Positions 1-64,000 of a DNA stretch of 64,000 nt are shown here, one piece after another. The stretch spans positions 19,075 through 83,074 of the forward strand of contig CAXHJY010001255.1 of NCBI GenBank assembly GCA_964016885.1, written 5' to 3'. The notes beneath the pieces were generated by a model. The model was not told where the DNA came from. It ran no database searches and saw only the letters and a list, made by a program, of their open reading frames with translations. This DNA comes from Eledone cirrhosa. Lineage: Eukaryota. The position numbers and the translations under genes are program-made. The first letter of the stretch is position 1, and each line of letters opens with the position of its first letter.

Positions 1-97
1 TGTGTGTGCTGGGTCCTTTTTGTCGTAACACCTACATAATCACTTTACAGTGTGGGCTGGATGTTTTGTGGTACCAGCATAATACATATATATATAT

Positions 98-646
98 ATT
101 ATTACTAGAATTCTATAAGAATCAAACATTCATGATTTTCAGCAAACAGGCGGAGTACTTAGCTTTGATAAGCACCAAAAAGTGCGAAACAGAGCTCTGT
201 CAGCTTTATCTCCTCTGTTTGCTGAAAATTAAAGTAAGTGAGACTGTCGCTACTCTAAAACAATAGCCTAAGGTCTTCGAAATGCTTTTAATTAAGCATA
301 CAGTGTATTGCAAAATACACTATATATACATTCATATATATATCGCTATTTCAGAGCACCAATTCTAATTTTCAATTTCTGCTTGACCGGCAACCGCTCT
401 GTATAATCAGTTCCTGATTATTACTAGAATTCTATAGGAATCAAACATTCATGATTTTCAGCAAACAGGCGGACTACTTAGCTTTGATAAGCACCAAAAA
501 GTGCAAAACAGAGCTCTGTCAGCTTTATCTCCCCTGTTTGCTGAAAATTAAAGTAAGTGAGACTGTCACTACTCTAAAACAATAGTGTAAGGTCTTCGAA
601 ATGCTTTTAATTAAGCATACACTGTATTGCAAAATACACTATATAT

Positions 647-652
<6 letters not shown>
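98..652. repeat. Direct duplication of ~235 bp (98-333 and 417-652, period 319) flanked by (TA)n
   Basis: Both copies start ATTATTACTAGAATTCTATA and end CAAAATACACTATATATACATTC, with few substitutions. Confidence 0.9.
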
Positions 653-684
<32 letters not shown>

Positions 685-876
685 CACATATGATAATGAT
701 ACACACATATATATATTTGCGTGCATATACATATATACCATATATATGTAATGTACATACACATATCAAACATACACATATATATATCATCAACCTCGTC
801 AAGTAATGTCCATTATTCATGGGTAGGGCGGATTCACCCTTAGGGAAAAAAACAGTTCAGAGGACCATGTTTAGCT

Positions 877-1179
877 CACCGAGGTCAACTTTGTCTTTCA
901 TCCTTACGGGGTCGATAAAATAAAGTACCAGTAATGTACTGAGTAATTGCTTGCCTTGTGCCAAAAGTAGAAAATTATTTATAAAGGCGGTGGATTGGCA
1001 GTATCATTAGAGAGTCGGACGCCATGCTTTGCAGCATGGAGTTATGGGCCTTTACGATCTGAGTTCAAATCCCGCTGGGGTTAACTTTGCCTTTCATCCT
1101 TACGGGGACAATAAAATAAAGTATCAGTAATGCACTGGGATAATTGCTGGCCTTGTGCCAAAAAGTAGAAACAATTATT
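877..1179 (+). mobile_element. Octopus-type tRNA-derived SINE: 3' fragment (877-979) followed by a full copy (986-1179)
   Basis: 5' end GGCGGTGGATTGGCAG, B-box-like GAGTTCAAATCCC, core CTTTGCCTTTCATCCTTACGGGG, 3' end AATTATT; the same sequence recurs at least five times in the window. Confidence 0.8.
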
Positions 1180-2290
1180 TAAAAGAGATAAAGCAGGTAG
1201 GATTGTGTGGTGGAATTCATGGCTTTCCCAGGTGAACTTAGTAGTTTAACCGCGTCTGAGCAAGCTTATATTCAAAGACACTCCATCCATAGCAATCACA
1301 TTACTTATCTTCAGAAATAGTAATATCTATGACTACATTATTCAAAGTCTCATTTTTAAAAAAGAATTTTAGGGAAAGAAGATTTTGCTGTTATTTCTAG
1401 CAGGTTGAGCACCACTAGGGAGACTTCATATCTAGAATCTGACAATGTTCTATGTTTCAAGGACTACATCAAGCAATATGATATTTTTTAAAAGACTAGG
1501 GTGCTTGATTTTAAACAATGGATATTTTGCTGTCATTTGTAGCATGATGAGTCTACCATATGTAGGTGCAATAGTCAGTTTTCCTTGAAACTGGCATACA
1601 GACTTTGCTGCAGATTTGTCTGCTATCACAACATGTTTGCTACCACCAACACCACCACCAATCTCTGTTTCTACTTCTACAACTGCTACTACAACTTCTA
1701 TAAGGGGTGGGGTATGTGGAGGGGGTGTTGGGGTTGGTACTGGTGGTAGTCTTTTATATCTTCAAATAGATAGCAATTCCCAAATATTGTCAGAAAGTAT
1801 AGCAGTTTATTGGAAAATTATCAACTTCAATAGAGTGGCAATCTTTTTAGTACTCATGCCAAACAGAAGTAACAGAGAGGGAGAGATAGAGGAAAGAGAG
1901 AGTGTGAAAAGGAGAGATGGGGGAGGGATGGAGGAGAGAAAAAGAGATGGGGGAGACAGAGAGAGAGAGACCCGGGGGGGGGGGATACAGGGAGAGAGAC
2001 GGAGAGGGCAGGGTAGAGTAGAAAGAGGGGGGAGGGAGAATGATGCAGCAGTGTAATGTTAAAGCATGTGAAAATGAGGGTGGAGGTGAATGAGAGTAAG
2101 ATCAAACAGTTCCAATAACACTTCTCATTCTTTGGAATGTGTCATATCATGATAGTAGTAGTTGATACACACACACACATACATACATACATACATACAT
2201 ACATACAACATATACACACATACACATTCATACACACACATACATACACATGCATATATACATACATACACATACATATATACATAGATA

Positions 2291-2443
2291 CTGTATTTCC
2301 CTGCATCTAAGACACTACTTTTTTCCTAAAATAAGTCTAAAAAATTTACCATGAGCCCTGGAGGACGAAAGTTTATTATTGTTTTCAAATTTGTGCTTGT
2401 CAAAATTAGAATGCGTCCTCGAGGACAAAGCGGGGAAATACGG
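2291..2443. mobile_element. MITE of Tc1/mariner (pogo-like) type
   Basis: Inverted termini CTGTATTTCCC...GGGAAATACGG, with TA on both sides. Confidence 0.7.
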
Positions 2444-2471
2444 TACATATAATATACATACATACGTATAT

Positions 2472-2842
2472 ATGATGGCTTCCTCCTCATTATCGAGTAT
2501 GCCCATTACGCGATATAACATTATTAATAATTATCAATTGATTCTATCGTACAATGCCTGTGCGTGAAGATTTTTTTTAAAGTGAGGAAAGACTGAGCCA
2601 ATCCCATTCTCTGAGCAACAATAGCTAGAACCCGAAAAGAAGAATAGATCAACGTCATTGGTAACTACTGAGCTGAGGGATTTGTCGGAGTTATCCCAGT
2701 TTCCTGAGTTGCCTTCTCCTAGAAGAATACCCTGACAAAGTCTAGGGGCCCTTCACTCCCATGGTTTAACCGCGCGATCAGGTATCCAGCCCGATTATTT
2801 TTATCTCCCTGCGAATTTACATACACATGCATACATGTATGT

Positions 2843-2881
<39 letters not shown>

Positions 2882-3100
2882 CATACACGTATATACATAT
2901 TTATACATTATTGGAGGGCCGTTGACTCTTATGAGTTCTTCTGCCCTTTCTCAGGTTTTGTTTTTTTCCTGCAGGGTGTCCAAAATCACCCTTGTCACCA
3001 AGTAAACTTGGTGGGGTTGCCGGTTTAATCACTGATGACCCGACCATGCGAGAGGTTGTTCTGGGTTACATGTTACTAGTAACACTCAAGAGTGACCCGA
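2472..3100 (-). mobile_element. Dispersed non-autonomous retroelement-like repeat; related copies at ~9363-9665 and ~35500-36065
   Basis: Shared ATGATGGCT...TCGAGTA(T/C)G end in all three copies; shared GGTGGGGTTGCC...GACCCGACCATG block in this copy and the 35.5-kb copy. Family and strand are inferred. Confidence 0.55.
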
Positions 3101-3270
3101 CATAATACATATATATATATATACATGTATACATATTTTCTGAAGTATACATCGGCTGAGTAGCCTCATTTGCATACCAAGCGAGTTACGGCCGGCCTTA
3201 TTGAAAATTAAAAATAAAATTAGAATTTTATTTCTTACCCTAGTACAGCTGATACATAAATGTAAGTATG

Positions 3271-3301
<31 letters not shown>

Positions 3302-3302
<1 letters not shown>

Positions 3303-4200
3303 CTAGCATTAAAGCCTGGCGTTGCTCGGGGTCAGTAAGTTACCAAAGTTAGGTTGCACCACCCATTTTATGGCAGCACTTTTTTGTCTGCCAGGCACTG
3401 GGTGAATGAATTGCAGACCTGGACTGCCGAAGCAGGAGCTGCGCCAGCAGTGACAATTGTAGTTTCACCTATGGATGTTATCTCTGTGCAAAGAAGTGTT
3501 GAAATTTATTGTTTCACAGTACTTGCGCAACACGCGCGTAGACGATGCCAGCCGAACAACAGAGCTGCGATGGAGTTGTTCTGCATGGTTGTCTAATGTG
3601 TGTTTTCTAAATTTAAGACAGTAGGGAGGGGTGTGATATGGGGGAGAGTTAGCTGCTGTTTCTAGCAGGTTTAGTGACCTCATAGAAGATATTATTGTGT
3701 ATAGTAAATAAACTGATACTTCTTTCTTCCACGTTCGTTGAGAGATGTTTTAAAAAAGATTTATCACTATTTTTTGTTGTTGAATAAATTTATCTGTTGC
3801 TTTTGAATAATTGTTGTTTCGACTCAAAAACAAACGTTCTCTCTCTCTTCTCTCTCTCCTTCATTTCTTTCTCTCTTCTTCGGCGTTCCTAAAGGAAGTT
3901 TGTAAGTTTAAGCGTATATAAGAGAAAGTTGCAGCATGTATGTAGGTTTATCGAATTTTAATGGGAGTAGAGAGAGGGAATCAGATTGTATTAGAGGGGT
4001 AAAGCGTCATGTATTTAGTTTTATTGATTATTTCTGTAATTGTGGGTGAGTTTGAAATAAATAAATAGTCGTTGACCTAAGTTAGTCTGTAAGAATGTTG
4101 TAAATGGTCTGAGTCGAATCGGTTTGAAATTGTGCAAATGTATAAACATGGAACATGCACACACACACACACACAACAACAACAATCTGCTTTTATAGAT
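3302..4200 (-). mobile_element. Non-autonomous Helitron-like element
   Basis: The minus strand starts TCTATAAAAGCAGA followed by a microsatellite, and ends in a GC-rich hairpin-like CCCGAGCAACGCCAGG followed by CTAG. Confidence 0.6.
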
Positions 4201-5206
4201 AATGATATATATACGCTAATATATATATATACACACACACACACTGATATGCTTCGAGTCCGCCCTGTTAAGTGATAGTGCTGGTGCCATAGTGAAACGT
4301 AATCAACCTACTCTATACTGTGGCAGTGCAGGTGCCAGGATAAAACGTACTCAGTGTACACTATAAAATGGTTGGCTTTCAGAAGAGCATCCAGCTGTAG
4401 AATCATTTTATGTGAAACTGAATGTATGTTTATTATAAGTAAACATTGTATATAGGTTTATAAACACCATCATTCTGCATTATGCTGCTTTAGTGTACTT
4501 GCCGATTGACAACATCATCTGGGCCTTGCTGCATTTAGAGTTCACTGTTTAAGCATTTGGGGCAAGGACACTTATTCCTCACATCAGTCTTGGAGGAGGA
4601 GGAGGTAGAGAAAAAAAAGTATATACATATAGTTTCAGTCTGAATATGATGACTAGGGAAAAAACTTTAATCAACTAAGATAATGTTTGCAATTTCATGA
4701 CTGAAACTTGTTTGGGGCATGGTCAGATCTTGATAAGCAAGTAGTTGATAGAATTTCTATAGCTTTTGGAATAAATTTAGACGATGTAGTGGAAACTAGT
4801 TTGGATCACCAGTCTGTCTTAAGGTTAATCCCAGTTGCTGCTGGTTTTCATTTTCAACTGATTGGACTGGAGAAACATGGAAGGAAGTGTTTTGCCCAAG
4901 GAAATGAAGCACTGCTTGGTTCTGGGTTGAAACCCATGACTCTACAATCACGAGATCAACACCCTATCCACTAGTCCACACATCTTAATATTGATTGTAA
5001 ATTTACTAATTTCAAATTCCCCACAATCGCTCTTTCCTACTCTATTATTATTTCCCCTGCCTCACACCAACTTTAGTTAGGATAAGACATATTCTACCTG
5101 TCTCAGCCTGTCTGGCCTAGAAAATACAAGTACCAAATACTACATACTTCACCTGTAATTTTAGTGATTAATTAAGACTGAGATTTAAATATCTTATCTA
5201 TATATT

Positions 5207-5489
5207 CCCAGTCCCACACTGTAAATGTGGTTGGTGTTAGGAAGGGCATCCAGCTGTAGAAAACCCGCCAGACAGTCCACGCTGTAATGTGGGCGTGTAG
5301 GCAACACGGTAAAAACCTCCCAGCCCCACACTGTAAATGTGGTTGGTGTTAGGAAGGGCATCCAACTGTAGAAAACCCGCCAGACAGTCCTATGCGAGCA
5401 AGACAACCACTCTTGCCTCAAGTGGGAAAACTCCCGTCCAAACCCATGCAAGCGTGGAACATGGACGTTAAACGATGATGATGATGATG
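5207..5489 (+). mobile_element. 5'-truncated RTE 3' end with an internal tandem duplication and (GAT)n tail
   Basis: Nearly identical to the 3' UTR of the young RTE (36065-36290, reverse complement); the CACTGTAAATGTGGTTGGTGTTAGGAAGGGCATCC block occurs twice. Confidence 0.85.
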
Positions 5490-6279
5490 AAAGTTGTAGT
5501 TCCTGTCTGTTTGTTTGTTCACAAACTCCTCCTATGGTTTTAGAGATAGCCCCCCATAACCATATATATTCTGAAACTACATTGCCCAGGGTACTTGGAT
5601 AAGTATATTTCATTTTAATCAAAGGGTTCCCCAGGGCACAAACGCCTGCTGAAAATTTTTTCCCTTTGATTTATATGAAATTTAAACCATAGGTAAATGA
5701 CAAGATATGCATATTCACAAAATTTCAGCAAATTTTAATAATATTAGGACACCCTAATGGGGGTTAAATGCCCTATAGTGAAAATTTTGGAAGCCCATAA
5801 CTTGAGTATTGGAACCTCTATTATCACAGGGTTTTTCTACTAATTAAACGTAAATCAACAAAAAAAGCACCTCTCTTCTATAGTAAAATTTGGCTAATTT
5901 AGACTTTATCTATGGCAAAACATCACTAGAATTATGACAACAAAAATTATTAGTTAATGCCTCTACTTTTTTAACAATTTCTCTTTATTTTTTCATCATA
6001 AATTATATCACTGATTGAAAATCAATGATCATTTTCTTACAAAAAAAAATGTGTGAAACGCAGCAAAGTGTGGGTTATTCGGCTAGTAGTCAATAAAAGA
6101 AAAGGCAAGTTTTGTAACAACTTCAGTTTGAAAAAAATCTCTGGTTTAGCTAAATCAACCCAACATTTTTGGCAGGCTAGAATTATAGATTGAAAATATT
6201 GTATAATAAACACTTTTTCTTTCTCATTCACTATCTCCTCCTCTCTCTCTCTCTCCCAACCACCAGTCAAAGGAAGACC

Positions 6280-9120
6280 TGAAAAGAGCCACGGACACTA
6301 CCCTAAAGAGTAAAAAAAATAAGTTCTGTGATTAAATATTGGCAATTCCCTTCTGGAGGAAGGGTAGATGCCGAATAATGAAATCTTACGTGCCATTGAT
6401 GAAATAGGGAATGAATATTTATGTCGAATTAAGCCCCCCACATTTTGGCAAATCAATGCCTGTTTACATGCCCTAGCAACAACAGTGGAGCAGTATCTTG
6501 ATGATAGAGATATTAACAAGAACAAAACACCACAAAAAATACCATCATATATAACTAAAATAGAAAAAAAGATTGCTGACCTATGGAAAACTATAGGATA
6601 TGCGACAATGCTCCTTACATGCAAACAAAAACAAAAAAACTTCACTCCTCACCAACAAAGAGTGAAAAATAAAATAGAAACGATGTTTGGTAACGGTAAA
6701 ACCAGAACTCTTCAATATAAGCTGATCACCCTCAAACAGGAATTGAGAGCTGTCAGCGAGAAACATTGATACCTGAAGAGGGTAGATGAAAGAAAAGTAC
6801 TTAATAAAAGATTCAGACGAAACCAAACATCAGTCTATAGAGATATGAAGGGCAAAGTATTAAATGTCATTGAGGGCCCCATCTCAGAGAGATTCCTTCT
6901 GGAGAAAAATATGGTGTGAAAAGAAGAATTTCAACCAAGATGCAGTGTGGCTAAAAGAAATCCAAAAGAATTATTGGTCCGACACTACAACAAAAACATA
7001 CAGAATAAATGAGGATACCCTCGAGACTGTGATAGGAAAACTCCAAGAAAACACCAGGAAGAGACTTGATTGTCAGCTACAGGTACAAAAAACTGATATT
7101 CTATCGGCAGTATCTTATTGACATCTACCAACAAGCTCTCAAGGGAGATACACATATACCAGAATGGTTAACATTAGCACAAACAATATTGGTCCCCAAA
7201 AACAAAGACACCCACTTGGCAAAAAACTACCAACCCATTGCATGCCAGAACCTGATGTATAAGATATATACTGAACCTATTTCTCCAAGATCACAGTGAA
7301 AATAATAACATCATCACAGATGAACAAATAGCTAGAAAGAAAAGTATTTGGGGGTGTGCTGAACAACTCCTAATTAACAATACTGCGATGTCGGAGGTGC
7401 GACAACTTAGAAGGAATATAGCGACTGTCTGGACTACAGGAAAGCATTTGATTCTGTTCCCCACTCTTGGATGATAAAGGCCCTCCGACTTGTTAAAGTC
7501 CCAGATATTATTATCAGAACCAGAGTGTTCTTGGGCTACTATCCTAAAGTTAAAAACAGAAGGAGGAGTCTATTTTCACTAATAAAATAGAATATCACTG
7601 GGGTATATTTCAAGGAGACAGTCTCTATTTTCACTAATAAAATAAAATATCGCAGGGGTATATTTGAAGGAGACAGTCTCTCTGTGCTACTATTTATCCT
7701 GTCATTAAACCCCTTGTCCTTTCTGCTCAACAAATGTGAAGGATACATCATTAGCTCACAAGAGGACAGAAATACAAACTTATTTCTTTGTGGATGATCT
7801 GATACTATGCCAAAAACATAATTGGGATGAAGACAAATCTTGACCTAGTTACAACATACTCAAAGGATAGAAAATGTTCATATATGATTGTAAAATAGGG
7901 AAAAACTACAACCCATTCTAGCAACATTTTTATCAATGGCCTAACTGTTTCGCCGATATCTGATGAGGACTGCTACAGATACCTGGGGATAGATGAGAAT
8001 ATATCTTATAATGGTATTTATAATAAAGAACGCGTAACCAAGGAATATTACACCCAGTTAAGAAAAACACGTTCATTGGAACTCTCTGCACACAATAAAA
8101 CAGTGGCTCACAATGTGTTTACTGTGCCTGTCCTACCATCAATGTTTGGGATACTCGATTGGACGATAGACCAAATCCGAAGAATTGATGTTAAAACTCG
8201 AAAAATTCTAAACACTGGAAACTTCCACATCAACAGTGACAGAGACCACCTTTACTTGATATGTAGGCAGGGAGGCAGAGGCCTAACATCAGTCCAGACA
8301 GCACTTGAGTGCTGCATCATATCCCTCCGACAACATTTAGAAACCTCCAAGCATAGGAGCCCATCTATTGAGCAAGTCTATCTGTATGAGGCAGATAAGA
8401 TCATGAGAGTTGGGAAGGAACTCTTTGAAAGATACTCCCTGTGTGATAATCAAAGACTCACACCCAGGGAAATTGCCCAGTAGTACTGCAGTGAATCCAT
8501 GGATGAAAAACTGCATGCTTATCAGCAAAAAAATATGCATGGATATGATGCCAGGAAGCTCCAGAGTGAGAGTAATATAGATAAGCAAAGTAGTCTATCT
8601 TGGACCATATTGGCGCCCACTTTTGCAATCCAAGAACAGTACAATGCAATCTGTAGAAAAGATAGCCCGACAATAAACACATAAAAAGCTACAGCAATGT
8701 GGAAGACATACATATACATAATATGAAAGAGTACTGGTGGAATGTTCCAGTAAAAACCCCAATAAAATGCAAGCATAACAGACCAGATATAATGATATGA
8801 GACATGGAAAAGAAGGCATGCACAGTAGTAGAAGTTAGCTGCCAAGCAGATGCCAATATGATATCAAGGATTAGCAAAAAGGAGAATATCTATGCAGAAC
8901 TACTGAGAAATCTGCAGATACACCACCCTGACTATACCTTCAGATTTATGCCTGTGATTATTGGGGCACTGGGGTATGTTAGTAACTGCCTCAATATGAG
9001 TCTTGAGAAGCTGGGCTTCACAGAAACAGAAAAAAACCACTAGTTAGGAAATTACAAGCACAATCCATTAATGGAACAGTAAAAATATGTAAAACATTCC
9101 CCAAATTCTGCATCTAATAA
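6280..9120 (+). mobile_element. Degenerate R4/Dong-like non-LTR retrotransposon (RT plus C-terminal restriction-like endonuclease)
   Basis: Frameshifted motifs NYQPIACQNLMYK, WGCAEQLLIN, DYRKAFDSVPHSW, RGIFEGDSLS.LLF, FFVDDL, YRYLG, GGRGL, RPDI, VVEVSC, PVIIGALG; many stops; ~57-bp internal duplication near 7570-7680. Confidence 0.8.
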
Positions 9121-9416
9121 CTGCATATACACATTTACAGATACAAACCATATGCACACATACAACTCAAAACATACACATCTACACATGCAATAACATC
9201 CATACCTGCACACACATGCATGCATGCAGACATATCTACCTAGTTGATGTGTAAATTCCAATGAGAGAGTCTCGTATCTGTTAGAAACCGACTCTCTCTA
9301 TTGGCAAACATTTGTGAAATTATAAAACCAGAAGAACATATATAGATACATACATACATAGATATGATGGCTGGCCCCTCGTTATCGAGTATGGCCATTG
9401 CATGATATAACGTTAA

Positions 9417-9530
9417 TATCCCGCCGAGGTTGACTTTGCCTTTCATCCTTACGGGGTCGATAAAATAAAGTACCAGTAATGAACTGGGTAATTGCTGGCC
9501 TTGTGCCTAAAGTAGACACAAATAATTATT
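9417..9530 (+). mobile_element. Octopus-type SINE 3' part nested in the 9363-9665 repeat
   Basis: Matches the core of the SINE at 986-1179. Confidence 0.75.
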
Positions 9531-9777
9531 GATTAAAGCAATCGTGCAATGTCTGTGTGAAGTTTTGTTTTTAAATGAGGAAAGACTGTGCACTGAGCCA
9601 ATCCCAATCTCTGAGTGACAGTAGCTATAACCCAAAAAGAAAAGGTCAACATCATCAGTAACTACTGTGTGTGTGTATATATGTTTACACACATATACAC
9701 ACACACACATATATACACACACACACACATATACATACATATATATACACACACATATATATACACACACACACACA

Positions 9778-10920
9778 GCCGCTTTTCTCTGCTTGCAAGG
9801 GTGGGACGGGTCCTATTCAGCACAGCATCTCTCCATCTGTCACGGTCCTTTGTCATCTCCTGCGTGAGCCACAACAATCTGAGGTGTGCTCTCATCACCT
9901 CCGCCCATGTCTTTCATGGTCTTCCTCTACTGCGTCTTCCTTCTACTGGAATTACTTGGCACTTCTTTACCCAGCGGTCATCCTCCATGAACATCACATG
10001 TCCATACCATCGCAGTCTTCTCTCCCGCATTTGAAAAATGAGCCTATCAATATGACTTCTACTGTCAAATTTCCCTGTACATCTACTGCATACGTATTTT
10101 TCCCTACCTGTTAGTTTGCCTGCTAGCCCACTACATCTCTTATGTACCCAAGATCTGCATTGTGTACAATTTATAGAATTTATGCCAGTTCCTTTTCTGC
10201 ATATGGAACATGGCCATTTCCCAGACGGAATCAGAGTTTTGTCCTCTTTTCTACTTATCAACACTTTTGTCTTAGCTAGGTTCACTCTTAGTCCTCCCGA
10301 TTCCAACTGCTGTTTCCATAGTCAGAATTTATTCTCTAGCTCCTCTACTGATTCTGCTACAAGAACCAGATCGTCAGCATTGAGTTCCCATGGGCAGCCA
10401 GTCTTAAACTCCTCTGTTATGGCTTGGAGGACTATAATGAACAAGATCGGGCTGAGGACTGAACTCTGACGTACTACTTGTATCTGGAATTCCTACCCTC
10501 ACTTTACTGACAGCACCTTTGTACAAATCTTGCACTGTCCTCACAAGCCATTCCTCTACACCTAGTTTACTTAGGGACCACCAGATGACAGATCGGGGTA
10601 CTGAGAATACTGCTGCACCAGTCTTTGGGTATGACTCCGTCATATGTAGCTTGATTGATGATGCATGCAACCAGTTCAGTGCCTACTTTTCCTGATGACT
10701 TCAGCATCTCAGTAACTATCCCCGACGGTCCAGCGGCCTTACAATTTTTCATTTCCTTAATTACCTCTTGGACCCTATATTCATCTCAATAGCTGGTCCC
10801 TCTGTTGGATCTACTGGTGCTAATTTCTCTCTCTTCCATTCGTTCTCCACATTCATCAGTCTCTCATAATGACATTTCCAGGCCTCCTTTTCACTAAGTA
10901 CACCGGCATCATTCCGAACA
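9778..10920 (-). mobile_element. Degenerate RTE-clade LINE RT fragment
   Basis: Motifs KAAGPSGI, WWSLSKLGV, ADDL, VNLAKTKVL, PHD-like Cys cluster and RRLRWYGHV; internal deletions. Confidence 0.85.
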
Positions 10921-11294
10921 CACATATCACACACACACACATATATATGAGAGAGAAAAAAAGAGGTGATAAATACCAATAAAATATTGGGGGAGGGGAG
11001 CAGATATGATGGAGGTGTACAGATTGAAACTGAGAAAAAATGAAGCAGAAAAAAAAAAAAAAAATTGATAGGATAGTAAAGCCCCAGAATATTTAATAAT
11101 GCAAAAAGAAAAATGTAAAATTTCAATTGAAGAAAATGATCAAATAATAATAATAACCCAATTTAATTAGGTCTATTAGCTTTATGCCTCTGTAGCTGTT
11201 TCTTTCTAGAGCATCACCTTTTCCTTATAGCAATTAACATGCGTACTGCTGTGCCAACCATTGTTCGCAATAGGTTATTATTATTATTATATAT

Positions 11295-12094
11295 AAGGAC
11301 ATGCGTTACACATTAAGGGATCTTGTCAGGAGTGAGCCAATAATATTCTGATGAATGAGCTTGGTTTGAGAAAGGTGTCTGCATGCTGGGTTCCATATCT
11401 TGAGTGAAGAACAAAAGTGCACTCATTGCACCATGTCCTCCAATAATTTGGAACTTCTCGAAGCTGATACGGAAGATTTCCTGGCACGATTTGTAACCTT
11501 TGGACAAGACCTGGATCAATCACTACCAACCTGAAACAAAAGAGCAGTTTAAACAGTGGAAGCAACCATCCCGAAGAAGGCCAAGGTCACACCATCAGCA
11601 GGAAAGGTCATGGCTACCATTTTCTGGGATGCACAAGGAGTGTTGTTGGTGGATTATCTCCAAAAGAGCCAAACCATCACCAGACAATACTATGCCTTCC
11701 TACTTAAACATCTGTGTGAGAACATCAAGAAGAGGTCAGGATTTCTGTTGAAAGGGGTCATGTTTCATCATGACTATGCTCCTGCCCACAATGGTAACAA
11801 TCCATTGCTGTGGGTTCTAACTCATCCCTCATCCACCATACATGCCCTACCTCCGACCTTCAGACTTCCACCTGTCCCTAAACATGAAAAAGGATATGGC
11901 CAGACAACACTATGCCACAGATGCTGTGGACACCTACCTGAAGGATCAAACTAAAGAGATTTACTTCAGCGGCATCCAGGCACTTGTGGAAGAAGTGTGT
12001 GGACTCAAAGGGAGACTATGTTGAAAAATATAACTAGAAAATATTTGTATGTGCTAGCGTTTCTTGGAGGCTCAAAACTTTTCATTCACCCTCG
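11295..12094 (+). mobile_element. Mariner transposase remnant with 3' terminal inverted repeat
   Basis: Motifs TWINHYQPETKEQFKQW, SAGKVMATIFWDAQGVLLVDYL, FHHDYAPAH, PSDFHL; ends CAAAACTTTTCATTCACCCTCG; frameshifted. Confidence 0.85.
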
Positions 12095-13277
12095 CGTGCG
12101 TGCGTGCGTGCGTGCGTGTGTGCATGCATGGGAAAACAGTATGGAAGCCTGTCAGATGGATTGTACCTATAATTCAAAAGTTTGAGCTTTGTTACTGTCT
12201 CTGCCCAAGCTGAGGACTATTTCAAGTGGTACAAATGACTGTTGAATACCCAACCACTATTTTCCATCTATCCAACTTCATTTTCAAGGCTTGAATTGAT
12301 CTGAGTCCAAGATGCTGTGCTATGAGTTTGAAGCTGGGACATTGTGATTCCAAAATAAACTTCTTACACATTTGGCCATCTAGCATCAAGTAGTCATAGA
12401 TAGATAGACATACATATAGGCATAAAGTGACAGGCATACATACTCATAGACCCTCACATATATACACACATACTTATATCTATGCATGGACCCTTACATA
12501 CACAACATATATTCACATATATACCCTCACATGCATGCAGATACACACCCATACATACACTCAGATATACAGGCACACACAAACACACACACAATATACA
12601 TACAATCTCAACTATATTGTATTAATGATAGCATACATAGTGAGTATACAGTACACATGCTTCAAAAGATATAAGGAATGTCAAAAAATAATGATTATAG
12701 ATCAGCGATTGTGTATGAGCATACACACAAACACTCATACACATACACAGCTGAAGTGAGGTTAACCTGAAATTATCCAATACCCTATAATTTCTTCACA
12801 CTGAATAAAATTGTTAAATTCTTCAGATTGCTTTAGATTAAAACAAAAAAACAAAAAAAAAAAATCAATTGGTCATTTAATTAGTTGGCTAATGAAACAC
12901 ACTTTTAAAGTGAGTTGGGTGAGGTGGGGGTTATATTAGAGACTACTGTCACTAAAATGTGGTCAAAAAATGTATTGTGACACCTGTCAGTGACTCAGTA
13001 TCAAGACAGATGTGTCGTAGCAGCAGAGTCCTATCATAACAACAAACTTAATAACCACAAGGATCCTATATCAAAATACAACTGTGTCATAAGAACAGAT
13101 GTCAGAGACTTAGTACTAAGACAGAAGTGTCATAAGAACAGATCTGTCAGTGATTTAAGTCCCTGTTGCTGTCTTGGTACTATTGCAAAAAAAACCCTCA
13201 ATGACTACTGTGACTCAATATTAAGAGAGATGTATCATAAGACCAATAAGAAATATCAGCATTGGACTTAATTTCTA

Positions 13278-13670
13278 GGTATGTCATAGATTTAATGCAA
13301 CCCCAGTGTGTCAAGGGTGTGTGACATATTTAGTGCAGATCTCAGTGTGTTCATAAGGTGTGTATTAGCTGTAGTATGATCCCACTGTGCACAGTGGATA
13401 TGGGTAAAGGGTGTGTCTCAGATTTAGTGTGGTCCCATTATAAGCAAAGAATGTGTTAGTTTTAGTGCAATCTCATCTTAATGTGGATAAAAGGTGTGTC
13501 CTAGATGTAGTGTGATCCCAGTGTATTGAAAGGGTGTGCTATAGCTTTAGTATGATTTTTATCTCATCATTGGTAAAAGATGTGTCTCACAGTAGGCAAT
13601 GGGTGTGTCATACTTTTAATGCAAACCCAGAGGGACTTTGATAGCTTTAGTGTAAGCCAAAGTATGGGCA
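13278..13670. repeat. Diverged ~40-bp minisatellite, about 9 units
   Basis: Recurring GGGTGTGTC-AGATTTAGTGTGATCCCAGTGT-like units. Confidence 0.65.
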
Positions 13671-14415
13671 ACAAGTCAGAAAAGGTAAAAAGAAAACAAC
13701 TTATAACACCACGTAATGAAATTAGAATGTGGGTGTACTTAGTGAGACATTAGCTACTGCATGGTTAAACAAGCCAATGGAGGAGCCTCTATGTGGTCAT
13801 GAAATCTGTTAGAAATAGTAGATGACAGGATTGAGGCCCTTACCAATAAAATATTCAAAATAACTTATGAAATGAAATCTTACATTAGGCTAGAAAAAAA
13901 CCTGTGCATGGTGTGTGTGGCATAACAACATACAACTAACTAGAAATAGCAGCCAAATAGCCCTCATACCATACCATATTTTAAAATAAATAGTATGCAT
14001 TGGATAATGTAGTCAGAGCTATGTCTGGGGTGGGGGGGGACAAAAAACATGGGGTGATCATGATTGGAATGCCTTTGATGAGATCGGCTTGTTCTTGATT
14101 AGGGCTGAAATAGATCTGAACAATAACACTTTCAAAGTATCAAAAGTAAATAAAATAAACAACCCTTGATAGCAGTGAAAACAGCATAAATAAATGCAGA
14201 GGTCAACATTAAATGAAATTTCTAAATTTGTCAAGCCTATCAGACAAACTGAATTGATTGTTGACTTTTCAAGGGATGACTAATTGTTTTTGTTTGTTTT
14301 ATATATATTTATAAATTATTTTAAATGCTATAGTGTCACGAGATATTCTATAATCCAGGTCCTGCACGCACGCACACAGAGTATTATTTTGATTGAAGTT
14401 GAGATTTTATAATAT

Positions 14416-14742
14416 ACTAGCTGAATTACCTGGCGTTGCCCGGGTTACTGCTGTTCTTATTCAGATTAGTAAACAATAAATATGAAGATGTGTTTTTTTC
14501 TCTCATAATTAAAAGTGGGAGGGTTGAGAAAATATGTGTCTACACAGGTTCCTAGAACCATTAGTGAAATCATGTTACATGCTACCAAAACATCTTCAGT
14601 TGTACGAGATACCCTGAAAAGGACCTAGTAGACTGGAATAAATATGACCAAAGAATGTAAATGAAAATGTCTTGCTTATAGATGACTAAGAATCAGTAAT
14701 GAGAAACTCAGACTCATGCAAACTCAGCTTTTAATAAATATT
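14416..14742 (-). mobile_element. Short non-autonomous Helitron-like element
   Basis: Terminus TACTAG...CCTGGCGTTGCCCGGG matches the 3302 element; the other end is GCTTTTAATAAATA after a short repeat. Confidence 0.5.
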
Positions 14743-16609
14743 ATTCTACTCTACTTAGAGGTAGTGAATACTTTTTGTGGCTTTACAATTTACTCCAGAG
14801 TGAACTTATATTTTTATATACACACACACAAACACAACTTAAAATTATGCATGCACACATATGCATCTCAATTACACACATACAAAAGGTTGACAGCCGG
14901 TTGAATATTGGCACAAATAACAGTTCAAAGATTCAGTTAAGACATTCACAAATACATAAGTAACATTAACATATATTAAATAAGATCCACAATGACAATA
15001 CAGAAATACTTAAGAAGGAATGGGATGAGCAGTATCATTTTACACAAGGTGGGGAGAATAAAAGAAATTTCTATATTGAAAATATATTTAATTTGCACTA
15101 GGAAATTAATTCAATGCTAAAAACAAGATAAGTAACGTAAACACATGTGGTGTTACATTAATTAAGACAAGCTGTTGTGGAGATTAAATCAAGTGAAAGG
15201 CATAGAAAATTAATCTGATGTTGACAATATATTTATGTACAAAAGGAGACAGCAAGCAAGTGAGAGGAAAGACCCTGTCTCCATCTGCATAGAAAGATAC
15301 AATATAACCTATAACGAAAGTAGGATTAACATGATACTTGAAAGAAATTAAAAAGTAAAATGAGAACGTGTGCTGTGAACACCAAGAAGAAAAAAGATGG
15401 TAGAAAAAGTAATCAAATGTTCCAGGAACTAGGTAGGATCCAACAACTTAAAAAATGGAAAAAAAAACACATTGGATAATGGTCATGATTAGAAAACTTT
15501 TGATGAAAAACTGTATAATCTGGGCTGTGTCTTTTACCATATCCTCAGGTCAAAAAGAGCCTTGAGTGAAATTTGAAAGAGGGAGTCAAGATGGAAGCCA
15601 GTTGAAGTATCTGTTTCTGTTCTTGGATGGTAGACTGTCACCTGGTTTAACACCACCACCTGACACATAAGTACCTTTAATATAGTTTCATATTGTTGCC
15701 AAAAAATGGGTATTTAGTCTCACTAAGTTTTAGCTGTGATATAATCAATTACCTCCATATCAGTTGAAGAGTGCTGTATTTCAGGTTCATTAATCCTTAT
15801 CAGTAACACAGGTGCCAAGGTATGAAAGATGATATCATCTAAATTTTGTAAAACTATTCTTATTGAAAGACTATTCACATATAGAGCAAACTTGACCAAC
15901 TAGTCAACTAGTATATTAGTGATAGCACTAATATAGTGGGATTCAGAATAGAGGCTTAGATGAACCCATTTACAATATAGTTATGTATAATAACATACAT
16001 TTAACCTTGCTAATTAAACTCCCCTATTTCCTTGCCACAGCTTAACCTGGATGCATTTAGTGGAACCTACTGTTGCAAGTATTTGGACTAGATATCCAGT
16101 CTGAGGATAACTTTTCTTCCTCCAATAAAATTTCTAAAAGAGATAATGAGCACTGCCCTTCCTCCTCTGACTAAGCAAATTAAAAAATAAAAATATAAAG
16201 ACATATTTTGTATCGTATAGAGACAGCATGTATCTGCAGTAGATAAGAACTTATAACTCACTAAGTTTATCTCAACTATTGAATCTATAGAGGAGTTACA
16301 GTTAACTAACAGGAAAACAGTTATCTGTACATAGTATTAAATAGTTAAATAATTTGTTTGAAAACTATTTGTCATCTCCCACATTTCCACTCCCAACAAT
16401 AAGGTTTCACATCCTGTTACATTGAATTATACAGAATCACAAAAACTTGAATTTATAGGAAACTAGAACTTTCAACATAGCTACAAATGCTAAGACTGCC
16501 CATTACAGAGGATTTCTCCTGGCAAACACCTACTCAACATAGCAAAGAGAGCTTCACAAAGACACTCTTCTTCAGGGCCAGAAAATACTTCAGTGCTCAT
16601 CAACTACAA

Positions 16610-16890
16610 TGTGGAGGTGCATGGCCTAGTGGTAAGGGTGTTGGACTTACGATCATAATGTGGGTTCGGTTCCTGGACTTGGTTGTGAGTTGTGTTCTTA
16701 AGCAAAGCACTTCATGCCATGTTGCTCCAGTAAACTCAGCTGAAAATGACGACCAGCAACAGCTGGGGGTTTAACTGCGATAGACTGGTGTCCTGCCCAG
16801 TGAAGAGTCTTGTACTCTCAGTCGCTTTATGCCATGGAAACCGGGATAAGCACTGGCCTGATGAGCCTCTGGGCTCAAGGCAGACTTTAG
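16610..16890 (+). mobile_element. tRNA-derived SINE of a second family with a conserved central domain
   Basis: A-box TGGCCTAGTGG, B-box GGTTCGGTTCC, then GTCGCTTTATGCCATGGAAACCGGGATAAG; partial relatives at ~4840-4985 (-) and ~24500-24600. Confidence 0.7.
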
Positions 16891-19225
16891 ACCATCAACT
16901 ACTAACCTCTTATAGAATTCTGGTGAGACCTACAATGGAATAATTCTTCCACATCTATAGTACAACTGCTACACACACAGAAGAGACATCACAGAGTAAG
17001 TCATATAGCTACATGCAAAACAAAGATGATTGGGGGAGAGGACATAAACACAAGCATTGTGGAATATGTAATAGATGGTGACTTTCATGACATTCACAAA
17101 GGGGTTATTAATATAAGTCAGGGGGAAATAGTTAGAAATGAGAATTGACCAAAGAGCATGTTCACTGGATTACCAACCCCTATTCTGTTACAAACCAAAG
17201 CTAGTGTTTGAAGAAAGAGGGATGCATAGACAGTTAAACCAATCACTGGTTATTTCTACTACTGTTCTATTTATCAGACCTAGTCTACTGGGCTATTGCT
17301 AATTTTGTTTTTCTGTAAATCCCAGTTTATAGAATAAGTACACCATATCTCTGTGTATCATAAAAGGGTGACTAAAAGTTTGTACCAGGAAAAGGATCCA
17401 GACATAAAACAAGGACTGAAAAAGACTCATATAACTCATATCAGCATAAAGTGGACATAAAAACAATGATGATGATATGGATAAGGTGAATTTCCCCTCA
17501 TCCATATCATAATCAGGTAACTTTTCTCATGAGTTTCTGAATTTAACTTTAAAGTGGAAGATAACAAATCACTTGTCAAATACTAAGGCTTGACCAAACA
17601 TTTCCTGTTGATGCTGGTTGCCATCAAGACCCCTGGTGTCCTCAGTTCATGAACCCCATAAGGTAGAGTGGCTAATGCTACAGGTGTTGCTGGTTGTTCT
17701 CGGTGTGATACCTTCACTATTTGTCTATAGGATGCAGCTAAGATATACCACATAGACTGGGCTGTAGAGCATGCTGCTCCCATCTGCCACCTTTCTTATT
17801 TCTTATTGCAAACATAATTTAATTGAAATTTGTTGAAAAAAATGTTAAAGTACTATCACAGTAAGTGATAACAGCTGTTTATAGTTAAACAGACTGAGTA
17901 ATACTCATGTACTTTTGGCTTCAGGTTTTTAACAATTTATTCTCATTTATCCTCAACTATAGTGCTTAAATACCTTGCAGTATTTGTTTTGACTCCTTGT
18001 GCTCTGAGTATATATCATACTGAGTTCAAATTTGTCTTTTGTCCTTCCAAGATCAATAAAGTATAATATCAGTTCAGGTTGATGAACTGGTGGAATTGTC
18101 ATTGAATTAGATGAGATGCCTTGCAATTTTTGTTCCATCTCTGTGTTCTAAGTTCAAATCTTGCTGTTGCCTAGTTAAGTAACTTTAGCAGATGCCACAT
18201 TGAACCAAATCTCTGGCTTGGGGGGGGGGGGGATCTTCCCAGTGGTATTCAAGGCATCGAAAAGTATCATGGTCATTAACTTTCTTTTTTCTACCTAAAC
18301 TATAAATAATTCAAAAAAATATAAAAAGGACTGCAGTTTCTAGCAAGTTACACTTCTCTAATGTTTTGCTAACAATAACTCTATGAGAAAAGAGAAGGTT
18401 ATGGCCATCACAGAAACATTTCTTCTTAACTCTAAATCACAGTGACCTTGTGAAACTAAGTAATCAATATATCAATATTTTCTACTGAGATTAATTATCA
18501 AGTGTTGATGGACAAGCCAAATTTCTATTTTCTACCATCAGACTATAACAGAAATAGATGGCATCTCCATTTCATGGTTGACTTAGTTAATAGCAGGAAG
18601 GACATCCAGCTGTGAAAATAGTTACTCCAAACAATTCACTAATGTCTAAATTTTCAAAAAAAAAAGAAAAGAAAAATAGAAGGAAAAAAACCTCACTGAA
18701 GCTAGTTTGAAAAAAAGATGTAAATTATACAAACACACATCTACAGCTGGCCTATGTTCCATTCCTAGATTTCCCTGACATTAAAAGAGCCAAGTATTCA
18801 TACAATACATTAATGTTCTTATCACCAGAATTAAAAGAGAGAGAAGACAAAACAGTAAGTGAAATAGGGAGAAATTTAATGAAACTTCCACCTAATTCTT
18901 CCATATCACACGAGTCACCTGTCCACCCAGCTGCACACACAATGAAACACCCTTTCACTCACTTCAACAACATCTAGTTCTTTTTCTGGTTGGAAAAAAA
19001 GGAAATAAATTTCTTTGTATCTCTCCTTTTTTCTATCATGCACCATACTGCTTGATTTAAAAATAGTATCAATTTATAGTGACACCCACTTCACACTTGT
19101 AATATTTCTTCATATTCTTCATCTAATTACAACCACCAACATCACTCACACACCTACCAGTAAATGCCTTTTTACTTATAAGCTAACCAGTGTGGGCAGA
19201 CTACTAGGCTCATGTAAAGCCAGTA

Positions 19226-19416
19226 AATAATTGTTTCTACTTTAGGCACAAGGCCAGCAATTACCCAGTGCATTACTGGTACTTTATTTTATCGACCCCG
19301 TAAGGATGAAAGGCAAAGTCAACCTCGGCGGGATTTGAACTCAGATCGTAAAGGGACGTAACTATGCTGGAAAGCATGGCGTCCGACCCTCTACCGATAC
19401 TGCCAATCCACCGCCT
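19226..19416 (-). mobile_element. Full-length Octopus-type SINE
   Basis: Reverse complement of 986-1179; flanks AAAGCCAGTAAATAAT and AAAGCTGGTAAATAAT resemble a diverged target-site duplication. Confidence 0.85.
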
Positions 19417-19889
19417 ATGGAAAGCTGGTAAATAATAGATGGAGGCCAGGTTAGGGTTACATTATCTGTCATTTTTTGGTGAAGTTTAACTATTTTATTT
19501 CATGTCTTCTGTTAAGTTCATTCTATCAGGATTCACTCCTTTATCTTGCCCTGCTGCCCCTTCTTTTTCTCTATTAGAGATTCAACCAAAGCTAATCCAT
19601 TACATCACAACCCATTGCCTGAAACCATCAAGTACATAGACTTCTCCAAATCATTCAAAGCTCATTTGTAAACTCCAAAAGAGTTCTCCTTTATCAACAA
19701 GTACTTACACTGCTTACTGGGAAGTTATATTTATTGCATGCTTTCTATAAACAACGACTATCCTATTTCATGCTTTCTATAACAATGGATATATCCTATC
19801 TCATGTACTTTATTCAATGTCTTCTATCAACAATGGCTATTTATTCATATTATTTCATGTCTTCCCAAACTTCTGAATTGGCATCATCA

Positions 19890-22800
19890 ATGTGAGCAGA
19901 ATGAAAAGAAGAACAGAAGAGATTGTAGAGAAAGACTTCTTGCAGGTAAAAAGCAATGCTACAAATTTTTCTATGTGGGAAATGACAATGTACTGGGGAG
20001 AGTAGGTATCTTATTAGCTGACAAATGGGTAGATAAGGTAATCTCCATAAATTGAGTGAAAGTAAGAATCATTAAACTCTGACAAGCCCTAACTAGAACA
20101 ATGACCACAATTATATCTGCTTATGCACCCCAATTGGGTTGATAGGTTTTACAAATTCCTAAAGGACAACTGCACAAACGGATGACTGACTTCCTAATCA
20201 TTGTGGGGGACTTTAATGGACACGTTGGAAAACACTGTGGCAGCTTCTACAGAGTCCATGGAGGCTACGGGTTTAGCGCAAAAAATTAAGGTTTCAGGTT
20301 CCTAGAATTCTATGACACCTATGGCCTATCGATATGTAACAAACTTCAAAAAACGCGACAACCACCTGATCACCGATAGATCTGGTGAACATGTTAGTTA
20401 TAATATATCCTAATTAGAGGACGAGATAGAGTGAGTGACAGTGGTAAACATGAAATCCTTCTCTGGTGAGGAATGCACCTCCCAACGTAACCTAGTAGTT
20501 AGTGACTTCATTGTCAGAGCTAGACAAACTTGGAGATGGTGGGCAACCTGGATGAGAAGGATATAGAAGTTAAAAGAGCCCTCAACCATAACAAATTTAG
20601 AAATATTTTGCTTGATGCCTATGACAGTAAGGAAGAACAGATAGCGACATTCAATGCAGAAGAGCATTGAGAGATCCTGAAAGATAATTTACTGAAGGCA
20701 ACAGATATGATCTGTGGATGGAACAGGGCTACAGAGAAAAGGGGAGTGACTTGGTGATGGAACAATAATGTAGATATGACAATTAAGGCCAAGAGACGGG
20801 CATGGAAAAAAATGGAAGAATGGAGGAAGCAGGGTACACTACATAAAGGCCAGGAGAGATGCTAGATGACAAGTATACTTAGCAAGGAAGGAAGCAGAAG
20901 ATAAAAAAATTCAAGCATGTTTTGCAGCGTGAAGACTAGAAACATAAGGTGTTCAGGATTGTGAGGGAGTACATTAGGGAAAATTGTGATGTCATCGGTG
21001 AGAAGTGTGCCCGTGATGATAAAGGTACACTTGCCCTGACAGGTGCTGAGAAGACAGTTGCATGGAAGAACCATTATGAAAGATTACTGAATGAGGAGAA
21101 TGCATGGGAGAAAAAGACCCTCTCTCAAGTGGACCCTACAGAGGGCTCAGCCATACAAGTCAGCAGTGTAGTAGTTAAGGATATGAAGACCGAGAAAGTA
21201 GCCGGTCCATCAGGAATAGTTGCCAAGATGCTGAAGGCATCTGGGTCGGAAAACCAAATAATACTAAATGGTGTCATACCGAATGATTGATGCATTGTTG
21301 TCAACTGCTACAAGGTAAAGGATATGCATTAGCTAAAGGTAACTATAGAGGTATAAAGCTGATGACCAGGTCATGAAAGTATCAGAAAAAGTTATAGCAC
21401 AACTGATTAGGGTCTGAGTAAATCTAGACGAGATGCAGTTCGGATTTGTACCAGGTAAAAAAGCACCACAGATGCTCTCTTTCTGGTGAAAGCAGCTACA
21501 GGAAAAGTATCAAGCTACAAGTAAGCCACTCTACTTGGCAATTGTTGATCTGGAGAAAGCTTTTGACAGAGTTCTCCGTGTCATAATCTGGTGGGCTCTT
21601 AGAAAATTAGGAGTAGATGAGTGGCTTGTGAAGTTAGGATTAACAATGACTATAGCAAAGAATTTAGCGTACAGGTTGGCGTCCAACACAGCTCTGTTCT
21701 TAGCCCTCTACTGTTTATTATCATACCGCAGGCTATAACAGATGAGTTTAAGACTGGCTTCCATGGGAATTCCTGTACGCAGATGATCTTACAATCATAG
21801 CTGAGTCTATGGCAGAATTAGAGAAATTCCAAATCTGGAAGTATGACCTAGAAACAAAGGGTCTTAAAGTCAACCTGACAAAGACTAAGGTCCTAGTAAG
21901 TAGAAAGGAAAACAGAGCCCTGATCCCCTCGGAGAAATGGCCTTGCTCAGTGTGTAAGACAGGTGTATATAGAAATTCCATCCTCTATCCCAAATGCAAA
22001 CTATGGGTATACAAGAGATGTAGTGGGACCTCAGGTACTTTAGCTAAGAATGTAGGTTTTACATGTAGCCTTTGTACTGGAGCAGTTAGCATCAAATGAC
22101 CACAGGAAAGAAACACTACAAATTCTGGGATGGTTTGGTAGAAGCAGTAGGCAGCATCTGCTACCTTGGTGATCGAATTAGCAGTGGAGGTGGGTGTTCT
22201 GAAAGTACAGTAGCCAGAGAGAGAACAAGATAGAAGAATTTCAGGGAGCTACTACCGCTGTTAGCTACAAAAGGCTTTTCCCTCAAAATGAAAGGCAGAC
22301 TGTATGATGCATGTATACGAACAGCAATGTTAAATGGTAGTGAGACCTGGGTTGTGTGTGCAGAAGATTTGCGTAGATTAGAAAGAAACAAAGCCTGCAT
22401 GCTCCGATGGATGTGTAATAATAATATACGTGACCAGCAAAGAATAAGTAAACTGAGAGAGCAACTAAGCATAAGAGGAATCAGATGCAATGTGCAGGAG
22501 AGGACATTGCATTGGTATGGACATGTGATGCATATGAAGCATATAAAAAGCTATATAAAATGGTGCAGAGCGCTCAAAATTGATGGAAGCCATGGAGTGG
22601 GCAGACCCAGGAAGACTTGGGATGAGGTGATAACAGCCCACTGTGCTTAATTGCACCTCTCAAAGGCGATGACATAAGACCGACATATCTGCCATTATGT
22701 GGTAATACAGAAGACCAACCTTCCCATGGGCACAGTGTTCCTGAAGTGCACACCACCCTCACCTCCACCTCACTCTTCCATACATCTCCCATGAGGACAG

Positions 22801-23262
22801 GCTGAAGCTTACATCTAGTGAAGCTTCCAGCCCACACTGTAAAGTGGTCATGATGGTGACATGACAAAAAGCACCCAGCCCACACCATAAAGTGGTCATG
22901 ATGGGAACATGAGAAAAAGCACCCAGCCTACTCAGTGAAGTGCTCATGGTGGGTACATGACAAAAAGCACCCACACTGTAAAGTGGTCATGGTGGGGACA
23001 TGACAAAAAGCACCCAGCCCACACTGTAAAGTGGTTGTGATGGCGACATGAGAAAAAGCACCCAGTACTCACTGTAAATGTGGTTGGCATTAGGTAGGGC
23101 ATCCAGCTGTAAAATCCAAGCCAAAATCAGTTCTGTATGAGCAAGACATGGCCACCTGACCTGGCATTTCTCACAACAGGACAACTTGTCTTAACTCATT
23201 CTAGCATGAAAAAAATGGACGTTAAATGGTGGTGGTGGTGGTGATGATGATGATGATGATGA
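19890..23262 (+). mobile_element. Near full-length degenerate RTE-clade LINE (APE + RT), with a ~40-45-bp tandem-repeat 3' UTR and (GAT)n tail
   Basis: Motifs SAYAPQ, GDFNGHVG, MQFGF, DLEKAFDRV, YADDL, PHD cluster, GSETW, WYGHV; repeat AAAAGCACCCAGCCCACACTGTAAAGTGGTCATG at 22825-23080; many stops. Confidence 0.9.
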
Positions 23263-23562
23263 TACCAACCCATCTGAAAAGGCCCTAATTTTATGATAAT
23301 TAACTGATCATTTGAAAGTCTTTGTATTCATGTTAAGACCGTCCATCATAATTTTATTTAAGAAATTTGTTAAGTAATCTTCCAAGCATTAGCTTACTAA
23401 TGAAAAATTTTAAATTTATTTATTAAGTTCCTTAATATTTTCAATTATTTTCAAAATTCATTGAAACATCGAAGGGTATTTCATTAGAAATATAGTAACA
23501 AAAAGGTAAAACCAGTTTTAGTGTATTTTAACAGTTAAAGCAACAGTAACAACAGCCATTTA

Positions 23563-23717
23563 ATAATTGTTTTTACTTTTGGCAGAAGGCCAGCAATTAC
23601 CCAGTACATTACTGGTACTATATTTTATTGACTTCGTAAGGATGAAAGGCAAAGTTAACCTCGGGGGGATTTGAACTCAGATCGTAAAGGGACGTAACTA
23701 TGCTACCGATACTGCCA
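23563..23717 (-). mobile_element. Octopus-type SINE, internally deleted
   Basis: Matches 19226-19416. Confidence 0.8.
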
Positions 23718-25958
23718 AATAATGTCATTCTCTCCTACAAGTCTCAAAGGCTTTGGAAAAAGGTCATGAGATTTGCCCTTCCATCCCTGATTAAACAGTA
23801 AAAAAATTGAGGTAAGATGTTGCCCCTACAAACCAAGAGTTGAAGGACACTCACAACTAAAGAATTCAAAAACTGAAGTCATTGAGCATATCTAATTATC
23901 AAAGATGGTGCTTAGCCCCAGGTTGAAATTAATCAAGCAAACCCTCAATGAAAGGCATCCATGCAGTATATGCCAAAATATTAGATAGAGCTACATTAGT
24001 CAATAATAGAATTCTACACAAAACAAAGTGAACATATCAGTATATAAACCAAACAGTAACACAGATACAGTATACATGAACTAACTATGACTGCCACGCT
24101 TCAACCATTGAGAAACTTTACATTAGATGTCTGCAATTTTCTACCACTCCCATGATACTTTACAACCACTGCTAAGCACATGACTAATATGCCATGAGTG
24201 TGACCATTCTGATTCTGAAGATGGAGTTGTGAAGGCTTCAAAATGTTAACACACACATGGATTTAGATATGGTACTGTTCCAAACTAAACAGAGAACTAA
24301 TAAAGGAATACAAAGCATCCTTGATAAAAGTGATCAAACGAGATCTCCATCGTGTTTTCAATAACATGCACACCTATATATGTGTGTATGTTTATATGAC
24401 AGGTCCAGCCCATGCCAGTATGGAAAATGGACATAAAATCATGACGATGCCATGCTCTGTAGTTTCTGTATACCAATTTTAACTGCAAGACTTTGTCAAC
24501 CTGAGACTATAGAAAAAGACACTTGCCCAGGGTATCACTCAGAGAGATAGAACCTGAAAACCATGGGGTTTGCAAAGTAACTTAACCAGACAACAATGCC
24601 TGCACATACATAATAAACATTTTACAAGGTGCTTAATAAAATATCTGCAAGTGATATTTTCCATATCTATTATGTTGGTGTTGACCAATGAAATCTCACA
24701 ATCATTCATGTTATGAGATTTTAACCAAGATTTTTTTCATTTAAATATGGAAACTGTGATATAGCTGGTCTCAAATAGCTTAGTATAAAGAATAATGATC
24801 AATGTACAGAAAGCTGTATATTGGTTTCTATATTTTTAAAAATATTAAAAAACTGGTTCATTAATTCAGATGTTTATAGTGAACAAGTGGTTGGTGTGAA
24901 AATTTGCCGTAAACTGAAGTAAAGAAAGATGTTAATGTTGAATGTGATGCAGTCAGTGCTATTTTGTACTTTTTAAGAATGTTTTCATGCTGTACAAGAT
25001 GTTAAGAGCTAAGCTGCACTTATTAACTTCTATCAAAATTAATAATTCTTACAATAGGAGAAATATGAAAGAGAGAGAGTTTGTGTGCATGTGTTGTATG
25101 TGTATGTTTGAGAGAATTGGTAGGTGTGTATGTATGTTACATACAGTCTTAACAGTACATAAGCAGAATACATTCAAATAACACACACACATACAATTGG
25201 ACTTTGAAAGAGACTCCCTGACCATAAATAATTAACAAATAGAAACCATTTAGCTGCTTTATTTCTTTACAAAGGAAGAAGTAAAACAAAACAGCTATGG
25301 AGAGGTAAACAATCAGATCGGTAAATTCATACAAAATATATCAGTTTCTAATAACTAAGAGTACAACAATGCACAGTCTTTTCATATGAAAATATTTGGA
25401 TTTGCAACCATTCAAACCAATTGAATGCTATTTGTAGACTGGCATTGTTTCACATGAAACAGTAAACCATTTATGACTAGGTGCTACTTTCAAATTTCTA
25501 GAGAACAAGGCAAGGGCACTAGAAAAGTTCTCAGAACCTCATTTTGATCTATAACTGAAACTCAGATATGTGAGAACTTAATGAGAAATAATGAGATTTG
25601 AGTTCTAATTTCATGTAGTGATTTCACTTAAGGCTTTCTTTTTTTTTTATGCAATCAATCTTGAAAGGACAAAAAGGCCAAGCTAATGTCAACAAGACTT
25701 GATTGAAGGCAGAGTGCAAAGAGACGGACATTTGATTTAATGCTCTTACTACATAAGTATGTTAAGTCCTTTGGACAAAGCATTAATCTGCTTCCTGGGA
25801 CAAGTCTAATGGCAGGAGCCAATAACATGATAATTTATAAGATTATTACATCAATGCTAACACAGAAAAATATGTTATACAGAAAAATGATTTGTGTGGC
25901 TCAATAAATCCACTCCCCCTATTCACTTCAATTAACACTGCCAGTCATTGAAAGATGG

Positions 25959-26196
25959 GTACTATAACGGCGGTGAAGATTCGAAACCGAATCTGAGCTT
26001 TCCTGCCTCTGGGACAAGCTGTGGTTAGTTGTTTACGCCCGGCAGACCAACCCCTTGGGAGATGCTAAACACAGGTCAGATGTTGTTTAGCATCTCCCAA
26101 GGGGTTGGTCTGCCAGGCGTAAACAACTAACTACAGTTTGTCCCAGAGGCGGGAAAGCTCAGATTCGGTTTCGAATCTTTGCCGCCGTTATAGTAC
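25959..26196. mobile_element. Fold-back MITE, ~238-bp near-perfect palindrome
   Basis: Arms of ~112 bp (TACTATAACGGCGG...CCGCCGTTATAGTA) around a ~12-nt loop; TA at both ends. Confidence 0.85.
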
Positions 26197-26760
26197 TGAT
26201 GACACAGTTTCTATGCTGTTTCCAGCCAAATTTACCTTTCATAACCTCGAGCTGGTCTTACTGGGAAGAAAAAGAAAAATGAGGAGAAAGAGGGGAAGGA
26301 GAAAAGGGAGAAGGAAAGAAGATGGGAGGAGGAGGGGTGGAGGAATGAAATACCAATTCAGGACAGTGGACTGACTGCATCAGATGGAATGTTTTGTAGA
26401 TCTGTTCCATCTGTGTGCTTCAGAGTTAAAATTTTACCTCCTGTTACAGGAAAAATTATGACAGGACTAAAGCTCCTCACTTTAAAACAACCAAGATACT
26501 TATGAGATGCATCCGCATAGGAAGCTGGCTAAACCCATAAAGACATGAGCCATAACAACATTGTTGAGCTGTGTCCTTCTTACAGTCTCCTCCTCAATGA
26601 TCCCTGCTGTTTCGAAGCTGTTGAATCTACGTGCTCATCAATTTAAACATACTTGATACAACTAAATGCTTTTTAATTTCCTATCAACTACCCAGAGTGT
26701 TCAATCTCTCACCCCAAAAACTGCATCTCTTAGGATTTCCTTCTCTGTCAACATTTTCCT

Positions 26761-26836
26761 CTTGAGCAGTTAATACTTGCTTTGAATTGTTGTAGGTTAA
26801 AAACCTACAATTCAAAGCAAGCATTAACTGCTCAAG
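26761..26836. repeat. 76-bp inverted repeat (hairpin)
   Basis: CTTGAGCAGTTAATACTTGCTTTGAATTGT...ACAATTCAAAGCAAGCATTAACTGCTCAAG. Confidence 0.85.
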
Positions 26837-27851
26837 TTCCACTCACTTATACCTATCCCACTACATCCAGTCTAGGTCTGAACAGCAGACTTAAAATTCA
26901 AGCCCATGCAAGTCTAAACAAATACAAACACTGTACTCCCTCTTCATTCTAATTACAGGCCATTGGCTGATGATTTATCTAATGTATGTAACATTAAAAA
27001 TCTGCACTAGAAATAAATATAAGGTGACAACAATAACAAGTGTTTTAAGGCCATTTCCGTGCTAAAACAGGGGTTAGCCTAGTGGGTCCTATGATGGAAT
27101 TCACTCATCATTGGGGTCTTTTTTAAGGCAACATTTTACAGTCAGATGCCCTTCCGGTCCCAAGCTTTTTAGTTGGCCCTTACAACATGCAGGGATATAT
27201 GGTGTACCTATTCTAAACTGTAGAAATAAATATACAGTAAGAAAAAGAATATTAGTCAATAATATTCTATTATTTTTCAAGTGAAAATAGGACAAAAATC
27301 CAGACATGGTTCTACCTTTCCTTGGCTTTATCAGTGTAACTTCCCAAATTAACTGAATATAAATAACAGAAAAACATGTATAAAATAGATTTTTTTTTTT
27401 TTTTAAGTTGCTTAAAAAAAGCAAGAGTGAACTTAATTTAGGTTAAGGAATTTACATAACTTTTGCCACACTAGCACACTACACCTTGTGCTCAAATATA
27501 TAAAGTGACATCTTTCTCATGCCCCAGAAGAAGAATAAAAATGTGTGTGTGTTTGTATTTATAAGACTAAACTGAAATAATTTCAATCATAAATGTCAAA
27601 GTATTTTAAACATATGTATGAAATGGAGGAAGGCATGGTGATAATGCCTGTGTAGGTATGTGTATGTGCTCTGCTGTGGGCAACATCAGTTAAAACTGGG
27701 ACACAAGTCAAGATTGCTACAAAAAAAGAGAATGTCTTAATGTGACATTTCCCAACAACTTTAAAGCAAAGTTTGTTAGAATGTGTGTGTGTGTGTGTGT
27801 GTGTATGTGTGTGTGTATGTGTGTGTGTGTGTATGTGTGTGTGTGTGTATG

Positions 27852-27887
<36 letters not shown>

Positions 27888-27891
<4 letters not shown>

Positions 27892-28622
27892 TACTTGAGG
27901 AAGGTCATATTGTTGTAATATTGCCAGAAATGATAACAGAACACACTCACTGTTTGGTTGGTTTTCGCTTCTGTATCTTTTATATCTCCACAGTTAATTC
28001 ATTCGGTCCTCAATGTTTACCATTGACTGACCAACGATAAAAAATACAAATATAATATAGATATAAACACACATATATATAGTCTAACAAAGTTCTTTTG
28101 TTGCACATCTTCAACATCATCAGTGGTACTATTATGTTCCTCCTGTTGTATTGTATGTCTACGAAGATGTGCAACGAAAGAACTTTGTTAGACTACATAT
28201 ATGTGTTTATATATGACCAACGATCAAAAATACAGTTTATATCTGTATTTTTTATCGTTGGTCAGTCAATGGTAAACATTGAGGACCGAATGAATTAACC
28301 GTGGAGATATAAAAGATACAGAAGTGAAAACCTACGAAACAGTGAGTGTGTTCTGTTATCATTTCTTGATTATTGGCAGTATCAGGAGAGGGTCGGACGA
28401 CGCCGTGCTTTCACGCCTTTGCCATTCTGAGTTCAAATCTCGTTGAGGTTAACTTTGCCTTTCATCCTTACGGGGTCGATAAAATAAAGTACCAGTAATG
28501 CACTGGATAATTGCTGGCCTTGTGCCAAAAGTAGAAACAATTATTAAACAATATGACCCTCCCCAAGTATAACAATATTTGTTTCGACACACGATTTCAT
28601 ATCAAAAACCTTGCAAAAGAAA
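27888..28622. mobile_element. Non-coding Penelope-like fold-back element (inverted pLTR + pLTR) with a nested SINE at 28375-28546
   Basis: Left arm 27888-28163 is the reverse complement of the 3' UTR of the PLE at ~56600-56905; the right arm resumes at 28164 and ends ATATGACCCTCCCCAAGTATAAC plus a tail; degenerate HHR at ~28086-28126 (-); (TA)n on the left. Confidence 0.8.
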
Positions 28623-29249
28623 TATATATATTGATTTGTGTGTGTATGTGTATATGTGCTTATTTATATGTGAAGTTATACACAAATATTTCACTGTTGC
28701 AAGAATTTGGACAGGTCATTTGTTTGAGGATAACTTCCTAATCGCCAATCTTAGAGGCTTTGGAAAAATTAGTCCTTTGCTACCATTTTCTAATAAAAGT
28801 CTATTACTTTAAAATAATTTACAAAATAATCAAGAATCTGTAGGGATTTTTCCATTATCTGGTATTTGGAAATTAGGAAAGTTTTTACATAAAATTATGG
28901 ATGGAAGGTTTTTTTGATAAATATTAACATTTTAGAACAAACAGCTTTGTTTCATTGAATCAGTGCTGGTTTCAGGCAATTTGATATCAAAAAGATTAAA
29001 GAGTCATGTGTACTACTGACTTTCCCTCCTCAAAGTGTAAACAGAAACAGTTATGTTCCTTCACATTCTGAGTTCAACTTTGCCTTTATCCATCTGGTCA
29101 GGAATTCAATCGAATTCACTTGGTTAAAAATAGAAATAGATTTTCTTAGAATTCAAACTAATGGTGGCCAGCTGGCATTTTTATTGTGTGTGGGTGTGTT
29201 AAAGTGGGGTTAAATTGTGTTGAAGGGTCAGTTTAGGAATGGATATGGA

Positions 29250-31605
29250 ATTAATCTTTTGTCTGCTTACTGAAAAGAGATAAGCTCCTAATAAGTAGCA
29301 CAGAAATGAACACAACCACAAGGATATGGGCCAAACGTGGAAGAGCCGAACTCCCACTGTCATTGCCTCCATCTCTGTATGGTGAGAAAATGGGGTCCCA
29401 CGTGCTAGCCTCCCCTCAGCCCTGGCAAACAGAATGGAGAAGGCGTTTCCCTGGAGGAGGGTAAGGGAGATGCACTGAAAGAGCCATTCTAACTCGCGAG
29501 GCTCACACCTGCAGCTGGACAACTCAGCGCCTATGGTCGTGAGTAGGAAGGTATCCCTAGGGCCAAGGACACCAGAAGTCTCCACTGCCAAGGGCACAAC
29601 CACAAACCAGTCAGAGTGACCGATACTTGGAGAGTTTGGCCTCCTCAGTCCGACGTGCAGGAGAACCTGGGTTAGTTGCGGCTGGAGAAAGTGTCACTGC
29701 AAGTGGCATCCATGACGAGGGGTTTTCCACTGCAGAATGGGAAGATGGTCATGCTGTCCCCTCAGTCCAGCCCCATGAGGGCAGCATGGCGTAGAAGGCG
29801 GCTGGCACTGTGGTGACAGGAAAGCGGGTGGAGGCCGAAAGAGTCCATGGTGGATCCAGAGTGACATTTATGTGGCTCACAGGCCCGGAGACCAAGCCTC
29901 AGGGAAACGCCAATGCACAGGCCATTGTTATCCAGCTGCATGCCAGTGGAGAAGAAGGGTAAGGCATGGAGCCAGGCACCACCATGGGGTTTGGAGGCCA
30001 CACGAAAACAAGCAAGGCGGTGCTGGTCGAGCTGGCATATGAGCCTGTCTGAGGCCAGGTTGCACTGGATGGCATCCCAAATGCTTTAGGGAGACTTGAC
30101 GTCAGCAGGGGGAGAAAGAGGAGGGTTACTGGGCTAAGCCCCAGCCGGTCCCACGTCTCACAGGTGGCCTTACGTTCCTCAATCACAGACGGTTCCATTG
30201 TGTTTTGGAGAACTCTGCTAACGAGGACACGGAATGAGGTTACCGACGAAAGAAACACCGGCAAAGCCAGCGAGATCAGGGACCTGGAGGTGATTCCCGC
30301 CAGGGCAGGAACCACCAATTGTAGGTCATGGCAGACAGTCTCTACAGGCCTACCTAACATAGTATCATCCAGGTACCAAACATTGAGAGGGGCTGTGATA
30401 CTCCGGGCAATGTGGTCTATACCAAGAGCAAACAGGAGGGGGTCCAAAGGGTCACCCTGTTGGACCCCAGTGGCCGAAGGTATGACCGTATCAGCAGCAA
30501 GGAGCATGCTTGGGGCTCCATATGACAGGTAGGCCAGCGGGTAGGCAGAGGGGGCTCGGCTGAGGCAGTCATCGAGCAGATGGTCCTGGCGTATACAGTT
30601 AAAGGCATTCCTCATGTCAAGCTTGACAATAAGGTGCCTGGAATCCCTGGATGCCAGTTCCAGTTGGCAGCTGTTGAAGAATTGCCTGGTTGCATGTGCG
30701 GCCCCCTCACAGCCACCGGACACGCCGACACCCAGTTGCACCAGACTGAGCACCTCACCCAGTTCAGGTGTGATGGATCTGCAGACCACCTTTGCAGCCA
30801 GCCTCTGGAAGACATTGCCCACAGCGATGGGGCGTATGTCACCTTCTTTCTTCCTGAGAGCAGTCAGGCTAGCCGAAAAAAAAAGAGGCCTCGGGCGTGA
30901 GGGTCCAGGGTGCCATGGATGAGCTTATTGGTGAGTGCCACAATTGCACTCAGAAGGCAGTGCCCAGCCTCAGCGGACAGGGGAGACAGCAACTCTTTGA
31001 GGTGGCCAGGTCGGAGACCATCAGCACCACCGCTGCTGCTAGCTGGGAAGGACTTGATGGCAGACATGATGTCTGCGTCAGAGGCCACAAGGAGCAAGTG
31101 GGGATCAGGTGGGGGTATGGGTCTGAGGTCAGTGGGTGGCTCAGGGTGTTTGAGTCGCAGGGCAGCCAGGACCTCCTTAGAGGATTGGAGGACAGTGTCC
31201 TCTGAGGCAACCATTCTGACATCTCCCATGATTAGTTTAGCGTTTATGCGGTCATGTAAACGCTTGGTGCTGACCTCAGGGGTGGAGGATTGAAGGCACC
31301 TGAGAGCAGGGGGTGTGGCATCCTTCGGCACGCTTGGATGAGCACTTGCCCAAAGGTCGAAACATTGGCCCTGACAAAGGCTGCTGTCGACAAGCCGACT
31401 TGGTCAGTGCCAGAGGGGCGAAATAAAAGAAGCGCTCCCAGTCGCTGGCTCGATTAGAGTCCAGAGCATTCAATTGAGAAAGCGAGGGCATCAGCTACCA
31501 GCACCCGGGTCGCTCTCGGGATCTTGAACGGAATCATCTGGAGCCGCCTGAGCTGAGCGATGTTGACCAGTGAGGCTTCGGCATCAGACAAGCTCACTGT
31601 CTCGG
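29250..31605 (-). mobile_element. Degenerate CRE-clade non-LTR retrotransposon (RT, zinc knuckle, restriction-like endonuclease)
   Basis: Motifs SSGGADGLRPGHL, IRPIAVGNVFQRL, QLGVGVSGGCE, LDMRNAFN, GVQQGDPL.PLLF, WYLDD, CHSGSTMDSFGLHPLSC..RH, VPLAVETSGVLG; clearly more GC-rich than its flanks. Confidence 0.8.
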
Positions 31606-32553
31606 TTGTTCTACACCTTACATTATATATTTTGAATGCCTCTCGCAGGAGTTCCACTCAGTTGTAAGCAAGCATTCAGGCTGTGTCTCTAGTCTAAAGA
31701 TATATTCCTCCTTCCTCCCTGACTACACCAATCAACAAAGCAAAAAAATGGGTCATCTTTCCCCAGCCCCATACCCACCCAGGCTGACTGTTAGGCATCA
31801 AGTATGTGTCACATCAAGTGAGAACTGTTAGTGTATGATTTAAAACAGCACAGATCACAGGAGCTGTGGGGAGAGGAAGAATTTAATGTTTTAATTAAAC
31901 ACCTCCACCTCAATAGTTTCTGCTACAGACCCACAACATCCCTACAACCACTAAGTAAATAGTGGTTTAACACCAACAGTTCCCAAACATAGTTATTTCT
32001 ATTTAATTGACACTTAGATATATACATGGGTATGTGTTGTGGATATCTATTAGTGTATAAAGGTGTGTAAATAGGCTTGTGTATGTGTGTAAAATATGTG
32101 CATATGTGTGTGTATGTATGTATGTATATGTGTGCATGTATATGTGCCTGTGTATATACATGTTCATGTGTGTGAATATGTACATGTGTGTATATAAGTG
32201 TAATAAATCCACCCCATACACATAAATAGTAATTAAAATCTTACGACTACAGCCAAAATAATCTCCCAAAGTCAATCAAGTGAAGAACAATTTGTTCATG
32301 CCAGGCAGAGGGGGTGGTTGCAAGTTCCAGCTGAATGCTGAGTGTAACTGTACATGTCTGAAATATAGGCAGTTACCAACTGAAGTTTGTAAAGCTGCAG
32401 TTGAATACCTCAGGTGTAACAATACAGTTTCAACACCACACTTCCTTTATATTTGGCTTAACTACTCCTCTCACAAACAAATCTTCAAGTCACCATATCA
32501 ACAATTTAATGACTACATAAATAGGTATCATTAAATGTATTACTGTGTTTAGG

Positions 32554-32585
<32 letters not shown>

Positions 32586-32724
32586 TTATTTATAAAATGA
32601 GGACTGTATGCCTAATTATTAAAACACCTAAGAAGCCTCTTATGTGATGCAACCTTGTCTGAACTATAACAATAATAAAAATAACTATATATACACACAC
32701 AGACATATATACATGTACATCTGT

Positions 32725-32794
<70 letters not shown>

Positions 32795-32795
<1 letters not shown>

Positions 32796-33365
32796 GAATC
32801 AAAAGGCCTTAAAGTTAACTTGTCTAAGACTAAAGTTCTAGTATGTAGAAAGGAAAATAGGGCACAGGTACACCCTGGGAAATGGCCATGCCCAGTGTGT
32901 AAGAAAGGAGTAGGTAGAAGTTCCATTCTATGTCCCAAATGCAAACAATCAGTACATAAAAGATGTAGTGGGATCACAGGTAAGCTAACTAAGAACATAG
33001 ATTTTATATGTGGCCGATGCTCAGGTGCAATAAGTAACAAGAGCCCACAGGATACTAGCTCCTACTGTCCAGGTGGTTCTATAGAAATAGTGGACACTTT
33101 CTGTTACCTGGGTAGTGACAAAATAAGCAGTGGTGGAGGGTGCTCTGAAAGTACAATAGCCAAAGTTAGAACAGGATGGAAAAAGTACAGAGAGCTTATA
33201 CCACTATTGGCCTCAAAAGGTTTCCCTCTAAAAATGAAAGGCAGATTGTATGATGCCTGCATACGAACAGCAATGCTACATGGCAGTGAGACGTTGACAT
33301 TGTCTGCAAAGGACTTGCGCAGACTGGAAAGGAACGAAGGATGCATGCTCCGTTGAATGTGATGA
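32795..33365 (+). mobile_element. RTE RT C-terminal fragment embedded in microsatellite
   Basis: ORF 32820-33356 with KTKVL, PHD cluster, FCYLG and LHGSET. Confidence 0.9.
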
Positions 33366-33533
33366 TATACACATGCATTTATATATCATCATCATCACCG
33401 TTTTACATTCGTTCTTCCACGCTAGCATAGGTTAGTCGGGTCGTCCTGTTGTGGGCAGTGTCCAGTCGGCTGACCTTGTCTTGCTCATACGATATATATA
33501 CACACACACACACATATATATATATATACACAC

Positions 33534-33564
<31 letters not shown>

Positions 33565-33700
33565 TATATACACATATATATGTATATACACACACATCTA
33601 TACACACACACACACACACACACATATATACACACACATATATATATGCACACATATCATCATCGTTTAACGTCTATCTTCCACGCTAGCATAGGTTTAG

Positions 33701-33752
<52 letters not shown>

Positions 33753-33821
33753 TATATATATATACACACACATATATATATATATATATATACACATATA
33801 TATTTATATACACATACACAC

Positions 33822-33868
<47 letters not shown>

Positions 33869-34199
33869 CACACATTGTCCCAGCGCATTGCTGGTGCCTT
33901 GTTTTGGGGCCCGGAGAGTGGAGAGCCGATGCTCTCTGCTTTAAAGCAAACAATTATTATTATTATTATATAAAAACTGAACTGGAAAAGTCAACAGTTA
34001 CATGATTTTGTATCAGTACTGATGGTAATATATATGTATGTGGGTGTGGGTGTGTGTGTGAGTGGCGTGGGTGTGTGTGTGAGTGGCGTGTGTGTGTTTG
34101 TATGCATGTGTTGGTGTGTGAGTGAGTGTGTGTGTGTGTGTGTGTGCCGTGTGTGGCAATAAGTGGTGTTTTTTTTTTGTTATGACTATGGTGTAAAAT

Positions 34200-35450
34200 G
34201 GAGGAGTAGAGAGGGCCCATGAGTCCAGTAAGACATCCTCTCTAGTGCTGGTGGTACAAATAAAAGCACCCAGTCCATGCTGTAAAGTGGCGCTGGTGTT
34301 AGGAAGGGCATCCAACCAGTGTATCAATGCCAAAACAATTGCAAGCACAGCAACAAGTAAATAAGAACAACAAAAATATGAAGACGTCGCATCTTAGAGT
34401 TGCAACACAATGTTGCCACTCTCACAGGTAAATCTGGTGAAATAGCGGAGATGCTGGAGAGAAGGCATGTGGATGTGTGCTGCGTGCAAGAGGTGAGATG
34501 GAGAGGTGCCTCTGCAAGACTAGTGACAGGCAAACATCTTAGCTATAAGCTTTTCTGGGTAGGTAAGGATGATGGGTTAGGGGGAGTAGGCATTTTCTTG
34601 GCTGAGAGATGGATCAATAAGACAATAGAGGTAGTTCGAGCTAATAATCGAATAATTAAGCTTAGATTAGTTGTAGGCAGGAGACTACTGACAATCATCT
34701 CTGCCTATGCTCCCCAAGCAGGCCTAGGCAAAGAAGAGAAAGACTGCTTTTACGAGCAACTTTTACAAACAACCGCAATGACAGAGGACGGAGACATCGT
34801 TATGCTAGCAGGGGACTTCAATGGTCATGTTGGACAGCTCCAGGATGGTTACACTGGGGTACATGGTGGGCACGGTTACGGCTCAAGAAATGAAGGAGTG
34901 AGAGTCCTTGAATTTTGTGATGCAAGTACAGTGACTATTTGCAACACTAACTTCCAGAAACCTGCCAACCACCTAATAACCTACAAATCAGGCAAGCACA
35001 TAAGCCAGATTGACTCCTTACTAGTTAGGCAGCGGGACAGTAAGATGGGTGTCATATACCAAGGCATACCCTGGGAAAGAACGTACCCCACAGCATAAGC
35101 TAGTCGTTAGTGATATCTCAGTAAGCAACAGATGGAATGAGACATACAGGAAGGTGTGGAGAAGAAAGGTCTGGAAGCTAAAAGACCTTTCACTAAAATA
35201 CAAATTTAGGAAAGCCCTTCAAGATGTGTATGATGAAAAAGAAGACGATTTAGAGATGTATGGCATAGATAATAAACTGGAATTTCTTACGTGACAACTT
35301 ACTGCAGGCTACTGATGAAACTTGTGCCTGGAGCAGAGCTCCAACCAGACAGAGAGTGACCTGGTGGTGGAACAGCACAGTAGATAAGGCCATTAGAGAC
35401 AAAAGAATAGCATGGAAGGCTTGAAAAAAGGGTGGGAGTAGAGAAGGATA
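34200..35450 (+). mobile_element. RTE LINE 5' portion encoding an AP-endonuclease
   Basis: ORF 34400-35098 with NVATLTGK, CVQEVRW, GGVG, SAYAPQ, GDFNGHVG, SQID; truncated at (TA)n near 35450. Confidence 0.9.
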
Positions 35451-35453
35451 TAC

Positions 35454-35507
<54 letters not shown>

Positions 35508-36064
35508 TGCCAACTCGTTTTCGAGTACGGCCACTAATTTATATCCATGTAGGAGAACCCCTATCAATGCGGGGAACAAGTGTGACTTTTTAGTCCTGCC
35601 AGCGACTTGAAAATTCTGGTACAAACACTACACTTGTGACAATTATTGACACATAGTGCTGGGCCCATGAGACCATGTGACGAAGAGTGCAGAGAGATCT
35701 CCAGATATAAAGCAATGCCTGTGCCTTGAAGCTTTTATAGTGAGCAAAGGCACTGCACAAAGCCAGTCCCACTCTCTTTACCAAGATGATATTTACCAAA
35801 AAGAAGAACAAGTCAACATCATTGGATACCATCGGGGTTGCAGGTGTTATATCAGAATTTTCCTTCTAGAATTCTGCCTTGACAAAGGCTAAAGGGTCAT
35901 CTCACCCGGTGATTTTGGATGGCCATTGACTCTAAGAGCTCCTTTTCCCTTTGACAGATTTTGTTTTTAGTCCTGCAGGATGTCCAAAGTCATCCTCCTC
36001 ACCAACAAATCTTGGTGGGGTTGCCAGTTTAGTCGCCAACGACCCGACCATGTAACAGGTTGTA

Positions 36065-39008
36065 TCATCATCATCATCAACGTTTAACGTCCGTGTTCCA
36101 CGCTTGCATGGGTTTGGACGGGGGCAGTCCCACTTGAGGCAAGAGTAATTGTCTTGCTCGCATAGGACTGTCTGGCAGGTTTTCTACAGTTGGATGCCCT
36201 TCCTAACACCAACCACATTTACAGTGTGGGTCTGGGAGGTTTTTACTGTGTTGCCTACACGGCCACATTACAGCGTGGACTGTGTGTTTTTTTGTCGTGA
36301 CACCTACACGATCTCATTTGTTTCGGCCTGGATGGCGCGGCACCAACATAACTTTACATAGAACGGGGTGGTGTGGATGGGGTGGGGGTGGTGGCGGGAC
36401 GGGGTGTATTTTGTTAGAGATGCCTACTGGCAAGGCGGGTCTTCTCTGTTACTGAGTACCGCCAAAGGTCTCGGTCCAGTGACATTGTCTTGGAGAGGTG
36501 TAAGTGTGTGAGGTCGGAGTTTATCAGCTCGTCCCAGGTTTTTCTAGGTCTGCCTATTCCGTGGCTACCGTCTATCTTTATTGCCCTGCACTTTGTTATA
36601 CAGCTATCGACTTTCATGCGCATCACGTGTCCATACCAACGTAGCCTTCTCTCGAGTAAACAACATCTGATCCCTCTTATCTCTAATTTTTTCCTTAGTT
36701 CGTTTATGCTTTGCCGTTCACGTATATTACTGTTACACATCCAGCGGAGCATGCAAGCTTCGTTCCTCTCTAGTCTGCGTATATCCTCTGCACACAATGC
36801 CCAGGTCTCACTGCCATGCAACATTGCTGTTCGTATGCAGGCATCGTACAACCTGCCTTTCATTTTTAGGGAGAACCCTTTAGCAGCTAATAGTGGTATA
36901 AGCTCTCTGAACTTTTTCCAACCAGTTCTGACTCTAGCTACAGTACTTTCAGAGCACCCTCCCCCACTGCTGATTTTATCGCCCAGGTAACGGAAGCTGT
37001 CCACTATTTCTATAGAACCCTCTGCGCAATTGAAAGAGCTAGTATTTTGTGGGCACTTGCTGCTACTTATTGCACCAGAACACCGGCCACATGTAAAATC
37101 TATGTTCTTAGTTAGCTTACCTGTGATCCCACTACATCTTTTATGCACCCATACTTTGCATTTAGGACATAAAATGGAGTTTCTACCTACGCCTTTCCTA
37201 CACACCGAGCACGACCATTTCCCAGAAGGGACCGCCGCCTTGTTTTCTTTCCTACAAACTAGAACTTTGGTCTTAGCCAGGTTAATTTTAAGTCCTTTTG
37301 ACTCTAGGCCGTGCTTCCATGTTTGGAATTTCTTCTCTAGCTCGGCCATTGATTCCGCTATGAGTGTTAGGTCGTCTGCGTATAGGAGTTCCCATGGGCA
37401 GCCTGTCTTGAACTCCTCTGTTATAGCCTGAAGGGCAATAATATATAGTAGGGGGCTGAGAACAGAGCCCTGATGGATGCCAACTTTTACGCTAAACTCT
37501 TCACTATATTCGTTGTTAATTCTAACCTTGCTGACTGTTTATACATGGCTTGTATAGCCCTCACAAGCCATTCGTCAACACCTAGTTTTCTAAGAGACCA
37601 CCAGATAATGGAACGGGGGACTCTGTCGAAGGCTTTCTCCAAGTCGACAAAAGCTAAGTAGAGGGGTTTACCTTTAGCTAGGAACTTCTCCTGTAGTTGT
37701 CGTACTATGAAAAGAGCGTCTGTGGTACTTTTGCCTGACACAAACCCGAACTGCATTTCATCTAGGTCAATTCTCTCTCTGATTAGTTGCGCTATTACTT
37801 TTTCCGTGACCTTCATGACCTGGTCGATTAATTTAATGCCTCTATAGTTACTCCTATCTAGGGTGTCTCCTTTACCCTTATAACAGTTAACGATGATGCT
37901 GCTATGCCAGTCCTTCGGAACAACCCCATTCTGTACGACATGGTTAACTATGCGAGTGACCATGGTGTGTCCCACCGTGCCAGATGCCTTCAGCATCTCA
38001 GCAACTATTTCCGAAGGCCCAGCCGCCTTACCTGTCTTCATATCCTTGATTGCCTTACTTATTATACTCCCCTCGACTAACACTGCTGGTCCCTCTATTG
38101 GGTCGATATGGGGGAGACTGTCTTTCTCCCATTTATTCTCCTCATTTAGTAGCCTTTCATAGTGACACTTCCAAGCTACCTTCTTATCAGTGTCGGTGAT
38201 GGCATGTATGCCATCATCGTTAAGTACACACTTCTCCCCGACAATATCACGGTTTTCCTTGACGCATTGCCTAGCAATCCTGAACACCTCACGTTTTTGG
38301 TCATCGCGTTGTAGAACATGCTTGAACTTTCTTTCCTCAGCTTCCCTTCTTGCTAAGTACACTTCTCTCCTAGCTTCCCTCCTGGCCACTTGATAGTCTA
38401 CTCTACTTCCCCCATCCCGCCATACTTTCCAAGCCTGCCTTTTGGCCTTAATTGACCCCTCCACCTTACTGTTCCACCACCATGTTACTCTCCTCCTGCC
38501 TACAGGCCTGCTCCAGCCACAGACTTCGTCTGTCGCCAACAGCAGGTTTGCTTTCAGAAATTCCCACTGTCCCTCTATATTGTCCGACTCTAAATGTTCT
38601 TCCTTACTGTCGAAAGCATCAAGTAATATGTTCTGAAATTTATTTTTGGCTGTGGGGTCCTTTAGCTTCCATATTTTTCTCCTGAGGATAGTCCTCTTCT
38701 GCTGTCGAGTACGTCTCGTCCTGACTATGAGGTCGCTAATTATCAGTCTATATTGGGAGGTGCATTCTTCATGGGGGAGGGATTTAGTGTTTACAACAGA
38801 CACTCTGTCACGTCTTCTGGTAAGGATATAATCTACCTGGCTTGTGTGTTCCCCGGATTTATAGGTGATCAGGTGATTGTCACGTTTTTTGAAGTTAGTG
38901 TTACAGATAGTTAGGTTATTTGCATCACAGAATTCCAGGATTCTGGAGCCTTCCTCATTTCTAGTACCAAACCCATAGCCTCCATGGATTTCGTCGTAGC
39001 CGTCACAA
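36065..39008 (-). mobile_element. Young 5'-truncated RTE LINE: APE C-terminus, RT and PHD finger, one frameshift near 37535, 3' UTR and (ATG)n tail
   Basis: ORFs 37487-39008 and 36414-37349 with NYRGIKL, QFGF, DLEKAFDRVP, HQGSVLSP, YADDL, FRYLG, RRLRWYGHV. Confidence 0.95.
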
Positions 39009-39012
39009 TGTA

Positions 39013-39053
<41 letters not shown>

Positions 39054-39225
39054 ATATATATACATATATATATATATACATATACACTTACATATATATA
39101 TATATACATATATAACGGAAGAAATGTGGTAAGTAACCAGGTGGACCATAACGCACCAAAGTACTCAATATTTAGGGTAGTAGAGTGGGTAATAGAGTAG
39201 GACCCCTACGACCATATATGGAATT

Positions 39226-39321
39226 ACCCCTTGAGAAGCTCGGCTATTCAAATACCAGGATAAAAATTTTCCTTTACTCCAGAATTAGCCGTCGAAACGG
39301 CTTGAGCTCAGCTGTCGGGGT
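39226..39321 (+). ncRNA. Type I hammerhead ribozyme, U3:A8 core variant
   Basis: Stem I ACCCC/GGGGT; core TTGAGAA; stem II G..CGGCTA/TAGCCG..C; GAAA at 39294-39297; stem III ACGGCT/AGCTGT; GTC cleavage triplet at 39314-39316. Confidence 0.8.
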
Positions 39322-39334
39322 CCTACTCGTTCCT

Positions 39335-39343
39335 ATATACATA

Positions 39344-39398
<55 letters not shown>

Positions 39399-39686
39399 AC
39401 ATATACATACATATACATACATATATATACATATACATACATATACATATATATACATATATATATATACATATACATACATATATATACATACATATAC
39501 ATACATACATATACATAAATATACACATATACATACATATATATATACATATACATACATATACATACATATACATACATATATATACATAAATATACAC
39601 ATATATATATACATATATACATACATATACATACATATATATATATACATATACATACATATATATATATACATATATATATATAC

Positions 39687-39735
<49 letters not shown>

Positions 39736-40090
39736 CATATATATATATACATATATATATATACATATATATATATACATATATATATATACATATATAT
39801 ATATACATATATACATATACATATATACATATACATATATACATATATATATATACATATATATATATACATATATATATATACATATATATATATACAT
39901 ATATATATATATACATATATATATATACATATATAAATATATACATATATATATATATACATATATATATACATATATATATATATACATATATATATAT
40001 ACATATATATATATACATATATATATATACATATATATATATACATATATATATATATACATATATATATATACATATATAAATATATAC

Positions 40091-40121
<31 letters not shown>

Positions 40122-40134
40122 CATATATATATAC

Positions 40135-40167
<33 letters not shown>

Positions 40168-40446
40168 CATACATATATATATATACATATACATATATAC
40201 ATATATATATATACATATATATATATACATATATATATACATATATATATACATACATATATACATACATATATATATACATATATATATATATACATAT
40301 ATATATACATATATATATACATATACATATATATACATATATATATATATACATATATATATACATACATATATATATATACATATATATATATATACAT
40401 ATATATATATACATATATATATATACATATACATATATATATATAC

Positions 40447-40477
<31 letters not shown>

Positions 40478-40536
40478 CATATATATATATACATATATAT
40501 ATATACATATATATATATATACATATATATATATAC

Positions 40537-40567
<31 letters not shown>

Positions 40568-40828
40568 CATATACATATATATACATATATATATATACAT
40601 ATATACATATATATATATACATATATATATATACATATATATATATACATATATATATATACATATATATATATACATATATATATATACATATATATAT
40701 ATACATATATATATATACATATATACATATATATATACATATATATATATACATATATATATAAACATATATATATATACATATATATATATACATATAT
40801 ACATATATATATATATACATATATATAC

Positions 40829-40875
<47 letters not shown>

Positions 40876-40968
40876 CATATATATATATATACATATATAT
40901 ATATACATATATATATATATACACATATATATATATACATATATATATATACATATATATATATATAC

Positions 40969-41015
<47 letters not shown>

Positions 41016-41210
41016 CATATACATATATATATATACATATACATATATATATATACATATATATATATACATATATATATATACATATATATATACATAT
41101 ATATATATACATATATATATATACATATATATATATATACATATATATATATACATATATATATACATATATATATATACATATATATATATACATATAT
41201 ATATATATAC

Positions 41211-41291
<81 letters not shown>

Positions 41292-41344
41292 CATATATAT
41301 ATATACATATATATATACATATACATATATATATACATATACAT

Positions 41345-41378
<34 letters not shown>

Positions 41379-41392
41379 ACATATATATATTC

Positions 41393-41423
<31 letters not shown>

Positions 41424-41726
41424 TATATACATATACATATATATACATATATATACATATACATACATATATATATTCATATATATATATATATATACAT
41501 ATATATACATATACATATATATACATATACATACATATACATATATATACATATATATACATATACATATATATACATATATATACATATACATATATAT
41601 ACATATACATATATATACATATATATATACACACATATACATATATATACATATATATATACACACATATACATATATATACATATATATATACACACAT
41701 ATACATATATACACATATATATATAC

Positions 41727-41761
<35 letters not shown>

Positions 41762-41808
41762 CATACATATATATATACATATATATATATACATATACAT
41801 ATATATAC

Positions 41809-41839
<31 letters not shown>

Positions 41840-41948
41840 CATACATATATATACATATATATACATATACATATACATATATATACATATACATATACAT
41901 ATATATACATATATATATATATACATATGTATATATATATATATACAT
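39335..41948. repeat. ~2.6-kb (TA)n/(TACA) microsatellite array
   Basis: Direct reading of the sequence. Confidence 0.98.
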
Positions 41949-42620
41949 TTATTAAAATAACAGATTAAAGTTTAAGCAAAGAATCGCTGCTTTCACCCTT
42001 AACGGGATCTTCTGAAACTAACAAAGTCAATCTGTAAACGCAGAACTGGATATTTCAAAAAACGTTGCAACCGGAGCAAGACAGGAAGACGATACTTTGG
42101 TTCGTGGTAACGTTCGCTGGCAAAGAACGGGAAAAACCGAAAAAGAGGAGCGGTGAAAAACAATTACGCGCAAAAACAGAACCACGATTATGGTATAAAA
42201 GAGGTCGTAGACTAATGTTCTCTTAGGTGGTGCATAGAGACGTTCTCTGGCAATGAACGTAAAAACGAAGATAATAAGTCATATGTGGAGCGTGGAGAAC
42301 AATAGCACGCAAAGACAAAACCACGTAAATGGTATAGCAGAAGTCGTAGACTAAAATTCTAATTGGGAGACCAAATGAATCTCCGGTACAGAGTTAAGAA
42401 CAAAGTAAATAAATACAATACAGAAGTAATAGAAACAAATACGTACATACACAAGCATACGCAAAACCTTACCATAGGTATACAAAACCACGCACATATA
42501 GAATATGGTGTGTGTGTGTGTGTATGCTTGTGTACAAATAAATAAATAATTATATCAACGTTTTGCTCTACGGTTCTTATATATTTGATATATATTTTCC
42601 TTATCGAGCCCTCTTTGGAT
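41949..42620 (-). mobile_element. Complex island between arrays, probably a PLE terminal repeat, with a ~135-bp internal duplication
   Basis: Duplicated ACGTTC.CTGGCAA.GAACG and AACCACG...TGGTATA...GTCGTAGACTAA; minus-strand AATAAA at the array junction; degenerate HHR-like motifs. Confidence 0.4.
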
Positions 42621-47477
<4,857 letters not shown>

Positions 47478-47672
47478 AGATAAATCTACCAAGAGTTTAC
47501 GGTAGTGTCCAATCCGTATGAAGAACTCAATGTATTCCGGATATCATGGAAAGAAGAGATGTAATGAAAAATCACTTTCGGTGAAAGATAAACGGAATAC
47601 AGAGTCAAGATAAAATATTAAACAAATAATGAATAAAACAATGAAACAGTTCCTTATATTAAACAAAAAAAG

Positions 47673-47827
47673 TTCATTATTTAACGATCGTTTCTAGGAT
47701 ATATATGTGTTAGAATTGGCATGCATATTCAACAGATCTATGTACAAAATTATACAAAATTATACAAACTATCAAGATTAAATATACATACCAAACACAC
47801 ATATATGCCGTCTTCAGAAATAATGAA
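47673..47827 (-). ncRNA. Type I hammerhead ribozyme with an extended stem II
   Basis: Stem I TTCATTATTT/AAATAATGAA (10 bp); core CTGAAGA; stem II includes ATATATGTGT/ACACATATAT; GAAA; palindromic stem III ACGATCGT; GTT triplet. Confidence 0.7.
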
Positions 47828-48435
47828 ATATATTTATTGATAATAACAACAATTCAAAATTTCAGGTCCGTTTGGGAACGGAGTTCAAAATTGACCAATG
47901 AAAATACAAAAAGTTTTATGCAGTTTGGTGTGTGTATATACATGTAACTAACCCCGTACAGATATTTATACAAAGATATATGCTCAACATGCATACGCAT
48001 GCCAAAAAGATGTATGCAAATACAAAAATTCAAGGCTAATGTCTCTGTAAGTTTATAATCCACAGATAAAATGCGTATAGACACATAAATATGAAATAAG
48101 TGTATACACATATTCTCATACTCACACATATCCGTACACTCACACACACGCGCGCGTATATGCATAAACATACACATAATTACGAACATACATACACACA
48201 CACACCCCCACACACATATATATGTGGATATAATATTATCATAAGCACATGGATATTAATTCACTCACATAAACACTGCCACACACATTTAGATCAAGAT
48301 ACAGAAATTAGGTGGGAGGGGGGGAGAGGTCAGTATTCAACGGATTGGGCAGACTGCTTATTTATAGATGTATCTATAAACTTAGAAATAAAAGAAAAGA
48401 AAAGAAAAAGAAAAAGAAAAAAGAAATATATCAAG

Positions 48436-48493
<58 letters not shown>

Positions 48494-48780
48494 TCTAGAC
48501 ATACAACACACACACACACACATATATAAATATATACATATATATATATACACACATATACACACATACATATATATATATATACATATACACACATATA
48601 TACACATATATACACACACACATATATATACACATACACGCACATATACATACACATACATACTTATATACATACAGACATACACATACATACATATATA
48701 TACACACATATACATACAGACACATATACATACAGACATACATACATACATACACACATATACACATACATACACACACA

Positions 48781-49180
48781 TACATACTCATACATAGACA
48801 TAGATATATATTCACCACACCATACGTACTTATATATACGCATATATACAAATACTTACGCATCCATATATCGGTATATACATACAAACACCACTACACT
48901 CTCACACAACTCAGACATACAAAGAAAAAGGTATATACATATACACATATACACATACAAATAGAGATACATATACATATATATATATATATACACATAT
49001 ATATATATATACATACATATATACACATACATATACATACACATACATACATGTACACACACATACACATACATACATACACACATACATATATAGTCAC
49101 ACACACACACACCTACACAAACATACACATATATAAAGATATATATACACACACATACACACACACATATATATAAAATA

Positions 49181-49228
<48 letters not shown>

Positions 49229-49510
49229 CACATATACATACACATATGTACATACATACACATACATACATACATATACACACATATATATATATATATA
49301 TACACACATACACACATACATACATACACACACACATACATACACACACATACATACTCATACATAGACATAGATATATATTCATACACACATACGCACT
49401 TACATATACGCATATATACAAATACATACGCATCCATATATGCGTATATACATACAAAACCCCACTACACTCTCACACAACTCAGACATACAAAGAAAAA
49501 GGTATATACA
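48781..49510. repeat. Direct duplication (period 570) of a complex block inside microsatellite
   Basis: CATACTCATACATAGACATAG...CTCAGACATACAAAGAAAAAGG at 48781-48940 and 49351-49510. Confidence 0.85.
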
Positions 49511-50464
49511 TATACATATATAGACACATTAATAGAGATACATATACACATATATATATATATATACACACATACATTTATATATATACCCACACACACA
49601 TACAACCATGAACACACATACAAACACATACATACACACATATATACATATATATACACACACACAAAAACACACATACACATATATATTTTTACATATA
49701 TATATACATATATATACATATACACACCTTCACATATATACATATACACATAAGTTATATTATAATAATAAATATTACAATAATAAATAATATATATATA
49801 TACACATACGAATATATATATATACACACATAGATATACATATATATATATACACACACACACACACACTCACATATATATGTGCGCACACGTACATATA
49901 TACACATACACACATATACACATAAACATATACATGTGCATACATGTACATACACACATATACCCACATAGATACGAAGATAGACATATATATAGAGAGA
50001 CATACATATACATACACATATATACATACACATACATACACACATATATATATATATATACACACACACATACACGCCCACACACATATACACATATACA
50101 CACATATATATATATATACACATATATATACACATGCATATATACACACATATATATATACATATATATATACACACAATCATACTTTCTTATTTGCATG
50201 CGCATATATGTATTTTTATACTCAGATATAAACACCCAAACATATATATACCTACCTACATATATATTCATACATACACGCTTACAAACACAGATGATAA
50301 TAGTATGGGGGAAAGGGGGGGGGGGAGAAGGGGATTATAGTAAATATATGTTTCAAGAAACATAGAATATTAATCTGTATTTGGATCTCAATATATGTTT
50401 TTACATAGTTTCAGTGTTAGGAAATGCAAGAAATAAGGCAAAATTATGCATTTCAAAATAAGTA

Positions 50465-50851
50465 TACCATTAATTATATGTTAACTAAACTAAAGATAGT
50501 TAACATATTGATTTCTAAGGTGTAAATTAGTTAGGTTTATAATATTTGAAGCAGAATTTTGAAGTTAAATAGTAGTAGAGTATTAATTATAGTATAACTA
50601 AATTAAAGTTATTAACGTTATGGTATCAATATTAGGAAATGAATTTAGTAATAGGGAAAAAACAAATAAAGTATTACATCGGTAGTAGAATATAAATTAT
50701 AGGTTAACTAAATTAAAAATTATATATTAATTTCTATAGTATATGTTAATTAGGTATATAATAAATAAAACAGATATTGTATTTTATCAATAGCAGAATA
50801 TAATTATATGCAAATAGAAATCAAAATTAATACATATACATATACATACAC

Positions 50852-50882
<31 letters not shown>

Positions 50883-51402
50883 TACATACATACACATACA
50901 TATACATACATACATATACATATTTTTTCAAAAATTGCAAAGAATATATTAACTAGGTATACATCCAAAACACATCCCATTCTATGATTACATGACACTC
51001 TGCAATCCGTCTGTATTAGGATACTAATTTTAAGCCAATTAAATTAAATTTATAGGTTGACTAAATTTAAAACCAAATTATAAATATATTTCTAAAATGT
51101 ATATTAATTAGGTCTATAATACTAAAAATTATTTCTCTGTCATTGGATACACGATATTTTGTTATATTTTATCTGTAAAGGAATTTTAATAAAGGGTTAA
51201 ATAAATTAAAATTAATCTATAAATTAAATTACTAAGTATATATTAGTAATATTTAAAGGTTTTTCACAATTTATGATTACACAATATTTTATATTCTCAT
51301 CTGTAGTAGAATTTTAATTAAATTAAATTTATAGGTTAACTAACATTTAAATTAAATTATATATTAATTTCTAAAATAATGTTATTAATTAGGTTTATAA
51401 TA
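50465..51402. repeat. About six diverged 110-140-bp AT-rich repeats downstream of the Naiad ORF
   Basis: Recurring AAATT(T)ATAGGTTAACTAA...ATTAATTTCTA...TTAATTAGGT.TATAAT. Confidence 0.7.
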
Positions 51403-53650
51403 TTTAAATGTTTTTTTTAGTTTATGATTACACGATATAATTAATTCCTGTCGTTTATTTAATAGGATATCCTTAGATTTCATTATTTCAAATAGTTCTT
51501 GGGAACATAATCTACATTCATTTTTATTATTTTGATAAGGGGTGGCTCTTTTGAGCACACTCCAGGTCAAATCATATTCTATATTCTTATTTTTATAACT
51601 ATTGATTTTTTCTGCTAGAGATGTTGTATTAGCCAGTGCGGCATTTTTAAAACTATTCTTGTGGGTATTAAACCTTGTTTTAAAATTGTTAGAAGTAGCT
51701 CCTATATATGAGCAAATAGAATCTTTAGTTTTAACATTACATTTATAGACTATGTTGTTAACAAGACAATTCCCTTTTAATGGGCAGTTTGCTTTGTTTC
51801 TACAGTTACAACCTTTCGTTAATTCTGTATTTGAGGAGATATTATGGTTAATTTGATGTATTGGTGGTATACTTATGGTTTTCTTACATTTATATGCATT
51901 ATAGGCACTTATATTTTGTTTTATGTTATTTGTTGTTGAGTATGAGAATTTGACTGTTGACCTATTTAAGATTTGATGGTATTTGTGGTTTGGCGGGAAG
52001 TTTTTCTCTAGGATATAAAAAATTTTTTTAGCAATATTATCCTTAATTTGTAAATTAAATGGAGCATTATACCAAGTAACCCGTCTATTACGGTTTCTAT
52101 GTTGTTTATTATTTTTATTATTTTTATAGGTTGTATCGTGATGTTTACTAGGAGGATTAATGTTAATGATCTCACCACAACCATTTTTAGTTATATTTGT
52201 AGATTTAGGTGTTTTATCTTTTTTATTAGGAGTTTTATTATTAATATTTATTAGAGTTGTATGATGAGTAGTTTTTTGAGAGTTACTATATTTTATATTA
52301 GAAGATTTGGTATTTTGGGGTATAGTGTGGGTGGCATTTAGGTGTGTACTTTTCATTTGGTGTTTGTTGGTAATATTAGGTTGTATGCTTTTAGTATTTT
52401 TAGTAGAAGGTATATATTCTAATCTATTTTTGTGGCCACTTCTATCTAGAGCTTCGTTATAGAAGGTCGCATTTTTATCAAATACATCTTGGTTAGAAGA
52501 AAGGTTAGAAATTCTAAGTGATATATTATACGCAAGGTTTTTAAGGATAGATTTAGGGTGATTAGATTGTGAGTGTATGTAATGTAAGTTTTGGTTTGGT
52601 TTATGGTAAGGTTGGTAGATACCCGTAGCTAGATCTAAAGTTATATCTAGGAAATTTACTACTTTACTTGTTTTTTCAAAAGTAATATGAAGATTATAAT
52701 AGTCTTTAAGGAAAGTTCTAATATGTTTTTTGTTTTTTTCTATTTCTGAAAGGCTAAGGTTGTTAGAAAGAAGAAGACAGTCATCACGATATAAACCACC
52801 TTTAAGGTGGGGAAAGGAGGCATTTATGTTGAAAAGGAGAAAGAGGCCCACAAGATCAGTAATTTGGGCGGAATCGCTTGAACCCATAGTAATATCAAAT
52901 AGATTACTATATGTGTTTCTGGTCCAGTATTCATTCTGAAATTCAATAAGTGTTAGTCTAGCATGTGTAATAATATTAATGTCATCCAAAGTTAAGTTAG
53001 ATCTATTTTTAGCAAATATCAATGCTTTGTTCAGGAGTATAGGTGATATAGAAGAATAGTAATTATCTATATCAAATTGTAGAAATGAAGCAGAAGATTT
53101 ACATCTAATATTTTTAAACCAGTTAATTACCTGGGAGGTGTTTTCCCAGAGTGGTAAAATAACGTGTTTTCTTATTTGTGGGATGACTCTATCCAAAATT
53201 TTTTTGCTAATTATTCCAATATCTGATTTGGAGGGACATATAAGTCTTATAGAAGGATTTGAGTTAAAGTTTGATTTATGATCCTTCAGGTTGAAGTGTG
53301 GTCTTTTCAATGCCAAAGGTTCAGTTCTATCTTCAGTGTTTAATTTTTTTTACTATGTTGTGTGTTTTGTTGTTGATGTTGGTGAGTGACGCATTATTAG
53401 ATTTTTTATAATTTTTTCTGAGTTCTTTATATATGAACTCATTATAATGTTCAATATCCATGTGATACAAGTTACCAGTTTTGTCCGAGTGGACATGGAT
53501 TTTTTTAGACTTTTTTAGGTCCAATAGGGTAGAATCAAGGTCCTTTTGAAAGACGGATTTATACTTTTTAAATTTGAGGTGTTTAATTAAATTAAAAAGG
53601 TCTTTCTCGAAGTCTTCAAGTAAAAAGTTGTGTGGTGGATTCTTGTAAGA
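51385..53650 (-). CDS. Penelope-like (Naiad-type) reverse transcriptase / GIY-YIG endonuclease; single frameshift at 53344-53351; N-terminus missing
   Basis: Motifs [81 protein letters not shown]...H, C.LC..E, LNKR.E. Confidence 0.9.
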
Positions 53651-53655
53651 ATAAA

Positions 53656-55655
<2,000 letters not shown>

Positions 55656-55656
55656 A

Positions 55657-56906
55657 GTGGCGATGAATTAGTTTTGCGAGGTTTTTTTATATGAAATCGT
55701 GTGTCGAAACAGATATTGTTATACTTGGGGAAGCTTAGATAGGGCTAGACATAAGATAGGGAAGGCCACATCATGGTACGACAACCAGAGATATTAGAGT
55801 GTCATGTTTGTGGAGGGAAATTAGCTAACCAGTGTAGAAAGGCCCTGAGAAAGACCCACTTAAAAATAAAGGTGGTAGAAAAGCCAGGAACCACCATAAA
55901 ATCCCTGATCAGCAAAACCTACCCTTTTAAGAAAACCCACTGTACCAATAGGAAGTGTATCATATGTAAGGTGAACCCCCGGATAAACTGTAAAACTAGA
56001 AACGTAGTCTATAGCATAAGATGTACAGAGGGTACTTGCAGAAACATGACAACAACATAACATAGGTGAGACAGCTCGTAGCATAGGTGAAAGGATAGAC
56101 CAACACTGGGGGGAACTAAAAGGACGAAAAAACGGGTCAGTACTATACGAACATGCTAGACAACAACATGACGGTAACATAGACAACATAGAAATTAGAA
56201 TAATATCTAAACATAGGAATGACCCAGCAGATAGGCAAATCAGAGAGGCCAGTGAAATAGAAATTAGAAGACCAAAGCTAAACAGAAAGAATGAGTGGAA
56301 ACAACAACAACACCCAAACAAACAACACTGACCTAAGAGAAGTATAAATAAGTAAATAAAATTAAATAAAATAAGATAAATAAATACATACACAAGCACA
56401 ATAACAACAAGCACATAAACACACACTAGTCACCCCAGCAGACACAACACTATACACACTAGTCACACATCACACATAACACTATACACACACGCAAACG
56501 CATGCGCAAAGACAAAAAAAAAAAAATAAATAAATAAATAAAATAAGATAAACAAACAAGCAAATAAATAAATAAATATATAGACAGACTGAATAAAAAA
56601 TGGCGTAGGCATACAACACAACAGGAGGAACAATGAATATAACACCACTGACGATGTTGCAGATGTGCAACGAAAGATTTATGTAAATTATGTAAACTAT
56701 ATATATATATATATGTGTTTTGTGTCTATATTGTATCTGTATTATTTTTGACCGCCGGTCAGTCAATGGCAACATTGAGGACCGAGTAAGTTAGATCGCA
56801 GATATAATAAAAGACAGCGAGAAGCGAAAACCAACCAAACAGTGAGTGTGTTCTGTTATTAATTCTGGCAATATTACGCAAATATGACCCTCCCCAAGTA
56901 TAACAA
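55657..56906 (+). mobile_element. 5'-truncated Neptune-like PLE (GIY-YIG C-terminus and 3' UTR) with a short inverted terminal piece at 55657-55733
   Basis: Motifs WYDNQRY*SVMFV, IKVVEKPG, C..C..C, VVYSIRC, IGETARSIGER..H, RQIREA, LNRKNEW; HHR-like motif at 56645-56685. Confidence 0.85.
56645..56685 (+). ncRNA. Minimal hammerhead-like motif with a weak stem I
   Basis: CTGACGA-T-GTTGCA(GATG)TGCAAC-GAAA, at the same position in the pLTR as the HHR at 63720. Confidence 0.55.
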
Positions 56907-61640
<4,734 letters not shown>

Positions 61641-61642
61641 AA

Positions 61643-61978
61643 ATGTGTAAAATACGTAGTTAACAAAGCCACAACAATGCAGAGGGAAATCTCGAGGTAG
61701 GAAGTGAATGATAGATAGGAGAAACAGGTGAAAGTGAAAATTGAGAGAGACAAAGATGAAAACAAAACAAAGGTAGAAGGGTTACCGTATTGGAGATTTA
61801 ATCCCAATATTTCGGGCTCACGCCCATCAACGGGGAATACCTTTATACCGTTGTATTGTTTTTATCTTTGTCTCTCTCAATTTTCACTTTCACCTGTTTC
61901 TCCTATCTATCATTCACTTCCTACCTCGAGATTTCCCTCTGCATTGTTGTGGGTTTCTTAACTACGTATTTTATACAT
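61643..61978. mobile_element. Imperfect fold-back element (~138-bp arms) with an HHR-like motif in the loop
   Basis: Arms 61643-61780 and 61840-61978; the minus strand of 61801-61838 reads ATTCC-CCGTTGA-T-GGGC(GTGA)GCCC-GAAA-TATT-GGGAT. Confidence 0.7.
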
Positions 61979-61999
61979 ATATATATATATATACATACA

Positions 62000-62051
<52 letters not shown>

Positions 62052-62435
62052 CATACATATATATATACATATACATACATATATATATACATACATATAT
62101 ATATACATATACATACATATATATATACATATACATATACATACATATATATATACATATACATATACATACATATATATATACATATACATATATATAC
62201 ACATATATATATACATATATATACACATATATATATACACATATATATATACATATATATACACATATATATATATATATTGTTATACTTTGGGAGGGTC
62301 ATGTTGCCAATAAGAAACACACGCACCAGTTGCTTTCACTTCAATTTGATTTAATATATATTTATAAATTTACAAATTTATAAATTTCTGGTTGGTTGGT
62401 TGGTTCCACAACCAGATAGTTGTTTATATATATAT

Positions 62436-62480
62436 AGTCATAGTTCTTTCGTCACACACTCTGTGACCTCTTCAGTGACT
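62436..62480 (-). ncRNA. Minimal type I hammerhead ribozyme (inverted copy)
   Basis: Reverse complement of 63720-63764. Confidence 0.8.
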
Positions 62481-63719
62481 GGGGATTTCTTTCTTCGTTT
62501 CTGTGCCTTTCCTTTCTTCTATCCTACGCCATTTTGTGTGTGTGTGGGTTGCGTGCTCAGTTTGCGCATGCGCCACATCCGGGTGTCTGTGTGTTTGTGT
62601 TCATTTTTCTATTTATATTTGTTTGTTTATTTATTTATTTATTGTTGGTTGGTTGTTTGTTCTATGTGTGTGTGTGTTTTCATTTTGTCTTGTGTGTGTT
62701 TTCATTTTGTGTGTGTTTTCAATTGTAAGTTGTTTGTTCTATGTGTGTGTGTGTTTTCATTTTGTCCTTAATTGTAAGTTGTGATGTTGCTGTTCCACTC
62801 ATATTTTCTATTTAATTTTGGTTTTAATTCTTTTATGCTTACTGCCTCTGTAATTTGCCTAAACATTGCGTCTTTCTTGTGTGTGGATTCTATTTTTATT
62901 TCTATGCTCTCTAATTTACCAGAGTGTAATGTTCATCAATACAACCCCTAGAGGCGAACTAGCCTACAAATTTAGAAGGGCCCTAAAGAAACATAATCTC
63001 AATATTAAGATAGTAGAAAGACCTGGTACCTCCGTAAAAACACTTATTAGCAAGACATACCCGTTCCAAAGACCCTCATGTATAGATAAGAAATGTATAA
63101 CCTGTAAAATAAGCCCCCATATTAACTGTAAAACTAGAAATGTAGTATATAGCATAAGATGTACTGAGGGACAATGTAGAAACAAAAATATAGTGTACAT
63201 AGTGAGACAGCTCGTAGTATAGGGGAACGAATAAATGAACACTGGCGAGACCTCCAAGATAGAACACAGGGGTAAATTAGAGAGCATAGAAATAAAAATA
63301 GAATCCACACACAAGAAAGACGCAATGTTTAGGCAAATTACAGAGGCAGTAAGCATAAAAGAATTAAAACCAAAATTAAATAGAAAATGAGTGGAACAGC
63401 AACATCACAACTTACAATTAAGGACAAAATGAAAACACACACACACATAGAACAAACAACTTACAATTGAAAACACACACAAAATGAAAACACACACAAG
63501 ACAAAATGAAAACACACACACACATAGAACAAACAACCAACCAACAATAAATAAATAAATAAACAAACAAATATAAATAGAAAAATAGAAAAATGAACAC
63601 AAACACACACAGACACCCCGGATGTGGCGCATGCGCAAACTGAGCACGCAACCCACACACAAACAAAATGGCGTAGGATAGAAGAAAGGAAAGGCACAGA
63701 AACGAAGAAAGAAATCCCC

Positions 63720-63764
63720 AGTCACTGAAGAGGTCACAGAGTGTGTGACGAAAGAACTATGACT
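63720..63764 (+). ncRNA. Minimal type I hammerhead ribozyme
   Basis: AGTCA-CTGAAGA-G-GTCACA(GAGTG)TGTGAC-GAAA-GAA-CTA-TGACT: 5-bp stem I, intact core, 6-bp stem II, 2-bp stem III; predicted cleavage after 63759. Confidence 0.8.
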
Positions 63765-64000
63765 ATATATATATAAACAACTATCTGGTTGTGGAACCAA
63801 CCAACCAACCAGAAATTTATAAATTTGTAAATTTATAAATATATATTAAATTAAATTGAAGTGAAAGCAACTGGTGCGTGTGTTTCTTATTGGCAACATG
63901 ACCCTCCCAAAGTATAACAATATCGGTTTCAACACACGATTTCAGATAAAGAATCTTGCTAAACAAATTCAGAAACGAAATATATATATATATATATATA

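Follow-up and report, generated by a model that had tools for sequence, protein, structure and literature searches.

The DNA analysed here, which we call the window, is a stretch of 64,000 nucleotides from Eledone cirrhosa. At 39113-39333 it holds a short island between AT-rich repeats. On its left lies a (TA/CA)n microsatellite (39010..39112, no strand assigned), the insertion target, and other copies of the family likewise end in (TA)n. On its right a (TA/TACA)n array (39334..41947, no strand assigned) opens with a TAT at 39334-36 that is common to element and target. The left part of the island, the inverted arm (39113..39209, minus strand), is the 'long end' of the element: it is 86.9% identical to the 3' end of the intact copy L091 on the opposite strand and was also compared with the tail of copy L024. 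It sets out near the GUC site and passes through GGGGTCCTACTC, which has a 5-bp deletion, and an ~80-nt tail to ...CCGTT and (TA)n; relative to the long end, its 97 bases are reverse-complemented and differ by this deletion and a few substitutions. The right part, the sense arm (about 39210..39333, plus strand), comprises the last ~123 nt of a pLTR, with 92-99% identity to other copies and 93.7% to both pLTRs of L091. It stops at the 'short end', 17 nt beyond the predicted cleavage site.

The sense arm carries a type I hammerhead motif (39226..39321, plus strand), recognized by its letters, by folding and by column conservation between subfamilies. Stem I is formed by 39226-30 (5' strand ACCCC) and 39317-21, and the core U3-U4-G5-A6-G7-A8-A9 (TTGAGAA) occupies 39231-37. 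G10.1 at 39238 pairs with C11.1 at 39293, stem II with 39241-46/39286-91, GAAA lies at 39294-97 and stem III (ACGGCT/AGCTGT) at 39297-302/39310-15; GTC at 39314-16 places the predicted cut after C17 at 39316. Stem II is imperfect, G10.1-C11.1 being followed by a 2x1 internal loop and then 6 bp, and its loop measures ~39 nt. Three stems surround the core, the structure is open at stem I, there is an NUH site, and U4 G5 A6, A9, G12 A13 A14, A15.1-U16.1 and G10.1-C11.1 are all present, as is a Watson-Crick pair (U3-A8) at positions 3 and 8. We treat the window copy as a hammerhead motif and do not call it a working ribozyme. With the motif already known, a relaxed type I descriptor was composed post hoc; the real window gave a single hit, while neither 300 shuffled 39-kb stretches nor 20,000 shuffled islands gave any. 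Rfam gave nothing at the gathering score for the island, and its 50 matches at E<=10 contained no hammerhead family, only TA-repeat noise; the long loop II and the variant core are the likely cause.

Two further features bear on the fold. GAGTAGGACCCC at 39195-206 is complementary to GGGGTCCTACTC at 39317-28, and this 'anti-stem-I' strand (39195..39206, minus strand) is an inverted copy of 39317-39328 by its letters and by comparison of the arms. The loop III region contains TGAGCTCA at 39303-10, of which the palindrome GAGCTC (39304..39309, plus strand) is kept across lineages and the outer T/A of the 8-mer is not: loop III reads TGAGCTCT in lineage D and GGAGCTCA in lineage E, sets that were fetched by patterns containing GAGCTC and therefore show presence, not unbiased conservation. 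An earlier sequence-only reading of the window had reported the motif with its U3-A8 core, stems and GUC site, the complementary 12-mers, the palindrome and the flanking (TA)n, and we found every one of them in the same place.

Other elements share the window. A second Hydra-type frame of a Penelope-like element (PLE) lies at 51388-53650 (minus strand), with 40-50% protein identity to the island's family; it has DKT, YRDD, CxCx5C, CxxC and CxH, is 5'-truncated at a (TA)n array, and its AT-rich downstream 1.2 kb showed no hammerhead core. At 55656-56442 and 62960-63399 (plus strand) lie GIY-YIG fragments with frameshifts; they belong to another type of PLE, which we take by its Cx4CxxC linker to be Neptune/Naiad-like, and the island at 62437-63399 is partly self-inverted. 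Pieces of an APE-endonuclease/RT LINE occupy 36417-39009 (minus strand), 32685-33353 and 34382-35095 (both plus strand), and the left (TA)n flank of our island adjoins the truncated 5' end of one of them. A GC-rich island at 29902-30924 (minus strand) holds a 341-codon RT-like frame of another non-LTR family. Very long (TA/TACA)n arrays with a GC content <0.1, a GC skew near -1 and repeat islands between them extend over 39334-48000 and 54000-61000.

A Penelope-like parent element

The island had been described as standing alone. A DNA search of the animal's own genome (3.0-Gb assembly) with the island as query returned 4,237 candidates, and the 40 that were scored gave 61 matches. Most scored matches cover 39210-39336 on one strand and continue directly with 39142-39210 on the other. 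The island is an insertion of a PLE family that has thousands of copies in the genome.

Followed upstream, copies of the family lead into a GIY-YIG frame; downstream, beyond the tail, they enter an RT frame. With the endonuclease part as query, a search gave 150 scored matches at 92-100% identity; the 12 with the longest open frames (L091-L102) have 736-859 codons, and all 12 carry U3-A8 and an A at position 10.2. L091 has a unit of 3,549 bp and an open frame of 790 codons, with 723 aa from the first Met, whose AUG lies 190 nt beyond the predicted cut. In all intact copies inspected the frame also stays open over 67 codons ahead of the first Met, from stem III across the tail (L091:3357-3557), and this may reflect a start that is non-AUG or spliced. 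At G000 C1:91473241-91487411, a candidate source locus, the youngest subfamily has five units head to tail at a spacing of 3,542-3,543 bp.

[quoted passage not shown] The full pLTR is 1.2 kb long, and upstream of the hammerhead the intact copies differ from the island. A Pfam search of the full ORF matched 0 families; the nearest Atlas clusters are animal proteins, part of whose members are annotated with HTH_animal, GIY-YIG and RVT_1 families. The L091 protein shows RWR, DKT, YRDD, CxCx5C, VIYQC..YIG, CxxC and CxH. Among these, DKT, the CxCX5C linker and CxxC plus CxH at the endonuclease end agree with the Hydra clade, as do the absence of GxKF/Y and the insertion into (TA)n; RWR stands at the matching N-terminal place where RWK is expected. 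The core (U3-A8 or C3·A8 instead of C3-G8) and the unit length (3.55 kb vs generally <3 kb) depart from the descriptions of that clade, and we therefore call the element 'Hydra-type', a variant. It is on its protein motifs that the parent is placed as a PLE of this type.

Among the earlier guesses at the nature of the island, 'solo pLTR' holds, and retrozyme-like does not, the island being an inverted 5'-truncated insertion of an autonomous PLE family. Non-LTR retrozymes are defined by a tandem repeat with a hammerhead in consecutive units (bioRxiv 10.64898/2026.07.22.740005; review PMC6765202), and the window has a single motif.

Ends and geometry of inverted insertions

The family has two fixed 3' ends, 17 and 97 nt beyond the GUC site. 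The short end stops at ...GTTCC followed by (TA)n; the long end continues for ~80 nt to ...CCGTT, again followed by (TA)n. Ordinary copies use them about equally (41 short, 39 long, 10 other; n=90). The 162 loci examined yielded 69 distinct inverted insertions whose two ends could both be seen, and 67 of these combined a short with a long end, two had long ends on both sides and none had two short ends. The 162 loci are not a random sample, some having been fetched for a listed +/- pair, which enriches inverted insertions but should not select short/long pairing. Inverted insertions of 300 bp or less made up 24 of the 69. At both ends a TAT is common to element and target (TTCC|TATT vs TTCC|TATA; TTCGT|TATC vs TTCGT|TATA), an overlap of 3 nt that could reflect AT-richness. 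In lineage E, an inverted arm lies within 110 nt for 101 of 131 arms.

Both arms belonged to the same subfamily class in 48 of 51 insertions; the three exceptions have non-standard end pairs, two of them long-long and one ending in a CT repeat. An origin of the arms from two different RNAs was considered and is not supported by these class counts.

We consider it highly probable that a PLE with Hydra-type motifs gave rise to the island, a self-inverted insertion truncated in both arms and likely produced by two primings on one RNA, and that the helix formed by its overlapping arms is predicted to lock the hammerhead off. In such a process the endonuclease would nick both strands of (TA)n, and each nicked 3' end would anneal to UAU at one of two internal sites and prime reverse transcription. 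Both cDNAs would stop early and then be joined 5' end to 5' end; in the island, the long-end cDNA would have been extended for only ~97 nt and the short-end cDNA for ~123 nt. PLEs are known to have copies that are inverted and 5'-truncated, to carry an optional tail at one of their ends and to target (TA)n (PMC8557442). In vitro work on Poseidon has shown that both strands are cut and that the tail is bounded by two internal RT start sites, and it reported priming at sites non-homologous to the target (Frangieh et al., PMC11167929). A literature search on Penelope-like elements, twin priming and inverted insertions returned nothing on the subject, as judged by titles and the beginnings of abstracts. 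Two traits are new or finer than published: the pairing of one short with one long end in inverted insertions, each joined to (TA)n via TAT, and a tail of ~80 nt as compared with the published 30-40 nt. The near-strict short/long pairing together with the TAT overlap offers a genomic constraint on how inverted PLE insertions and their tails are formed.

Where full-length units stand in tandem, the precursor RNA is likely cut by the hammerhead at a point 190 nt before the first AUG, and the ribozyme would probably help the element without being required. PMC8557442 calls the role of PLE hammerheads unclear, and hammerhead cleavage was dispensable in vitro according to PMC11167929. The window copy, having lost nearly all of the 1.2-kb pLTR, is most likely inert. 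The island is ordinary transposon debris.

Predicted folding and the ribozyme core

The minimum free energy structure of the island is a long helix, not the hammerhead (z = -1.86; 8 of 200 shuffles were equally good). In the window copy the active fold is hardly accessible: its predicted probability is 6e-9 with the inverted arm and 4e-4 without it, as compared with 0.18 in the youngest subfamily, where the hammerhead is itself the minimum free energy structure; these energies leave tertiary contacts and help from proteins out of account. A second competitor, overlooked by the sequence-only reading, is a family-wide hairpin (39287..39302, plus strand; AGCCGU-CGAA-ACGGCU) that by folding prediction would bury the GAAA of the core. 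Its predicted probability is 0.52-0.75 in the window copy (~0.75 without the upstream arm) and 0.25 in the youngest subfamily, and the model makes it the stronger intrinsic competitor. The perfect 12-bp helix between 39195-39206 and 39317-39328 is complementary letter by letter, is predicted to dominate the fold and is predicted to block self-cleavage of the window copy.

This helix had been proposed to be an evolved conformational switch, with the hammerhead of a small retrozyme-like RNA under the control of the 12-mer upstream. The helix does exist and is predicted to be dominant, and six further copies align with most or all of the island's length. However, the junctions vary among the look-alike islands L002-L007, contradicting a switch, and the 12-mer strand is an inverted copy of the element's own 3' end, the helix being the remnant of a ~25-bp overlap between the two arms. 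An antisense strand lies upstream of 79 of the 83 core-bearing arms inside inverted insertions because the geometry of inversion yields one. Intact pLTRs carry other sequence upstream of the ribozyme and lack the 12-mer strand. Within the helix strand, positions 39323, 39327 and 39328 vary between subfamilies; a penalty of 11.7 kcal/mol describes a lock, not a poised switch; and a tandem repeat unit is absent. We therefore regard a switch as barely credible: since the intact element does not have the helix, the comparison of copies makes the helix a by-product of inversion.

The ~200-bp inverted stubs could instead be mobile themselves, as MITE-like, non-autonomous elements. Their lengths do cluster (16 of 69 at 186-221 bp), two older lineages have 9,635 and 2,264 stem III-tail matches, and read depth over stem III-tail is far above that over the ORF. 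Against mobility, the internal junction differs in every stub inspected, as it would after independent truncations, and the clustering at ~190 bp may stem from reverse transcription stalling at stem II/III. Mobile stubs are thus very improbable, and a doubly truncated insertion remains our explanation of the island. The older lineages in L103-L132 and L163-L252 survive mostly as ~190-bp inverted stubs with junctions in or near loop II, which suggests that reverse transcription often stalls at the hammerhead structure.

The U3-A8 pair had been interpreted as a compensatory change from C3:G8, and a check for copies and covariation had been proposed. Copies exist in the thousands, and two-sided covariation at 3:8 does not: A8 is nearly fixed and position 3 alternates between U and C. 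Exact-context matches to the C10.2 subfamilies (arms, not insertions) numbered 1,145, namely 814 with C3·A8, which is no Watson-Crick pair, 308 with U3-A8, as in the window copy, 13 with another letter at position 3 (obtained by subtraction) and 10 with another letter at position 8, just two of the last being C3-G8. As general background, a G8A change alone inactivates hammerheads. The A10.2 subfamily gave 2,130 matches, with U3-A8 in all 100 of those listed. In the older lineage D (1,625 matches), A8 was counted by eye in 98 of the 100 matches listed; among these 100, N7 was A, C, U or G, and position 3 was U in 82 (one with G7) and C in 18 (16 with G7). Lineage E gave 2,264 stem III matches; the 5' half is kept by four of the 131 arms examined, two of which are legible, with U3 and A8 and a stem II of CAGCTA/TAGCTG, and the other two degraded. 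A pattern for C3-G8 relatives with a loop II of <=34 nt, which is unable to match the family's 39-nt loop, found none, and there was likewise no match to a pattern for a stem III variant with compensation.

Column majorities in core and stems differed between subfamilies at two of 43 positions vs 151 of 260 upstream, and at none of the 13 core columns between the four subfamilies, in a comparison where best-BLAST-hit assignment mixed some copies, gaps were counted and motif-less subfamilies could be missed. Within-group distance, taken from 66 of 144 copies, was largest for C3 (0.084), followed by the window's U3 group (0.069) and the A10.2 group (0.024). In the youngest subfamily, whose ORF is intact, the pair is U3-A8, folding is best and stem II has an extra A-U pair. 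IQ-TREE, run on 38 rows in which the classifying letters were masked, made the main C3 group a clade (96/95) nested among U3 lineages and rejected a single clade of all C3 rows, an outcome that hinges on one lineage-D row. FastTree placed the C3 copies as a basal grade. From these sequences U3-A8 is likely ancestral and C3·A8 derived. A path from U3 to C3 and back to U3 within one master lineage is not claimed, as the FastTree and IQ-TREE topologies disagree. Run X5, labelled as a second organism, comprised three small near-identical contigs of low depth and was excluded as an outgroup.

The family's hammerhead looks to be under selection, since conservation extends to its core and stems but not to N7 and loop II. 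Selection could also act on a motif that is catalytically dead and kept only as a structure bound by RT or protein, an explanation that concerns the family's ribozyme and is compatible with our reading of the island. The C3·A8 subfamily spread to 814 exact matches, the tail is conserved across lineages too, and hammerhead mutants were without effect on in vitro insertion (PMC11167929). One study mutated a type III hammerhead pair by pair and found the 3:8 pair rescued by the G-C swap alone (PMC9901934), an argument that U3-A8 and C3·A8 have low activity in that context. The pattern of change, however, is hammerhead-specific, N7 being free and A8 kept in nearly all lineage-D matches listed; the invariant core columns, the G-C to A-U swap in stem II of the two legible lineage-E copies, and the U3-A8 and added stem II pair of the youngest subfamily likewise speak against a dead motif. 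We consider it unlikely, though it deserves some weight.

A broader proposal combines several of these observations. The C3·A8 core would have arisen at least twice from U3-A8, both times with G7 and in one lineage with >800 matches; this would mean either that PLEs amplify well although their hammerhead is dead, or that the register is shifted so that C3 pairs with G7; and the inverted insertions would be obligate products of twin priming, with one cDNA per UAU site of a single RNA. As a whole we hold this to be distinctly improbable. A shifted register, if true, would amount to a new catalytic core that lacks N7 and has an extra A before G10.1. The existence of a derived C3·A8 subfamily with 814 exact matches beside a youngest subfamily with U3-A8 is new or finer than published; a literature search of incomplete coverage found no natural C3·A8 hammerhead lineage described, and the portions of PMC4209133 and PMC3088659 available to us contain no mention of one. 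The element has four natural subfamilies with different letters at positions 3, 7 and 10.2 and different predicted folding; their copy numbers and relative ages are known. They form a natural allelic series for asking whether PLEs need the ribozyme and whether the ribozyme helps them spread.

Comparison with known elements

In its short, non-coding nature, its type I hammerhead and its relation to PLEs the island resembles animal non-LTR retrozymes as described in bioRxiv 10.64898/2026.07.22.740005. Unlike them, it lacks tandem hammerhead units and derives, truncated and inverted, from an autonomous element.

In overall organization the Eledone family resembles the Hydra-clade PLEs of Craig et al. 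2021 (PMC8557442), such as Hydra-1_Amil, Hydra-1_Obim, Penelope-2_NV and Penelope-13_HM. It shares with them the single frame of RT and C-terminal GIY-YIG, DKT, the CxCx5C linker, CxxC/CxH, the (TA)n target and a type I hammerhead with a real stem III near the 3' end, and an inverted 5'-truncated copy has been noted for Penelope-13_HM. The differences lie in loop II (~39 nt vs 3-10 nt), unit length (3.55 kb vs generally <3 kb), RWR vs RWK, and the core: the Hydra-clade hammerhead rows in File S2 of that paper all read CTGANGA, that is C3-G8, whereas the Eledone family has U3-A8 or C3·A8. Compared by eye, none of the families listed in File S2 matches the Eledone hammerhead sequence.

The U3-A8 pair had been taken to be rare. 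It has been reported in natural hammerheads (Perreault et al. 2011, PMC3088659), and among PLE motifs of Schistosoma mansoni ~1,300 carry it (Cervera & de la Peña 2014, PMC4209133). As in the Cercyon PLEs of S. mansoni, the U3-A8 core lies in the pLTR, and single motifs from truncated copies prevail; opposite-strand pairs 100-700 bp apart and a palindromic loop 3 also recur there (PMC4209133). G10.1-C11.1 is common to the Eledone family and U3-A8 hammerheads (PMC4209133, PMC3088659). Unlike the minimal Cercyon hammerheads, the Eledone motif has a stable stem III of 6 bp that needs no dimerisation to form (PMC4209133); unlike natural U3-A8 hammerheads as these sources present them, it has no single extra base between A9 and G10.1 and has a 2x1 loop after G10.1.

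The insertion geometry can be compared with that of PAc, a Poseidon element from Anolis carolinensis (Frangieh et al. 2024, PMC11167929), which also has two internal RT start sites bounding a tail, cuts both strands of an AT-rich target and carries a hammerhead just upstream of the start sites. Cleavage by PAc was assisted by protein. Its tail measures 30-40 nt vs ~80 nt in the Eledone family, and its ORF starts inside the hammerhead, whereas the first AUG of the Eledone element lies 190 nt past the cut site. Priming is described as non-homologous in Poseidon PAc; in contrast, the Eledone family has a TAT common to the target at both ends.
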